From Methanomassiliicoccales archaeon (GTDB taxonomy: Archaea > Thermoplasmatota > Thermoplasmata > Methanomassiliicoccales > JACIVX01): a DNA stretch of 64,000 nt. Positions 1-64,000 of the stretch are shown in pieces (the first letter of the stretch is position 1; each line of letters begins with the position of its first letter). The translations under genes and the position numbers were made by a program. Where the stretch lies: the NCBI GenBank assembly GCA_050010535.1, contig JBEKKT010000007.1, forward strand, positions 6,052 to 70,051. The letters are read 5' to 3'. The notes below the pieces were generated by a model, which saw only the letters and a list, made by a program, of their open reading frames with translations, was not told the origin of the DNA and searched no databases.

Positions 1-112
1 GGACCGAAGAATGTTGGACACTTTAGGGACGAAATCAAACTCGGAGTAAAGCAGTTGCTCGCAATGCTAATGAGCCGAACGAGAGACAGATACAAGGAAG
101 AGGACCACTGAA

Positions 113-874
113 ATGAGAGTAGTGACACAATTTGCTGTGATTGCGATTTGTGCGCTTGTGATTGTTCCAGGTACCGTTTTGGCCCAGAGGGAGACATGGA
201 CTCCGCACGCAATCATAACACTCACATTCGATGACGCATATGCTGACGCGTATAGTGTTGCCTTTCCGATACTCGAGCAACACAACATGAGAGCGACAGT
301 CTTTGTAGTCACTAGCTACATCGGGAAACTCACCGGCAGACTGAGCCTCCAGAACCTGTGGACAATGCAGTCCGCTGGATGGGAGATCGGCAGTCACACG
401 GTCTCACACAGGCGTCTCACGGAATTGACCTACGATCAAATCTTGTACGAAATGAACAGTAGCAGGGAATGGTTGCTTTCTCACGGTTTCAATGTTCGTT
501 CCCTCGCCTTTCCCTACGGAGCAGAAAACCCATATCTCAGACAACTGGCGATGCGATTCTATGACGCCACCAGATCGACTTCTTCACGTTACATTTCCTA
601 CAGCAGCATTCCTGCGGACAATTGCATCTCAGCGGTCGGAATGCCAGCCAATCATTCGATGACGTTCAGATATATCGACGACACTATTGCTGCGAAATCT
701 TGGCTCGTCCTTTACATGCACAACATTTCTCAGAATGGCACGATCAGTGATGACGGCCAGAATCTTCACGAAATAGTCGATTACATCGCTCAGAAAGTCG
801 CACTCGGGCAGTTGGAGGTGGTGACCTTCATCAGTGGATTCATGAGATGTGCTGGATATGAAGCGATTCGTTAG
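113..874 (+). CDS. Polysaccharide deacetylase (NodB-homology/CE4 family), probably secreted
   Basis: 253-aa ORF. It has a hydrophobic N-terminal signal-like segment, followed by TFDDAY and SHTVSH motifs typical of NodB-type deacetylases. Confidence 0.8.
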   Translation: MRVVTQFAVIAICALVIVPGTVLAQRETWTPHAIITLTFDDAYADAYSVAFPILEQHNMRATVFVVTSYIGKLTGRLSLQNLWTMQSAGWEIGSHTVSHRRLTELTYDQILYEMNSSREWLLSHGFNVRSLAFPYGAENPYLRQLAMRFYDATRSTSSRYISYSSIPADNCISAVGMPANHSMTFRYIDDTIAAKSWLVLYMHNISQNGTISDDGQNLHEIVDYIAQKVALGQLEVVTFISGFMRCAGYEAIR

Positions 875-1458
875 GATATTGAATCCGCTTCGGAATGATG
901 CCTAATCACCAGAAAAAAGAACAGAAAAGCCGGGTCTTGGCGTGTAGTCTGGCCTCCTGTCTTGCCACCTTGATTGTCTGGAAAGAATGGAACTACTGAG
1001 GATTGAGGACGACGGTCATAGGAAAAGCACTCTCCTGGAGCCGAATACAAGCTGAAGGGTCGCACTGTAGTTTCGATCTTGAGGCTTGACTCGCCCAGAA
1101 AGATCCTGATCCACCTTCTCGTACATGGATCCACCCCTTTCAAGGATTTCTTGGCGGCCGTCAGGTTATCGAAGTCGACCCCCCTTCTAGAACATGAAGA
1201 GGCTTTTCGCCGGGAGGCATTGTCCCGGTTGTAAGATCCGAGCGGGAGCTGGTCTACCGCGTCGACGACCACGATGAAGTCGCAGATCTCCTGAGATCGA
1301 TTCGGGAGAGTCTGGAGAACGATGCCGTGGACAGATTCGTTGACATATGGAGTAAGCTTAGCTGACAAGAAATCGACCCTCCAGACCTTCACGTAAAAAC
1401 AACCATTATAATATGGGATTGTGATTATCTGAAAAGGGATCGTTTCCCGAGGGGAGGA

Positions 1459-2262
1459 GTGATGAGGGAAAACTATCGGGCATTGAAGGCTTTCGGCATC
1501 ATAATCGTTGTCGCACTGTTGTCCTCTTCGGTCTTGGGTTGCCTCGGCGGGGGTCAGACGACCGTGGATGCAATCAAGAAACGCGGAACGTTGATCATGG
1601 GGACTTCCGGAGGATTCCCACCTTTCGAGGTCGTGAATGTGACGACGATGAAACTGGAAGGATTGGACATCGACTTGGCTCAGAAGGTTGCGGATCAGTT
1701 GGGGGTCAGCCTCGACGTCAGAAACATGGACTTTACGGCGCTTATAGGAGCTGTCAAGACGGGACAGATTGACATGGCGATAGCTGGGATGACGATCACG
1801 CCGGATAGGAATGCGTCGGTAACATTCTCAAACCCGTATTTCAGGGCAGACCAGGCAATAGTTGTGAAGTCAGACCGAACGGACATCAACACACCGAACG
1901 ACCTTGCTGGCAAGCAAATATCGGTGAACCAGGGAACAACTGGTGACTATTGGGTCGCTGACAATCTTGTGGCAACCGGAAGTGTCTCAGCCGATAACGT
2001 CCACAAGTTCGGTTACGCTTCTGATGCCCTCCTTGAGTTGGTTGCTGGCAGAGTCGATGCTCTAGTTATTGACTCGCCAGTCGCAGCCGCATACGTCGCC
2101 GAACACGCCGGGATCAAAATCGTCTATACCATCGTGACGAACGAGCACTACGGCATCGCGATGAACAAGAACTCCGTTGAGCTGGTCAAATTCGTCAACG
2201 ATTTGCTGGCGCAAATGGAAGCCTCGGGCGAAATGCAGCAATTGGTGGCTAGGTGGTTCTGA
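1459..2262 (+). CDS. Polar amino-acid (Gln/Glu/His-type) ABC transporter substrate-binding protein, lipoprotein-like
   Basis: Signal peptide ending in LGCLGGG (lipobox-like Cys). Family-3 SBP features are present (GFPPFE, DFTALI, GQIDMAIAGMTITPDR). An ATG at 1462 preceded by GGGGAGG is an alternative start. Confidence 0.9.
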   Translation: MMRENYRALKAFGIIIVVALLSSSVLGCLGGGQTTVDAIKKRGTLIMGTSGGFPPFEVVNVTTMKLEGLDIDLAQKVADQLGVSLDVRNMDFTALIGAVKTGQIDMAIAGMTITPDRNASVTFSNPYFRADQAIVVKSDRTDINTPNDLAGKQISVNQGTTGDYWVADNLVATGSVSADNVHKFGYASDALLELVAGRVDALVIDSPVAAAYVAEHAGIKIVYTIVTNEHYGIAMNKNSVELVKFVNDLLAQMEASGEMQQLVARWF

Positions 2263-2328
2263 GGTCCGCAGGCGACAAACCCCTTCCTTTTCATTATTCC
2301 GAAAGGAACGGAATGAGGACACGATTGC

Positions 2329-2994
2329 ATGGCCTTTGAGCTGATTACCGATAACCTTGGATTCTTCGGGAAGGGCGCTATACTCACTCTTGAGATCAGT
2401 CTCAGCGCGATCGCAATCGGTTTTGTTCTTGGAATCTTTATGGGTTTGGGCAGGGTCTCGAGAGTGCTGCCTCTGAGGCTCGTATCCACGGGATACGTCG
2501 AGGCTCTAAGAGGAACGCCTCTCCTTGTCCAGATATTCATAATATACTTCGGGTTGCCATCGGCCGGGATATACCTCAGTCCGCTCCTATCTGGCATACT
2601 CGCGGTGGGACTCAACAGCGCAGCATACCAGGCGGAGATAATCAGAGGAGGGATACAATCGGTTCCGAAGGGGCAGTTGGAGGCGGCGAGATCCATTGGG
2701 ATGACATACACCCAATCGATGCGCCATGTCGTTCTTCCTCAGGCGTTACGATTGATAATCCCTTCGATGACTAACGAATTCATAACATTGATAAAGGATT
2801 CATCTTTGGTGAGTGCGATAGGAATATGGGAACTGACGCTAGTAGGCAAGGAGTTAAACGCAAAATACTTCGAACCCTTCCAGATCTTCATCTTCATCGC
2901 CATCGTGTACTTCATAATGACGTACGCGACCTCGAAGATCATGCGGAGAGTGGAGAAGAAGTTCAAGATCCCGGGGTACGGCGCAGAAGCCTGA
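2329..2994 (+). CDS. Amino-acid ABC transporter permease (HisM/GlnP family)
   Basis: 221-aa polytopic membrane ORF with EAA-type loop ([22 protein letters not shown]). It sits between the SBP and ATPase genes. Confidence 0.9.
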
Positions 2995-3719
2995 TCGAAG
3001 CAGTCGACATCCACAAGTCATTCGACGGCCTCGAGGTGCTGAAGGGCGTCAACCTGTCGGTCTACAAGGGAGAAGTAGTCGTAATAATAGGACCCTCCGG
3101 AAGCGGGAAAAGCACATTCCTGCGATGCCTTAACAGACTGACCGAGCCGACGAAGGGGGAGGTCTACTTCGAGGGCGTCAAGATCACTGGCACTGATGTC
3201 GACATGAATGTGATCAGGGCCGAGATCGGAATGGTCTTCCAGGGCTTCAACCTCTTCTTGCACCTGACTGCGAAGAAGAACATCATGCTCGCCTTGACGA
3301 AGGTCAAGGGCATGGAGGCCGGTGAGGCCGACAAGAAATCGATGGAGGCCCTCGAAAGGGTGGGTTTGGCGAACAAGGCTGACACCTATCCCGGGCAGTT
3401 GTCCGGTGGACAACAGCAGAGGGTCGCGATCGCGAGGGCGGTCGCCATGAATCCCAAACTAATCATGTTCGACGAACCGACATCTGCCCTCGACCCTGAG
3501 CTGATCGGCGAGGTGCTCGACGTCATGAATTCCCTGGCAAAGGGCGGGATGACAATGATCGTTGTCACGCATGAGATGGGATTTGCGAGGGAAGTCTCGG
3601 ATCGCGTTGTATTCATGGATCATGGCATCGTTCTCGAGGAAGGCGCTCCGGCGGAAATCTTCACGAATCCCACGCACGAAAGGACCAAGACGTTCTTGAA
3701 GCGCTTGCTGAAGGAATGA
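2991..3719 (+). CDS. Amino-acid ABC transporter ATP-binding protein (GlnQ-like); start codon unresolved
   Basis: Walker [10 protein letters not shown], signature [14 protein letters not shown], Walker [13 protein letters not shown]. The conserved N-terminus (x)[12 protein letters not shown] aligns with the MIEFKNVSKHFG start of E. coli GlnQ and begins at CTG 2991, which overlaps the permease stop (CTGA). The only canonical in-frame starts are ATG 2826 (169-nt overlap with the permease) and GTG 3036 (truncates strand 1). Confidence 0.88.
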
Positions 3720-3804
3720 GCGCTAGCCTAGGGTGTGCGACTTCCCGGATTAGCAAATTTGGCGAACGTGGCTCTAGCAGCGACCATGAGACTCTATGAC
3801 AAGG

Positions 3805-3817
3805 TTTAAGTATAATA
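3805..3817 (+). promoter_or_regulatory. TATA-box-like element upstream of the ilv operon
   Basis: TTTAAGTATAATA. Its centre lies about 25 nt upstream of ATG 3837, the spacing expected for an archaeal TSS at or near that ATG. Confidence 0.4.
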
Positions 3818-3836
3818 CTCCCAATACAAGGGAGCG

Positions 3837-3917
3837 ATGGAGCAAACTGCGCTGACTGCTGGTTCGGGTTGTGTGTCGGTCAGCGAGCAGCTTCTGGTCG
3901 TTTTGGTCGTTAGATAG
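3837..3917 (+). promoter_or_regulatory. Candidate leader peptide uORF (26 codons, MEQTALTAGSGCVSVSEQLLVVLVVR) ahead of ilvB
   Basis: The ATG sits at the predicted TSS, so the transcript would be leaderless. The last 8 sense codons are LLVVLVVR and include a 9-nt tandem duplication TGGTCGTT(T/A). It lies 56 nt upstream of the BCAA biosynthesis operon. Confidence 0.35.
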
Positions 3918-3948
3918 GGGAGACCTTCTTCTTCGGAGGGGACTCCCC
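3917..3948 (+). promoter_or_regulatory. GC-rich stem-loop immediately after the uORF stop
   Basis: GGGGAG (3917-3922) pairs with CTCCCC (3943-3948), with further CC/GG pairs inside. The first G is the last base of the uORF TAG. Confidence 0.4.
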
Positions 3949-3972
3949 TGTGATTGTGTGTGAGGAATGTGA

Positions 3973-5646
3973 ATGAGAGGTTCTGAAGTTCTCATCAATG
4001 TCCTGCGCGACGAGGGCGTGAATGTCGTCTTCGGTTATCCAGGCGGAGCCATGCTCCCCCTATACGATGACCTGAGGGATTCCGACTTGAGGCATGTTCT
4101 CGTCCGGCACGAGCAGTGCGCCGCCCACATGGCCGATGGATTCGCCCGCGTGCTGAAGAGGCCGGGAGTTTGCATGGCTACTTCCGGCGCGGGAGCGACG
4201 AATCTCGTGACGGGGATCGCAACCGCATTCCTTGATTCATCCCCGGTCATCGCTCTTACCGGGCAGGTTCCGACGGGTATTATCGGCAACGACGCCTTCC
4301 AGGAGGCGGACATCTTCAGTCTCATGATCCCGATAACGAAGCATAACTTCCGGATCATGAACGCGGCGAACCTTTCGAACGATCTGAGGAGCGCCTTCTC
4401 GATAGCCGCGAGCGGGCGATACGGACCTGTGCAAGTGGACCTCCCGAGGGACATACTAACTTGTGATATCTCCTCCCCAATCGAGCCAAGGAAGGTCTCG
4501 ACGAACGGGACGAGGGAGGATCTCACTGAGTTACCTCAAGCGATTCAGCTCCTTGAGTCGGCAGAGCGGCCGCTCATCCTCGTCGGAGGAGGGGCGATGT
4601 GGTCCGGATGCGGTCCGGACGTGATCGCACTGGCGGAGATGCTCGCTTCTCCTGTCGTGACGACACTAATGGGAAAGAGCACAGTGCCAGAGAATCACCC
4701 GTTGGTACTTGGTATGGTGGGAATGCATGGGAGAAGGGTTGCGAACTACGCGCTCGAGGAATGCGACGTGCTTCTTGCTGTCGGTACAAGGTTCAGCGAT
4801 AGGATGATCGGGGATCCGTCCTCTTGCCGAACGAGGGTCATCCACATCGACATTGACACCGGTGAGCTTGGAAAGAACGTGAGGCCGACAGTCGCCCTCA
4901 GCGGGGACGCCGGGCTGGTGATCAGGGCTATCTCGTCATCGATCCGTGCGAGAAGAAACGATGGGAAGTGGACGGAGAGGATGGGAATGCTAAAGAAGGA
5001 ATGCGCCTGCAACCTCGACCTCGGGGACAACCCGATCAAGCCGCAGAAGGTCATTTACGAGCTATCAAGACTGCTTCCCGAAGATGCCATAGTGACGACA
5101 GAAGTTGGCCAGTGTCAGATGTTCGCCGCTCACTTCTTCGAGGCCCGAGGGAATAGGCAGTTCATAACGCCGGGAGGGCTTGGCACGATGGGATTCGGAC
5201 TGCCCGCCGCTATAGGTGCGAAGATCGCCGCCCCGCAGAGGTCGGTCGTCGATGTGGCCGGGGACGGGAGTCTTCTGATGGTCTGCCAGGAGCTTGCTAC
5301 TGCGGTGGAGGAGAATATTCCTGTCTTCGTCTGCCTTCTGAACAACGGGAGGTTGGGCATGATCAAGCAGCTCCAGAACATGTTCTATGGAGGCAGGATG
5401 GCTGCGATGGATCTGGGGTCCTCGCCGGACTTCGTGAAGCTTGCAGAGGCGTTCGGTGTCAGGGCCGCGAGGGTCAAGGACCCGAAGGACCTCGAGAGCG
5501 TCATTGAGGAAGGGGTCGCTTCGGACCGTCCATTCCTCGCTGACATATGGATTGACAGGGAGGAAGAGGTTCTCCCGGTGACGCTAAGGGCCGAAAATGA
5601 GACAAGGGTAATCGCAGGGAGTTGTGCTTGGAAGGGAGTGTGCTAG
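3973..5646 (+). CDS. ilvB: Acetolactate synthase large subunit (ThDP-dependent)
   Basis: 557 aa. N-terminus MRGSEVLINVLRDEGVNVVFGYPGGA, ThDP motif GDGSLLM...NNG, followed directly by the small subunit gene. Confidence 0.93.
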   Translation: MRGSEVLINVLRDEGVNVVFGYPGGAMLPLYDDLRDSDLRHVLVRHEQCAAHMADGFARVLKRPGVCMATSGAGATNLVTGIATAFLDSSPVIALTGQVPTGIIGNDAFQEADIFSLMIPITKHNFRIMNAANLSNDLRSAFSIAASGRYGPVQVDLPRDILTCDISSPIEPRKVSTNGTREDLTELPQAIQLLESAERPLILVGGGAMWSGCGPDVIALAEMLASPVVTTLMGKSTVPENHPLVLGMVGMHGRRVANYALEECDVLLAVGTRFSDRMIGDPSSCRTRVIHIDIDTGELGKNVRPTVALSGDAGLVIRAISSSIRARRNDGKWTERMGMLKKECACNLDLGDNPIKPQKVIYELSRLLPEDAIVTTEVGQCQMFAAHFFEARGNRQFITPGGLGTMGFGLPAAIGAKIAAPQRSVVDVAGDGSLLMVCQELATAVEENIPVFVCLLNNGRLGMIKQLQNMFYGGRMAAMDLGSSPDFVKLAEAFGVRAARVKDPKDLESVIEEGVASDRPFLADIWIDREEEVLPVTLRAENETRVIAGSCAWKGVC

Positions 5647-5647
5647 A

Positions 5648-6010
5648 ATGGAAGTGATATCGATGATAGTGAACGACGAGTTCGGCGTTATGCAGAGAGT
5701 GATGGGCGAGTTCACGCGGAAGAAGATCAACGTCGAGACGATCGTCGTCGGGAAATGCGAGATCGTAGGAAAAGCCAGGGTCGTACTCAGCGTGAAAGAT
5801 CGGAAGCAGGCTGAGCAGGCAGTGGAGCGACTCGAGCGCCTTCAGGACGTCGTTCAGGTCGAGATCGTCAACGAGACGAGGCACGAGGGGTATGCGCTGG
5901 TGGCGAACTCGTTCGGGAAGGCCAGATTGATAGGAAGCCTCGAGGAGGTCGGGGGTCTCATCGACACCACCAAGCCCGATCGCTTCATCAAGACTGTGAA
6001 CGCGCTTTGA
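5648..6010 (+). CDS. ilvN: Acetolactate synthase small (regulatory, ACT-domain) subunit
   Basis: ATG 5648 lies 2 nt after the ilvB TAG. ACT-like fold signature (VISMIVNDEFGVMQRVMGEFTRKKINVETI). Confidence 0.8.
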   Translation: MEVISMIVNDEFGVMQRVMGEFTRKKINVETIVVGKCEIVGKARVVLSVKDRKQAEQAVERLERLQDVVQVEIVNETRHEGYALVANSFGKARLIGSLEEVGGLIDTTKPDRFIKTVNAL

Positions 6011-6090
6011 CGTCGTCCACGAGGCTTAATTCTTTAAAGGTTCAGACTCGTATCCGGTACTGCTTGACGAGGTTTAGAGAGGGTCATTGA

Positions 6091-7008
6091 ATGGAGCCGA
6101 CCGAGAAAATCTGGATGGATGGAAAGATAGTCGATTGGGACAAGGCGAACGTGCACATATTGACGCATGGTCTTCACTACGGCGGTGGCGTGTTCGAGGG
6201 CATCCGGTTGTATAGCACGAGCAAGGGCAGGGCCGTCTTCCGCCTGAAGGACCACATGATTCGGTTCTTCGACTCCGCCAAAGTCATCGAGCTCAAGATA
6301 CCTTACAGCCTGGACGAGCTGTGCAAGGCATCGAAGGATGTTGTGAAAGCGAACCGCTCGAAGGTCGACTACATCCGCCCGATTGCTTACTACGGATCCG
6401 GCGCCGTTGGCCTGAACCCAATCAACCTGCCGACGAAGGTCGCAATCGCATGCGTCTACATGGGCCCCTATCTGGGCGAGGAGCAGCAGAGGTTCGGTGC
6501 GAGGCTGATCACCTCCTCCTGGGAGAAGCCATCGAATCGCGCCGCGGCCGTGAACGCGAAGATATGCGGGAACTACATCAACTCCGTGCTGGCGAGGCTG
6601 GAGGCCGTCCACAAGGGAGCGGACGAGGCGCTGATGCTGGACGCCAAAGGGAACGTGGCAGAGGGAACTGGGGAGAACATATTCATGGTCAGGAACGGGA
6701 AGATTTCTACTCCCGGCATGGCCTCCGGGATACTCGGGGGGATAACGCGGGACTCCGTGATGCAATTGGCGCCGGAGCTCGGATACGAGGTCACGGAGAG
6801 AGACATAACGAGGTCCGAGCTGTACGTTGCGGACGAGGTCTTCATGACCGGGACCGCCGCAGAGGTCCTGCCAATAAGCTCTATTGATGACCGCAACATC
6901 GGTGGGGGAAAGCCGGGTCCGATAACATTGAAGCTCGCGAAAGGGTTCTCGAGCACGACCATGGGGAAGAACAAGAAGTTCATGCACTGGCTGGACTTCT
7001 TGAACTGA
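6091..7008 (+). CDS. ilvE: Branched-chain amino-acid aminotransferase (class IV PLP)
   Basis: 305 aa. IWMDGKIVDWDKANVHILTHGLHYGGGVFEGIR, and EGTGENIF...GITR motifs of IlvE. Confidence 0.93.
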   Translation: MEPTEKIWMDGKIVDWDKANVHILTHGLHYGGGVFEGIRLYSTSKGRAVFRLKDHMIRFFDSAKVIELKIPYSLDELCKASKDVVKANRSKVDYIRPIAYYGSGAVGLNPINLPTKVAIACVYMGPYLGEEQQRFGARLITSSWEKPSNRAAAVNAKICGNYINSVLARLEAVHKGADEALMLDAKGNVAEGTGENIFMVRNGKISTPGMASGILGGITRDSVMQLAPELGYEVTERDITRSELYVADEVFMTGTAAEVLPISSIDDRNIGGGKPGPITLKLAKGFSSTTMGKNKKFMHWLDFLN

Positions 7009-7102
7009 ACTTTCCATCATCCTGCGAGGAGTTGGAGAAAGAACCGATCCTGATCATGTACCACTCCTCCTCCCTCGATAAGGGATAGAACGTGCCGTCC
7101 AC

Positions 7103-7360
7103 TTAGATTTCGAGGTCCGTCACCACAAAGTCCTTGCCCTTGACCCTTTCCTCGATCCATTCCTCGAATACCTTCTCAACGGAATCCAGCCCGTCCATAC
7201 CTCCCAGTTCAGTTATGAATCCGCTGAATGTGTTGACGCCGTCGTGTGCGCCATTTTGCATCCACCTGATCCCGACTCGCGTCATATCATAGTCTGATAT
7301 GGCAACATGCCTGAGGTAGATATTTTGGCGCTTGTATGTCGGGAATTTGTGGTGTGACAC
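7103..7360 (-). CDS. Hypothetical small protein (85 aa)
   Basis: Isolated ORF with protein-like composition. I recognise no family. Confidence 0.35.
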   Translation of the reverse strand: MSHHKFPTYKRQNIYLRHVAISDYDMTRVGIRWMQNGAHDGVNTFSGFITELGGMDGLDSVEKVFEEWIEERVKGKDFVVTDLEI

Positions 7361-7450
7361 GGACTGTCAGGCCAGAACTTTTAAGACTCGTAGCTCCGTT
7401 TAGTAGGATGTAGTGGGTGAGCAGGAAATAGAGGGGGTGCTAATACGAAG

Positions 7451-7573
7451 GTGTGCCCAGCTTGTGGATCGGTGAGTGTCGCTCCCGAGATGGAACTGAC
7501 GGACGATGCAGTCTACTACTGTTGCTGCTGCGGTACCCATTTCGTCGGCGACAAGGACATCAGGGAACTGTAG
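7451..7573 (+). CDS. Zinc-ribbon mini-protein (40 aa), below the ORF-track cutoff
   Basis: GTG start preceded by GAGGGGGTG 11 nt upstream. Translation is (M)CPACGSVSVAPEMELTDDAVYYCCCCGTHFVGDKDIREL, with CPAC and CCCC (CxxC) knuckles. Stop TAG at 7571-7573. Confidence 0.45.
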   Translation: MCPACGSVSVAPEMELTDDAVYYCCCCGTHFVGDKDIREL

Positions 7574-7738
7574 GGACGGACTAGAGACGGGCCGGAGATC
7601 GTGACCTTCCCTCGCGCTAGGGCATTCTGTTGACGCCTCCTTCTTTGGTTTTCGTCTTCCTTTCTCATTCTGCCTTTCGAACTCCGACGTGTAGACAATG
7701 GCAATCACGTCAGAAATTGTCTGGGTGGTGTGAAGACA

Positions 7739-7746
7739 TTATATAT
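7739..7746 (+). promoter_or_regulatory. TATA-box-like element of the por operon
   Basis: TTATATAT lies 50 nt upstream of ATG 7796. SD GGAGGG at 7785-7790. Confidence 0.4.
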
Positions 7747-7795
7747 GGTCAGCTCCAAATACTGACAAGTAGAAGCAACATTTTGGAGGGCTTGG

Positions 7796-8698
7796 ATGTA
7801 CGAAGTCCGATTCCATGGTAGGGGCGGGCAGGGGGCCGTTATGGCCGCGCAGGCTCTTGCCGAGGCGGCGGTGCTCGAAGGTTACTACGCTCAGGCGTTC
7901 CCTTATTTCGGGGCGGAGAGGAGGGGGGCTCCGGTCCGGGCCTTTGCGAGGATCGATGAGGCGAGAATAAGCATCAAGTCGCAGATCTATGAGCCCGACA
8001 TGCTCGTCATCCTGGACGAGTCTCTTTTGGAGATCGAGCCAGTCGCCGAGGGTTTGAAATCCGGCGGAAGGGCCGTGATTAACTCCGCGAGGAATCCAGA
8101 GGAGATCGATCTGGGCGTGGAGGTGGAGTGTGCATCGGTCGACGCGACCACGATCGCCTTGGAGACGATCAAGGCGCCGATAGTGAACACGTCCATACTA
8201 GGTGCATTCGCCAAGATCGAGGACATAATTCCGCTGGAGTCGATATTGAACGCTATCATGAACAGGTTCGGTGAGAAGCTGGGGCACCAGGCGGGAGTGA
8301 TGAACTCCGAAGCCGCTCGGATGGCCTACGAGCGGGCGGTCGTGGGACGGTGCAAGGGGACGAGAAAACTGGTTGAGAGGAAGCAGTGGCTGCCGACCTG
8401 GGACGAGCTGCCACCTGGGACTGCCCTTCCTGTGAAGACAATCGACGGAGTGGAGGTAGGTCCCGGCAGCGCATGGCAGAACTTCACGGGCACATGGAGG
8501 ACAAGCAGCCCGAAGTACATCAAGGAGAAGTGCATCCGGTGCCTCAGGTGCTGGTTCTCCTGCCCTGAGGGCTGCATCGACAGGCTAGATGACGATCACG
8601 AGAAGTGGGACTACAGATACTGCAAGGGATGCGGCATTTGCGCGGACGTCTGTCCGGTTCAAGCCATCGAGATGGTCAGGGGGGTGCACGAATGGTGA
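7796..8698 (+). CDS. porG: Pyruvate/2-oxoacid:ferredoxin oxidoreductase gamma subunit fused to the delta (2x[4Fe-4S]) subunit
   Basis: The N-terminal part, FHGRGGQGAVMAAQ...FGAERRGAPV, is the gamma subunit. The C-terminal CIRCLRCWFSCPEGC and CKGCGICADVCP motifs are a delta-type ferredoxin domain. Confidence 0.9.
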   Translation: MYEVRFHGRGGQGAVMAAQALAEAAVLEGYYAQAFPYFGAERRGAPVRAFARIDEARISIKSQIYEPDMLVILDESLLEIEPVAEGLKSGGRAVINSARNPEEIDLGVEVECASVDATTIALETIKAPIVNTSILGAFAKIEDIIPLESILNAIMNRFGEKLGHQAGVMNSEAARMAYERAVVGRCKGTRKLVERKQWLPTWDELPPGTALPVKTIDGVEVGPGSAWQNFTGTWRTSSPKYIKEKCIRCLRCWFSCPEGCIDRLDDDHEKWDYRYCKGCGICADVCPVQAIEMVRGVHEW

Positions 8699-9867
8699 TG
8701 AGGGTAATGAGCGCCGATCACGCTGTTGCGCACGGCGTCCGCCTGGCGAGGGCGGAGGTGATCCCTGCCTTCCCAATCACGCCTCAGACCCTGATAGTTG
8801 AGCTACTCTCGGAGTTCATAAACGACGGGGAGCTTGACGCCGACTTCATTCCGGTCGAGAGCGAGCACAGCGCGATGAGCGCAGCGATCGGGGCCTCAGC
8901 AGGCGGCGTGAGGGCCTTCACCGCCACTTCGTCTCAGGGTCTTGCTTTGATGCACGAGATGCTGTACGCGGCACCGCACAATAGATTGCCGGTCGTCATG
9001 GCGAACGTCAATCGCAGCCTCGGTGCGGCGTCGGGAATTTGGTTGGAGTATAACGACTCGATGCCGGAAAGGGAGTCCGGCTGGCTGCAGGTCTACATAG
9101 AGGATAACCAAGAGGCGCTGGACATGACCATTCAGGCATATAGGATCGCAGAGGACAGGGGGGTCATGCTACCGGTCATGGTCTGTCTGGATGGTTTCGT
9201 CCTGTCTCACACGGTCGAAAAGGTCGACCTGCCGGACCAGGATGCCGTGGACAAGTTCCTGCCCAAGTTCTCACCGCTGGACATCCTCGATTCCGAGAGT
9301 CCGAAGACCTTCAACGCCATCACTCCCCCCGATTACGCAATGGAGATGAGATACCGCCTCGAGAGGGCGATAGAGGATTCCAAGAGCGTGATAGGAAAGG
9401 TCGACTCTGAATATGGCCAGTTGACCGGGAGAGAGTACGGTGGACTTTTTGACTCCTATAGGATGGAAGATGCTGAGATCGCCATGATGACCATCGGCAC
9501 TGCAACTAGTACCGCGAAGGTCGTCGTGGACCGATTGAACGAGACGGGGAAGAATACTGGTCTCATCAAGCTCAGGTTCATGCGTCCGTTCCCGGGGAGG
9601 GAGCTGCTCGAGATCACGAAGGATCTGAAAGGCCTTGGCGTGTTTGATAGATCGGTGTCGTTCAACGGATTCGGTCCGGTGTTCACCGAGACGAGGAACG
9701 CGCTCCACTCAGCGCGATTTCCAATAACAAACCACATCGCCGGCCTCGGAGGAAGGGACATCACCTTCGCAGAGGTGAAGGGTATGTTCGACGTCGTCGA
9801 ACGGAGCGCGAGCGGCGAGAGCTTCAAGGAGTGCAACTGGCACGGCCTTAGGGGGGTGACGGTGTGA
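8692..9867 (+). CDS. porA: Pyruvate:ferredoxin oxidoreductase alpha subunit
   Basis: ATG 8692 overlaps the porGD stop. N-terminus MVMRVMSADHAVAHGVRLARAEVIPAFPITPQT is typical of PorA. Confidence 0.92.
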   Translation: MVMRVMSADHAVAHGVRLARAEVIPAFPITPQTLIVELLSEFINDGELDADFIPVESEHSAMSAAIGASAGGVRAFTATSSQGLALMHEMLYAAPHNRLPVVMANVNRSLGAASGIWLEYNDSMPERESGWLQVYIEDNQEALDMTIQAYRIAEDRGVMLPVMVCLDGFVLSHTVEKVDLPDQDAVDKFLPKFSPLDILDSESPKTFNAITPPDYAMEMRYRLERAIEDSKSVIGKVDSEYGQLTGREYGGLFDSYRMEDAEIAMMTIGTATSTAKVVVDRLNETGKNTGLIKLRFMRPFPGRELLEITKDLKGLGVFDRSVSFNGFGPVFTETRNALHSARFPITNHIAGLGGRDITFAEVKGMFDVVERSASGESFKECNWHGLRGVTV

Positions 9868-10835
9868 GCGAGCAGCAGATGAAGACGGTCAAGGACATGC
9901 CTCGAGCGGACTACTTCGTCAGAGGGCACGGGGCGTGTCCGGGGTGCGGAGTGGCGATCGCCGTGAAGAACATCGCGAGGATTATCGGACCTGACGCGAC
10001 GGTCTACGTGCCAGCGAGCTGCCTCATTGTCTTCAGCTCACTGTACCCGACCGCCGCGTTCAAGTGGCCATTCCTTTACACCGCCTTCGAGAACACAGGC
10101 GCGGTCATCTCCGGCATCAAGGCGGCGTACAGGAGGAGGGGAAAGGAGACGACCGTGCTCGGGATGGCCGGAGACGGAGGGACGTTCGACATCGGCCTTC
10201 AGGCCCTGTCTGGCGCAGCGGACAGGAACGAGGATGTGATTTATGTATGCTTGGACAACGAGGCATACATGAATACCGGTATACAAAGAAGCAGCGCGAC
10301 GCCTTTCGGGGCATGGACGACGACAAGCCCGGTCGGAAAGAGAACCCAGGGCAAGAGAGAGTTCAAGAAGGACCTGGGGGCGATCGTCGCAGCGCACGGC
10401 ATCCCGTACATGGCAACACTTTCGATAGCGCACTTCAACGATTTCGTGAAGAAGGTCCAGAGGGCGAAGGAGGTCAAGGGGTTCAGGTTCCTGCATGTCC
10501 TTACGCCATGTGTCCCAGGGTGGAGGTCCGAGGCGGCGAAAAGCGTCGCCATCGCGAGGTTGGCCGTGGAGACCGGCATGTGGACGCTGTACGAGGTTGA
10601 CCACGGCGAGGACAGACTGACCTACAAGCCCAAGATGATGGTGCCGGTCAAGGAGTACCTCCAAATGCAGGGGCGGTTCAGGCACATGAGCGAGGATGAC
10701 ATCCAGAAACTCCAGGCCTGGATATGTGAGAAGTGGAAGCACCACTACTATGAGGAGATACCCGTGCCGCCATGCGGGCTTGAGAAAGGCAGGAAGGAAC
10801 TGATAACCGACGAGGATCCGTTACACGGTATCTGA
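9864..10835 (+). CDS. porB: Pyruvate:ferredoxin oxidoreductase beta subunit (ThDP-binding)
   Basis: GTGA overlap with porA. GHGACPGCG and GDGGTFDIG...LDNEAYMNTG ThDP motifs. Confidence 0.92.
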   Translation: MSEQQMKTVKDMPRADYFVRGHGACPGCGVAIAVKNIARIIGPDATVYVPASCLIVFSSLYPTAAFKWPFLYTAFENTGAVISGIKAAYRRRGKETTVLGMAGDGGTFDIGLQALSGAADRNEDVIYVCLDNEAYMNTGIQRSSATPFGAWTTTSPVGKRTQGKREFKKDLGAIVAAHGIPYMATLSIAHFNDFVKKVQRAKEVKGFRFLHVLTPCVPGWRSEAAKSVAIARLAVETGMWTLYEVDHGEDRLTYKPKMMVPVKEYLQMQGRFRHMSEDDIQKLQAWICEKWKHHYYEEIPVPPCGLEKGRKELITDEDPLHGI

Positions 10836-10905
10836 TGTTGCGGCATAGTACTCTGCAGAAATCGAGCGCTAGGGTTGAGTGACTACGTCGGTATAATCAT
10901 CGCTC

Positions 10906-11525
10906 GTGGGCAGCAAGGAGTATTTCGACAAGGTCGTGAATCAATGGGATGAGATGAGGTCCGGCTTCTTTTCCGAACCGTTGAGAGAGCAAGTTCTCGA
11001 TATTGCCCGTGTCGAGTCTGGAATGATCGCCGTGGACGTCGGTGTCGGAAGCGGGTTCATCACCGAGGGTCTGCTCGGAAGAGGTCTCGCCATCATAGAC
11101 GTGGACCAATCTGAAGCCATGTTGGACGAGCTGAAGAGGAAGTTCACAACGGGCGGGAAGGTTGATTGCAGAATCGGGGACGCGTTGATGTTGCCCGTTC
11201 CAAGCGAATCCGTCGATTATGTTTTCGCCAACACGTGCCTTCATTATGTTGTCTCTTCTGCTCTGGCTGTCAAGGAGATGGCTAGGGTGGTGAAGCCAGG
11301 AGCAAAGGGGGTCATGACCGATCTCGAGGAGCACGATTTCGGATTCCTGAGGGAGAAACAGCACACCGGTGGATGGGCCTCAAGAAGGAATCCGTGATGA
11401 GGTGGCTCATGGGCGCGGAATTGAAAGGAGTCTCTGTCAGAACGTGCGACAGGTGCCACGCGTGATCGAGCTGCCGACACGACACAGCCGACATAGCGAT
11501 TTTCGTTGCGATCGACAAGAAATGA
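10906..11525 (+). pseudogene. Class I SAM-dependent methyltransferase, disrupted (-1 frameshift near 11362-11366 and in-frame TGA at 11463)
   Basis: Motif I VDVGVGSGF is in frame 1. After ...FLREKQH the family-like sequence HRWMGLKKESVMRWLMGAELKGVSV continues in the -1 frame at the CACAC run. Past TGA 11463 the same frame still reads SSCRHDTADIAIFVAIDKK, then TGA 11523. Confidence 0.6.
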
Positions 11526-11624
11526 TCACGGAATTCTCTTCCTTCTCTTGGAATGATTTGCGCTGCGTCGGTTTGGCCAGTATCGCGTTTCCATCGCGGA
11601 TGTCTGGCAAGCCGGAACAAACCT

Positions 11625-11632
11625 TTTATATC
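11625..11632 (+). promoter_or_regulatory. TATA-box-like element upstream of rpl7ae
   Basis: TTTTATAT about 80 nt upstream of ATG 11712, implying a 5' UTR of about 55 nt. Confidence 0.4.
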
Positions 11633-11659
11633 ACTACTACTTTGTGCTCGTTTGCTCTT

Positions 11660-11696
11660 CTGAGCCGATGAATGATGACGATGTGCATAACATCGG
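11660..11696 (+). promoter_or_regulatory. C/D-box-like (CUGA ... UGAUGA) k-turn/k-loop candidate in the rpl7ae 5' UTR
   Basis: CTGA (11660-11663), a 9-nt spacer, then TGATGA (11673-11678). CCGATG (11665-11670) is complementary to CATCGG (11691-11696), which abuts the SD GGAAGGAGGT. Confidence 0.35.
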
Positions 11697-11711
11697 AAGG
11701 AGGTATTCACA

Positions 11712-12083
11712 ATGGCAAAGCCAATCTATGTTCGGTTTGAGATGCCGAAGGAACTTCAGGATAAAGCTTACGAGATCGTCGAAGTTGCAAGGGACACTGG
11801 GAAGGTCAAGAAAGGGTCCAATGAGGTAACGAAGTTGGTCGAGCGAGGAGAGACGGTTCTGGTCGTCATGGCCGAAGACGTCCAGCCCCCGGAGATACTC
11901 GCTCATCTCCCTTTTCTTTGCGAGGAGAGGAACATCGCATACGCCTACGTTCCAAGCAAGGCGGAGCTCGGAAATGCTTCAGGCCTTGAAAAGCCCACGG
12001 CCGCGGTGGCGATCGTCGATATCGGCAAAGGCAAGCCGCTGCTCGAGAACTTGAACGAGCAGGTCAAGAAGCTGAAGAAGTAG
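11712..12083 (+). CDS. rpl7ae: Ribosomal protein L7Ae
   Basis: 123 aa. [29 protein letters not shown]...AYAYVPSK are canonical L7Ae motifs. Confidence 0.96.
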
Positions 12084-12092
12084 GTGCGGTAA

Positions 12093-12305
12093 ATGGCAGA
12101 TGATGAGAGCATACCCTCAGAGGTCGTCGAGGTCATCGGGAGGACAGGGATGACCGGTGAGGCCACCCAGGTGAAGGTCCGAGTGCTGGAAGGCCGGGAC
12201 AAGGGAAGGATCATCACCAGGAATATAATGGGCCCGGTCCGCATGGGCGACATTCTCATGCTGAGGGAAACATCCAGAGAAGCTCGAAAGCTCTCTATCA
12301 GGTGA
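12093..12305 (+). CDS. rps28e: Ribosomal protein S28e
   Basis: 70 aa. [47 protein letters not shown]. Confidence 0.95.
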
Positions 12306-12327
12306 GCGCCGATACAGAGGTGCGATC

Positions 12328-12696
12328 ATGGTCGAGCGAAGGATTTGTTCATTTTGCGGGAACGAGATCGAACCGGGCACTGGTAAGATGTATGTCAAGA
12401 AGGACGGTACGGTGTACTCGTTCTGCACGCACAAGTGCTACGAGAACATGATACAGCTGAGGCGGATCCCGAGGAGGACCCTGTGGACCAGACATGCTAG
12501 GAAAGAGAGGGTCGAGCCGTCGAAGGAAGCCGCGATCGCTCCAGAGGAAGCACCCATAGAGGAGCCTAAGGCCGAGGTTAAGGAGGCCGGGAAGTCAGAG
12601 GCTCCGAAGGAAGCCGAAGCGGAGAAGCCGGCGAAGAAGGCTAAGAAAGTAAAGAAGGCAGCCCCGTCCGAAGCGAAGAAGAAATCCGAGGGGTGA
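12328..12696 (+). CDS. rpl24e: Ribosomal protein L24e with a long Lys/Glu/Ala/Pro-rich C-terminal tail
   Basis: [31 protein letters not shown] zinc-ribbon core, then a low-complexity extension of about 60 aa. Confidence 0.9.
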
Positions 12697-12703
12697 GCTA
12701 AAT

Positions 12704-13156
12704 ATGATCGAGCGCACGTTCGTAATGCTCAAGCCCGACGCTATCCAGCGCGGTCTGATTGGCGAGATTGTCGGGCGGTTGGAGGCAAGAGGTTTCAAAC
12801 CTGTCGCCATGAAGCTGGTGCACATCCCGAAGGAGGTCGCTGAGAGGCATTACGCGGAACACAAGGGAAAGAGCTTCTTCAAGCCGCTCGTGGAATACAT
12901 TACGTCTGGGCCGGTCCTGTGCATGGTCTGGGAAGGGGAGAACATTATAGTCGCCCTCAGGACGATGATGGGCAAGACGAATCCCCAGGACGCAGCGCCA
13001 GGGACGATCAGGGGTGACCTGGCGCAGCAGACGGGTCGTAACATCATTCACGGCTCCGACTCTTCCGAATCGGCAAGAAGGGAGATCGGTCTGTTCTTCA
13101 ACGACTATGAGCTCCAGGAGCACACGAGGTCCATCGATCCCTGGCTCTTCGAATGA
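12704..13156 (+). CDS. ndk: Nucleoside diphosphate kinase
   Basis: [18 protein letters not shown]...NIIHGSDS (active-site His motif). Confidence 0.96.
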
Positions 13157-13158
13157 TC

Positions 13159-13202
13159 GTTTGCTTTTGCTCTCGTTTTCTTCTTTCATCTTGTTCTTTG
13201 TC
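13159..13202 (+). terminator. T-rich tract after ndk (archaeal oligo-T terminator candidate)
   Basis: CGTTTGCTTTTGCTCTCGTTTTCTTCTTTCATCTTGTTCTTTG immediately after the ndk TGA. Confidence 0.4.
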
Positions 13203-13292
13203 GTAGAGGACCAGTTGTGCGATTCTTGAAACCGAATGTGAGCAGAATCATCCAGATGTCGCGCTAAGAAAAATACTAATAAGCAATCCCTC

Positions 13293-15053
13293 ATGCGATA
13301 CGCGATGGCGATCAGACAGCCAATAGTGAGCGTGTTGGGCCATGTCGACCATGGCAAGACCAGCCTGCTCGATTACATCAGAGGCAGCACGGTGGTCGAG
13401 AGGGAGGCGGGTCTGATCACGCAACACATCGGGGCGACGGAGGTCCCGATCAAGCACATCTACGAGGTCTGCGCGGACCTGATTGGAGAGAAGAAGTTCT
13501 CAGTCCCAGGATTGCTTTTCATTGATACACCGGGCCATCAGTCCTTCACGTCGCTGAGGGCTCGTGGGGGCTCCCTAGCGGACCTCGCGGTCTTGGTCGT
13601 CGACGTAAGAGAGGGCATGAAGCCTCAGACGGTTGAGTCTCTGAGTATCCTCAAGCGATTCAAGACGCCGTTCGTCGTGGCGTTGAACAAGATTGATCTG
13701 ATACCTGGTTGGATCTCCCATCCCGACAAGCCGTTCGTGCTGTCTTTGAGGGACCAAAATGAAGACATCAAAGCGGAACTGGACAACAACCTGTACAATC
13801 TGTCTGCCAGGCTCCATCATGAGCGTATATCGGCGGAAAGATATGACCGGATCGACGACTTTACAAAGAATTTCGCCATAGTCCCTGTAAGCGCGAAGAG
13901 TGGGGAAGGAGTGCCGGATCTCCTTCTTGTCTTAATTGGTTTGGCTCAACGCTTCCTTGAGAACGAGCTCAACACCGAAGAGGGCCCGGGGAGGGGCACG
14001 ATTCTCGAGGTCAAGGAGGAGAGGGGTCTGGGTCCGGCGCTGGACGTCATCATCTACTCCGGGACGATTGCCAGGGGTGACACCGTAGCTCTTGGGACGA
14101 CATCGAAGCCGCTCGTGACGAAGGTGAAAGCGGTCTTGAAGCCCAAACCCTTGGATGAGATAAGGGATCCGAGGGAGAAGTTCGACTCGGTCAAGGAGGT
14201 CTCCGCTGCCGCGGGCGTGAAGGTGCTTTGTCAGAGTCTTGAAGGCGTCGTGGCAGGAGCTCCTTTGAAGGTCATCATGGGCGACAAGGACGAGGTCTTG
14301 AATGAGATCGAGGAGGAGACAAGGCTCAGCATCCCGACGAGCGATATAGGGATTATGATCAAGGCCGACGCGATCGGGTCCCTCGAGGCCCTAGCATACG
14401 AGGCGCAGAACGCGAACATTCCGATAAGGAAGTTCGAGGTCGGCGCGATATCCCGAAGGGACATCGTCGAGACCTCCTCATACACGGATCCTCTCCATAA
14501 AGCGATACTCGGTTTCAACATCGGACTGCTTCCCGAGGCGAGGGAAGCAATTCTGACTTATGGAACGAAGGTATTCACCAACGATGTCCTCTATAGACTT
14601 TTCGAGGATTACCAAAAGTGGGTCGAGGGGCAGAAGAGGGAGATCGAGGCGTCGAAGCGCTCGGAGTTTGCGTTCCCGGGAAAGGTGAGGATCCTTCCCG
14701 ACTGCGTGTTCCGGGTCAGCAAGCCCGCGATCGTCGGCGTGAGGGTCCTGTCCGGAAGGATCCGCCCGGGTCAGACACTCATCTCTGTCGACGGCCGCGA
14801 TATCGGCAAGATTAGAAGCATAAGGTCCGGCGAAGATGCGCTGAAAGAGGCGATCATGGGAGCTGAGGTCGCGATCGGGATCGAAGGCGCAACCGTCGGG
14901 AGGCAGATCAACGTAGAGGACATCCTATACGTCGGGATTCCCGAGTCCAAGGTGAAGGACCTTGAGAATTTCGAGCTAAATGCTGATGAAAAGATGACGC
15001 TCGAGGAACTGCTGAGGATCAAGAGGAAGGACGACCGATTCTGGGGAATGTAG
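13293..15053 (+). CDS. infB: Translation initiation factor aIF5B (IF2-type GTPase)
   Basis: 586 aa. [21 protein letters not shown] GTPase motifs. Sits in the conserved position after ndk. Confidence 0.95.
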   Translation: MRYAMAIRQPIVSVLGHVDHGKTSLLDYIRGSTVVEREAGLITQHIGATEVPIKHIYEVCADLIGEKKFSVPGLLFIDTPGHQSFTSLRARGGSLADLAVLVVDVREGMKPQTVESLSILKRFKTPFVVALNKIDLIPGWISHPDKPFVLSLRDQNEDIKAELDNNLYNLSARLHHERISAERYDRIDDFTKNFAIVPVSAKSGEGVPDLLLVLIGLAQRFLENELNTEEGPGRGTILEVKEERGLGPALDVIIYSGTIARGDTVALGTTSKPLVTKVKAVLKPKPLDEIRDPREKFDSVKEVSAAAGVKVLCQSLEGVVAGAPLKVIMGDKDEVLNEIEEETRLSIPTSDIGIMIKADAIGSLEALAYEAQNANIPIRKFEVGAISRRDIVETSSYTDPLHKAILGFNIGLLPEAREAILTYGTKVFTNDVLYRLFEDYQKWVEGQKREIEASKRSEFAFPGKVRILPDCVFRVSKPAIVGVRVLSGRIRPGQTLISVDGRDIGKIRSIRSGEDALKEAIMGAEVAIGIEGATVGRQINVEDILYVGIPESKVKDLENFELNADEKMTLEELLRIKRKDDRFWGM

Positions 15054-15176
15054 GAATTTCGGGACTTGCGGCGACTGCCTCGAATTGCGTGATTAAGACG
15101 ATTGTCTGGTGCCTGGTCATTCACCAAAAGTTATTTAACGGGAACTACATTAGGGCCATACTCACAGGTGTTTGGA

Positions 15177-15569
15177 ATGGTTGAATTCAAAGCTGTGATC
15201 AACGACGTCAAAAGCGGAAGATCGTACCAGGTCGCTGTCTCGGGCCATCATGCGAATTCTCTCATTGGCAGAAAGATCGGCGACGTTGTGGACGGTATAT
15301 TCGTCGGTCTTCCGGGATACAAACTCATGATCACCGGAGGCAGCGATAAGGATGGATTCCCGATGAGGCACGATCTTCCAGGACCCAGGAGGACCAAGAT
15401 CCTCATCTCCAAGGGCGTTGGCTTCAAGTCTGCTGAGAAGGGATTGAGGGCCAAGAAGATGGTCAGAGGAAACACGATCTCGCCGGAGACAGTACAGATA
15501 AACATGAAGGTCAAGGCCCAGGGGTCGAAACCCATCGAGGATCTGATAAAGAAAGAGGAAACCAAATGA
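15177..15569 (+). CDS. rps6e: Ribosomal protein S6e
   Basis: The [19 protein letters not shown] start has an AGGTG SD 7 nt upstream and TTATTTAA at 15131-15138. [11 protein letters not shown] motif. Confidence 0.9.
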
Positions 15570-16798
15570 AGGTTCCGATTCAGCCTGAGGTCAACATCGG
15601 GATGATCGGTCATGTCGACCATGGCAAGACCACCCTGACCAAGGCACTGAGCGGAGAGTGGACGGATCGGCATTCCGAGGAGATCAAGCGGGGCATCTCC
15701 ATACGATTGGGCTACGCAGACGTTGCATTCTACAAGTGTCCCGACTGCGATCCTCCGAAAGCCTACACGAACGAGCCGACCTGCAAGGGGTGCGGCGGCA
15801 AGGCGGAATTCCTGAGGGCGGTGTCCTTCGTCGACGCGCCTGGCCACGAGACCCTGATGGCAACGATGCTGTCCGGGGCGGCGATGATGCACGGCGCTCT
15901 TCTTCTGATAGCGGCGAACGAGCCTTGCCCCCAGCCTCAGACGAAGGAGCACTTAATGGCGCTGACAATAATTGGCGTCGACAAGATCATCATCGTTCAG
16001 AACAAGATCGATCTGGTCAGCAGGGAGGAAGCCTTGGAGAACTATCGCCAGATCAAGGCGTTCGTGAAGGGTACAATCGCAGAGAACGCGCCGGTCATAC
16101 CGGTTTCGGCACATCATGATGTGAACATCGACAAGCTGATCGAAGCGATCGAGACCTACATGCCCTCGCCGAAGTTCGACTCGAAGAAGCCGTCGAGGAT
16201 GTACGTTGCCAGATCGTTCGATATCAACACTCCCGGATCGTCTCCGGAGACTCTCAAAGGGGGCGTTCTTGGCGGGACGCTGATGCAAGGCATCCTTCAG
16301 ATAGGGGACGAGATTGAGGTGAGCCCGGGGAGAAAGGTCGAGAGCGGCGGCAAGGCAAGTTGGGAGCCGATATCGACTACGGTCGAATCCCTCCACGCCG
16401 GAGCGACCGAACTGGAGAAGGCCAAGCCAGGCGGATTGATCGCCATCGGGACGAAGCTCGATCCGGCCTTGACGAAATCGGACGGACTGACGGGCAGGGT
16501 CGTCGGAAAGCCAGGGACGCTGCCTCCGATGCTCCACAAGTTCAAGATGTCGACGCATCTTCTGGAGAGGGTCGTGGGCACGGCGGAGGGCTTGGCGGTC
16601 GAGAACATCAAGACGAACGAGCCGCTTATGCTCAGCATCGGGACCGCTACGACCGTAGGGATAGTCACGAGTGCTAGGGAGGAGACCTCCGAAGTCTCCC
16701 TGAAAATACCAGTGTGCGCGGAAGAGAATCAGAGGGTCGCCATCTCTAGGAAGATATCTGGGAAATGGCGTCTGATCGGCTATGGCGTCATCGAGTGA
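15566..16798 (+). CDS. eif2g: Translation initiation factor aIF2 gamma subunit
   Basis: ATGA overlap with rps6e. [11 protein letters not shown], zinc knuckle CPDC...CKGCG, DAPGH, NKIDLV. Confidence 0.96.
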
Positions 16799-17165
16799 TA
16801 CCGGCAGAGGCCGGAAGGTCGTTCTCGACACGAACGCGCTGTTGATGCCTTTCGAATTCTCACTGAATCTTGACTTTGAACTGCGCGGTCTTCTCGGCGA
16901 CTACGAAATCCTGGTCCCGGGGCCCGTGGTTGGGGAGCTCAAGCGTTCGAAGAGCAGGTTCGCCAGGGCGGCCTTGGAATTCTCAAGGAGATACAGCATC
17001 GTCGAGACGGAGAAGCAGGGCGATGACGGGGTCGCTGACGTGGCTGCCAGACTCGGCGCGTTCGTTCTGACAAATGACGTTGAGCTTCAGCGCAAGTTGA
17101 GGAAGATGAAGATCAAGACGATCCGTTTAAGATCCCGAAGTCACCTTGTTCTGGACGAGGACTAA
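16782..17165 (+). CDS. PIN-domain nuclease (Fcf1/Utp24-like) conserved next to aIF2-gamma
   Basis: [14 protein letters not shown]...[12 protein letters not shown] is a PIN signature. The gene position after eif2g is typical of archaea. Confidence 0.7.
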
Positions 17166-17980
17166 ATCAGGGGTCGGGGCACGTCCGCAGAATCGTTTGA
17201 CTTGCTTGCGCCTGTCTCTTTTAGTCTCCCTCCGACTATTTTCTTGCCAAGTTCTGTCATGGCAAAGACAGGTATCTTCTTTCCTGCCTGAAGCAGTGAT
17301 TTCTCAGGCGCGAGCTCTCGAATCCATTTTGAGGCACACGCCGTCACCACGTCGCATTCCTCCAATAGGCCCTCGGTCTCTTTCTTGCTCACGCCGCTTG
17401 TGTGGACTGCAAAGAGGACGACATGGTCCCCGAAGCGCTTTCTGATTCGTTTTGCCTCTCGGGAGGCCACGAGAGTCACGCCAATCATCTTGAACCCAAG
17501 TCTTATGGCCAGCCCGGTACCTTCGAATTGGTCTATCCTTCCGGTTTCGGGGTCAAGGACCCTCTCTCTTCCGATGCAATCCACGACCTCCATGTACGGG
17601 GTCGTTTCCGTAATGCCCGACACCCGACCACCGATCCCTTGAATCAGTTCCGGATCGGTGACGACAGCTGTGCCTGCGCCGTCACAGACGACGACAGCGC
17701 AGTCCAGGAATCCCTTGGAGACCGCCATCGCCATCAACTCCGAGATGCCGAATGTGAGGAAATCCCTCATTCTCAGCTCCCGCCTGGGCGTGCACATGCC
17801 GAAATCCTTGATGCGGAAGGCAATGTTCTTCTGGACGATCTCTGGTGTGATCTTCTCGATGCCGCGGTACTTGTTGAAAAGTGGACAGTACTCGACGCGA
17901 GGGACGCCGATTTCCGTGACCTTTCCGTTCTCTATGACGACCCTAGTCCGGCCGAGTGCTTCGACGACATGCCTGTCCAC
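17162..17980 (-). CDS. Conserved Cys-rich protein, DUF2099 / methanogenesis-marker-8-like (assignment from memory)
   Basis: 272 aa with YCPLF, FGMCT, VVVCDGAGT, GIGGRVSG and TACASK motifs. The family call needs HMM confirmation. Confidence 0.45.
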   Translation of the reverse strand: MDRHVVEALGRTRVVIENGKVTEIGVPRVEYCPLFNKYRGIEKITPEIVQKNIAFRIKDFGMCTPRRELRMRDFLTFGISELMAMAVSKGFLDCAVVVCDGAGTAVVTDPELIQGIGGRVSGITETTPYMEVVDCIGRERVLDPETGRIDQFEGTGLAIRLGFKMIGVTLVASREAKRIRKRFGDHVVLFAVHTSGVSKKETEGLLEECDVVTACASKWIRELAPEKSLLQAGKKIPVFAMTELGKKIVGGRLKETGASKSNDSADVPRPLI

Positions 17981-18192
17981 GTGCTCACCTTTTCCTTTTT
18001 TCAGCCAATCAGGGTTCTCCTACATAAAACGGTCGAAAGACGGCGTTCAAGGAGCCGAAATTCTCAGAAACCGCGTAGGCTGTTTGTGTTCTCCCTAACC
18101 TGTGAAACAATTATATACGAAGGGATGGAATCGAACAATCGTCAACCGGGATTCAAAGTGCCGCCATATGAGATTGATGGGATTGGCGAAGC

Positions 18193-18882
18193 ATGCTTCA
18201 GAATCCGAAGACTAGGATGGAGATGAACGACAAGTTCGTTGGTGCGCTCAGACAAATCGCCCTTATGGGAGGTTTGCACGACTACGTGGCTGTTTCCTCT
18301 CGCGAGCTCGGCGACATGCTTGGGATGAGCCAGCAATCCGCATCCAAGCGGATACTTGAGCTGCTGGACGAGGGTCTCATCTACAGAGATCTCGGGGCGA
18401 GAAGACAGAGGATTAAGCTCACGGAGAAGGGTACGGATCTGCTGAGAAAGGAGTACCTGGAGTATCAGAAGATTTTCGAGATGAGGGACCACGTGCTGAT
18501 CCGGGGGGGCGTCATAACTGGCATGGGTGAGGGACAATACTACGTCACCCAGCCGGGGTATATGGAGCAGTTCGCCGAGAAACTCGGATTCGAGCCGTAC
18601 GACGGCACGCTGAACATCCGAGTCCTTCCTTCGGACCAGTCCAAATTGGATGCGCTGAGGAGAGGTGGCGGCATAGTGATCAAGGGATTCGAGAAGAACG
18701 GAAGGACGTTCGGAGACGTCAGGTGCTATCCCACAACGATTCAGAACATCGATTGCGCGATAGTGATCCCGTACAGATCCCATTACAACGATGTCATGGA
18801 GATTGTCTGCAAGTACCACTTGAGGCGCACACTCGGACTCAATGATGGCGACGGGATCGAGGTCCGCGTGTCCCTGGTCTAG
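18193..18882 (+). CDS. ribK: CTP-dependent riboflavin kinase (archaeal RibK) with N-terminal winged-helix domain
   Basis: N-terminal HTH-like SSRELGDMLGMSQQSASKRILELLDEGLI. C-terminal GMGEGQYYV...PYDGTLNIRV matches MJ0056-type kinases. The start could instead be 18217 or 18223. Confidence 0.8.
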   Translation: MLQNPKTRMEMNDKFVGALRQIALMGGLHDYVAVSSRELGDMLGMSQQSASKRILELLDEGLIYRDLGARRQRIKLTEKGTDLLRKEYLEYQKIFEMRDHVLIRGGVITGMGEGQYYVTQPGYMEQFAEKLGFEPYDGTLNIRVLPSDQSKLDALRRGGGIVIKGFEKNGRTFGDVRCYPTTIQNIDCAIVIPYRSHYNDVMEIVCKYHLRRTLGLNDGDGIEVRVSLV

Positions 18883-18899
18883 GCATTTCCAGATCGGTG

Positions 18900-19736
18900 T
18901 CAGAACTTCTTCATGACGTACTCTGCGACCGACTGGAAGATCGCCCTTCCGTCTCCGGCGCCGTTCGGATCATCTCCCGACCTAGTCCAGTCCGGATGAG
19001 TGTACCTGTGGAACACCCTCTCGGGATGGGGCATAAGGCCCAATATGTTGCCCGCAGGGTTGCAAATGCCAGCGATGTTGCACAGCGAACCGTTTGGATT
19101 CCACGGGTATCCCGCGTACTCTCCCGCGGGATTGACGTACCTGAACACGATCTGGTCATCATCCTCCAACCGATCGAGCAGCTTGTCCTTCTTCTCGACG
19201 GGGAGCATCAGGTTTCCCTCCGCGTGGGCGCACGGGAACATGACAGTCTTCCCCTTCGGGATCGTCCTGGTGAACACTGATTTGCCGCGGTTCTCGTGCT
19301 TGAGCAGTGTCGGGGTGCATTCGAACCTGCCAGAAACGTTAGTGGCAAGGGCCGCCCGCGGTTCCTTTGTCATCACGTCATCGAAGGCAGGCAGCATGCC
19401 GAGCTCGACTAGTATCTGGAATCCGTTGCATATTCCGATCACGGGTTTCTCATCAGAGACGAACTCCCTGAGATCCGAGGACAATGCGCTCTTCATCCGA
19501 GCCGCGAAGATCGCCCCCGCCCTCACGTAGTCTCCCGCCGAGAATCCGCCTGGCAATGCAAGTATATGATACTCGGAGAGATTGCGAATGATATTGGACG
19601 GACACGCCCTTATGATCTGCTTGAGGTGGACCCTCTCCGGCTTCGTCCCGATTTCCTTGAAAGCGGCGTAGGTCTCGTCCTCACAGTTGGTGCCCTCGAT
19701 CCTCAGTATGCAGACCTTGATCTCACTGAGCTTCAT
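18900..19736 (-). CDS. purQ: Phosphoribosylformylglycinamidine synthase subunit PurQ (glutaminase)
   Basis: ILALPGGFSAGD, GICNGFQIL (catalytic Cys) and MPHPER motifs. Confidence 0.95.
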   Translation of the reverse strand: MKLSEIKVCILRIEGTNCEDETYAAFKEIGTKPERVHLKQIIRACPSNIIRNLSEYHILALPGGFSAGDYVRAGAIFAARMKSALSSDLREFVSDEKPVIGICNGFQILVELGMLPAFDDVMTKEPRAALATNVSGRFECTPTLLKHENRGKSVFTRTIPKGKTVMFPCAHAEGNLMLPVEKKDKLLDRLEDDDQIVFRYVNPAGEYAGYPWNPNGSLCNIAGICNPAGNILGLMPHPERVFHRYTHPDWTRSGDDPNGAGDGRAIFQSVAEYVMKKF

Positions 19737-19745
19737 GACACCACC

Positions 19746-22088
19746 TCACCCGAGCAGCCTCCATAGCGGCTCAGACCATGCCTTCCTGATTTCGTCCACA
19801 TCCAAGTCGATTGGGCATGATGAGTCTGATATCCTCAGAGAGCGTCCATCCAGCTCTCCGATCCTCGCAGCTGGTCCCTTGAAGGTCTTCAGCCACTCTT
19901 TCTCCCTCTCTCCGTCCACCTCGACGACCCATCTTGAGTTCGATTCCGAGAACAGTTTGACAGTGACAGGGAGCTTCCCGAGTTGGGGAGCGCCGCCTAC
20001 GAATCCCACATCCCCGCCGATGCACATTTCTGCGAGTGCGACTGCCAGGCCACCATCCGAGGGATCGTGGCACGCCCGCAAGACATCTCTGTCCATGCAT
20101 TTCTTAATGGAAGCCATGGATCTCCTCATGACCTTCAATTCGACGTTCGGAACCGTGCCCCCCTTCCCCCCGAACCTACGGAAGAGCGCCGATCCCCCCA
20201 TCTCGTTCTTCGTCTCTCCAACGAGGTAGACTGGATCGCCCTCTTTCTTGAAATCAGATGTAATGGAGCGCCGGATGTCCTCAACGATCCCAACGCCCAT
20301 GACCGTCGGCGTCGGAGGCGCCGGCCCCTTCGGCGTCTCATTGTAGAAGCTTACGTTACCGGACGGGGCTCCGATACGGAGGGCCTTGGCCGCGTCTCCT
20401 ATGCCTCTGACTGCCTCCCTGAACTCTCCCAGTCTCTCTGGCTTCTCCGGATTCCCGAAATTGAGGCAATCTGTAAGGGAATGGGGGACGGCACCTACTG
20501 AGGTCAGGTTCCTGCACATCTCGTCGACCGCCCCAAGTCCCCCCCTGTAGGGGTGGAGCTTGGTGAACCAGGGATTGACCCCTATCGAAATCGCGAGTCC
20601 CCGGTATGAGTCGCGCAGCGGCTTGATCACCGATGCATCGCCATGCGTCCTCGAGCCGATCTTTCCCTGCAACGGCTTGATGACGGTGCTTCCCCGCACC
20701 TCATGATCATATTGTCTGATCACCCATTCCTTAGACGCTGTGTTTGGGTCGGAGAGCAGAGCCAGCAGGACGGCGTTCATGTCCTTTGGTAGCTTCGGTT
20801 CGACGGTTTTGCCGGCAGTCGAAGGCTTCCCGACCTCGGTCGGGCGACAGTACTCGGGCCCCTTGGTGAGGAAGTCCAAGTCTAGGTCGAACACCTGCAC
20901 GCCGTCGTAGAAGAGCTGCACGATCTGTTCTCCGATGACATCCCCTATCACGGTGGCCGGGACGTCCCAGAGATCGAATACCTCCAGGATCTTGCGGATA
21001 TTCCTCCTGGAGGCCGATATCATCATCCTTTCTTGGGACTCAGAAACCCAGATCTCCCAAGGCGCAAGGCCGGTCTCCTTGAGCGGGACCTTGTCGAGAT
21101 GTACTTTCGCTCCGCATCCTCCTGCGAGCGCGATCTCTCCGACTACGCACGACAATCCTCCGCCTCCCAGATCCTTCATCCCGTTGATCAGGCCTTTTGA
21201 GGTGACCTCCAGGCAGGCGTGGATGAGCGGCTCCTTCATTATCGGATCGCCCAGCTGCACTGCGCCCCTGGATCCCTCCTCGGATGATTCGTCCAGTTCT
21301 GCGGATGCGAATGTGACTCCATGTATCCCGTCCCTGCCTGTCCTTCCTCCGGCCAGGATAAGAACGTCCCCGAGACCTCCCACGGCGTTTTTGAGGAGCT
21401 GCGACCGTTTGACGATGCCTACACATCCGACGTTGACGATGCAGTTACCGATGTATCCCTCGTCGAAGAACACGCCCCCGGCCACCGTGGGTATGCCGAG
21501 CCTGTTGCCGTAGTCCCTTATGCCCCCGACCACGCCTCCCAGGAGATACTTCGGATGTTTGGTTCCCACGGGGATATCGCCTATGTAGTCGAGAGGCCCG
21601 AAGAATAGAGGATCAATTAACGCTATCGGCTGCGCGCCCATGCACAGCACGTCCCTTATGATGCCGCCGATCCCAGTCGCCGCCCCACCATACGGCTCTA
21701 TTGCTGAGGGGTGGTTGTGGCTTTCGATTCTGAGAGCGTAAGCGTACTCGTCGTCGAAGACCATGACGCCTGCGTCCCCTTTGGCCAGGACGTCCGGGTG
21801 CTTGATGTTGAATATGTTCTCTCGAAGGAACACCTTCGAGCTCTTGTAGCAGCAATGCTCGCTCCAGGCTTGTGCGATTGACTGGAGCTCGACGTCCGTC
21901 GGCCGCCTCCTCTTCTTCGAGAACCACCTCGCTATCTCCTTCATCTCATCGAGGCTGAGGTTCAACCCCAAGGAGGCGCTGATCTCTATCAGGTCCTTGT
22001 CCTTGGCCTTGGGGAGGTCGACTTCGAACAACTCGAACGGCACATTCTTGCGATGCATGAGATTGGCAAACGGCATGCACACCCTCAC
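19746..22088 (-). CDS. purL: Phosphoribosylformylglycinamidine synthase subunit PurL
   Basis: 780 aa. SEHCCYK, ESHNHPS and repeated AIR-synthase-like domains. GTGA overlap with the purS stop. Confidence 0.95.
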   Translation of the reverse strand: MRVCMPFANLMHRKNVPFELFEVDLPKAKDKDLIEISASLGLNLSLDEMKEIARWFSKKRRRPTDVELQSIAQAWSEHCCYKSSKVFLRENIFNIKHPDVLAKGDAGVMVFDDEYAYALRIESHNHPSAIEPYGGAATGIGGIIRDVLCMGAQPIALIDPLFFGPLDYIGDIPVGTKHPKYLLGGVVGGIRDYGNRLGIPTVAGGVFFDEGYIGNCIVNVGCVGIVKRSQLLKNAVGGLGDVLILAGGRTGRDGIHGVTFASAELDESSEEGSRGAVQLGDPIMKEPLIHACLEVTSKGLINGMKDLGGGGLSCVVGEIALAGGCGAKVHLDKVPLKETGLAPWEIWVSESQERMMISASRRNIRKILEVFDLWDVPATVIGDVIGEQIVQLFYDGVQVFDLDLDFLTKGPEYCRPTEVGKPSTAGKTVEPKLPKDMNAVLLALLSDPNTASKEWVIRQYDHEVRGSTVIKPLQGKIGSRTHGDASVIKPLRDSYRGLAISIGVNPWFTKLHPYRGGLGAVDEMCRNLTSVGAVPHSLTDCLNFGNPEKPERLGEFREAVRGIGDAAKALRIGAPSGNVSFYNETPKGPAPPTPTVMGVGIVEDIRRSITSDFKKEGDPVYLVGETKNEMGGSALFRRFGGKGGTVPNVELKVMRRSMASIKKCMDRDVLRACHDPSDGGLAVALAEMCIGGDVGFVGGAPQLGKLPVTVKLFSESNSRWVVEVDGEREKEWLKTFKGPAARIGELDGRSLRISDSSCPIDLDVDEIRKAWSEPLWRLLG

Positions 22089-22324
22089 TTCAGGTCTATC
22101 CTATGACTTTGAATGACCGGATTCGCAAGGAGCTTCTTGCACATCTCCTCGCAAGTCTTCTTCGCTTCCTTGCGAGTTAGATCCAGTCTTATCTCGAAGA
22201 ACTTGATCGACCTGACGCTCATTATCCCCTTGAAACCGAGCAGTTCGAGCGCCTTCTTCGTGTTCTGGCCCTCAGGGTCAGCGACTCCCGGCTTGAGCTC
22301 AATTCTAATCTCCGCGACTACCAT
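22085..22324 (-). CDS. purS: Phosphoribosylformylglycinamidine synthase subunit PurS
   Basis: 79 aa. VADPEGQNTKKALELLGF motif, upstream of purL. Confidence 0.9.
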   Translation of the reverse strand: MVVAEIRIELKPGVADPEGQNTKKALELLGFKGIMSVRSIKFFEIRLDLTRKEAKKTCEEMCKKLLANPVIQSHRIDLK

Positions 22325-22380
22325 TGCAGCACCGCATTGGGAATCCCCTGCTCCCTACTTAATTCTGTTCTCAATTGCGT

Positions 22381-23028
22381 CTACAAGAAGCCGGCGTCTC
22401 GGACCGCCTGGAATACGCCGGAAAGAATAAAGCTGACCGCGACAGCGGCAAGAAGGAGACCCATCACTCTCGAGAACGCCATCGCCCCGCTTTTCCCCAT
22501 CTTCGCGAATATGCCTTCCGAGTAGGTGAGCAGAACGTAGCTTATGAGGACGGTCAGGACGACTCCAAGGAAGACCGATGCTATGGCCAGAAATCCTCCA
22601 GACTGCGAAGCGGCCTCGGAGACATAAATCATCACGGTCGTGATTGCACCGGGCCCCGCGAACAGAGGTATGCCTAGAGGGACGATGCCCACTTCCTCCT
22701 TCTCCATCGCCTCCTCCTGATCCTCCTCGCTGAGCTTAGTCCTTGGCCTCTGCCCATGCATCATCGAGAAAGCGACCGAAAAGAGGAGGAGTCCGCCTGC
22801 GATTTTGAACGCCGGTATCGTGATGCCATATATCGAGAAGATGTACTGGCCGAAGATCGCGAAGACGAAGAGGACGACGGTCGTGACCAAGCAGATCTTA
22901 ATCGCCACTTTTCTCTTCAGACCCTTAGAGTATCCTTCGGTCACCGCCTCGAATATGGGGATGTTGCCCACTGGGTTGACGATAGCGAAGATCGACACGA
23001 AGGCCCCGAGCGCGAATTCTATACTCAT
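22381..23028 (-). CDS. MarC-family (UPF0056) integral membrane protein
   Basis: 215 aa, multi-TM, with the NPVGNIPIF signature. Confidence 0.85.
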   Translation of the reverse strand: MSIEFALGAFVSIFAIVNPVGNIPIFEAVTEGYSKGLKRKVAIKICLVTTVVLFVFAIFGQYIFSIYGITIPAFKIAGGLLLFSVAFSMMHGQRPRTKLSEEDQEEAMEKEEVGIVPLGIPLFAGPGAITTVMIYVSEAASQSGGFLAIASVFLGVVLTVLISYVLLTYSEGIFAKMGKSGAMAFSRVMGLLLAAVAVSFILSGVFQAVRDAGFL

Positions 23029-23056
23029 TCTTCGTCCCCCACTTCAACACCCATAC

Positions 23057-23836
23057 TTAATCCTTGGCCTCCGCTCCCCCCATCACCTTCCTTGCAAAAA
23101 CCATGTACCCAGTGTGCCCGAGCGTGTCGAATGACGGCCTGACGCCGCCGGGGTGAACTTCGATCGTGCGCTGTATGTTCTCGAGAGCATCGATCTCCAC
23201 GAATCCAGATGCTCGGAGTTTGATCACTGTGCTCTCGACCTGGTTCATGTTCGGAACGAACGCGCAGAAACGGCCTCCTCCCTTCATCATCCTCTTGACG
23301 TTCTCCACGGCTTCCCATGGATCGGGGATGTCTAGGACGACCGCGTCCGCCTTCAGGTCCATTTGATCGGTTCTGATATCTCCGATCCTAAGCTCCCAGT
23401 ATTTTTCTAGTCCGGTCCTCGAGATGTTCCTTCTAGCCTTCACCGTGAATTCGTCTCTTAGTTCCACAGAGACGACCTTCCCTTCAGGCCTTATCGAGTT
23501 CAGCAGTGAGGTCGTGAGCGATCCAGAGCCGACGCCGCCTTCAATGACCACATCCCCGCATTTAAGATCGAGTCTCTGGACGATCGTCGCAGCATCCTTT
23601 CCCCCGATGACCTGCGGCCCTCGCTCGATTGATTCCATGAGCTCTGGCGTCCCGGGGCAGAGCACCCAGAGGGTCTTGTCTGCTACCGAGATCCTCGACC
23701 CGCTCTCCATTCCGACAAGCCTTGAGCCGTCTAGGACTCCCAACCCTTCGATTTTGATCATCGCGGATCGGATAGCAGCCCAATGCCTTTTGCCCTGCTC
23801 GTCGAGCAGGTAGACGAGCTCTCCGTCCCGAAGCAT
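23057..23836 (-). CDS. trmI: tRNA (adenine-N1)-methyltransferase TrmI/Gcd14
   Basis: N-terminal beta-barrel-like GELVYLLDEQGKRH. SAM motif VIEGGVGSGSLT. DIPDPWEAV. Confidence 0.85.
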   Translation of the reverse strand: MLRDGELVYLLDEQGKRHWAAIRSAMIKIEGLGVLDGSRLVGMESGSRISVADKTLWVLCPGTPELMESIERGPQVIGGKDAATIVQRLDLKCGDVVIEGGVGSGSLTTSLLNSIRPEGKVVSVELRDEFTVKARRNISRTGLEKYWELRIGDIRTDQMDLKADAVVLDIPDPWEAVENVKRMMKGGGRFCAFVPNMNQVESTVIKLRASGFVEIDALENIQRTIEVHPGGVRPSFDTLGHTGYMVFARKVMGGAEAKD

Positions 23837-23898
23837 GGCGGTCAGGATGCTCTCTGATGAAGAAAAGGATTATGGAGGGAAGCGAATGATCATTCCTG

Positions 23899-24324
23899 CT
23901 ACTTCAGCTTGGCACCGCATTTCGGGCACTCCCAGTCGTGCTCAGAGATCGCTGCCCCGCAGTGACGGCACCGGGGAATCCCCCTGATTTGCCTTACCTC
24001 TTCTTTCCCCTTTGCTTCGGCCTTGGCCTGTTGCGCAGGGGTCTGAGCCGGTTGAGAACTCGCTTCTTGCTTCTCTCCTTCGAAGTCGTACTTGGGATTT
24101 TCGTACTTCGTCGCAGGAGGGTACTGATAGGTGCGTCTCTTCTCTGCTTTGACTGCCACGACGTAGGCGATAGCGCCGATTATGCTAAGGAGGAAACCGA
24201 CTGCGACCCAATCCCATTTCACAGCCTTCTTCCTCACCCCAGTGTCGGCGTATATCCAGGCTGCTATTCCGGCCCCGATGCCGAACCAGATCAGAATGAT
24301 CACAAACAACTCTTCGAGTGCCAT
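23899..24324 (-). CDS. Two-TM membrane protein with C-terminal zinc ribbon, hypothetical
   Basis: 141 aa. Two hydrophobic helices, a charged linker, and CRHCGAAISEHDWECPKCG. A TTTTATATA box on the minus strand (plus coordinates 24357-24365) lies upstream. Confidence 0.5.
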   Translation of the reverse strand: MALEELFVIILIWFGIGAGIAAWIYADTGVRKKAVKWDWVAVGFLLSIIGAIAYVVAVKAEKRRTYQYPPATKYENPKYDFEGEKQEASSQPAQTPAQQAKAEAKGKEEVRQIRGIPRCRHCGAAISEHDWECPKCGAKLK

Positions 24325-24733
24325 CCCATCACCGTTTACAACTAATGGGCTTGGCTTATATAAAATTAGTTGAGCGCTCCGTGCTATCTGTCCAATGAAA
24401 TCACTTCATATGCCTGCGTCAGTTCACCTCACGGCATCGATGTGGTTGCGATTGATATCTGGGCAGGGAGAATCGACGTCAGGTTCACGGGGAAAAGGAT
24501 TTAAGCCTTGGCGAAACAGCGTTTTCGCATTTGAAATGCTAGGATTCATGGTAATGGCACTAAAGATCTTATCACAATCTAGACTAGAGCTCGGGAAGTG
24601 CGTAGTTCTCTGCCGTGATTGACACGCACGTCTGCACGGAATCGAGCCGCTGACTTCAAGAACGGAGGAGGCGAGGAGGCCCGAAACTTTAAATCAGGTC
24701 AAGCGAGCGGCTCTCTCTGCTCCAGCGTCTCGG

Positions 24734-25210
24734 TCACACACGGTTTATGTTTCCAGCCTCATCATAGACGAAGAACTCAGGATTGATGAGTTCCTTGTCG
24801 CGGAACTGAGATCTCAACACCATGATATGATCGCGAGCCTGTCCGGGCACAACTATGCCAAGGTATTGGCGCTTCTTGAGGATGTCCGTGTATCTCTCAG
24901 CCTTCGCTTCGGTAAGAAACGTCGAAGCGTTTTCGACGAACTCGAAACCCTTTACCTCTCCGCCCGCTCTCAGTGTGATAACAACATACTCCACTCCAGG
25001 TGTCTCGTCAGTCTCTATCTCCTCTATTGCGAAGACCTCAGGATGCTCCCTGGCTATCTCTTCCTTCCGCTTCTGAGCAATCTTGTAGAGATCAGTGAGA
25101 TCGTACTCTCTCTTCCCCACGTGTCTGCGATTATCGCGGGAGATAATGAAGTAATCGGACGGGAGGCGATCGCGTGAAGGTTGCCATCTACGCTCGAGTT
25201 TCAACTTCAT
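24734..25210 (-). CDS. Hypothetical protein (158 aa), no family recognised
   Basis: The only plausible ORF in a low-coding-density patch. No clear promoter, and the start is uncertain. Confidence 0.35.
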   Translation of the reverse strand: MKLKLERRWQPSRDRLPSDYFIISRDNRRHVGKREYDLTDLYKIAQKRKEEIAREHPEVFAIEEIETDETPGVEYVVITLRAGGEVKGFEFVENASTFLTEAKAERYTDILKKRQYLGIVVPGQARDHIMVLRSQFRDKELINPEFFVYDEAGNINRV

Positions 25211-25293
25211 ATGAGACCGAAAGACAAGACCCCGAGGTCCAGGCGAGTTCGGGAGAGGAGAGAAAACTAGGAGTCGAAAGGACTACCTTTTGA
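25174..25293 (+). pseudogene. Serine recombinase (resolvase/invertase) N-terminal stub
   Basis: GGGAGG SD then GTG. Translation is (M)KVAIYARVSTSYETERQDPEVQ, which carries the AIYARVST catalytic-Ser motif. Homology is lost after about 24 aa and the frame stops at 25291. Confidence 0.5.
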
Positions 25294-25301
25294 CGCGGGT
25301 G
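25279..25301 (+). repeat. Direct repeat copy 1 (AGGACTACCTTTTGACGCGGGTG)
   Basis: Shares AGGAC...CCTTTTGACRCGGG with the copy 64 nt downstream. Confidence 0.5.
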
Positions 25302-25342
25302 TTTTATCAGCTCTCGGATTGTCCTGGGTCTTGGGGCTTACG

Positions 25343-25366
25343 AGGACCTCCCTTTTGACACGGGCA
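25343..25366 (+). repeat. Direct repeat copy 2 (AGGACCTCCCTTTTGACACGGGCA)
   Basis: Second copy of the CCTTTTGACRCGGG core. Confidence 0.5.
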
Positions 25367-25686
25367 CTGACAGTTCTGACAGCAGATTCGGGGGACTAAG
25401 AAGAAAGAGAAAGGAATAGATTTGGTCTATCTCCTATACTCTCGAACATTAGCCCTGTACCGCCCTTGGTACAGATCGGGTTCTAGCCAGTCGTTCTTGT
25501 GGGTCCAAATCTCCTTGGGCCCACTACTTATCCTCGCGTTTCCGACAGTCCTGACGGTATAAAGGGAAGGAAAAGAAGGGAAGAGGCCCGCGCAGAGCTG
25601 CGTAGGCATTGGAAGACAGGCGAGTCTTGTAGGAAGGCACTTCCTCTGGACGGACTTTCTTCTACCGTTTTCAGCTGCGAAAAGGA

Positions 25687-25695
25687 TTTTATATA
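25687..25695 (+). promoter_or_regulatory. TATA-box-like element, predicts a leaderless transcript at ATG 25718
   Basis: TTTTATATA is centred about 27 nt upstream of the ATG. Confidence 0.4.
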
Positions 25696-25717
25696 CTGAA
25701 GGCATTGGGCGCATCCA

Positions 25718-25936
25718 ATGGAAGGTTCCGATTTCCCCAGGAAGGCAAAAATGGCCATATCAGTCTTGCTGATCGTTGCCGGATTCGCAATGTACTGGGC
25801 ATGGGGCCTGACTTATGGGAGCTGGAACATCTTCGAGAAGGAGTTCATCGGGGTCTATGCGGTCGTCGTTGTTCTGATCGTCTTCGGCGTCCTAGGTCTA
25901 CTGCTATCCTATAAGCAGAGGCAAGAGTCCAGTTAA
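25718..25936 (+). CDS. Small two-TM membrane protein (72 aa), hypothetical
   Basis: Two clear hydrophobic helices. The ATG is at the TSS distance from a good TATA box. Confidence 0.45.
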   Translation: MEGSDFPRKAKMAISVLLIVAGFAMYWAWGLTYGSWNIFEKEFIGVYAVVVVLIVFGVLGLLLSYKQRQESS

Positions 25937-25994
25937 GGTTCCTTGTTCCCAACATACGTGGAAGGCCGTCTATGCATGTCATGCCGCCGTAGGC

Positions 25995-27392
25995 TCACAT
26001 CGCCCTTGCAGCGTAGGCGGCGATCTCTGTGTCAACGCCGCAGATGATGCACTTGCCAGCGAACTTCTCCTTCTTGTAAGGCGTTCCAAGAAGCTTGAGT
26101 TCGGTGCGGTTCTCGAATTCGTGACCGCAGTCTTCAGAGCCGCACCACCCGAATCGCAATATCTTCTTCGGCAGGCTGTCCAGGCCGTCGATGGTTTCGA
26201 TCGAGTCAGCTAGTGTCTTGTTAGCCTTTTCGTGCAGGTCGCTCGAGATCCCTCCGAGGATGCGCATGACCTCAGGGGCAATGTCAGATTTCGCAACCGT
26301 CCCCTTCGCTCCCGAATCTCTTCGTGCGAAGGTGACGACGCCTTCTTTGATGTCCCGGGAGCCAATCTCGAGCCTCAAGGGCACGCCCTTTATCTCCCAA
26401 TCGTAGAATTTGCTTCCGGGCCTCTCGTCCCTCTCGTCCAGCTTGACCCTGATCCCAGCCCCGGCGAGCTGGTCCCTCAACGCGCGCGCCTGTTGAGTGA
26501 CCTCTTCGACCTTCCCCTTCGCGAGAATAGGGATGACCACGACCTGGAATGGCGCTACCTCCGGAGGAAGAACCAGGCCCTTGTCGTCGCCGTGTACTCC
26601 GACTATCGCCCCGACCAGTCGCTCGCTCATGCCAAATGTGGTCTGGTGGACGTATTTCAGACTCCCATCCAGATCCTCATAATGAATGTCGAAAGGCCTC
26701 GAGAAGTTCTCGCGGTAGTGGTGAATGCTTCCGAGCTGCAGGCTCCGGCCGTCCGGTAAGGTCGTGTCGACCCCTACTGTGTAGTATGCTCCCGGGAACT
26801 TGTCCCAGTCCGTTCTCTTGAGGAGCAGGTAAGGCAGACAGAGAGGCTTCATGACCTTCCCTAGTATCTCGAAGTCCTCCTCCACCTGTCTCTGCGCGTC
26901 AGCCTCGTCGACGTGGCAGGTGTGCGATTCGAAGAAGTGTATCTCCCTCACTCTGATGAATGCCCTGGTCATCTTCGTCTCGTAACGGAAAATGTTCACA
27001 ATCTGGTACGTCTTTAGCGGCAGGTCCGTGTGAGAACGGATCCATAGGGCGAATATCGGATACATCGCCGTCTCGCTGGTCGGTCTCAGAAGCAGTCTGA
27101 TGTCAAGAGGATTCGTACCGGCGTGGGTGACCCAGTACACCTCGGTGTCGAACCCCTTTATGTGATCCTTCTCCTTCTGGAACTCTGTCTCGGGTATGAG
27201 CAGCGGGAAGTAGACCTCGCCATGATCGGTTGCATCGAGCTCCTTCCGCAAGAAAGAATCGATACGTAGCATGATCTGCCATCCGTACGGTGTCCAGACA
27301 TTCATGCCTTTGACGGGATACCTCTTGTCTGTCAGGTTCGCCAATTCCACTATCCCGTTGTACCACTCGCTGAAGTTCTCCTCTTTCTTCAT
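25995..27392 (-). CDS. proS: Prolyl-tRNA synthetase (archaeal/eukaryotic type)
   Basis: 465 aa. Class II motifs (FRYETK...TRAFIRVREIHF, GSIHHY), a C-terminal zinc-binding Cys cluster, and YAARAM at the C-terminus. Confidence 0.95.
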   Translation of the reverse strand: MKKEENFSEWYNGIVELANLTDKRYPVKGMNVWTPYGWQIMLRIDSFLRKELDATDHGEVYFPLLIPETEFQKEKDHIKGFDTEVYWVTHAGTNPLDIRLLLRPTSETAMYPIFALWIRSHTDLPLKTYQIVNIFRYETKMTRAFIRVREIHFFESHTCHVDEADAQRQVEEDFEILGKVMKPLCLPYLLLKRTDWDKFPGAYYTVGVDTTLPDGRSLQLGSIHHYRENFSRPFDIHYEDLDGSLKYVHQTTFGMSERLVGAIVGVHGDDKGLVLPPEVAPFQVVVIPILAKGKVEEVTQQARALRDQLAGAGIRVKLDERDERPGSKFYDWEIKGVPLRLEIGSRDIKEGVVTFARRDSGAKGTVAKSDIAPEVMRILGGISSDLHEKANKTLADSIETIDGLDSLPKKILRFGWCGSEDCGHEFENRTELKLLGTPYKKEKFAGKCIICGVDTEIAAYAARAM

Positions 27393-27436
27393 CTCCGGAC
27401 ACCTTTCGAACGAGGGATTTCAGTATGAGTGTCGAT

Positions 27437-27444
27437 TCTATAAA
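27437..27444 (-). promoter_or_regulatory. TATA-box-like element of proS
   Basis: The minus strand reads TTTATAGA about 48 nt upstream of ATG 27392. An AGGTG SD lies in between. Confidence 0.35.
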
Positions 27445-27484
27445 TGTTTCCAGCGAAGGCTCCGAGAGGTGAGTGGGAGTCCCG

Positions 27485-28333
27485 CTAGATCGCCTTTGCG
27501 ATCACTGGTGCTACCGAGATCTCCGAGACCTCGTTCTCGAGGGTGTTTGTAGACAGTACATTGTCGCAGCACTTCCTCAATCGTTCGAGCGCCCCCATCA
27601 TGAACAGCCCATGCGTGCAGACGGCGACAACGCGCTTCGCGCCGAGGGACCTCAATTGTTTTGTAGCAGCCTCGATTGTGCCCCCGGTCGAAATGATGTC
27701 GTCCACGATCAGGACCCTTCTCCCCTTGACGTCGAGCCTCTTCGGTGCCATCTTCACCTCGGTCCCGCTGAGACGGGTCTTGACCAGGTGGTCCCAGTCG
27801 CAGCCAAGTATCTTCGCGACCCCTTCAGCCCTTTCTGCGGCCCCTTCGTCCGGGGCGAGCACTAGGTCAATTCCCGAGTTCGAGAAGAACGACGCGATGC
27901 AGCTAGTCGCATGAACATCCACCCCCTTGGCCTTGTTGAACCAATCGAGCGTCTCGGCACCGTGTATGTCGACTGTGATCACCTTGTTCGCCTTCATCTC
28001 GATGTGCTCGGCCATCACCTCGGCGCTCACGGCCTCTCCCTTGTTGAAAAGCTTGTCCTGTCGCGCGTAACCGAAATAGGGGATCACGTTGGTGATCCTC
28101 TCGGCACCTAGCCGCGCTGCAGCATCTTGAAGAAATAAGAGTTCTACTAGCATATCGTCCGGATGGGAGTTCTGAACGATCACAACCTCTCTGTCCATTT
28201 CTTCCGTCTCGAGCCTGACATAACATTCGCCGTCCGGGAAACGCTTCGAGGTCGCTTGAAGAAGTCCCGTTCCAAGTTCCTTTGCCAAATCGTCAGCCAG
28301 CTTCCTTGACGATGAACCGCCGATGACGATCAT
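27485..28333 (-). CDS. prs: Ribose-phosphate pyrophosphokinase (PRPP synthetase)
   Basis: MIVIGGSSSRKLADDLA start, YFGYARQD, and PRPP-binding loop VLIVDDIISTGGT. The ORF track extends to 28384, but the family N-terminus begins at 28333. Confidence 0.9.
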   Translation of the reverse strand: MIVIGGSSSRKLADDLAKELGTGLLQATSKRFPDGECYVRLETEEMDREVVIVQNSHPDDMLVELLFLQDAAARLGAERITNVIPYFGYARQDKLFNKGEAVSAEVMAEHIEMKANKVITVDIHGAETLDWFNKAKGVDVHATSCIASFFSNSGIDLVLAPDEGAAERAEGVAKILGCDWDHLVKTRLSGTEVKMAPKRLDVKGRRVLIVDDIISTGGTIEAATKQLRSLGAKRVVAVCTHGLFMMGALERLRKCCDNVLSTNTLENEVSEISVAPVIAKAI

Positions 28334-28471
28334 CTCGACCGAATCGTCCTGCGACACTTTATATCTACTGTGACCGGACGTCACCCTCCGTGGAAGGCGC
28401 CCAGGAGACGTTGATCGTATCTCGCTTCCAATGATACCTACTCGGAAACATTCTTATTCTCTGCTCATGAT

Positions 28472-30019
28472 ATGGTCGTTGATGGGATGCAGGTGGATTC
28501 GGATTCTGCCGTAGATACAGTGGTAAGTCACGGCGCTCCGAAGTCGAACAAATACCACGACATGGACTGCGTCGGGATCATCTACGGCAACGTCGGAACG
28601 ACTTCTTTCAATTGCCGCGTTAGCGGAAATATCGAAAAAATGGAGTACGTCCAGGTAGAGCATGAGATCGACGGGTGGGTCCTCGGTCTCGTCTCCGAAA
28701 TGGAACGCAAGACGGACCTCTCGCTGGATAAGGCTAAGATGATTTCGGACGGGGAGGTGGTCCCGATCGAGGAGAAGGTCACCGCCAACGTCGAGATAGT
28801 CGGCTTTAGGGATGACAGAAATCTTCTCCAGGTTCCGAGAACGCCATTCAAAGCGGGGGACCAAGTCTACAAGGCGAGCGATACGCTCATCAAGGACGTC
28901 ATCGGCCTGAAGGAGAACACCGACACGGGCGCTTACATCGGTCTTCTGTTGGGTCATGATATACGCGTCGAGGTGGACATCAACGCCATGGTCCAGAAGC
29001 ACGTCAGCATTCTCGCCAAGACCGGCGGAGGCAAGAGCTTCCTCTGCGGAGGTCTGGTCGAGGAGTTCATGAAGCACGGAGTGACGGTTTTGGTTGTCGA
29101 CCCCCACGGCGAGTACGGATCAATGAGGGAGAAAGGATCCGCGATGCATACCGCCCGAAACTTCAACGTGACTCCCAGGAGCTATTCCGAAAAGATCATT
29201 GAGTTCGCAACGGACACGAACATCAACAAGAAGGCGCAGCCCCTCCGATTTACTCTCTCGAATCTCGAGGCCAGGGAGCTACTGGGTCTTACCAACATCA
29301 AGAACGTCAGGACATATTTGACATCGCTGAGGAAGGCGATAGAAGGCGTCAGAGGAGTCAAGAACGAGTACACGCTGAAAGACATAATTCACATGCTCGA
29401 GGCCGACGAGGAATCGCAGAACGCTGCTCTCATCACCGAGCTGGAATACCTTGACGAGGTCAACATATTCGCATCGAAGGGCACAAGAATCGATGAGATC
29501 GTCGTGAAGGGAAAAACGACGATAATCAACCTCAAGGGCACTCCCCCGGACATCCAGGAGCTCATCGTGAACAGGATTTGCACCGCTCTCTTTGAGCTGA
29601 GGAAGATCGGAAAGGTTCCTCCGATGATGCTCGTCGTCGAGGAGGCCCACAACTATTGTCCGCAGCAGGGACTTGCCGCGTCAAGTAAGATCTTTAGGAC
29701 GATCGCCTCCGAAGGCAGGAAGTTTGGGCTCGGACTGACGATAATAAGCCAGAGGGCGGCGAAGATCGACAAGAACGTCCTGAGCCAGTGCAACACCCAG
29801 ATGATTCTGAAGGTAACGAATCCCAACGACCTCAAAGCGATTGCCGCATCCGTGGAGGGGCTCACGACCGTCGTCGCAGACGAAATCCAGAGGTTGCCCG
29901 TAGGGGTCGCCCTCGTCATCGGAGGGAACATTCAGATGCCGCTTTTCATCGAGGTCAGGCCGAGAGAGACCAGGCATGGCGGTGAGAGCGTGGAGATCGT
30001 TCCTTCCAAGAGGATGTGA
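28472..30019 (+). CDS. HerA-like (DUF87/FtsK-HerA superfamily) ATPase
   Basis: Walker A AKTGGGKSF, Walker B MLVVEEAHNY, SEGRKFGLGLTIISQR, and an N-terminal barrel-like region. ATG 28562 is an alternative start. Confidence 0.8.
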   Translation: MVVDGMQVDSDSAVDTVVSHGAPKSNKYHDMDCVGIIYGNVGTTSFNCRVSGNIEKMEYVQVEHEIDGWVLGLVSEMERKTDLSLDKAKMISDGEVVPIEEKVTANVEIVGFRDDRNLLQVPRTPFKAGDQVYKASDTLIKDVIGLKENTDTGAYIGLLLGHDIRVEVDINAMVQKHVSILAKTGGGKSFLCGGLVEEFMKHGVTVLVVDPHGEYGSMREKGSAMHTARNFNVTPRSYSEKIIEFATDTNINKKAQPLRFTLSNLEARELLGLTNIKNVRTYLTSLRKAIEGVRGVKNEYTLKDIIHMLEADEESQNAALITELEYLDEVNIFASKGTRIDEIVVKGKTTIINLKGTPPDIQELIVNRICTALFELRKIGKVPPMMLVVEEAHNYCPQQGLAASSKIFRTIASEGRKFGLGLTIISQRAAKIDKNVLSQCNTQMILKVTNPNDLKAIAASVEGLTTVVADEIQRLPVGVALVIGGNIQMPLFIEVRPRETRHGGESVEIVPSKRM

Positions 30020-30020
30020 G

Positions 30021-30314
30021 ATGAAAGACACGATAACCGAGGAGAGACTGGGCAAGTATATTGAGGTCACCAGAAAGGCCCTCGCGAAGTTGAAGATGAC
30101 CTGCCCTTCCAGATCGTTCGGGAGGAAGATCGCTGACGATTTCGTGCAGATGGCAGTGTCATACTTCGAAGACGCTGAGCACTTCAAACAGAAGGGTGAC
30201 TTCGTCAATGCGTTTGCGTGTGTGAACTACGCTCACGGCTGGCTCGACTGCGGTGCCAGACTCGGACTCTTTGACGTCGATGAGGACGACAAACTGTTCG
30301 CATTGTACGAGTGA
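30021..30314 (+). CDS. DUF357-like small archaeal protein
   Basis: ATG 1 nt after the HerA-like stop. YFEDAEHFKQKGDFVNAFACVNYAHGWLDCGARLG matches my recollection of DUF357. Confidence 0.55.
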   Translation: MKDTITEERLGKYIEVTRKALAKLKMTCPSRSFGRKIADDFVQMAVSYFEDAEHFKQKGDFVNAFACVNYAHGWLDCGARLGLFDVDEDDKLFALYE

Positions 30315-30340
30315 GCTGGGCTGGCTGAGAGACCGTTATC

Positions 30341-31210
30341 TCAATTCCTTGGCTCGACGATTCTCGGCCCCTTCCAGTCGATCCGGACTCTGTACGTCTG
30401 ACCAAACTTCGACAGGATCTTCTTCAGCTCCTCGATTTCTCCGGAGGCGAAGACGGAATTGCCAAGCATCACCATGCTCGCCAGACCGAGGTCGTCGATC
30501 TCCGCAAGCGCCTCCTCGACCTGTTCCGACGCGAGCCCCGTCCGCATCGCGAATTCCCTGGAAAGCCTGAAGAAGTTGGCCAATGACGGACTGGCTTCGA
30601 GACCTTCGACGCATTCTTTTCCAATGAGGTTGATTCTCTCCCTCGCATCCCGATCGCAGAGAACCGTCGGAGTGTAGATCGGGGGGCCGACTATACCTAG
30701 TACAAGTTCCATGTCCCCTTGGATTCTGTCGACGCGGCCGTACGGGGGAAGGCCTTCGACCCTTCGGAACGTTACGCCTCCCTTCGAAAGAGCGGCCACG
30801 TCTCCGAGACCTGTCCTGTGGAGTATCTCCGCCTCGTGGGCGGTCTCCAGGGCAGTCTGCAGAGGCGCGTCAAGAATCTCCGCTGTTGCGAGCGTCGCTG
30901 AGAGCGCCCCCGCCGCGCTCATCCCGAATCCCTGGCCCATGGGAAAGTCCAGCTTCGTATCCACTTTAAGGTCGATGTCCCTCCCGAGGATCATTCGGGC
31001 CAGCGCCTGCTTTGTAACCGGTGCATCGTTCTTGTTTCCGTCTATTGAGACCTTTATGTCTCCGTTCCCCCTCTTCGATGCGACCGTGCTCATCGCCCCG
31101 AGGGACGTGCAAATCCCAGCTCCCCTCGAGCCTGAGCGCAAAGGCTCTTTGTGCTCGCAGATCTGGAAAAAACCAGTGATGTGCCCAGGGCAGAAAGCGG
31201 TTGCCTTCAT
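30341..31210 (-). CDS. Pantoate kinase (archaeal CoA pathway, GHMP family)
   Basis: AFCPGHITGFF, GSRGAGI, GHMP motif FPMGQGFGMSAAGA, AHEAEILHRTGLGDV. ATGA overlap with coaBC. Confidence 0.75.
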   Translation of the reverse strand: MKATAFCPGHITGFFQICEHKEPLRSGSRGAGICTSLGAMSTVASKRGNGDIKVSIDGNKNDAPVTKQALARMILGRDIDLKVDTKLDFPMGQGFGMSAAGALSATLATAEILDAPLQTALETAHEAEILHRTGLGDVAALSKGGVTFRRVEGLPPYGRVDRIQGDMELVLGIVGPPIYTPTVLCDRDARERINLIGKECVEGLEASPSLANFFRLSREFAMRTGLASEQVEEALAEIDDLGLASMVMLGNSVFASGEIEELKKILSKFGQTYRVRIDWKGPRIVEPRN

Positions 31211-32421
31211 TTCGCGACCCTCGCCGCCTCGTCGAGGATGCAGTCGGCGACCTCTCTCTTCGTTCCGGACGCGACCTTCTTCTTGTTTCTGGAAACGATG
31301 ACGACCTTTGTCTCATTCTGAGAGACATCTTTCAGATCATTTGCCACGATCATGTCCAGGCCTGCCAATGTGAGCCTTGAGGTCGCCCTCTTCTCCAACT
31401 CCTTCTCTCCCACACCGGATTCGGCCTTGAATCCGACGAGGACGCACTTCTTCTTTCTCAGCGACTCAAGGATCTTCGGACATCTGGTTAGGCTTAATTC
31501 GATTCTCTCTTTCCCCGAGGATACCTTGCCGACCAATCTCTCCGGGGCATAGTCAGAAAGCGCGGCAGGAACGATGACGACGTCGTGATTCACTCTATCG
31601 ATCATTTTCTGGAGGTCTCCAACGGTCTGAAAGCGCTTCGCCGGTATGAAGGGCGGCAGTGGCACGAGCGCCCGTCCCATCCAAAGGTCCACATCCGCTC
31701 CCCTTTCGAACGCGGCCAGGGCCAGCTGGATCGCCGTCTCTCCAGTCCCCTTGTTAGTTATGATCCTCATGTCGTCCATCGGCTCCTCGGATGAGCCTCC
31801 GATGATCAATACCCTCTTCCCACGGTAGTCTCCTTTTCCCAGTCTCCTGATTACGTTGACCGTTATCTCATTGGTCGTCGCCAGCTTGGCCTTCTTCCTC
31901 TCCATGTGCGGGCCGATGAAATCCACGCCCAGATCCTTCAGCATCTGAACGTTTCTCTGAATGATTGGCTGTATGAACATCGACGAGTGCATGGCCGGCG
32001 CGATCATAATCGGAACCTTGGAGCCCATGGCGGTCGTGGCCATCGTCGTCACCGGCGTGTCGTCGATCCCGACTGCGATCTTCGATATTGTGTTCGCCGT
32101 GCAAGGCGCAACAAGCAGCATGTCCGCCTTGTCCTGGAAGTCCCCGAGGAGGGAGACGTGCTGGACCCTGCCGTCAATTTCCGTAATGACCGGATTTCCC
32201 GTCGCAAACTCCATCGCATATTGAGTAATGATTTTCAACGCCTCGGGTGTCATCACGGCGTGGACCTCCGCTCCGTGTCGGATCAGCTCTCTCGCAAGCT
32301 CGAGTGACTCCACGGCGGCGATGCTCCCGGTGATGCCCAGAACGATGCGCTTTCCAGACAGTATCGTGCTTTTCGTGCACTTGATGCTCTCTGAAGGATG
32401 CATGGCAGTTCCATCCATCAA
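31207..32421 (-). CDS. coaBC: Bifunctional phosphopantothenoylcysteine decarboxylase / synthetase
   Basis: 404 aa. Flavoprotein motif GITGSIAAVE, PAMHSSM, and a C-terminal DFP ligase domain (AALSDY, GFKAES). Confidence 0.9.
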   Translation of the reverse strand: MMDGTAMHPSESIKCTKSTILSGKRIVLGITGSIAAVESLELARELIRHGAEVHAVMTPEALKIITQYAMEFATGNPVITEIDGRVQHVSLLGDFQDKADMLLVAPCTANTISKIAVGIDDTPVTTMATTAMGSKVPIMIAPAMHSSMFIQPIIQRNVQMLKDLGVDFIGPHMERKKAKLATTNEITVNVIRRLGKGDYRGKRVLIIGGSSEEPMDDMRIITNKGTGETAIQLALAAFERGADVDLWMGRALVPLPPFIPAKRFQTVGDLQKMIDRVNHDVVIVPAALSDYAPERLVGKVSSGKERIELSLTRCPKILESLRKKKCVLVGFKAESGVGEKELEKRATSRLTLAGLDMIVANDLKDVSQNETKVVIVSRNKKKVASGTKREVADCILDEAARVAK

Positions 32422-32428
32422 TTGAGTC

Positions 32429-33103
32429 TTAAAGGTTGCTTTTTAACGCCTCGACGATCGTCCCCGTCACTTCCTCGATCGGTCTGGACGCGTCAATGAC
32501 AACGAATGTCTCGTCCCCTTCGGCGAGACTCCGGTATATCTTGTCCACTTCTCTAAGGAAATCGAGCTTCTCGAACTTCGTCCTCTCATTCCTTCCAGAG
32601 AGTCTCTTCATCCCCATTGCCGGGGGTATGACTAGCAGAAACGTCAAATCTGGGCGGATGATGGCCGGCTCATTGATGCTCTTCAACCATTCCAAAGCCT
32701 TGTCGCCGAGGAGCGGCTTGAGGGCCGCGCCCTGGTATGCAAGGGTGGAGGCGTAGTAACGGTCGGATAGGACGATCGTGCCCTCCTCCAGCCACTTGCG
32801 AATTCTCTCGGTGTGGCTGGCCCTGTCCGCTACGAACAATAATGCTTCGCTGATAGGACCTACGCCCTCGTCGTGGGAGTGCCTGACACAGTCGCCCAAC
32901 CACGAGTCCGTCGGCTCGGAAGTGAGAACAACTTCTCTATCAGTCCCTACTGTGAGGACCTCGAAGGCTCTGTTAGCCACCGTACTCTTGCCTGCACCAT
33001 CGATTCCTTCGAACGCATAGAATCGACCGTGCGGAAGGGCTGCCTCTGACTGGACGTCGGAAGATACCCTCTCCCTTGTTGTCAGACCACTGTCGGTGGT
33101 CAT
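32429..33103 (-). CDS. tmk: Thymidylate kinase
   Basis: P-loop FEGIDGAGKST, DRY motif, lid region. ATG 33103 is the closest canonical start. The ORF-track extension to 33322 has no kinase homology. Confidence 0.8.
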   Translation of the reverse strand: MTTDSGLTTRERVSSDVQSEAALPHGRFYAFEGIDGAGKSTVANRAFEVLTVGTDREVVLTSEPTDSWLGDCVRHSHDEGVGPISEALLFVADRASHTERIRKWLEEGTIVLSDRYYASTLAYQGAALKPLLGDKALEWLKSINEPAIIRPDLTFLLVIPPAMGMKRLSGRNERTKFEKLDFLREVDKIYRSLAEGDETFVVIDASRPIEEVTGTIVEALKSNL

Positions 33104-33137
33104 CGATGCATGAATGGAATTGGCGGATAAAAACCCT

Positions 33138-33476
33138 TCAGCCAAGGTCGTCAGGAGCCTCGATGCACCGCCCCCTTCCTGGCCTCGAATCGATACGATT
33201 GGGCAGACAGAAGACCGTCTCAGATGCCGGGTACGTGTGCCGTGCTGATTTCCCTTTCGGATCATGACGCCAACTAGTGCGTTCAATTCCATTCTTCTCC
33301 CTGCCAAGCGGTCGCTTAGCATCGACGATCTCGTGGCTCCTTACGACCAGACCGTTCTTCTTGATCGCATCGAGGTGCGCTCTGCTGGCAACGAAGGTCA
33401 CGTTCTCTTCTACCCTCAGTAGTGCTGAACCGAAGTAGCAACCGACGGCGCCCGCTCCCACAACCAGTATCCTCAC
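33138..33476 (-). pseudogene. 2-dehydropantoate 2-reductase (KPR/PanE) 5' fragment
   Basis: The first 47 or so aa, (M)RILVVGAGAVGCYFGSALLRVEENVTFVASRAHLDAIKKNGLVVRS, match the KPR N-terminal Rossmann region (compare T. kodakarensis KPR as I recall it). The rest of the ORF is unrelated, and a full KPR is about 300 aa. Confidence 0.55.
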
Positions 33477-33615
33477 CGCGAATCAGAATGGAGGAAGCGT
33501 TGGATAAGAATGTGGAGGTCCCTATCGGTCGTCGCTCACGTCAGAAGGCGGTTCATCAGGCCCTTGGAAAAAGATTATTTCCTTAAGGATTGTTGTACTG
33601 TCTGGAGGAAATGGA

Positions 33616-34728
33616 ATGAAGATCACGGACGTCAAAGTGGTCACCCTGGGGTTTAAGCTTCCCGAACCCAACGGATGTTCTCGCGGGAGAGTCCTATCCT
33701 TCAGGGGAGCAGCGTTGGTCGTCATCGACACGGACAAGGGGATACAGGGTATCGGTGAAGGCTACGGGCCTGAATACTACATCATCAAGACGATCGTCGA
33801 CAGGAAGTTTAAGCCCTGGCTTATCGGCCAGGATCCGCTCGACATCGAGAGGCTCTGGCGCAAGATGCTGATGACCACAGTCTACTGGGACCAGAAAGGG
33901 CAGGGGGTCGCGGCTACGAGCGGCGTTGACACGGCTCTGTGGGACCTCGCTGGTAAGTACTATGGCGTACCGGCCTACAAGCTCATGGGAGGCGACGCCA
34001 GAGGCAACATGAAGATTCAGGCTTATGCGAGCGACCTTTTTTGGGACACGCCAGCCAACATGGCCAAGACCGCGAAGAAGCACGCGGCGAAGGGATTCCC
34101 GATGGTCAAGACCCATCTGGGCAACGGTCTGGCCGAGGATGAGAAGAGGGTCAAGGCGATCAAGAGCGCCATCGGGGACGACGTTGGCCTGATGGTCGAT
34201 ATGAACTGCGGATATGACCGCGTCGAGGCGATCAAGATAGGAAGAATGCTCGAGAAATACGGCGTATTCTGGTATGAGGAACCGTTGTCGCCCTACGACG
34301 TCGACGGCTATGCGTACTTGAAGAGCAAGCTCGACGTACCGATCGCAACCGGGGAGAACGAATACACGAAATGGGGGTTCAAGGAGCTGTTCCTGAAGAA
34401 CGGCGTGGATTTCGCAATGCCAGATATCATGAGGTGCGGAGGCATAACGGAGACGAAGAAGATCTGCGCTCTCGCGGAAGCTTTCAACATCGCCTGTAGC
34501 CCGCACAACTATACGACTGGTGTCGGTCTGGCGGCGACGCTGCAACTCATCGCCTCGACGCCGAACTGTGATTGGCTAGAGCTCGACATGGCCGACTATC
34601 CGCTGTACGACAGCTTGCTGAAGAGACCACTCGAAATCGACAACAAGGGCATGATCAAGATACCGCAGGATCCTGGTCTCGGGGTCGAGATAAAGAAGGA
34701 TGTACTGAAGAAGTACTCAGTCGACTGA
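33616..34728 (+). CDS. Enolase-superfamily enzyme (mandelate racemase/muconate lactonizing family, sugar-acid dehydratase-like)
   Basis: 370 aa. MKITDVKV start. Metal ligands in MVDMN, YEEP and ATGENE contexts. PDIMRCGGITE. Confidence 0.85.
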   Translation: MKITDVKVVTLGFKLPEPNGCSRGRVLSFRGAALVVIDTDKGIQGIGEGYGPEYYIIKTIVDRKFKPWLIGQDPLDIERLWRKMLMTTVYWDQKGQGVAATSGVDTALWDLAGKYYGVPAYKLMGGDARGNMKIQAYASDLFWDTPANMAKTAKKHAAKGFPMVKTHLGNGLAEDEKRVKAIKSAIGDDVGLMVDMNCGYDRVEAIKIGRMLEKYGVFWYEEPLSPYDVDGYAYLKSKLDVPIATGENEYTKWGFKELFLKNGVDFAMPDIMRCGGITETKKICALAEAFNIACSPHNYTTGVGLAATLQLIASTPNCDWLELDMADYPLYDSLLKRPLEIDNKGMIKIPQDPGLGVEIKKDVLKKYSVD

Positions 34729-34843
34729 TTTCCCGATGCACTTCTTCAGCGAGTCCATCTCGCACTCCCAGCGAAACATCCGAGAACAAATCCTCTACGC
34801 TCGACTTCCCGATTTCCTCCAGCATGCTTCTGTCAATGCCCAT
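34655..34843 (-). pseudogene. Glycine dehydrogenase subunit 1 (GcvPA) 5' fragment
   Basis: MGIDRSMLEEIGKSSVEDLFSDV matches the conserved GcvPA N-terminus (ML.EIG..S.EDLFSD[IV]P). The ORF runs only 62 codons and overlaps the convergent enolase-family gene by 74 nt. Confidence 0.4.
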
Positions 34844-34891
34844 GTAGGTCGAGGATTACTAGAAAATCAGACCATTAATATCTTTTCCACA

Positions 34892-35308
34892 TCACGGTTG
34901 TGCTGAGTTCTTCTGGACTTCCGCGACCAGGCGTGAGTATAAGCAGGGCAGACTCTCGATGTCCTTTATGTCCTTCTTCGATATGTGGACCAACCTCATT
35001 CTCAGCGAGTCGTCGCACGGGACTCCGTTCGCTTTAAGAGCTTGACGTATCAGGTGGCACAGCTGACCTCCCTTTCGGTCCCAGTCCGTCAATATGATCG
35101 CGCTCTTCTTCTTGGAAACTAGGTCCTCTGCTACGCTGAAGATCGATCCGCCGCCTTGGATCAGCCAGATATCTCCCCCGATGCCGAGGGCGATCAATGC
35201 CCCCTTATCCTTCAGTCCCTCGACGAGTATCACTGCGTCCCCAGGCCGGTCCTTCAGTTCGTCCAGTACCGATGAGAGTTCTTCCAACGTGTCCGCGACG
35301 GTCCTCAC
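34892..35308 (-). CDS. Toprim-domain protein (small primase-like / RNase M5-like, COG1658-type)
   Basis: ILVEGLKDKGAL (Toprim Glu) and ILTDWDRKGG (DxD) motifs. GTGA overlap with the upstream gene. Confidence 0.65.
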   Translation of the reverse strand: MRTVADTLEELSSVLDELKDRPGDAVILVEGLKDKGALIALGIGGDIWLIQGGGSIFSVAEDLVSKKKSAIILTDWDRKGGQLCHLIRQALKANGVPCDDSLRMRLVHISKKDIKDIESLPCLYSRLVAEVQKNSAQP

Positions 35309-35601
35309 GCCGATGCCTCCAATCTCAAGGCGACGCTTTCCTTGTCCGATCTCACGAGGACTGTCTTCAATCGGCTCGTGTCCCCCCTGATGACCTCCAC
35401 TTCGGCCTTGAAGAAATTCGAGAGGACCTCGCAGAGCTCTTCGTTCGCCTTTCCACCTTCTCGGGGCGATGAAACCTTCACAATGAGGCGGTTGCGCCAG
35501 GGGTCGATCCCCTGCACCGATGAGGTAGCCGCTCGAGCGGACACGATGACGTCAATCTCCACCCCGCCCGACTTCTCTCTCAGGACGTCAGAGGTGACCA
35601 C
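35305..35601 (-). CDS. YggU/DUF167 family protein
   Basis: 98 aa. LIVKVSSPREGGKANEELCEVLSNFF...VIRGDTSRLKTV follows the DUF167 pattern (PP.dGkAN ... G..S..K). Confidence 0.75.
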   Translation of the reverse strand: MVTSDVLREKSGGVEIDVIVSARAATSSVQGIDPWRNRLIVKVSSPREGGKANEELCEVLSNFFKAEVEVIRGDTSRLKTVLVRSDKESVALRLEASA

Positions 35602-35769
35602 GGATGGCCAAAAGGCTCGGGCTTACAAAGTCTTTGCGTTATCTATGTCGGAACAGATACCCGCGACCTCCCCAATCCCGTCGCGGCCTGCAACCAATCA
35701 CCTCAATCTCTTGCCCCTGTCCACGTTTCTTGTCAACGAAACTGATGTGATAATATACTAGTTCAGCCA

Positions 35770-36177
35770 ATGCAATGGTCTCATATGCGCTCTGCGACCA
35801 TGCAAGGGGAGATAGTCGACGAGACATCAAACCATCAAGAGGGCATGTCCTTCAACAGTTTGGCCAGGATACTTCGTGGACGTGTGTCAAGGGTCAGACT
35901 GCTGAGCGAGTTGAACTCCCTCTGGAGGGAGGGACTGACTCTCGTTAAGGCCAATCCGCGACACAGGCAGAAGAAGGCGTTCAGGTCGGGACTTAGACAC
36001 GAGGATGTTGTGAACAAGATGGGGTTCGTTGAAGACAGGACCTTTGGGAACCCCCATGAACAGCTTCTCGAATCTCTTATCGATTTATGCCAGGAGCATA
36101 AGCAGTGCTCAGGAAGAATGGTATGGGGAGTTCGTGAGACATCGGTTGCAGAGGTACGTGCGCAGAATGTTGATTAA
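35770..36177 (+). CDS. Hypothetical protein (135 aa)
   Basis: ORF directly upstream of the radical SAM gene. No family recognised. Confidence 0.3.
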   Translation: MQWSHMRSATMQGEIVDETSNHQEGMSFNSLARILRGRVSRVRLLSELNSLWREGLTLVKANPRHRQKKAFRSGLRHEDVVNKMGFVEDRTFGNPHEQLLESLIDLCQEHKQCSGRMVWGVRETSVAEVRAQNVD

Positions 36178-36197
36178 GTTGGAGGGAGGGATGGCAG

Positions 36198-37814
36198 ATG
36201 GCTAGAATCGTTCTTACTTGCGACGAAACTCTCACGAGTACCTACAGGAACATTCCACTCCTGGACCTACTAGGCTGTGCGCCGGTGGAACGAGTGCCAG
36301 GGTTCGTCTATCGCTTGCTCGACACTCAACTTCCTGAATCTGGAGGAGTTCTACAGGTGGCCCCGTATTCTCTCAGGAAGCTTGAGGCGGCTGTCGTTCA
36401 GGGAGGTTACCGGGACGTGGTCGTGGCCCACCCGCGGTACGTTGAGACGTTGATTGATGATGGAACCACGGTCGTCGGCGTGTCGACGATGGACCCACTG
36501 GGCCTTAGTCCTGTGTCAATGATGTTTACAAGCGGGGGGCGCTACACCACATATACGACGAAGAGGTTCTTTGAGATGCTGCAGAAGCTGGGCGACATCA
36601 AGAAGAAGAGGAATATGACTTTCAAAGTTGTCGTGGGGGGATCAGGTGCATGGCAGCTTGCTACCTCGGATGATGGGAAGAGACACGGGATCGACCACCT
36701 CATTATTGGAGAAGTGGATCACATGATCGGTCAGTTGTTGCAGATGATCGAGCGCGGGGACGCAGAGCAGCTAGTCAGAATCAAAGGATCCCCAAGTGCG
36801 GAAGAGATACCGGCGATCATTGCTCCCTCATACAAGGGATTGGTTGAGGTGAACAGGGGCTGCGGGAGAAACTGCAGTTACTGCAATCCCACCTTGAAGC
36901 GAATACGTTGCGCTCCGATCGACGTGTTGTTCAGGGAGATTAATGTCAACGTCTCGGCGGGTATGACAACCGCCTGGCTGCACAGTGATGACATATTCAT
37001 GTACAAGTTGGAAGATCACAGAGACTTCTACCCGAACTCGGAGAAGATCATAGAACTATTTCGCAGCGTGATGGCCCGCCCGGGGGTGAAGTTCGCTAAT
37101 CCTTCGCATGGAAGTCTGGCACCAGTTGCGGCCGATCCGGAAATGATCCAGAGCATATCCGAGGCCGTTGGTGCTGGCCCGACGAAGTGGGTCGGGATAC
37201 AGATGGGTCTTGAGACGGCGTCCGCGGATTTGATGCGGAGCCAAATGGAGAATAAGGTGAAGCCATTCAGTCCAGAGGAGTGGCCAGAGGTCGTGATAAG
37301 GGCGACGTACGTACTCAACTACAACTACTGGTTCCCCGCCTACACGGTGATACTGGGACTCCCTGGCGAGACGAGCGAGGATGCTCTTGACACCGCGAGA
37401 CTCATCTTGACGATGGAGCGGAAGTTGAAGGAGAAGCTCGGGGGGAAAGCGCACTTCACTGTCACGCCCCTTGCGTTCATTCCTGCAGGGTCCCTGAGAG
37501 AAGGTAGTCCCTTCGATATGAAGGAGCAAATGACTGAGGAGAGATACCTTCTGCTTTACCTGTCCTGGAAGCATATGGCCAAGGAGATATCGGAATTCAT
37601 TCCAAGAAGGTCGTCAAACAGCGATGTTGGCCTCGCGGCGTTCTATCCATTTGCAAAAATTGGAACGTGGGCTATATTGAACTTCATGAGGCAATGGGGC
37701 ATCCGCATGGGATACGACCCGGACAGGAGACTGGACTCGTTAGATATGGACCTCAGATTCCCGACCATAACCCAAAAGGGGCGCAAGATTCCTGCTATTG
37801 AACCCGAAATTTGA
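36198..37814 (+). CDS. Radical SAM enzyme with N-terminal B12-binding-like/Rossmann-like domain, function unknown
   Basis: 538 aa. CGRNCSYC (CxxxCxxC) cluster motif, GIQMGLETAS, ILGLPGETSED. Confidence 0.8.
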   Translation: MARIVLTCDETLTSTYRNIPLLDLLGCAPVERVPGFVYRLLDTQLPESGGVLQVAPYSLRKLEAAVVQGGYRDVVVAHPRYVETLIDDGTTVVGVSTMDPLGLSPVSMMFTSGGRYTTYTTKRFFEMLQKLGDIKKKRNMTFKVVVGGSGAWQLATSDDGKRHGIDHLIIGEVDHMIGQLLQMIERGDAEQLVRIKGSPSAEEIPAIIAPSYKGLVEVNRGCGRNCSYCNPTLKRIRCAPIDVLFREINVNVSAGMTTAWLHSDDIFMYKLEDHRDFYPNSEKIIELFRSVMARPGVKFANPSHGSLAPVAADPEMIQSISEAVGAGPTKWVGIQMGLETASADLMRSQMENKVKPFSPEEWPEVVIRATYVLNYNYWFPAYTVILGLPGETSEDALDTARLILTMERKLKEKLGGKAHFTVTPLAFIPAGSLREGSPFDMKEQMTEERYLLLYLSWKHMAKEISEFIPRRSSNSDVGLAAFYPFAKIGTWAILNFMRQWGIRMGYDPDRRLDSLDMDLRFPTITQKGRKIPAIEPEI

Positions 37815-38008
37815 ACCAGTGAGGAACAGGCGGCGTCTATCGTTTGGATGATCATAGGTGCCGCTCCATTTCTTGCGCCGATTGTTCTGCATGGACTCAT
37901 GCCGCCGCTGGTGTCAAGTGCCGGTGCAGCAAGTGAGTGCCATCTACGAGCCAGATCGATATCGGGATGTTGGGAACAATCAAATACTCTCAACCGGATT
38001 TGTTTGCG

Positions 38009-38797
38009 ATGCCTCCCGTTCTCGAGCCTTTGACCTATGAGGAAGTCACCGAGGTTTATCGAAAGGAGCAGAAAACGAAGAACGTGACGGAAATCCGCAA
38101 AGACTTCTATCCTGCTCTGAGGGATCTTCTTGACCGGCTCAGAACAGAGAACGAGAGAGAGATGTCCGCGGACAAGTACTCCGCGAAATCGAACCTGCTT
38201 AGCAATCAGATGAAGAAGATATCGGATAAAGCGATTCAGATCTTTGACTTCAGGGCGGAGAAGATAATGCTCTCCGCACTGCGGGCGGCCGGCGGGGCGA
38301 AGGTCGAGGTTGACAGGCTGACCGAGGAGGAGAAGATGCTGTTCGACAGCGTGATGTCGTCGGTCCAGGAGAGGCGCGCCCTCGTGCTCGAGTTCGAGAA
38401 GAAATCGAAAGAGGACGTCTCGCAGAGGCCTCAACAGGCTGAGAAACCATCGGTTACTGTCACGTCGGGACTGCCGGCTCCGAAGCAGGAGACAGTTGAA
38501 GAGGATATTGGATTGGGTGAGGAGGTCGTCGTAGCGCTGCAGGATAAGGAGGCTCTTGAAGAGATCGACGAAGGAGTCGAGGAAGAGCCGTCGCCAGCTC
38601 CTGCTAGGAAGGACAGCCAGAAGCCAGTCGAGGAGTATCTCGTGCTGAGGATACTCGAGGACATACCGCCTTTCGCGGGCCCTGGCAGGGATTACCGACT
38701 CTCGAAGGAGGACGTCGTCACGTTGCCAATAGCGATAGCGAGGGCATTGATCGGCAAGGGAAAGGCAGTTGAGCTCAGGCCAATGAGATTCTTCTAG
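38009..38797 (+). CDS. GINS complex subunit Gins51-like (A domain, long acidic linker, B domain)
   Basis: N-terminal LTYEEVTEVYRKEQ...RKDFYPALRDLL...RAEKIMLSAL pattern. C-terminal LVLRILEDIPPFAGPGRDYRLSKEDVVTLPIAIARALIGKGKA resembles the GINS B domain. The ORF-track start 37937 is possible. Confidence 0.55.
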   Translation: MPPVLEPLTYEEVTEVYRKEQKTKNVTEIRKDFYPALRDLLDRLRTENEREMSADKYSAKSNLLSNQMKKISDKAIQIFDFRAEKIMLSALRAAGGAKVEVDRLTEEEKMLFDSVMSSVQERRALVLEFEKKSKEDVSQRPQQAEKPSVTVTSGLPAPKQETVEEDIGLGEEVVVALQDKEALEEIDEGVEEEPSPAPARKDSQKPVEEYLVLRILEDIPPFAGPGRDYRLSKEDVVTLPIAIARALIGKGKAVELRPMRFF

Positions 38798-39633
38798 CGA
38801 ACCGAGATGCTTCTGGTGTCCCCCAGCCATGTGAGACAGTCGATTTCGTCCTTGCGGCATCCGCCAGCTTTCAAAACAGTTTCGCAGGCGAGCTCCGGTC
38901 GGTTGTTCTCCCTGCTCAGATGGGCGAGGAATACCTTCCTGTCGGGGTCGTGGGTCGCCTTCAACGCCTTCGCGCAGTCGGCATTCGAGAGGTGTCCTCT
39001 CCTCCCCCTGATTGCCTTCTTTAGGAATTCGGGATATGGTCCGCTGAGTAGCATCCTCAGGTCGTGGTTCGCCTCAAGCACCGCGAGGTCGGAACCGGCG
39101 AGAGCGGCAAGAATCGGCTCCGTGACGATGCCAAGATCCGTTGCAAAAAGGCACCGCTTCTCGCATGTGGAAATTAGGAATGCATTAGGTTGTGCAGCGT
39201 CGTGCGAGGTCGGCAATGGCATGATTCCGAGATCTCCTATCTTGAAAGCGCGAGAAGTCTCGAAGACAATCGGATTCTGAAGGGGACCGATTTCTGATCG
39301 GACAAGGGTCGCGTTGTTGCCTGCGACGGGCACTTGGTGCCTTCTAGAGAATATGCCAGCCCCGATCGAATGATCGCGATGTTCATGAGTGAGCAGTATT
39401 GCGGCGAGCTTCGACGGTTCAACGCCGACTTCGTCCAACTTCCTCTCGATCTGACTTCCGCTCAGCCCCGCGTCGATCATTATGTTCGTTTCACTACTCT
39501 GAATGACGGCGCAGTTGCCATCGCTTCCGCTTGCGAGGATGTGGACCTCTAGACTCTTCCTCCCCATGAGCGCATCCCACAAAGTGAACGGAGTCGCAAG
39601 AGAAAAACCTAGCGATGAATCAGATCGGATCAT
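38794..39633 (-). CDS. MBL-fold metallo-hydrolase
   Basis: LLTHEHRDHSIG (HxHxDH motif), with downstream His/Asp ligands. Confidence 0.8.
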   Translation of the reverse strand: MIRSDSSLGFSLATPFTLWDALMGRKSLEVHILASGSDGNCAVIQSSETNIMIDAGLSGSQIERKLDEVGVEPSKLAAILLTHEHRDHSIGAGIFSRRHQVPVAGNNATLVRSEIGPLQNPIVFETSRAFKIGDLGIMPLPTSHDAAQPNAFLISTCEKRCLFATDLGIVTEPILAALAGSDLAVLEANHDLRMLLSGPYPEFLKKAIRGRRGHLSNADCAKALKATHDPDRKVFLAHLSRENNRPELACETVLKAGGCRKDEIDCLTWLGDTRSISVR

Positions 39634-39658
39634 ACGCTCGATGAGTATAGGACGGGGT

Positions 39659-40150
39659 TCAAACCTTTGAGAACTTATCTCTATAGAGCGCCCAGATTAT
39701 GTCCCCTTTCGTGACAATGCCGACGATCTTGTCGTGCTCGATGACTGGGACTCTGTTTACATCCTTCTTGATCATAGTGTCGATAGCCTCCATGACGCTT
39801 GTGTCCGGCGACACGATGAGGACGTCCTTCGTCATGATATCCTTGACCTTCTTGTCAGATATATCCCTATAGACACTAGCGAGCTTCTCGTCCTTGAGGA
39901 TGTCCTCGAAGGGGACGCTTAGGAACGAGGTAGCTGGCTCCTTTCGGCGGATTTCCTCCTGCAGCGTTTTGACGAAGCTCAGAATGTCGGTCTCGCTCAA
40001 GACTCCTTCAAGATTCCCACGGTCGTCTACGACTGGGGCCCCCGAGATGCCATTTACCGCGAAAGTGATGGTGGCGTCGTGCAGCGTCGAAGAATCCTCT
40101 ACCGTGACAACTGTTGTCGTCATAACGTCCCGGACTCGGAGGTCGGCCAT
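39659..40150 (-). CDS. CBS-domain pair protein
   Basis: Two CBS repeats (VRDVMTTTVVTV..., VKDIMTKDVLIV...). ATG 40150 fits the family N-terminus, and the ORF track extends to 40210. Confidence 0.85.
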   Translation of the reverse strand: MADLRVRDVMTTTVVTVEDSSTLHDATITFAVNGISGAPVVDDRGNLEGVLSETDILSFVKTLQEEIRRKEPATSFLSVPFEDILKDEKLASVYRDISDKKVKDIMTKDVLIVSPDTSVMEAIDTMIKKDVNRVPVIEHDKIVGIVTKGDIIWALYRDKFSKV

Positions 40151-40318
40151 GTGATTCCGATTGAGCGGAACGATATAAATGCTTTTCCCGGTATCCCTGT
40201 CGCACTTCAATTGAAGAGTCCATTCAACTGACGAGATGCGGGAACTTACTCAATTGCTTCCCCTTGAAGTGGGATTTGCCAGATGCATCAGAATAGGGCC
40301 GAGATCGACTTCGATATC

Positions 40319-40328
40319 TTTATTTACA
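40319..40328 (+). promoter_or_regulatory. TATA-box-like element of tRNA-Lys
   Basis: TTTATTTACA is centred about 28 nt upstream of tRNA position 1. Confidence 0.4.
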
Positions 40329-40350
40329 ATGACCCTATATGCCCCGCTCA

Positions 40351-40447
40351 GGGCCCGTAGCTCAGCTAGGTAGAGCAATCGGCTCTTAACCGATGGGTCG
40401 AGGGTTCGAAAGGTTCTCCACAGAATCCGAACATCCCTCCGGGCCCG
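40351..40447 (+). tRNA. tRNA-Lys (anticodon CUU) with an intron in the T-loop
   Basis: Hand-folded. Acceptor GGGCCCG/CGGGCCC, D stem GCTC/GAGC, anticodon stem ATCGG/CCGAT with loop CTCTTAA, variable GGGTC, T stem GAGGG (40400-40404)/CCCTC (40435-40439). 30 nt lie between the T-stem halves. No CCA is encoded. Confidence 0.85.
40411..40433 (+). other. tRNA intron (23 nt) at position 59/60, in a bulge-helix-bulge motif
   Basis: 4-bp helix TTCG (40405-40408)/CGAA (40428-40431), flanked by 3-nt bulges AAA (40409-40411) and CAT (40432-40434). Inner helix GGTTC/GAATC. Excision leaves the T-loop TTCGAAT. Confidence 0.7.
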
Positions 40448-40468
40448 CTCTCCCTTGGGGGGCTGCCT

Positions 40469-41233
40469 TTGAGGAACATCTACTTCATCGGGACGGCGGG
40501 AAGCGGTAAGAGTTCTCTTGTCCATGCATTCCGAGAGTGGATGGCGATTAACGGTCTCGACAGCGTGACGCTTAACCTTGACCCGGGAGCGGAGGCGATT
40601 CCTTATATCCCGGACATCGACATCCGAGACTGGGTCCGTCTGGACGACGTCATGAGCGAATACGCCTTGGGACCGAACGGAGCTCAGATCGTTTGCTCCG
40701 ACATGATAGCCCTGAACACCAAAGAGGTCGTCTCGACGGTTGACACGTTCAAATCGAACTACTTGCTCATCGACACTCCTGGTCAGATGGAACTGTTCGC
40801 GTTCCGGCAGTCGAGCTCGGTCGTCGTCGAGGCGCTAGGAAGGGAGGATTCGTTCCTCGTCTTCTTATCTGACCCGCAACTTTCCAAGACGCCCTCCGGA
40901 TTCGTGTCGAACCTGATGCTTTGCGCCGTGACCCACTTTCGGTTCATGATCCCCTTCTTGAACGTCTTGTCCAAGGCGGACATGCTGGACGAGGAGGAAA
41001 CAGAGAAGGTCCTTGGCTGGTCGAGGGACCCCTACAGTCTCTATGATTCACTGGGTCAGGAGCAGGGCACACCCCAAACCATCCTCAGCATTGAGCTGTT
41101 CAAGGCGATGGAGAACATCGGGATGTACAGGGAGCTTGTGCCGGTGTCATCCGAGACTCCATCTGGAATGGAGGATATCTACAATACGATACAGCAGGTG
41201 TTCGAGGGCGGAGAGGATCTCAGTCCGGACTGA
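40469..41233 (+). CDS. GPN-loop GTPase
   Basis: GTAGSGKSS P-loop, LGPNGAQIV GPN motif, IDTPGQMELF. TTG start 22 nt after the tRNA. Confidence 0.85.
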   Translation: MRNIYFIGTAGSGKSSLVHAFREWMAINGLDSVTLNLDPGAEAIPYIPDIDIRDWVRLDDVMSEYALGPNGAQIVCSDMIALNTKEVVSTVDTFKSNYLLIDTPGQMELFAFRQSSSVVVEALGREDSFLVFLSDPQLSKTPSGFVSNLMLCAVTHFRFMIPFLNVLSKADMLDEEETEKVLGWSRDPYSLYDSLGQEQGTPQTILSIELFKAMENIGMYRELVPVSSETPSGMEDIYNTIQQVFEGGEDLSPD

Positions 41234-41575
41234 TCATCCTTCTTTCAGGCTGTGCCAATCCATAAAGTAGTCTTCGCACTCGCCCGTTATCATCTCGAAC
41301 CTCGTCTTGATAGTCCCGTTCTCGAGAAAGATAAACGCCCTTCTTAACATTGACTCGTAGGCTGCGATGTGCTTCCCCTCGAAAGTGGGTCTTATCTCGA
41401 CGCACTTGATCAATCCGCACTCCTCCAGCGTTCTGATGCGTCTGTAGCACGCTGCTATCGGGATGTTCATCTCTCTGCTGAGTTCGACTGCGGTCTTGGG
41501 ATTGTCGAGGGTCGCCATTAGAATCTTCGCTGAGTATTCGTCCGTTATTACCCTGGAAGCCTCGAGTGCTTTCAT
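41234..41575 (-). CDS. Winged-helix transcriptional regulator (ArsR/TrmB-like)
   Basis: 113 aa. KILMATLDNPKTAVELSREMNIPIAACYRRIRTLEECGLI HTH. Confidence 0.7.
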   Translation of the reverse strand: MKALEASRVITDEYSAKILMATLDNPKTAVELSREMNIPIAACYRRIRTLEECGLIKCVEIRPTFEGKHIAAYESMLRRAFIFLENGTIKTRFEMITGECEDYFMDWHSLKEG

Positions 41576-41696
41576 TATGGTTTCCGATTCTGGTGGAGAT
41601 ATATAACAGATGTCTCTTGAGTTCTAGAACTGATTATATCAACAGATAAAGGGTATTATGCTTCGAAATGGCTATTGACTGCTCGTGGGACGCAAG

Positions 41697-41861
41697 GTGT
41701 TGGTCTGCCCGGAGTGCGGTTCACCCGACCTCTACTACGAGGCTGGCCTTTTGACTGGCTACAAGTACCACTGCAAGCGCTGCGACTACATCGGAGCTTT
41801 CGTCATAGAAAAGGACATGGATGAAATTGAGGAGGAGCGCTCAGGCGAACATGACGCCTGA
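41697..41861 (+). CDS. Zinc-ribbon mini-protein (54 aa; 58 aa if GTG 41685), below the ORF-track cutoff
   Basis: (M)LVCPECGSPDLYYEAGLLTGYKYHCKRCDYIGAFVIEKDMDEIEEERSGEHDA with CPEC and CKRC knuckles. A TATA-like GATTATATC at 41632-41640 lies upstream. The 3' end overlaps the convergent pan gene by 21 nt. Confidence 0.45.
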   Translation: MLVCPECGSPDLYYEAGLLTGYKYHCKRCDYIGAFVIEKDMDEIEEERSGEHDA

Positions 41862-43058
41862 CTCGACGACCTTCGTCTCCTCGGTCTCCAGCACCTTCAC
41901 TACCGCCCTCTCGAAGTCGATCATGCAGACAGTGTCGCGGTTGTCCCTTATAGCGAACATCCCCGCCTCGGTGCATATCGCCTTGATATCCGCGCCCGTG
42001 GAATCTTCGCACTTTGCTGCAAGCTCTGTCAGGTTGACAGTACCATCCACATTCATTCTCTTCGCATGGATTTTGAATATCTCGAACCTCGCTTCGTAAT
42101 TCGGCAACGGGATCGTGATGATCCTGTCGAATCTCCCCGGCCTCAGGAGCGCCTCGTCGAGTATGTCCGGCCTGTTCGTTGCCGCCACGATCTTAACATC
42201 GCCGATCGGGTTGAACCCGTCCATCTCAGAAAGCAGTTGCATCAGGGTTCTCTGGACCTCTCTGTCCCCGGATGTCGCCACCTCCAGCCTCTTGGCTCCG
42301 ATCGAATCCAGTTCGTCTATGAACACGATGCTCGGCGCCTTCTCCCTGGCAAGCTCGAACAGCTCCCGTACCAGCCTTGCGCCTTCTCCGATGTACTTCT
42401 GAACGAGCTCGGACCCGACGAACCTGATGAATGCCGCACTCGTCTGATGGGCGACGGCCTTGGCAAGTAGGGTCTTCCCAGTTCCTGGAGGACCGACTAA
42501 CAGTACCCCCTTCGGGGGCTCGATCCCGACCTTCTTGTAAAGGTCCGGTCTCAGCAATGGGTCCTCTACGGCCTCCCTGACCTCTCTTATCTGCTCATCC
42601 AACCCGCCTATCTCTCCGTAGCCGACCGCTGGCTTTTCGATGATCTCAGCGCCGATAACGATCGGGTCCAGCGACGGCGGAAGGACCCCCATGACAGCGA
42701 GGGTCTGCTTGTTCAGTGCCACGCGCGCGCCGACGACAAGGTCCTCCGGGGGCACGTATTCCGAAGTTCCCACGATGAAGTCCGGTCCAGTAGAGCTCTT
42801 GACGATGACCCTTCCATCTGCCAGCACGTCTTTGATGACGCCGATAATAAGAGGCGGAGACTTCAGCCGTTCCATTTCCGTTCTCATTCGTTTGAGTTCC
42901 TTCTGGAGACGGAAGAGCTCGCTTTCGATGTAGCGTTTCTCCCCCTCGACCCTCCGCGCCTCCTCTAACAGCTCATTGTTTCGGCGCTCCAGCACCTCGA
43001 TTTTCTCTTTCATCTCAGAGATGAACCCGTCCAGCTGTTGTTCCTTCAACAGGGTCAC
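41841..43058 (-). CDS. pan: Proteasome-activating nucleotidase (AAA+ ATPase)
   Basis: N-terminal coiled coil, OB domain, Walker A GPPGTGKT, Walker B IVFIDELD, SRH region. GTG start with GGAGGAT SD. Confidence 0.95.
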   Translation of the reverse strand: MTLLKEQQLDGFISEMKEKIEVLERRNNELLEEARRVEGEKRYIESELFRLQKELKRMRTEMERLKSPPLIIGVIKDVLADGRVIVKSSTGPDFIVGTSEYVPPEDLVVGARVALNKQTLAVMGVLPPSLDPIVIGAEIIEKPAVGYGEIGGLDEQIREVREAVEDPLLRPDLYKKVGIEPPKGVLLVGPPGTGKTLLAKAVAHQTSAAFIRFVGSELVQKYIGEGARLVRELFELAREKAPSIVFIDELDSIGAKRLEVATSGDREVQRTLMQLLSEMDGFNPIGDVKIVAATNRPDILDEALLRPGRFDRIITIPLPNYEARFEIFKIHAKRMNVDGTVNLTELAAKCEDSTGADIKAICTEAGMFAIRDNRDTVCMIDFERAVVKVLETEETKVVESGVMFA

Positions 43059-43215
43059 CTATCCTCCGCTAATATAAAGGCCAGGTCTATTTGACTCTTT
43101 CGCATTGAATAATCCTCTGGAAGAATCACTCTCGAGACTCTTTTCGAGATGTCGTCATCAATAGTGTCGTTCTGACGGACACTGGGTCAGCTCTGAGAAT
43201 CGGCATTCAGTCATG

Positions 43216-43222
43216 TTTAAAT
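43216..43222 (+). promoter_or_regulatory. TATA-box-like element of mbf1
   Basis: TTTAAAT about 37 nt upstream of ATG 43256. Confidence 0.35.
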
Positions 43223-43255
43223 CAACCCACCTGCATTCAAGAAGACTGATCTCAG

Positions 43256-43747
43256 ATGATCTGCGAGCTTTGTGGCAAGGAAACGGACCGCACGACGCCG
43301 ATTCTGATCGAGGGCACGACGCTCAGGGTATGCAAGGAGTGCATGAAGTTCGGGGACGTTTCGAAGACTGGCAAGAAAGAAGTCGCAACGAGATCTGCGA
43401 TTTTAGAACGTCTCGAACAGAGACAACGCAGGATGCGCCCAAAGAACGTCTACGTTGAAGAGGAGACATACGAGCTCGTGGCCGATTACCCCAAGCTCAT
43501 CAAGGATGCGAGAGCGGCGAGGGACTGGAAGCAAGAGACATTGGCTGCAAAGATAAATGAGAGAAAGAGCGTTATCAACAAACTCGAAAGGGGAGACATC
43601 CGGCCTGATGAAGTTCTCGTGAAGAAGATCGAGAGGGAGCTCGGAATAGTCCTAAAGGAGAAGGTCCCGGTTATCAAGCCAGAGTCGAAGGCGACGGATG
43701 GCAAGAAAATGACCCTAGGCGACCTGATCAAGATGAAGAAGGAATGA
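43256..43747 (+). CDS. mbf1: Multiprotein bridging factor 1 homolog (zinc ribbon plus HTH-XRE)
   Basis: CELCGKE...CKEC zinc ribbon, and an HTH segment DWKQETLAAKINERKSVINKLERGDIRP. Confidence 0.85.
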   Translation: MICELCGKETDRTTPILIEGTTLRVCKECMKFGDVSKTGKKEVATRSAILERLEQRQRRMRPKNVYVEEETYELVADYPKLIKDARAARDWKQETLAAKINERKSVINKLERGDIRPDEVLVKKIERELGIVLKEKVPVIKPESKATDGKKMTLGDLIKMKKE

Positions 43748-43749
43748 GG

Positions 43750-44226
43750 TCATCTACTCAGGACTTCGGTTCTGACGGCTTCCACGAGGTCGTCCGTTTC
43801 TGCCCCCACTTCTAGGGCCAGTGCCAGTGCGGCGACCTCAATGTCGACTTCAAGTAGTTCCTGTATTTTGTTGATCCGAGCGACGATTTCCCTCTTCTTC
43901 CACTTCGATGCCGCCGATATAACATCAAGAATTCTAGCAAAAAGAGAGATATCCTCCGGTTCGTCTTGGATGGCCCTCTGGGTAGGCCTGTACGTCGCGG
44001 GGATGTCCATCCTCTTGTGGTCGAAGTTAGGTTTCACCAGGCCATCGGTCTTGAGCAGGAGACCTCGTTTGATTCCCAGCTCAAGGAGCTTCTGGGCCTC
44101 TTTCGGCGTGAACCAGCGGAAGTCCATGGAGGCCGAGAAAACGAGTTCCTTCTCTGTGAGGACGTTCTTCCCCTTCTTTCTGAACAGCAGCGCAAGGCAG
44201 GTCTCCAGTTCTCCCATTCTATTCAT
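43750..44226 (-). CDS. Conserved archaeal hypothetical protein (DUF2240-like, from memory)
   Basis: 158 aa. FTPKEAQKLLELGIKRGLL...VKPNFD pattern. The family call is tentative. Confidence 0.4.
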   Translation of the reverse strand: MNRMGELETCLALLFRKKGKNVLTEKELVFSASMDFRWFTPKEAQKLLELGIKRGLLLKTDGLVKPNFDHKRMDIPATYRPTQRAIQDEPEDISLFARILDVISAASKWKKREIVARINKIQELLEVDIEVAALALALEVGAETDDLVEAVRTEVLSR

Positions 44227-44379
44227 CCCACTATCCCCGAAAATCGATTCAGCACGACTTTCGGAGACGACAGCTACGGAGATACGTTGGTGACATAAAA
44301 TTCCTTCTCATCCCAAAGACCCGCTCTGTGTCCTTGGGCCAAGCAACCCGGGGGGGAAAGGATGCAGAACGGTTTCGGA

Positions 44380-45063
44380 TCACTGGGGACTCTTCTTCCG
44401 GACCTTCTCAACCATGATATTGATGACGTCTTCGTACAAGGGGGAGACCTTCCAACTGTGCGACTTCACAGTCTCCTTCTTTCCGCCGAAGAATCCGGTC
44501 TTCATCTTCTTTTCCCCGAACACAACCTGCAACCAGTCGTCATCCTTCTTGACCTCGATATCAAGTATGTTCTCGAAAGCCATCATGAAAAGTGGGTGCT
44601 CACCCGCCTTGGCCAATTCCTCCACAGTTACCATCTTTCTCCTAAGCCGGTCGAAATCCCTCCGCAAAGTTGTTCTCTCTTCGTAGTCACTGGAGGCTTC
44701 GATCGCCTTTGACAATTCAGCAAGCTTCTTCGCGGCTTCGTCCTCGTAACTGAGAATCGACCTCCTGCCGCTCACCAGGCCAACCTCAGTCAACGCGATG
44801 GCGAACTCGCAGGTTCTCAGTTCCCATCCAGACACAAGGACTTCTGAGTGATCCGGCCATGTGAAATCCTTGAATGCGGGCCAGGGAATCACCTTCTGAA
44901 TCTTCTGTCCCGTTCTTTTGGCGTAGTCTGCACTGTAGATCTCTTCCAGATTCGCCATCTCTTTCTTGCACATGTTGCAGACGCCGTTGTTCTCGATTTG
45001 GATTCTGGTTCCATTGAGCGCGAGCTCGCCTTCGGCCTTGCCGCATATGTTGCAGGTTTTCAT
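44380..45063 (-). CDS. Hypothetical protein with N-terminal zinc ribbon
   Basis: MKTCNICGK...VCNMCKKE. No further family recognised. The ORF track extends to 45111. Confidence 0.45.
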   Translation of the reverse strand: MKTCNICGKAEGELALNGTRIQIENNGVCNMCKKEMANLEEIYSADYAKRTGQKIQKVIPWPAFKDFTWPDHSEVLVSGWELRTCEFAIALTEVGLVSGRRSILSYEDEAAKKLAELSKAIEASSDYEERTTLRRDFDRLRRKMVTVEELAKAGEHPLFMMAFENILDIEVKKDDDWLQVVFGEKKMKTGFFGGKKETVKSHSWKVSPLYEDVINIMVEKVRKKSPQ

Positions 45064-45271
45064 TGGCAGTCCTCGGAGACTAACATGAATAATCGCAATG
45101 CGATTTAACATTTTGTGCTGGATTAGGCGTTGAAAAGGCCCCGCCCAATAGCAGTGTTCCGATTCGAAGGTGGAAACCTGAGTCGACGGTTCCGGGTCGT
45201 GCGATGGGTCGCTCCATCAATCTGGGGTGTTGTCGATTCCCCTGGTCCGGCAGGAGCTACCGTGAGTTACT

Positions 45272-45280
45272 CTTATATAG
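45272..45280 (+). promoter_or_regulatory. TATA-box-like element of the thermosome gene
   Basis: CTTATATAG about 80 nt upstream of ATG 45358. SD AAAGGAGGT at 45340-45348. Confidence 0.4.
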
Positions 45281-45357
45281 AAGAACAAACATACAAACCG
45301 TACTAGCTTTCAATGCTAGGAGTGTAGTTTAGTTAACGACAAAGGAGGTATAGCAAA

Positions 45358-47007
45358 ATGGCAATGGGAAATACACCTATACTGATTCTCAAGGAAGGCA
45401 CCAAGAGGGACAGAGGTAAGGACGCACAGAACAACAACATCATGGCTGCAAGGGCCATCGCTGATTCTGTTCGAAGCACGCTTGGTCCGAGGGGAATGGA
45501 CAAGATGTTGGTCGACAGCATGGGTGATGTCGTCATCACGAACGACGGTGTCACAATCCTGAAGGAGATGGATGTCGAACATCCTGCGGCGAAGATGCTC
45601 GTCGAGGTTGCCAAGACCCAGGACGAAGAGTGTGGTGACGGTACCACAACGGCGGTCATTCTAGCGGGGGAATTGCTGAAGAAAGCGGTTGATCTGATTG
45701 ACGCCAATGTTCACCCGACAATAATCAGTGGTGGCTACCGGCTCGCAGCCTCTAAGGCCACGGAGATACTCGAAGCAAACGCAATGCCGGTCGGAATCGC
45801 CGACAAGGAGACCCTGAGAAAGCTCGCCATGACCGCAATGATGAGCAAGGCAGTGAGTGGAGCTAGGGAGCACATGGCCGACTTATCGGTCGATGCGGTG
45901 ACTACGGTTGCCGAGAAGATCGATGGAAAGATGACGGTCGATCTCGACAACATCCAGGTCGTCAAAAAGCAGGGCGGATCGATGGATGACACTGAGATGA
46001 TCAAGGGGATAATCATCGATAAGGAGCCAGTTCACCCGGCGATGCCGAAGAAGATCGAGAACGCGAAGATTGCGCTCGTCGACGCTGCGCTCGAGATAAA
46101 GAAGACTGAGATCGATGCGAAGATCGAGATAAGGGACCCGTCCCAACTGCAGGCATTCCTCAATGAAGAGGAGAACATGCTGCGAAACATGGTGGATAAG
46201 GTCAAGAAGTCTGGCGCGAACGTCATGTTCTGCCAGAAGGGAATAGACGATCTCGCTCAGCATTTCCTGCAGAAGGAAGGAATCTACGCCGTGCGTAGGG
46301 TAAAGAAGTCCGACATGGAGAAGCTCTCCAAGGCCACTGGCGCGAACATTGTCAGCAAGCTGACCGAGCTGGAGAAGGCGGATCTTGGGCAGGCGGAGCT
46401 CGTGGAGCTGCGCAGGTACCAGGAGGATGAGATGACCTTCGTTACTGGATGCAAGAATCCGAAGGCGGTGTCGGTCCTGATCAGAGGCGGCACGGAGCAC
46501 GTCGTGGACGAAATCGAGCGGTCGCTCGACGACGCCATGAGCGTGGTCGCTGTCGCGATCGAGGATGGCAAGATGATCACCGGTGGAGGTTCCACAGCTG
46601 TGGAGCTTGCCATGAGGCTGAGAGAGTATTCAGCCACGGTCGGTGGCAGGGAACAGATCGCAATTGACGCCTTTGCCAGCGCGATGGAAGTCGTTCCGAC
46701 AGCGCTTGCCGAAAACGCAGGCCTCGATCCGATTGACATACTAATCGATCTGAGAAAGGCACATAAGTCTGGCAAGGCCCACGCTGGAGTCAATGTCTAC
46801 ACCGGCAAGGTCGTGGATATGCTGAAGGAGAACGTCATCGAACCCTTCCGCGTTGGCAGGCAGGCCATACACTCCGCCACAGACGCTGCGGTCATGATCC
46901 TGAGGATCGACGATGTCATCGCGTCCAAGGGAGGAAGGCCTGGACCGGGTGGACCAGGCGGACCTGGCGGAATGGGCGGCGGCGAAGGCCTCGGAGACGA
47001 GGACTGA
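45358..47007 (+). CDS. ths: Thermosome subunit (group II chaperonin)
   Basis: 549 aa. [26 protein letters not shown], and a GGM-type C-terminal tail. Confidence 0.96.
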
Positions 47008-47084
47008 AACTGATCGTGAATGAGGGAGGACACTCCCCGTAAACCTTTTCTATCAATCTTATTCTAGAAATGTCATGATAATCT

Positions 47085-47678
47085 ATGGGATTGAAAGCTG
47101 GTGGACGCGTGAGCGATACCGTCGGGAACAACATGGATGCAGGAGCCGAATCCGAAGCCGAATCGACCGACGAGGTCTCCAAGCTCAAGCAGGAGATCGC
47201 GGAGATCAGGAAGGAGCTGGAGAACCAGGTCACAGCTGCAAGGGAGTACTTGGACGCTGCGAAGAAAATCCAGGCGGATTTTGACAATCACAAGAAGCGC
47301 ACCCAGAGGGAGCGCGAGGAGTTCGTTAAGATGTCGAACGAGAGACTCATCTACGAACTTCTGCCGATGTTGGACGACCTCGAACGGGCTCTCAGTGTGT
47401 CCTGCAGCTCTGAAGAGCTCAAGACGGGGATCAGTCAAGTTCACGACAATCTGGTTTCACTTCTGAAGGGCTACGGTCTGAGGGAGATCCCGTCGGAGGG
47501 TAGGTTCGACCCCCAGTATCATGAGGCTCTGAGCACTGGAGATGGGACCGATGGCGACATATTGGAGGTATATCAGAAAGGTTATTTCCTTGGCCCTCGC
47601 GTACTGAGACATTCGAAGGTCAAGGTAGCAAAGCAATCAGAAGAAGGTGAGAGTAATGTCGAGAACAATCGGAATTGA
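47085..47678 (+). CDS. grpE: Nucleotide exchange factor GrpE
   Basis: Coiled-coil N-terminus, [14 protein letters not shown]-terminal beta domain [17 protein letters not shown] 47133 is an alternative start. Confidence 0.9.
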
Positions 47679-49440
47679 TTTGGGTACGAGCAATTCAGCT
47701 GCGGCTGTAATGGAGGCGGGGCGACCGACGATAATACCAAGTGCTGAGGGGACGAGCCTAGGTGGCAAAGCATTTCCATCTTACGTCGCGTTCACGAAGG
47801 ACGGGCAACTCATAGTAGGGGAGCCAGCAAGGAGACAGGCCGTGACGAATCCTGAAGGCACGATCGCTGCGATTAAAAGGAAGATGGGGACAGACTACAA
47901 GGTCAAGGTCTATGGCAAGGAGTATACCCCTCAGCAGATCTCGGCCTACATTCTTCAAAAGATCAAGCGGGATGCTGAAGCATATCTCGGAGATCAGGTC
48001 ACGAAGGCTGTAATCACCGTTCCTGCCTATTTCAATGACAATCAGAGGCAGGCCACCAAAGATGCAGGGGCTATCGCCGGGCTTGAGGTCATCAGAATAG
48101 TGAATGAGCCGACGGCGGCCGCATTGGCATATGGTTTGGACAAATCAGGCAAAGCACAAAAAATCATGGTCTTCGATTTCGGTGGCGGGACACTGGATGT
48201 CACGATAATGGATTTCAGTGAGGGGGTATTCGAGGTCGTCTCCACGAATGGCGATACTCAGCTAGGTGGAACGGACATGGATGAGATACTCATGAAGTTC
48301 GTGGCTGAGAGTTTCAAAAGGGACAACGGAATCGACCTCATGAATGACAAGATGGCTATGTGGAGGGTTCGTGAGGCATGCGAGAAGGCGAAGATCGAGC
48401 TCTCGACCACGATGTCGACGGACATCAACTTGCCTTTCATAACGGCCGACGCCGCTGGACCTAGACATCTTGCAATGGCGATAACCAGATCCAAGCTTGA
48501 GGAACTGGTCGGACCTGTTGTGGAGCGTTGTCGGGGGCCGATGCTCACGGCGATGAGCGACGCACACCTAAATGCGGATCAGATCGATAGCGTGATACTT
48601 GTCGGGGGACCGACAAGGATGCCAATCGTCCAAAGGTTCGTCGAGACGATGGTCGGCAAGAAGATCCAGCGTGGAGTGGATCCGATGGAGTGCGTCGCGA
48701 TGGGCGCCGCTATCCAAGGAGCCGTTCTTTCCGGAGAGGTCAAGGACGTCCTCCTGCTGGATGTGACCCCATTGTCGCTCGGAATCGAGACGTTGGGTGG
48801 CATCGCCACTCGACTTATCGAAAGAAACACGACGATCCCTACGAGGAAGAGCCAGATATTCACAACGGCTGCGGACAACCAGACAAGCGTCGAAATACAT
48901 GTGGTCCAGGGCGAGAGAGAAATGGCTGCATACAACACTTCTCTGGGTAGATTCCACCTTATGGGGATCCCCCCTGCTCCTAGGGGTGTCCCACAGATCG
49001 AGGTTACCTTCGACATCGATGCGAACGGCATAACAAATGTCTCCGCGAAGGACCTGGGTACTGGGAAGGAACAGCGGATGGACGACAGGAAGCAGAAGGA
49101 GAAGGTGGAACTAGTCAACCAGGCTGATACCCTTATCTACACCAGCGAGAAGACGGTCAACGAGCTCGGCGATAAGGTGACAACTGAAGAGAAGGAGAGG
49201 ATAAGGAATGCCGTTGAGGAGCTCCGGGGTGCCATCGGCGGCAACGATACATCCGCGATTAAGGCGAAGATGGACGTCCTGATGAAGGAGATCTACCAAG
49301 TCTCAACGAGGATCTATCAAGCAGGCGCAGCTCAGCAGAAGGGCGAGGGCCAGCAGGAAAGCAAGCCCGGGGATGAAAGCGGCAAGGGCGATGAAAAAGG
49401 ATATACGGACGCCGACTTTCACATTGTTGACGACAAGTAA
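47656..49440 (+). CDS. dnaK: Hsp70 chaperone DnaK (shortened SBD-lid junction)
   Basis: [38 protein letters not shown] before ATG 47656. See the finding on the missing KITI...segment. Confidence 0.95.
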
Positions 49441-49462
49441 ACTCGCTACTGGATGACCTCGA

Positions 49463-50632
49463 ATGACCAAGAGGGACTACTACGAGGTGCTGGGCGTCGG
49501 AAGGAACGCTTCAGAGGAAGAAATAAAGAAGGCATATCGCCAACTCGCGAGAGAGTACCATCCCGACGTCTCGAAGCTTGACAGAAAGACCGCTGAGGAG
49601 AAGTTCAAGGAGATCTCTGAGGCCTATGAGGTTCTCGCTGACCCCGAGAAGAAGAGGCTCTACGACGCGTATGGCCATGCCGGAGTTAGTGGGCAGTTCA
49701 AAGAAGGGTCCTTCAATTGGGGCGACTTCAGCCACTTCGGGGACCTTCGAGACATGTTCTCTGATCTCGGTGCTTTCGGCTTCGGGGGAACTGGTTTTGG
49801 GGACAGCATTTTCGATGTGATGTTCGGGCGTGGTAACGGCGCATCGCAAGGCCGTCGACAAAGAAGGGGACAGTCGCTCAGATACGACATCGAAATCACC
49901 CTTGAGGAGGCGGCATCCGGTATCTCTAAGGAAATATCGATATTTCACTCGGTTAAATGCGAGTCCTGCGGCGGGACAGGCGCTAAGGACGGAAAGGTGA
50001 CATCATGTCCCACCTGCGGCGGAAAGGGGCAAGTAAGCAGGGCGGAAAGAAGAGGATATAATCAGTATGTCTCCATAACGACCTGTCCGAAGTGCAAGGG
50101 GACGGGCAGGATATCGAATGAGGCATGTCCCAGTTGCAAAGGCAGCGGAACGGTCTTTAAGACATCAAGGTTGAGTATCGACATCCCAAAGGGGATAAAG
50201 GATGGAACGAATCTAAGGGTGCCGGGTGCTGGTGAGGCAGATACGGGAGGCGGACCTCCGGGCGATCTGTTCGTGGTCGTTCATGTGAAGAGGCACGACG
50301 TCTTCAAAAGGGACGGACGAGACATATGGATTGAGTGGCCGATAACCTTTGCTCAGGCCGCTCTTGGGGATGAAATCGAGATCCCCACTCTGAAAGGGAA
50401 AGCCAGACTCAAGATCCCCGCCGGGACTCAGGGAGACGCCGTGTTCAGGTTGAAGAAGAGCGGCATCGAGATGGTGGATGGGAGCGCTATCGGGGACCAG
50501 TATGTTCGGGTCAGAATAGCTGTGCCTGAGAAGCTGAGCCATGAGCAGAAGGAACTGCTGAGGCGCTTTGCGGATTTGGAAGGAGAACCAAAAGGGAAGT
50601 TCTCGAGGTTCAAGAGGGGACGTTCCAGCTAG
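49463..50632 (+). CDS. dnaJ: Co-chaperone DnaJ (type I)
   Basis: J domain with HPD, G/F-rich region, four CxxCxGxG repeats. Confidence 0.96.
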
Positions 50633-50637
50633 AGTTC

Positions 50638-50653
50638 ATGTTTTCATTTTGTG
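50638..50653 (+). terminator. Oligo-T tracts after dnaJ
   Basis: ATGTTTTCATTTTGTG begins 6 nt after the TAG stop. Confidence 0.35.
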
Positions 50654-50725
50654 AAGACTTTCAGAAAAGCATAATCCATAGAACTACATGTCGCCCTAGA
50701 GAGCTTTGAATCAGAGTGAACCGAC

Positions 50726-51979
50726 ATGCGTCTTCCAACCACCTCTTTCAAGGGGTACGACCGGAGGTTGTGGGTATTATTCGTAGGAAGGATGGTAGGG
50801 GCAGCTGGCTTCTCGGTCGTGATGCCTTTTCTAGCGATCTACCTACACGACAGGGTCGGGGTCCCGATGTCTTATGTCGGGTTGATTTTCCTTGCGTCAT
50901 CCGCCACTGGTGCGATTGGGCAGGTGGCTGGTGGAGAGATCGCCGATAAATTCGGGCGAAAGAACGTAATGGTGTTCGCACAAGGAACGCGTGCTGGTAT
51001 ATTCGTTATTATAAGCTTAGTAATCGCAACCCAGATGGATCTTCTTCTCATTGCGGTCCTCGTCATTTGCAGCTCGCTCGTCGGCAACATCTTCGAGCCC
51101 GCCTCGAATGCGATGATCGCGGACGTGGTCTCTCCGGGCAAGCGGCTGGAGGCGTACGGCCTTCTTAGGATCGGTGTCAACATCGGCTGGGCTCTCGGTC
51201 CCCTTATCGGAGGGTTTCTAGCTGCAGTATCCTACTCTTCTCTCTTTCTTCTCACCGCGGTGACGAGCGGGACCGTTGCGCTCATAATGACCCTGGGCGT
51301 GGAGGAGTCAATGCGCGGGGGAGGTGCGAGGGAAGGGTTCAGTTTCAGAGATCTTGGGAGGATACGGGGGAACAAGCGGTTCGTCTTTTTTTGTGCGATG
51401 TCCTTCCTGCTCTTCATCGTGGTCGCTCAGATGTCGACGACATACTCGGTATTCTCTACCGATGTTGTCGGCGTCTCAGAGGTCGAGATTGGTTATCTTT
51501 TTACCATCAACGGAGTTCTCGTTGTTCTCCTTCAACTGCCAATGGCCCGATATCTCACCAAGTTCAAAATGTCCACGGTGATCGCCGTCGGTGCCTTGGT
51601 CTATGCTGCAGGCTACTTCCTCGTCGCATTTGCTCAGGATTTCCTGTTCCTGGCATTTTGTATGTTTGTAATCACGATGGGGGAGAACACAACCTCTCCT
51701 TCATCTATGAACCTCGTTGCAAATATGTCTCCGGAAAAGGAGCGTGGCAGGTACATGGGGATCTTCGGACTGTCCACTTCATTTGGGTATTCGCTCGCCC
51801 CTTTCATTGGAGGTGTTCTGCTCGATGTAACAGTTGGCGCTCCTGCACTTCTGTGGGGAATAATCGCGATATTTGGAATTGTGAGCGCCATCGGGTACTT
51901 GCGTATGGGGCGCGACATGCCTGGGGAGCTTGACCGGGCCAGGAGCACAGTTTCCCGAGACGATGAGAGGAAGGGTTAA
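50726..51979 (+). CDS. MFS transporter
   Basis: 417 aa, about 12 TM, with an MFS loop motif GEIADKFGRKNV. Confidence 0.85.
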   Translation: MRLPTTSFKGYDRRLWVLFVGRMVGAAGFSVVMPFLAIYLHDRVGVPMSYVGLIFLASSATGAIGQVAGGEIADKFGRKNVMVFAQGTRAGIFVIISLVIATQMDLLLIAVLVICSSLVGNIFEPASNAMIADVVSPGKRLEAYGLLRIGVNIGWALGPLIGGFLAAVSYSSLFLLTAVTSGTVALIMTLGVEESMRGGGAREGFSFRDLGRIRGNKRFVFFCAMSFLLFIVVAQMSTTYSVFSTDVVGVSEVEIGYLFTINGVLVVLLQLPMARYLTKFKMSTVIAVGALVYAAGYFLVAFAQDFLFLAFCMFVITMGENTTSPSSMNLVANMSPEKERGRYMGIFGLSTSFGYSLAPFIGGVLLDVTVGAPALLWGIIAIFGIVSAIGYLRMGRDMPGELDRARSTVSRDDERKG

Positions 51980-52008
51980 GACAATCCGCCCGCATCAGAT
52001 ACTATAGG

Positions 52009-52755
52009 ATGAAGATCATCGCCATAATGACCGACAATTTCAGATTCTTCTATCAGATCGTCCAAGATCTGAAGGAGAAGGACGAACCCTTCATCTCCCT
52101 GGGCTTTGGGGACCACGTCCCTCCTGCGGTCGGAGTGATCATCACCACCGAGGCCGAGAAGACCAGGATAACATTCCCTACCGTCGTCGCTGACGACGAT
52201 CCCTATCAGGCCGTCGATGTCGCGTCGGCGATATTGAAGGGCGGTAAGGATTTTGAGAACCTGAAGATAGGTATCGACCCTGGAAGCAGACCAGGATTGG
52301 CTGTCCTAGGTGACGGTAAGGTGTTGTTCACCGACGCCGTTCGTTCCCCGGAACAGGTTGCGGACACCATTGATCACGTCCTTGTCTGTTTCACTCACGC
52401 CAACTCTGTTGTCAGAATTGGCCACGGCGACAGAACGAACCGAAATCGTATTATCAAGGCGATCTGGGACAAGGTGGACGAGGTTGAGATCGTTGACGAG
52501 ACGAACACGACTACCAGAAGCGACACCCCTGACGTCGATGCGGCGCTCAGCATCGCGACTTCATCGGGGCATAGACTTTCTTCCCCGCCCGAGATCTCGC
52601 CCACCGCGGGCGAAATCCGCGACATACAAAGGCTGAGCAGGATCGAGAGCGGGGGCAGGGTGACAATATCATCTCTGCTGGCCAAAGCAGTGGCGCGGGG
52701 TGAGCTGACGCTGGATGGGGCTATAAGGGCACAGAGCAAGAAGGTCAGACGTTGA
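52009..52755 (+). CDS. Hypothetical protein with RuvX/YqgF-like RNase H-fold signature
   Basis: IGIDPGSRPGLAVLGDGKVLF, VEIVDETNTT and PDVDAALSIA resemble the YqgF catalytic motifs (GiDpG, vDErlTT, vDa.AA). The N-terminal 85 aa are unassigned. Confidence 0.45.
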   Translation: MKIIAIMTDNFRFFYQIVQDLKEKDEPFISLGFGDHVPPAVGVIITTEAEKTRITFPTVVADDDPYQAVDVASAILKGGKDFENLKIGIDPGSRPGLAVLGDGKVLFTDAVRSPEQVADTIDHVLVCFTHANSVVRIGHGDRTNRNRIIKAIWDKVDEVEIVDETNTTTRSDTPDVDAALSIATSSGHRLSSPPEISPTAGEIRDIQRLSRIESGGRVTISSLLAKAVARGELTLDGAIRAQSKKVRR

Positions 52756-54271
52756 CCCTTGAGAAGGAAGGAATCTTAGCAAGGAGCATCCCTTCTATAG
52801 ACACTGAATCCGTCCTCCTTGCCATGTCGGCAGCCCGTTCGAGCTTAAGCTCGTTTTCTGCATAGATTGTGTATAGCGTCTCGCCCATCTCGACCTGGTG
52901 CCCCCTCTTCTTGTTCAGCAAAATCCCTGCACCTTTATCCTTCGGAGCACCGGCAAGTCTAGCTATCCGAACCAGGTCCTTGTTGTTGATCGCAGAAACG
53001 TATCCAGATTTCCTGGCGGCAACATCGTAAGTGTACTGACCTACCTTTATATCCTTTGACTTGACGTTCGGGTCACCACCCTGGGCCTGTACGATTTCCT
53101 TGAACTTCTTCAGGGCCCTCCCGGACTCAAGGATTTCCTTGGCCCTCTCGACACCATTGCCTATTCCGCCCAGTTCGAGGAGCATGCCCGCTAATCCGCA
53201 GGACTTCTCGATGACACTTCCTGGGTACTTCTTCTCCCCTTCCAGTATGCTGATAGCCTCTCTAGCCTCCAGAGACGGTCCGATTGCCCTACCTACAGGC
53301 TGTCCTCCGTAGGTGACAGCGCACTCGACCTTTATTCCGAGCGCTTCGCCCAGGTCGATGAAGTCGCGGGCGTACGCCCTCGCCTCATCCATATTCTTGA
53401 CCTTGGTCCCCTCTCCCATCGGTATGTCTATGACCACGTAATCGGCGCCGGCCGCCTTCTTCTTCGACATGACGGATGCGAGCAGCTGGGCGTGAGGATC
53501 GATGCCAAGCGGATACTCCACTCTGATTATCAGATCGTCCGCCGGTGCCAAGTTCATGGATCCTCCCCAAGCCAACGTCCCTCCCACCTTCTCGGCTATC
53601 CTTTTCAGATCGGACGAGCTGAACTCGACAGGGGCGAACACCTCCACGATGTCTGCGGTGCCTCCGGCACTGCTGATCGCCCTCGAAGACGTCTTTGGTA
53701 TGAGAAATCCAGCGGCTGCGACGATCGGGACGATAATCAGCGTCACCTTGTTACCTGGTACGCCGCCGACGCTGTGGAAATCGAAGACTGGGGAGCGATC
53801 GAATTCGATGGTCTCCCCACTCTCCACCATAGCGATCGTGAGATCCACAGTCTCGCGGAGGTTCATGCCATTGATGTGGAGCGCGGTCACGTAAGCCGAC
53901 ATCTCGATGTTGGACAGATTCCTCGCCGCGATGTCGCCCACTAGATTCCTTATCTCCTCTGTGGAGAGCTCCCCTCCGTCCATCTTCTTCTTTATGCAGT
54001 CGACGGACTCCGGCCTGCCAGTACAAAGTACCTCGACCTCTTCCCCGGATTCCGCATGGAGGGTTGTGAAGGTCTTCCCGAGTATCCCGATCTCGCCTGG
54101 GTTCACGACGGAATCGGTCGTGTGAACGATGGCCGTGATGGTGTCCTTGGTCTCGTGCTTGATCTTGACTCTGTCTTGCTCTCTGACGCCGAGTTCCATG
54201 CAGTCCTCCTCGTGGAGGACTGCAGTCAGTTCTCCGGTGTCCATGTCGATGTATCTCGCTTTCAGTTTCAT
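52745..54271 (-). CDS. deoA: AMP phosphorylase (thymidine phosphorylase family)
   Basis: MKLKARYIDMDTGE N-terminal domain typical of archaeal AMPpase, plus glycosyltransferase family-3 core motifs (HSVGGVPGNK, SSRAISSAGGTAD). ATGA overlap with the rbcL stop. GTG 54283 is an alternative start. Confidence 0.9.
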   Translation of the reverse strand: MKLKARYIDMDTGELTAVLHEEDCMELGVREQDRVKIKHETKDTITAIVHTTDSVVNPGEIGILGKTFTTLHAESGEEVEVLCTGRPESVDCIKKKMDGGELSTEEIRNLVGDIAARNLSNIEMSAYVTALHINGMNLRETVDLTIAMVESGETIEFDRSPVFDFHSVGGVPGNKVTLIIVPIVAAAGFLIPKTSSRAISSAGGTADIVEVFAPVEFSSSDLKRIAEKVGGTLAWGGSMNLAPADDLIIRVEYPLGIDPHAQLLASVMSKKKAAGADYVVIDIPMGEGTKVKNMDEARAYARDFIDLGEALGIKVECAVTYGGQPVGRAIGPSLEAREAISILEGEKKYPGSVIEKSCGLAGMLLELGGIGNGVERAKEILESGRALKKFKEIVQAQGGDPNVKSKDIKVGQYTYDVAARKSGYVSAINNKDLVRIARLAGAPKDKGAGILLNKKRGHQVEMGETLYTIYAENELKLERAADMARRTDSVSIEGMLLAKIPSFSRVNV

Positions 54272-55524
54272 CCCGATCCCCACCTTTCGAGAGCGATTCC
54301 GAGCTCTCTGTGATCCTTCGCGTAGACGTCCAGTGGAGTCCCTTGGAAAGCCGCGTCTACCGCCTGGGACATCGCAGCCGCGCCCGCCCGGATGCCTTCC
54401 GGGTGTCCTGCGACGCCTCCCCCTGCCTGTATCTGGATGTTGTTTCCGGCGATCTCGATCAGCTTGCGGACAAGACTCGGATGAACTCCGCCGGAGCAGA
54501 CGGAGATCATCGGCCTGTATCTGACCTCATTGTCTTTGCAAGCCCGCTGCGTCTCCAGATCCTCCTTCGGGTCACCCTTCATCTTGCCGACTCCGAATGT
54601 CCCGACGTGCAAAGCATCTCCTCCGCACATGCGGATGAGCTTGGCCATGGGTCGCATCGCTATTCCGTGATCCTTGTTCCTCGTTATTGCCGCATGCATC
54701 GTCCTGTGGACGTGTATCGGTACTTTGATCGATGGATCCTCCGCCAGGGCCTGGACGGCCGAAAAACCGCAGGTCAGGACGTCGACCATAATCTCGGTCG
54801 CACCGAGTTTCTGGGCCTTCTCAGCCACCTCGACAATCTTGTCCCCTCGAGTCGAGACGTTGATCGCGTGTATCATGACGTGACCGGACTCGCTTTTCAA
54901 CCTGTCGAGCGCCTCAGCAATTGCCACGACCCGATTCTCCAGCGGGCAGAACTTCTGGTCGACCAGGGTCTCGTCGTCCTTGCCGTTCGTGAGTCCGCCC
55001 ATGCCCGCTTCGAAGACGTACGCCGCCGTTTCCTTTGGAGACAGTCCAATCTTCGGCTTGACTATCGTCCCGACTAGCGGTTTCTCCGGTCTCTTCAAGA
55101 TGTTCCTGATTCCCTGTATCCCGAACTTAGGTCCTTTGAACGCGTCAAGGATCGAACGAGGGAACTCGACGTCCTCGAGGCGTATGCCCTTCAGGATCTC
55201 CAGCCCAAAAAGGTTGCCCGCGATGATGCTCAGTATCTGCGGAACGCCCCCGACTTCGAGGCTGAAATCCTCGACAGGAAAGGCAACGGTCACAATGTTG
55301 CCCTTGATGTCGATGACCTTCCCGCTCAATCTGGAGAAGATGTCCTTATGAAGCGTCGTCAGTCCCGTCCAAGTGCCCGTCGATTGCTCGGTGGCTATCG
55401 CCGCCGCGGCCCTCCTCATGGGAAGGTCGGTCTTCACCTTGTACTTGCAGATGACGTGCGCATCAAGGTCTATCTTCTCGCCGAGATGCAGATACTTCCC
55501 AGAGTATTCCATGTGAATCACCAA
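54268..55524 (-). CDS. rbcL: RuBisCO large subunit, form III
   Basis: Catalytic residues are in place: KPKIGLS, GKDDE (carbamylated Lys context), HVHRTMHAA, LHVGT, GKMKGD, CSGGVHP, QAGGGVAGHP. The start may be ATG 55512. Confidence 0.9.
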   Translation of the reverse strand: MVIHMEYSGKYLHLGEKIDLDAHVICKYKVKTDLPMRRAAAAIATEQSTGTWTGLTTLHKDIFSRLSGKVIDIKGNIVTVAFPVEDFSLEVGGVPQILSIIAGNLFGLEILKGIRLEDVEFPRSILDAFKGPKFGIQGIRNILKRPEKPLVGTIVKPKIGLSPKETAAYVFEAGMGGLTNGKDDETLVDQKFCPLENRVVAIAEALDRLKSESGHVMIHAINVSTRGDKIVEVAEKAQKLGATEIMVDVLTCGFSAVQALAEDPSIKVPIHVHRTMHAAITRNKDHGIAMRPMAKLIRMCGGDALHVGTFGVGKMKGDPKEDLETQRACKDNEVRYRPMISVCSGGVHPSLVRKLIEIAGNNIQIQAGGGVAGHPEGIRAGAAAMSQAVDAAFQGTPLDVYAKDHRELGIALERWGSG

Positions 55525-55525
55525 A

Positions 55526-56449
55526 TCATCTGTTGAGAACCGTTTCCGATCCCAGTTCCTTCATTATAATGTCGTAAGCTGAGTAGGGCGAGATGACCCC
55601 GACCTCCGTGACTATCGAATCGACGTAGTCGGCTGGCGTAGCGTCGAACACGGGATTGAGTATCCTCACGTTCGTGGAAATCTCGCCCTCCCTGACTATT
55701 TCACCGGGGTCTCTCTCCTCTATCTCTACGAGCTCACCGTAGACGGTCTTCGGAGAGAACTTGAAGGTCTCGGCGCAGACGATGAACGGCACTCTGGCTT
55801 CATGGGCCGCGAGGGCGATCTGAGACGTACCGATCTTGTTTATTACGGCGCCATTCGACGCGATCGTGTCCGCGCCGACGTACACCAGATCGATGTCCTT
55901 CATTGCCCACCGGACAGCACTGTCGATGATGAGTGTAGTGGGAATGGCCTCTTTCGCAAGTTCATTGACCGTCAGCAGGCCCTGCCTCCACGGTCTTGAC
56001 TCGGTGGCATAGACCTCGATGTTCTTCCCTTCCGAGAAGGCCGTCTTCATGACGCTTAGGGCCGCCTTACTATTGCAATGCGTCAGGATGCGCTCGCCTC
56101 CTTTGATGCGCTGCGAGCCAATCCTTCCGATCGTGTTCACCGCTTCCTTCGACCGAGCGACGAAGCAATCAGCATTCGAGGCGACGAGGCTCTTGAGCTC
56201 CTTCACGCTCTTGGCGTCCTTGGCTCCTCGTGACACGGCCTGCACAGCATTCCAGAGGGATATCGCCGTGGGCCTCGTCGAAAGGAGGAGGCCCTTGCTT
56301 TCTTCGAGCTCCTTCTTGAATCGATCGAGATCCTTCCCGCTGAACTCCTGCGCCATTTCCTTCAGCGCACCAGCAGCTGCCCTGGCTATTTCGCCGGCAC
56401 CCCGGATCTCCATCGTCTTGATCGACTGCGCCACTTTCCTCAAGCTCAT
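55526..56449 (-). CDS. e2b2: Ribose-1,5-bisphosphate isomerase (eIF-2B alpha/beta/delta-like family)
   Basis: 307 aa. IRGAGEIARAAA, THCNS, VGADTIASNGAVINKIGT. Immediately upstream of rbcL. Confidence 0.85.
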   Translation of the reverse strand: MSLRKVAQSIKTMEIRGAGEIARAAAGALKEMAQEFSGKDLDRFKKELEESKGLLLSTRPTAISLWNAVQAVSRGAKDAKSVKELKSLVASNADCFVARSKEAVNTIGRIGSQRIKGGERILTHCNSKAALSVMKTAFSEGKNIEVYATESRPWRQGLLTVNELAKEAIPTTLIIDSAVRWAMKDIDLVYVGADTIASNGAVINKIGTSQIALAAHEARVPFIVCAETFKFSPKTVYGELVEIEERDPGEIVREGEISTNVRILNPVFDATPADYVDSIVTEVGVISPYSAYDIIMKELGSETVLNR

Positions 56450-56472
56450 GTTTTATTCCATCCCAGCATGGG

Positions 56473-56480
56473 ATATATAA
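56473..56480 (-). promoter_or_regulatory. TATA-box-like element of the e2b2-rbcL-deoA operon (predicts a leaderless mRNA)
   Basis: The minus strand reads TTATATAT, centred about 27 nt upstream of ATG 56449. Confidence 0.4.
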
Positions 56481-56532
56481 GTGTTGCCCGAGATAAGTTC
56501 TGGCCTAGGGTCCGCCTTCCAGCAGGAGCCTG

Positions 56533-58245
56533 TCAAATTCCCAAAGTCCTCTCGAGGTCTTTCAGTGGGAGGGTGTTTATGACGTCCTTGTTCCCAAGCC
56601 AACCTCTTCTTCCTGTGGCGACGCCGAACATCATGTAATTCAGCTGAGGTATGCTATGTGCATCGGTCCCAATGGACAGAGTGACTCCCCTATCCTTCGC
56701 CTTCCTGCAGTTCAGGTCGTTGAGATCGAGCCGCTCCGGGAGGGCGTTTATCTCAAGGAAGACTTTTTTCTCCAACGCGGCATCCATCACCCTGTCAATA
56801 TTGACTTGGTAGGGCTCTCTTTGCTCAATGACCCTTCCTGTCGGATGCGCCAGGATTGTGAGGTAGTCGTTCGACATCGCGGCGACAATCCTGTCCGTCA
56901 TCTCCTTCTCATCCATCTTGAATCCGGAGTGGACAGATCCGACCACGAAATCGAGATCCTTCAGCATGCTATCTGGATAATCTAAGGTCCCATCGTTGCG
57001 GATCTCGACCTCCGTCCCCATGAGGACTCTGATCCCTTCTGTCTTCCCGGAGACACTTCTCACAATCTCGACGTTCCTCATCAGGTCCTCCTTCGAGACT
57101 CCGCCCGCCACCTTTAGTGATTCCGAATGGTCGGTTATTCCGATGTACTCGTACCCCCTGTTCTTGGCCTCAAGCGCTATTTCTTCCACCGTCGCGCTCC
57201 CGTCGCTTAGAGTCGAGTGCACGTGAAAATCACCCTTGATATCTCCGAGTTCAAGCAAGATAGGGAGTCTGTGGTCGATAGCAGCCTTGATCTCCCCTCT
57301 GTTCTCGCGGATCTCCGGCGGCATCACCTCAAGATCGAGAGCAGCATACACCTCCTCCTCTGTCCTGCTGGCTATCCTCTCATCAGTGTCCTTTGTGAAA
57401 ACCCCATACTCGTTTATCTTGAGTCCTTTGTCGATCGCAAGCGACCTCAGCGAGATGTTGTGCTCTTTGGACCCGGTGAAGTACTGGAGCGCCGCACCAT
57501 AGCTGTCAGTTTCCACCACTCTGATGTCGACCTGCACCCCCTCCTTCAGCCTGATGCTCGATTTCGTGTCGCCCTTCGCGATGACCTCCGAGACGTTCGG
57601 ATTCCTGACGAAAATATCCATTACATTCTTGGGCTCGTCGCTGCCGACAAGGATGTCTATGTCGCCGATCGTCTCCCTCATTCGACGGAGGCTCCCCGCG
57701 ACGCTTATCAGCTTGTAGCCTCCGGCCGTCACCATGTAGTCGACAATGCTTTTTGCGTAGAAGTACGCGTATCCTAGGAGCATCCGACCAGTTCGTTGCT
57801 CGAGAAGCTGGATCCCTTTGAGTATATTCTCTTCCGACCTACCGCCGAAGCCCTTCAGCCCGCGGATCCTGTGGTCCTCGGCCGCTTTCTTCAGCTCGTG
57901 TAGGTTCGTTATTTTCAGTTCCTTGTACAAACGCATGATCGTCTTCGGCCCGATCTCCGGGACCGTCATGATTTGGAGCAGTCCGACTGGGAACTCCTCT
58001 CTCAGTTCCTTCAGATAATTCAGCTCTCCAGACTGGATAATCTCGGCGACCTTCTTCGCGATTGCCTCCCCTATGCCCGGGATCTCTCGGAGCTTACCCT
58101 CTCTGTAGTACTCCTGGATATCCTTGTCAAGCTCCTCGATGTTCCTTGCAGCCCTTCTGTATGCTCTGGGTTTGAACTCGACCCCCTTCAGTTCCAGAAG
58201 ATCGGCTATTTCATAGAGGACCTGGGCCACCTTCTCGTTGGTCAT
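56533..58245 (-). CDS. polX: Family X DNA polymerase with C-terminal PHP domain
   Basis: HhH motifs, GSLRRMRETIGDIDILV nucleotidyltransferase motif, PHP motif GDFHVHSTLSDG. Confidence 0.9.
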   Translation of the reverse strand: MTNEKVAQVLYEIADLLELKGVEFKPRAYRRAARNIEELDKDIQEYYREGKLREIPGIGEAIAKKVAEIIQSGELNYLKELREEFPVGLLQIMTVPEIGPKTIMRLYKELKITNLHELKKAAEDHRIRGLKGFGGRSEENILKGIQLLEQRTGRMLLGYAYFYAKSIVDYMVTAGGYKLISVAGSLRRMRETIGDIDILVGSDEPKNVMDIFVRNPNVSEVIAKGDTKSSIRLKEGVQVDIRVVETDSYGAALQYFTGSKEHNISLRSLAIDKGLKINEYGVFTKDTDERIASRTEEEVYAALDLEVMPPEIRENRGEIKAAIDHRLPILLELGDIKGDFHVHSTLSDGSATVEEIALEAKNRGYEYIGITDHSESLKVAGGVSKEDLMRNVEIVRSVSGKTEGIRVLMGTEVEIRNDGTLDYPDSMLKDLDFVVGSVHSGFKMDEKEMTDRIVAAMSNDYLTILAHPTGRVIEQREPYQVNIDRVMDAALEKKVFLEINALPERLDLNDLNCRKAKDRGVTLSIGTDAHSIPQLNYMMFGVATGRRGWLGNKDVINTLPLKDLERTLGI

Positions 58246-58292
58246 TCGATCTCAAGTGACGAAATCGGTTCGCCGAGCAATGAACGTTGCCA

Positions 58293-59846
58293 TCAGTGCC
58301 TGAAGACTCGGGTCCCTGTGAACACCATGGCCATATTGTGTTCGTTCGCCGCCTGAATGACCTCTTCGTCCCTGACCGATCCTCCGGGCTGTATGATCGC
58401 AACCACACCAGCTTTTGCGGCCTCGTCCACTCCATCCCGGAACGGGAAGAAAGCATCGGAAGCCATCACGCTGCCTCTTGCTTCCTCCTTCGCCTTCGAG
58501 GCGGCGATTATGGAGGAGTCCACTCTGCTCATCTGCCCGGCGCCGATGCCGACCGCTCTCTCGTCCTTAGCGTAAATTATAGCATTGGACCAGACGTGTT
58601 TCGCTACCTTCCAGGCGAAAAGCATAGATTTGATCTCCTCCTCCGTAGGTTGCCGCTTCGTAACCACCTTAAGGTTCTCAGGCTTGAGTTTGATATACTC
58701 GGATGTTTGAACAAGTAGGCCGCCCTTGATCTTCTTCATCTTCATCTCTGGCTTCTCATCACGAGTGATCGGGGCGTTCGTCCTGAGGATCCGGATGTTC
58801 TTCTTCTTCATCAGGGTCTCGAGCGCGCCTGGCGTGTACGAAGGCGCTATGACCGCCTCGACGAAGTGTTTTGATATCTCCGCCGCCGTCGCGTCGTCGA
58901 GTTCCCTGTTGACTCCTATGACGCATCCGAACGCTGCTACTGGGTCGACATTGTAAGCGACCACGAAAGCGTCGGCGATCTTGTCGGCGCTGGCTATCCC
59001 GCAGGGGTTGGTGTGCTTCAACACGCATGATGTCGGCCTCTCAAAGTCCCTGAGGATCTCGAGGGCTGCTTCCAGGTCAAGGATGTTGTTGAATGACAGT
59101 TCCTTGCCGTGCAGCCTCTCGCTCCTGGAAATACATACCCCCGCCGCAAACGGATCAGTGTAGAACGCCGCCGACTGGTTCGGGTTCTCCCCATAGCGAA
59201 GATCCATGTCCTTCTCGAATCCAAGAGATAGAGTCGGCGGGAACAGGTCCGATCCGAACGCCTTGCCGAGGTACGAGGCAATCATGGAATCGTAGAACGA
59301 GGTACTTCTGAATGCTTCCAGCATCAGAGCCTTGAGCGTCTCCGCGCTTATGTCGCCGCCTGAGCCCCTCATCTCGTCGAGTATGGAGCCGTACCGGCCA
59401 GGATTCGTGACAACCGCCACGGACTGATAGTTCTTCGCAGCGGCTCTGATCATGCTCGGGCCGCCGATGTCGATGTTCTCGATGATGTCCTCGATGGTCG
59501 AATTCGGTTTCAGCACGGTCTCCTTGAACGGGTACAGGTTGACGACGACCATGTCTATCTTCTTAATGCCTCTGTCTGAGAGCGTCTTCATGTGCTCCGG
59601 AAGATCCCGTCGGGCGAGAATGCCCGCGTGGATCAGGGGGTGAAGCGTCTTGACTCTTCCATCCAGCATCTCGGGAAACCCCGTCACCTGTGAAATCTCG
59701 ATCGCGTCTATGTTGTTCTTCTTCAGCATCGATGCCGTTCCGCCCGTCGAGATCAACTCGACGCCCATCTGCTTCAGTTCCGATGCGAACTCGACGACAC
59801 CGGTCTTGTTAGAAACACTGATTAATGCCCGTTCTATCTTGACCAT
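58293..59846 (-). CDS. purH: Bifunctional AICAR transformylase / IMP cyclohydrolase
   Basis: 517 aa. [19 protein letters not shown], and IQPGGSVRD at the C-terminus. Confidence 0.95.
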
Positions 59847-59893
59847 ACCGATTCCTCCCAGCTAAGGTAAGGCATACAAGAAACAGTATGCCG

Positions 59894-59905
59894 GGCATAT
59901 ATGCC
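59894..59905. promoter_or_regulatory. Perfectly palindromic TATA element GGCATATATGCC in the purH / methyltransferase divergent region
   Basis: 12-nt perfect palindrome about 52 nt upstream of the purH ATG 59846 (SD GGGAGGAAT in between). It could in principle bind TBP in either orientation. Confidence 0.35.
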
Positions 59906-60045
59906 ACACTTAGACATAAATATGATTGCAGGGAGGCTCGAATCTCACAGTCGACTTTCGGTCAGAGCGACTAGGGCCTCACCCCTGGGCTCAGAATCCA
60001 AAGACTTTTATTCGCCGACCCCTGTTCGTAATTCCGGTCAATCTG

Positions 60046-60822
60046 ATGATCGTTATCAGCGAGAGGATCAACGGTCTCTTCGCATCCGTTGCGAAGGCCA
60101 TCGACAAGCGGGATTCGAAGTTCATTCAGGACCTTGCCCTGAGACAAGTCGAATGCGGGGCGCAGATGCTGGACGTGAACACAGGCCCCGGAAGAGAGGA
60201 CGCGCCAGCGGTGATGGATTGGTTGGTCAGGACCGTTCAAGAAGTCACCGATCTTCCACTGTGCCTGGATACTCCAGGTGCAAAAACCATGGATGCGGGC
60301 CTAAAGGCATGCAAGAACAAGGTCGTGATGAACTCCACGACCGCTGAACGCAAGAGGATGGAGCGGTTCTTCCCCCTTTGCAGGGAACACGGCACAGAGA
60401 TCATTTGCCTTGCAATGGACGAGCGAGGCATACCGAATGATGCCCAGTCTCGTGCCGAAATGGCGATGTTGATGATGACCACCGCCATGGAGTACGATAT
60501 CATGCCGGATCGCCTCTATCTCGATCCGCTCGTAATGCCTGTTGGAGCGGCTCAGGACCAGGCTGGGAAAGCCATCCAGGCGCTGCAACTGTTTCAGACT
60601 CTGAACAACCCTCCCCCGCGAACGGTGGTGGGACTCAGCAATGTTTCCAATCAAACGAAAGAGAGAGGTCTCCTGAATAGGACCTACCTGGCAATGCTAA
60701 TGGGTGTCGGGCTCACAGCGGCAATATGCGATCCAGAGGACGAGGATCTCATGAAGATCATCAAGGCAGGCCAGGTTCTTCTCAATCAGAAGTTGTACTG
60801 CGACGATTTCTTGAGAGCCTGA
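60046..60822 (+). CDS. Pterin-binding methyltransferase (MeTr/AcsE/MtrH-like, methyl-THF:corrinoid type)
   Basis: MIVISERINGLFASV start, GAQMLDVNTGPG, LCLDTP, GLSNVSN motifs of the DHPS-like pterin-binding barrel. TTTTATTC at 60006-60013 lies upstream. The ORF-track start 59926 adds a non-homologous extension. Confidence 0.75.
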   Translation: MIVISERINGLFASVAKAIDKRDSKFIQDLALRQVECGAQMLDVNTGPGREDAPAVMDWLVRTVQEVTDLPLCLDTPGAKTMDAGLKACKNKVVMNSTTAERKRMERFFPLCREHGTEIICLAMDERGIPNDAQSRAEMAMLMMTTAMEYDIMPDRLYLDPLVMPVGAAQDQAGKAIQALQLFQTLNNPPPRTVVGLSNVSNQTKERGLLNRTYLAMLMGVGLTAAICDPEDEDLMKIIKAGQVLLNQKLYCDDFLRA

Positions 60823-60845
60823 GATGTCCCACTGGAGAAAAGGGG

Positions 60846-61763
60846 TCAGACAATCGGTCTGGGGTATAGGCCAGCTCTCTGCACTATCTCGGGGACCTTC
60901 TGCTCCCAGGCTATTGCCATGATGTGAACGCCATGAACTCCCTTGATCTTTCTCAGGTGTTCGATCTGTTCCACGCAAATAGCGATTCCCTCCAACTTCG
61001 GGTCAGCGGCCTTCCTCATCCGTTCTATGATGCCGTCCGGAACCATAGTTCCTGGAACCTTCGTCTTCATGTATTTCGCTGCGCCAAGTGATTTCAGAGG
61101 AAGGACTCCCGCGAGCAAGTGGACCTTCTTGTCGAGTCCCCTGTCTCTGACGCCCACCATCCAACGCTCGAATCTCTCCATGTCGAAGACCGCTTGGGTC
61201 TGTATGAACTCCGCTCCGGCCGTAATCTTCTTCCCCAGCCTCGCGACTCTGAATTCGAATGGGTCCGCAAACGGATTCTCTGTCGCTCCTAAGAAGACCT
61301 TCGGTGCCTCTTCTAGCTCGTCCCCGCCCCAGACTCTCTTCTCATCCCTCATCATCCTGAATATCTGCAACTCTTGTATCGAGTCGATATCGTAGACGTT
61401 CTTCGACTCCTTCTGATTCCCGAATGTCTGATGGTCGCCGCTGAGGCACAAGACATTCTTCACTCCCAGCGCTGCGGCGCCGAGCAGATCCGACTGAAGA
61501 GCGATCCTGTTCCGATCCCTGCACGTCATCTGCATTACTGGTTCAGCACCCTCCTGTATGCAGAGGACTGCGGAGGCGAAGCTGGACATTCTCACGATCG
61601 CAGTCTGGTTGTCCGTTACATTGAACGCGTCCCCGTAATCCTTCATCATCCTCGCATGATTCCTTACGACTTCTGGGTTCGGAGATCTTGGAGGGCCTAT
61701 CTCGGCCGTCACCGCGAATCTCCCAGCGCTGAGTACCTTCTCCAGATTGCTGCCCGCTCTCAG
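60846..61763 (-). CDS. metF: Methylenetetrahydrofolate reductase (acetogen-type MetF); start probably CTG 61763
   Basis: NVTDNQTAIVRMS, TCRDRNRIALQSDLLGAAALGVKNVLCLSGDH. The track start, GTG 61712, falls inside the conserved strand RFAVTAEIGPPRS. Upstream, the open frame has no ATG/GTG/TTG. It does have CTG 61763, overlapping the metV TGA, with GGAGG 7 nt upstream. Confidence 0.85.
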   Translation of the reverse strand: MRAGSNLEKVLSAGRFAVTAEIGPPRSPNPEVVRNHARMMKDYGDAFNVTDNQTAIVRMSSFASAVLCIQEGAEPVMQMTCRDRNRIALQSDLLGAAALGVKNVLCLSGDHQTFGNQKESKNVYDIDSIQELQIFRMMRDEKRVWGGDELEEAPKVFLGATENPFADPFEFRVARLGKKITAGAEFIQTQAVFDMERFERWMVGVRDRGLDKKVHLLAGVLPLKSLGAAKYMKTKVPGTMVPDGIIERMRKAADPKLEGIAICVEQIEHLRKIKGVHGVHIMAIAWEQKVPEIVQRAGLYPRPIV

Positions 61764-62464
61764 TCGACACCCTCCTTTGCCTTCTTCTCCTCAGGAGTGA
61801 GGACTGCTTCCGGGCGCACTATCTTCCTCGGCCCGCCGCTCCTGCTCGGTATCCAGTTCTTCGGCGGAATCACCTTCTCCATCAATTCGAGCTGGTCGAA
61901 TCTCTTGAGGTTCTGGAAAATCTGATCCCAACCACAAGGGGTCTCTGGATTGACCTCGCACTTGCCGTTCTGCGAGCCCCCGCATGGTCCGTTCAGGAGG
62001 CTCTTCGCGCATCTCACGATGGGACAGATCCCCCCGGTCAAGTGAAGGACGCAGTCCCCGCATCCGCCGCATTTCTCGAGGAAGATGCCCTGCTCCTCAG
62101 GGGCCCCCATGTTTGAGGTGTTGAGTCCTGGTACTATCCTCGTGTCCGGGTAGAGATCCTGCAATACCTGCGCCCCGACGCCGCAGGCGATCGAGATGAT
62201 GACATCTCTCCCCTCCACGCTCGGGTGCATCTCCCTTACCCACTCCTTTTCGCACTGCCTCTCCACAGTAATCTCCGAGACCTCCCAGTCTTTATCGTTC
62301 AAGTCTGAGTATAGGCGCAGGGATTCTGCCAGGAGTCCCACCTCCTTTTCCCCTCCCGCGAGGCACATAGCGACACAAGACCTGCACCCTGCGACGAGGA
62401 TCCTGTGGTGACCTTCGACGATCTGGCAGATCTCTCCCAGGGGTTTTTGCTCCGCGACGATCAC
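61760..62464 (-). CDS. metV: MetV (MTHFR C-terminal-domain/zinc-finger subunit)
   Basis: GTG start in a GTGA overlap with mvhD. (M)IVAEQKPLGEI..., CGGCGDC, ICPIVRCAKSLLNGPCGG. The upstream part of the 375-aa track ORF is out-of-frame overlap with mvhD. Confidence 0.75.
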   Translation of the reverse strand: MIVAEQKPLGEICQIVEGHHRILVAGCRSCVAMCLAGGEKEVGLLAESLRLYSDLNDKDWEVSEITVERQCEKEWVREMHPSVEGRDVIISIACGVGAQVLQDLYPDTRIVPGLNTSNMGAPEEQGIFLEKCGGCGDCVLHLTGGICPIVRCAKSLLNGPCGGSQNGKCEVNPETPCGWDQIFQNLKRFDQLELMEKVIPPKNWIPSRSGGPRKIVRPEAVLTPEEKKAKEGVD

Positions 62465-62877
62465 TTGACCACCTTCTTCAGTGGACTCGGTCCAAGGTCT
62501 TCGACGCGCGAGACCATCTCCCGGACGATTTCGGGAAACCTCCACCCCTGGTTCGAGGCGACGTTGAACATCTCCAATCTCTCCTTCTCGATTCCGATAG
62601 CGTCGAGAAGCCGCTTCGCATGTTCGACCCTCTTCCTCGCCTCGAAGTTCCCGTACTCGTAGTGGCAATTCTTCTCGAGGCATCCGGCCACGAACACTGC
62701 GTCGGCGCCTTCTCTGAACGCCTTCAGTATGTGGAGGACGTCGATCCTTCCCGCGCAGGGGACCCTTATGACCATCGTTTCCGGTGAGTAGCGGATATGC
62801 ATGACGCCTGCGAGGTCCGCCGAGGAGTACGCTCCATGACTGCAGCAGTAGCCGATGATTCTCACGCGATCGGTCAT
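62461..62877 (-). CDS. mvhD: MvhD/FlpD-like [2Fe-2S] electron-transfer protein
   Basis: 138 aa. IIGYCCSHGAY, VPCAGRID, VFVAGCLEKNCHY motifs. ATGA overlap with hdrA. Confidence 0.85.
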   Translation of the reverse strand: MTDRVRIIGYCCSHGAYSSADLAGVMHIRYSPETMVIRVPCAGRIDVLHILKAFREGADAVFVAGCLEKNCHYEYGNFEARKRVEHAKRLLDAIGIEKERLEMFNVASNQGWRFPEIVREMVSRVEDLGPSPLKKVVK

Positions 62878-64000
62878 CTTCCGCCACCTCTCACGCTCGC
62901 GGACGACTGCGCCTCGATCTGCCCGTCCGTGTAGCCATATATCTGTATCGCCTTGCTAGGGCAGATCCCTACGCAAATGCCGCAACCCTGGCATGTCTGG
63001 ATGTCGATCTCCGCCATTCCGTCCTCGTTGATGAACGGCGCCGTGTACGGACAGCTTCTGATGCAGCAGAGGCAGACTGAGCACTTCTCCGGGTCGACCT
63101 CTGCGACAGTCCCTCCGACCTCTATGAATGGTAATGAGAGGAGGGAGACAGCTCCTGACGCGGCGGCCGACGCCGCCAGGAGATCCTCCGAAACGAGTCT
63201 CGGCCCTGCGGCGCCTCCGCAAAGGAAGACACCCTCTCTCAACGTTGATGTCGGCTCTAGCCGGACCTTGGATCCGACCAGGAATCCGCTCGCATCGATC
63301 GGGATCCTGAAGATCTTCGCAAGCCGCCTCGTATCTTGAGGTTTCAAGATATCGCCAACGACAACGAGATCTGCAGGCAGGCTCAGGGCAGTGTCCGAGC
63401 TTTCATCGGTGACTAGCACTCTCAGACTCCCCTCGCGCTCGATCACCACTTCTCCCTCGCACCGTACGAACCTGATCCCGCATTCCTGCGCCCTCTTGTA
63501 ATCGAGTTCGTTCATGCCATATGTTCTGAATTCGTTGGCGATGATCGTGACATCCGCAGAGGGCAGTAGGGCCTTCAACCTCAGAGCGTTGGTTATCGCG
63601 TCCAGGTGGCAGCTCCTTCCGACCACCACTTCCGACGAGGCCTTTGGGGCTATCATGACGACTTTTTCTGGGCAGACTTCTTGCGAGCTCAAGAACCTGT
63701 TGAACTCCCCTTGAGTGATCACTCGCTCATCCTCATCTTCTCCTCTTGGTGCGAACGGCACCGCGTCTAGGACGAGGATCACTGCCCCGCACCTGACATC
63801 CTCTTCCCCCTTTGGAGTCTGGATCAATGCCCGGAAGTCTCCGGGATGTCCCTGGAAGTCGACGATCTCTGCGTCGAGCAGAATCCTCACCGAAGGGCTG
63901 GATCTTAGTCCTTGTAGGATCTTCTGGACGTATTCAGCAGACACGCCATGAAATGTAGCTATCACGGAGACCTCTTCCAGCGATTCCTTCGGATCGACAA
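62874..64000 (-). CDS. hdrA: HdrA-like flavoprotein (heterodisulfide reductase subunit A family), 5' end beyond the window
   Basis: C-terminal 2x[4Fe-4S] motifs CSVCLCCIRSCP and CQGCGICVGICP, plus GVFLCGGAAGP. The reading frame stays open to position 64000. Confidence 0.8.
   Translation of the reverse strand, partial: VDPKESLEEVSVIATFHGVSAEYVQKILQGLRSSPSVRILLDAEIVDFQGHPGDFRALIQTPKGEEDVRCGAVILVLDAVPFAPRGEDEDERVITQGEFNRFLSSQEVCPEKVVMIAPKASSEVVVGRSCHLDAITNALRLKALLPSADVTIIANEFRTYGMNELDYKRAQECGIRFVRCEGEVVIEREGSLRVLVTDESSDTALSLPADLVVVGDILKPQDTRRLAKIFRIPIDASGFLVGSKVRLEPTSTLREGVFLCGGAAGPRLVSEDLLAASAAASGAVSLLSLPFIEVGGTVAEVDPEKCSVCLCCIRSCPYTAPFINEDGMAEIDIQTCQGCGICVGICPSKAIQIYGYTDGQIEAQSSASVRGGGR

Follow-up and report, generated by a model that had tools for sequence, protein, structure and literature searches.

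From which codon is metF translated at this locus? The window, that is, the whole stretch of 64,000 nucleotides that was analysed, carries metF on the minus strand as the last of four co-directional genes. Direct reading of that strand bore out the preliminary description, according to which the metF frame contains no ATG, GTG or TTG between an in-frame TGA at 61793-61791 and GTG 61712. The CTG at 61763-61761 that had been put forward as the start, the tetranucleotide CTGA that it forms with the metV stop, the Shine-Dalgarno core 7 nt upstream and the weak GGGAG 7 nt 5' of GTG 61712 were likewise all found in the minus-strand sequence. Translated from 61790, the frame reads GEEGKGGCR-L-RAGSNLEKVLSAGRFA-V-TAEIGPPRS. 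The features of the region are as follows:

62874..63965, minus strand: HdrA-like iron-sulfur flavoprotein gene (ferredoxin domain), first gene of the putatively coupled series within the window
62461..62877, minus strand: mvhD (FlpD; PF02662), ATG start overlapping the HdrA-like stop (ATGA 62877-62874)
61760..62464, minus strand: metV (PF12225, 3e-36), GTG start overlapping the mvhD stop (GTGA 62464-62461)
61791..61793, minus strand: in-frame TGA 5' of the CTG, closing the metF frame, read from the sequence
61771..61776, minus strand: Shine-Dalgarno-like AGGAGG within the metV coding sequence, 7 nt (GTGTCGA) before the metF CTG
61761..61763, minus strand: proposed metF initiation codon CTG (CUG), at the ortholog start position; CTG in five lineages, TTG in a near-identical variant
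61760..61762, minus strand: metV stop TGA, two bases in common with the metF CTG (-4 overlap, CTGA)
61710..61712, minus strand: GTG, codon 18 counted from the CTG and start for Prodigal-type callers; invariant Val in strand beta-1
60846..61763, minus strand: metF, MetV-associated MTHFR, 305 codons from the CTG plus stop (PF02219)

Gene neighbourhood of the metF start region

Three successive 4-nt stop/start overlaps, ATGA, GTGA and CTGA, join the four genes, and at each of the three junctions a Shine-Dalgarno-like motif lies 6-8 nt before the start codon, within the preceding gene. At clear starts elsewhere in the window, GGAGG is likewise spaced 6-8 nt. The order hdrA-like, mvhD, metV, metF is also kept in relatives, in which the HdrA-like homologs are 478-580 amino acids long with Pyr_redox and Fer4 matches. 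Acetogens such as Moorella thermoacetica possess an hdrCBA-mvhD-metVF gene cluster, which the order shared by the window and Methanomassiliicoccales-related MAGs resembles; this likeness is one of gene content only, and the CTG start is particular to one archaeal sub-clade.

The combination of a Shine-Dalgarno motif and CTGA occurs in the window at about chance frequency: GGAGG-N5-9-CTGA was observed 8 times against 6.0 +/- 2.2 expected, with no enrichment, and GGAGG-N5-9-DTGA 17 times against 14.0 +/- 3.9. The bare motif is therefore uninformative by itself, and the significance of the metF CTG derives from its position at a genuine gene junction and from its conservation among relatives. A scan of the 64-kb window detected no tRNA genes and hence no initiator tRNA. 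A GTG at 61770-61768, which lies in another frame and could be reached by a frameshift or a sequencing error, was rejected as a start because relatives carry GGGGAT where the window has GGGTGT.

Ortholog starts and the codon at the metV/metF junction

Alignment with MetF orthologs placed their starts at CTG 61763 and none at GTG 61712, as the preliminary description had anticipated. Most of the best 120 MetF homologs are 303-310 amino acids long (mode 305), and more than 100 orthologs begin with M[KR][AS]GSNLE at the CTG position. The fuller consensus, M[KR][AS]GSNLE[KR]VL..G.FAVTAEIGPP, matches the window residue by residue, (L)RAGSNLEKVLSAGRFAVTAEIGPP. By alignment, the CTG occupies the start-codon position of the orthologs.

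CTGA is present at the metV/metF junction in five distinct related lineages: that of the window (= L001 = L092), L002/L003/L093, L004/L005/L012/L094, L006/L007 and L008/L009/L010/L096. Outside these, the codon at the metF start position is TTG, ATG or GTG, and across about 60 distinct tabulated junction sequences and further loci only NTG forms were seen. In a neighbour-joining tree the CTG lineages fall in one clade with a sister group that bears ATG. L011, nested within the CTG clade, has TTGA at the junction, as do L172 and L173, yet these two are 98.8% identical in nucleotides to the CTG carrier L004; TTG may have changed to CTG repeatedly and recently (about seven sub-lineages were sampled). 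L004, L006 and L008 also lack an in-frame ATG, GTG or TTG able to head the conserved MetF N-terminus, and in L002 the upstream canonical candidates are all distant, at least 168 nt away within metV. The CTG/TTG site is synonymous for the last MetV codon (GAT/GAC).

The CTG junctions were recovered from independent Logan, ENA, JGI and NCBI assemblies, and an identical junction across different samples and pipelines speaks against a sequencing or assembly error. The related idea that metF is a decaying pseudogene has nothing in its favour but the missing canonical start, and is countered by a gene-wide pN/pS of 0.14 and by a 305-codon frame that is intact in all six of the sequences compared. 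The probability of either explanation is negligible.

Archaeal relatives retain AGGAGG or GGAGG about 7 nt before the junction codon, even as C-terminal residues of MetV vary. Since the motif lies in coding sequence, its conservation could in part be explained by MetV residues; the MetV tails of relatives read ...KEG[VI][DN]* throughout.

The junction could also be read as a programmed -1 frameshift at the end of metV that produces a MetV-MetF fusion, the CTG then being an internal leucine codon. Measured against metV, metF does occupy the -1 frame, the two frames overlapping at CTGA, and the junction codons of the clade, CTG and TTG, all encode leucine. However, a slippery heptamer is lacking (the junction reads GTC GAC TGA or ATT GAC TGA), and in sister lineages, where ATG or GTG takes this position, separate genes are called. 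In L006 a TGA directly precedes the CTG, so that the metF frame opens exactly at the CTG; a shift would be possible at one codon only, where re-pairing is impossible. An RNA structure might have stimulated frameshifting or, alternatively, enforced coupling; folding of the metV/metF junction gave a minimum free energy of -38.5 kcal/mol with z = -0.06, and RNAalifold found no compensatory pairs, so a conserved downstream RNA structure is absent. We consider a frameshift extremely improbable.

Constraint on the metF N-terminus and the status of GTG 61712

Initiation at GTG 61712, the first canonical codon, would yield a protein of 288 amino acids and would make the upstream in-frame conservation a relic. 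In its favour are the canonical codon itself, the weak GGGAG before it, and its selection by Prodigal-type callers and, for the L008 lineage, by PGAP. The upstream codons do not behave as a relic. Nei-Gojobori pN/pS was 0.12 for codons 2-9, 0.28 for codons 2-17 and 0.14 for codons 18-305. Pairwise pS between lineages was 0.4-0.8 gene-wide and 0.2-1.1 for codons 2-9, and a ratio as low as that of codons 2-9 at such divergence indicates that constraint outlasted the loss of a canonical start. These comparisons show the N-terminal 17 codons of metF to be protein-coding and under selection.

GTG 61712, by contrast, is not conserved as a start: V18 is invariant, but its codon varies synonymously among relatives as GTG, GTC or GTA. 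The GGGAG encodes Gly-Arg and remains in place where codon 18 is GTC. Which canonical codon comes first differs by lineage, being codon 10 (GTG or ATG) in some and codon 18 (GTG) in others, with a synonymous Val codon at these positions in the remaining lineages. Across the aligned relatives, CTG 61763-61761 was found to be the sole conserved NTG able to head the N-terminal codons of metF.

The product was examined for domain and fold. PF02219 matches metF at 5.4e-39, with residues 7-298 aligned to positions 2-287 of the 287-position MTHFR profile; the match thus begins 11 residues before GTG 61712, at residue 7 counted from the CTG. An AlphaFold model of the 305-residue protein had a pLDDT of 90.5 overall and 92-97 for residues 1-20, and showed a helix at residues 6-12, strand beta-1 at 17-22 and then alternating strands and helices, as in a TIM barrel. 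The GPP(K/R) motif follows beta-1, with P24 and P25 invariant in orthologs, and solved MTHFRs (1v93 and 3apt) are weakly matched by sequence from residue 19. By its domain, gene neighbourhood and fold, the gene belongs to the MetV-associated MetF proteins.

The preliminary description had held that a start at GTG 61712 would truncate the first barrel strand. This was correct only in part: the confidently modelled helix 6-12 would be lost together with F16 and A17, both nearly invariant among orthologs, and beta-1 is predicted to be clipped rather than removed. Natural ortholog starts at this position are absent, and the 288-residue MetF entries, which include some from NCBI for the L008 lineage, all come from CTG-bearing lineages. 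A start at GTG 61712 is very unlikely.

Proposed CUG initiation at putatively coupled junctions

Taken from sequence comparison, the likely reading is that metF is translated from the CUG at 61763-61761 with the assistance of the Shine-Dalgarno motif to give 305 residues, probably through termination-reinitiation coupled to metV. The predicted N-terminus would be Met-Arg-Ala-Gly-Ser-Asn-Leu-Glu-Lys. A ribosome ending metV at the UGA would be held by pairing of AGGAGG with the anti-Shine-Dalgarno sequence and, with initiator Met-tRNA, would restart at the near-cognate CUG that overlaps the stop. Because CUG is ordinarily a very poor codon for de novo initiation, MetF synthesis would then hinge largely on translation of MetV, a dependence that would fit two subunits of one complex. 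We infer decoding of the CUG by the initiator tRNA, re-initiation in preference to de novo initiation, and a tuning role for the weak codon.

A second junction in the window bears on this reading:

2991..3719, plus strand: GlnQ-type ABC ATPase, position-1 codon CTG 2991-2993, forming CTGA with the permease stop

In agreement with what had been claimed for this gene, CTG 2991 falls on position 1 when aligned to the GlnQ model, and the CTG recurs in a relative of 92% identity. Among relatives the permease/ATPase junction reads CTGA in L174 and TTAA, then ATC, in L175-177; the lineage with the TTA-ATC junction has no NTG, and its N-terminal residues are nevertheless conserved. Another CTGA, at 18903 on the minus strand, was discarded as an ABC ATPase start because its translation does not resemble a real protein. 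The proposal of genuine CTG initiation in coupled genes thus draws support from ortholog starts, conservation across lineages and purifying selection, from which initiation and coupling themselves are inferred.

The TTA-ATC junction also raises the alternative that ribosomes re-initiate at another non-canonical codon among metF codons 2-10, or at several sites, with the CTG merely tolerated. Consistent with this, near-cognate codons account for about 30% of the putative alternative sites of initiation seen by Ribo-seq in H. volcanii (PMC7261190). Near-cognate codons within metF codons 2-9 are, however, not conserved (codon 2 is AGA, AGG, AAG or ATA; codon 7 is CTG, CTC or CTT), whereas the Shine-Dalgarno spacing indicates the junction codon and that codon is confined to NTG. 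Re-initiation elsewhere than at the CTG is for these reasons judged unlikely.

Published work sets bounds on what a CUG can do unaided. Measured in E. coli, de novo initiation from CUG reaches about 1-2% of the AUG level (bioRxiv 10.1101/063800); an enzyme of the core C1 pathway would seem to need more than that, unless coupling makes up the difference. Switches of prokaryotic starts from AUG to CUG are very rare, at 2 of 61,358 AUG starts; per reconstructed start, the frequency of a switch to CUG is roughly 1e-5 to 4e-4 (PMC5622118). The metF CUG resembles other rare prokaryotic starts beyond AUG, GUG and UUG (CUG, AUU, AUC and AUA; genetic code table 11) in its normally spaced Shine-Dalgarno motif and presumably in being read as Met by the initiator tRNA. 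Unlike rare prokaryotic CUG starts, it is archaeal, lies at a -4 overlap and is no singleton, being found in five species-level lineages.

The weak AUU start of E. coli infC is conserved and serves control. metF, itself strongly constrained by purifying selection, likewise keeps a non-canonical start, but shows no sign of autoregulation by an initiation factor. The alternation of the metF CTG with TTG in relatives suggests that the choice is close to neutral and not strictly required.

Huber et al. (2019, PMC6728339) demonstrated termination-reinitiation for overlapping gene pairs of Haloferax volcanii and of E. coli, and NTGA is the most frequent spacing of overlapping pairs (review PMC12548453). 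metV and metF share with the pairs described in 2019 and 2023 (PMC10666635) a co-directional NTGA overlap of -4, a Shine-Dalgarno motif at functional spacing inside the upstream frame, and products that are subunits of one heteromeric complex, and three such junctions follow one another here. The published pairs, as presented in the accessible text of these reports, have canonical start codons; at metV/metF, if the pair is coupled as proposed, the restart codon would be CUG.

A further, tentative possibility, which we put forward with some doubt, is that the identity of the restart codon is largely irrelevant at 4-nt stop/start overlaps in this Methanomassiliicoccales-related lineage. It is prompted by the near-neutral exchange of CUG and UUG at metV/metF, the CUG at permease/ATPase and the UUA-AUC of one relative. 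If true, start-codon proofreading would be relaxed in terminating archaeal ribosomes, and a weak restart codon could tie downstream subunits strictly to upstream translation. With so rare a start retained by five lineages and another case within the same 64 kb, the metF CTG offers a natural test case for whether termination-reinitiation relaxes archaeal start-codon selection.

Database annotation of these genes was then compared with the claim that standard gene callers would mis-annotate both. This holds for Prodigal-type metF calls in Logan, JGI and ENA, which are shortened to 288, 267 and 266 amino acids, but not throughout NCBI, where the exact 305-residue MetF (MGD0056740.1) and a 242-residue ABC ATPase (MGD0056678.1) each begin at the CTG position and are encoded on one 75,990-bp contig. 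Depending on the pipeline, the same or closely related metF genes are annotated with 305, 296, 288, 267 or 266 amino acids. The shortened versions lack the modelled helix and part of beta-1, and would be mended by start calling that is guided by homology and permits CTG at NTGA junctions. Some genome annotations already carry CTG starts, the NCBI record of this metF among them.

The 5' end of metF and its gene chain

The preliminary description placed the metF start at a CTG overlapping the metV stop codon, and direct reading of the minus strand bore out all of its coordinates for the gene. An in-frame TGA at 61793-61791 closes the metF frame, which then reads GGA GAA GAA GGC AAA GGA GGG TGT CGA CTG AGA GCG GGC AGC AAT CTG GAG AAG GTA CTC AGC GCT GGG AGA TTC GCG GTG. 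As described, it contains no ATG, GTG or TTG ahead of GTG 61712, which is codon 18 when numbering from the CTG. CTG 61763-61761 and the metV stop, TGA 61762-61760, have two bases in common, and 7 nt separate the CTG from the reported Shine-Dalgarno (SD) sequence upstream of it, AGGAGG at 61776-61771. GGAGG at 6-8 nt serves clear starts elsewhere in the window. The bare motif GGAGG-N5-9-CTGA was found 8 times in the window against 6.0 +/- 2.2 expected, which is within chance, and the case therefore depends on context and comparison. Four genes are linked via three 4-nt stop/start overlaps in a row, with an SD-like motif 6-8 nt upstream of each overlap:

Minus strand: HdrA-like iron-sulfur protein gene (Pfam)
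62877-62874, minus strand: ATGA overlap, hdrA-like/mvhD, 4 nt
Minus strand: mvhD, PF02662 (Pfam)
62464-62461, minus strand: GTGA overlap, mvhD/metV, 4 nt
Minus strand: metV, PF12225, 3e-36 (Pfam)
61763-61760, minus strand: CTGA overlap, metV/metF, 4 nt
Minus strand: metF, PF02219, 5e-39 (Pfam)

MetF N-termini and the junction codon in relatives

Searching 5.8 billion proteins brought up MetF homologs in the thousands. Among the best 120, which were inspected, most are 303-310 aa long (mode 305) and share the N-terminus M[KR][AS]GSNLE[KR]VL..G.FAVTAEIGPP. The window frame from the CTG, (L)RAGSNLEKVLSAGRFAVTAEIGPP, is exactly 305 residues, and the ortholog alignment suggested as a check showed the best homologs beginning at the CTG position. 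The Pfam MTHFR model aligns from residue 7 of the CTG-initiated protein, and an AlphaFold model using 39 homologs (mean pLDDT 90.5; residues 1-20 at 92-97) places a helix over residues 6-12 and strand beta-1 over residues 17-22. Translation from GTG 61712 would thus cost the protein this folded helix together with F16 and A17, both nearly invariant, in line with the truncation of a conserved segment originally proposed, and would also replace the invariant V18.

The closest database matches looked too short, with 288 aa for those at 100% and 79% identity and 296 aa for those at 81-86%, because their contigs carry CTG at the junction. Five distinct lineages contain ...AAGGAGGG(N)ATCGA-CTG-A... 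at this position.

Lineages with CTG at the metV/metF junction (L numbers are loci of relatives)
Lineage 1: window = L001 = L092 (identical)
Lineage 2: L002/L003/L093
Lineage 3: L004/L005/L012/L094 (GCA_964544915.1)
Lineage 4: L006/L007
Lineage 5: L008/L009/L010/L096 (GCA_028682925.1)

A sequencing artefact was ruled out, since the same CTG is found in assemblies from Logan, ENA, JGI and NCBI that derive from different samples. No canonical start downstream of the CTG is conserved across the five lineages. The first canonical codon is codon 10 in L002, L004 (GTG) and L006 (ATG) and codon 18 (GTG) in the window and L008; at each of the two positions the other lineages have synonymous Val codons (GTA/GTC at codon 10, GTC/GTA at codon 18). 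In L006 a TGA directly abuts the CTG on its 5' side, and the open frame therefore begins at the CTG itself. This stop codon makes a MetV-MetF fusion produced by a -1 frameshift very unlikely, and a slippery site is absent at the junction.

The codon at the metF start position was NTG in every junction examined (about 60 distinct sequences tabulated, plus further loci read separately), ATG being commonest, followed by TTG, CTG and GTG. In a neighbour-joining tree the CTG lineages formed one clade with an ATG-bearing sister group. TTG occurs in L011, nested inside the CTG clade, and in the JGI variant L172/L173, whose metF shares 98.8% nucleotide identity with that of L004. As the C/T site is a synonymous third base of the last MetV codon (GAC/GAT), CTG and TTG appear near-interchangeable here. 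AGGAGG/GGAGG about 7 nt upstream is kept across archaeal relatives, even with differing MetV C-terminal residues. The more distant relative L023 has the junction TCTAGTGA. Its metV frame has TAG directly ahead of TGA, which makes the arrangement either two stops in tandem or an overlap of the -1 kind, TAGTG, that includes the GTG start. TAG is often decoded as pyrrolysine in Methanomassiliicoccales, so the true metV end in this locus is ambiguous.

Nei-Gojobori counts for six clade members gave pN/pS of 0.12 for codons 2-9 (pS 0.57, pN 0.07), 0.28 for codons 2-17 and 0.14 for codons 18-305. Differences within codons 2-9, a stretch without any other overlapping gene, are mostly third-position synonymous (GCG/GCT, GGC/GGA, AAT/AAC, CTG/CTC/CTT, GAG/GAA), a purifying constraint indicating that these codons are translated in the metF frame.

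Initiation at the CUG

CTG is a listed, rarely used prokaryotic initiation codon. The proposed CTG start of metF is supported: SD-assisted initiation at the CUG is the best-supported reading, and metF probably begins at CUG 61763. Given that start, initiation would most likely proceed by termination-reinitiation after the metV stop, a mechanism we favour with more reserve, because the CUG overlaps this stop and the junction belongs to a series of -4 overlaps. Overlapping pairs are noted to encode subunits of heteromeric complexes (PMC10666635), and NTGA is the spacing that occurs most often (PMC12548453). In E. coli, CUG is a weak codon for de novo initiation, at 1-2% of AUG (bioRxiv 10.1101/063800). 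Coupling to metV would let a core enzyme tolerate a weak CUG and would make MetF output depend on MetV. Reconstructed switches to CUG are very rare, at 2/61,358 for AUG, 1/5,080 for GUG and 1/2,468 for UUG starts (PMC5622118). Of the putative alternative start sites in H. volcanii Ribo-seq, near-cognate codons made up about 30%, but these were set aside (PMC7261190). A search for conserved RNA structure at the metV/metF junction found none, and ARAGORN found no tRNA genes within the 64-kb window. As a natural example with good support, metF would serve to test the stringency of restart-codon choice in archaeal translational coupling; annotation repair is the second part of its value.

Annotation and a second CTG junction

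Exact-sequence look-up showed that the 305-aa MetF (MGD0056740.1) and a 242-aa ABC ATPase (MGD0056678.1), both from the CTG position, are already deposited on a single contig (75,990 bp) of a MAG named 'Methanomassiliicoccales archaeon'. The expectation that standard callers mis-annotate both genes thus held for MetF in Logan (288 aa), JGI (267) and ENA (266), but not for NCBI (305-aa MetF, 242-aa ATPase). The L008 lineage has the shortened 288-aa form in NCBI (MDD1765926.1, MCJ7516338.1). The CTG start of metF is therefore annotated, though putative and inconsistently applied; as far as we found, clade-level CTG conservation with CTG/TTG alternation has no prior description.

Scanning the whole window for NTGA junctions that join long ORFs gave about 12 plausible gene junctions, with CTGA in two, metF and the following:

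2991-3719, plus strand: GlnQ-type ABC ATPase, CTG 2991-2993 overlapping the permease stop (CTGA)

In the alignment with the full-length GlnQ model, residue 2 of the ATPase falls on model position 2, which places CTG 2991-2993 at the model Met; this second case from the preliminary description holds. There is no good SD near CTG 2991. The 92% identical L174 (GCA_028679985.1) has CTGA at L174:1201, where the NCBI call begins. L175-L177 (about 1153; 86-88% identity) have TTAA then ATC with conserved N-terminal residues, and the N-termini of the NCBI proteins P0125 and P0126 imply an ATC start. These two genes hint that weak restart codons at overlaps may be tolerated throughout the lineage.

The order hdrA-like, mvhD, metV, metF is common to the clade (L004, L006, L008), as is that beyond metF: a divergent pterin-binding methyltransferase gene, then purH and a PolX-type polymerase gene. 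In the window the whole set occupies 58293-63965. It is consistent with a tetrahydrofolate C1 module in Methanomassiliicoccales-related archaea. The L006 mvhD/metV junction is ATGA, where the window has GTGA. The divergent pterin-binding (MeTr-like) gene (59926-60822, plus strand) appears in the ORF list with 298 aa, starting at TTG 59926; calls for its orthologs in relatives all give 258 aa, and its true start is probably about 40 codons downstream of that TTG.
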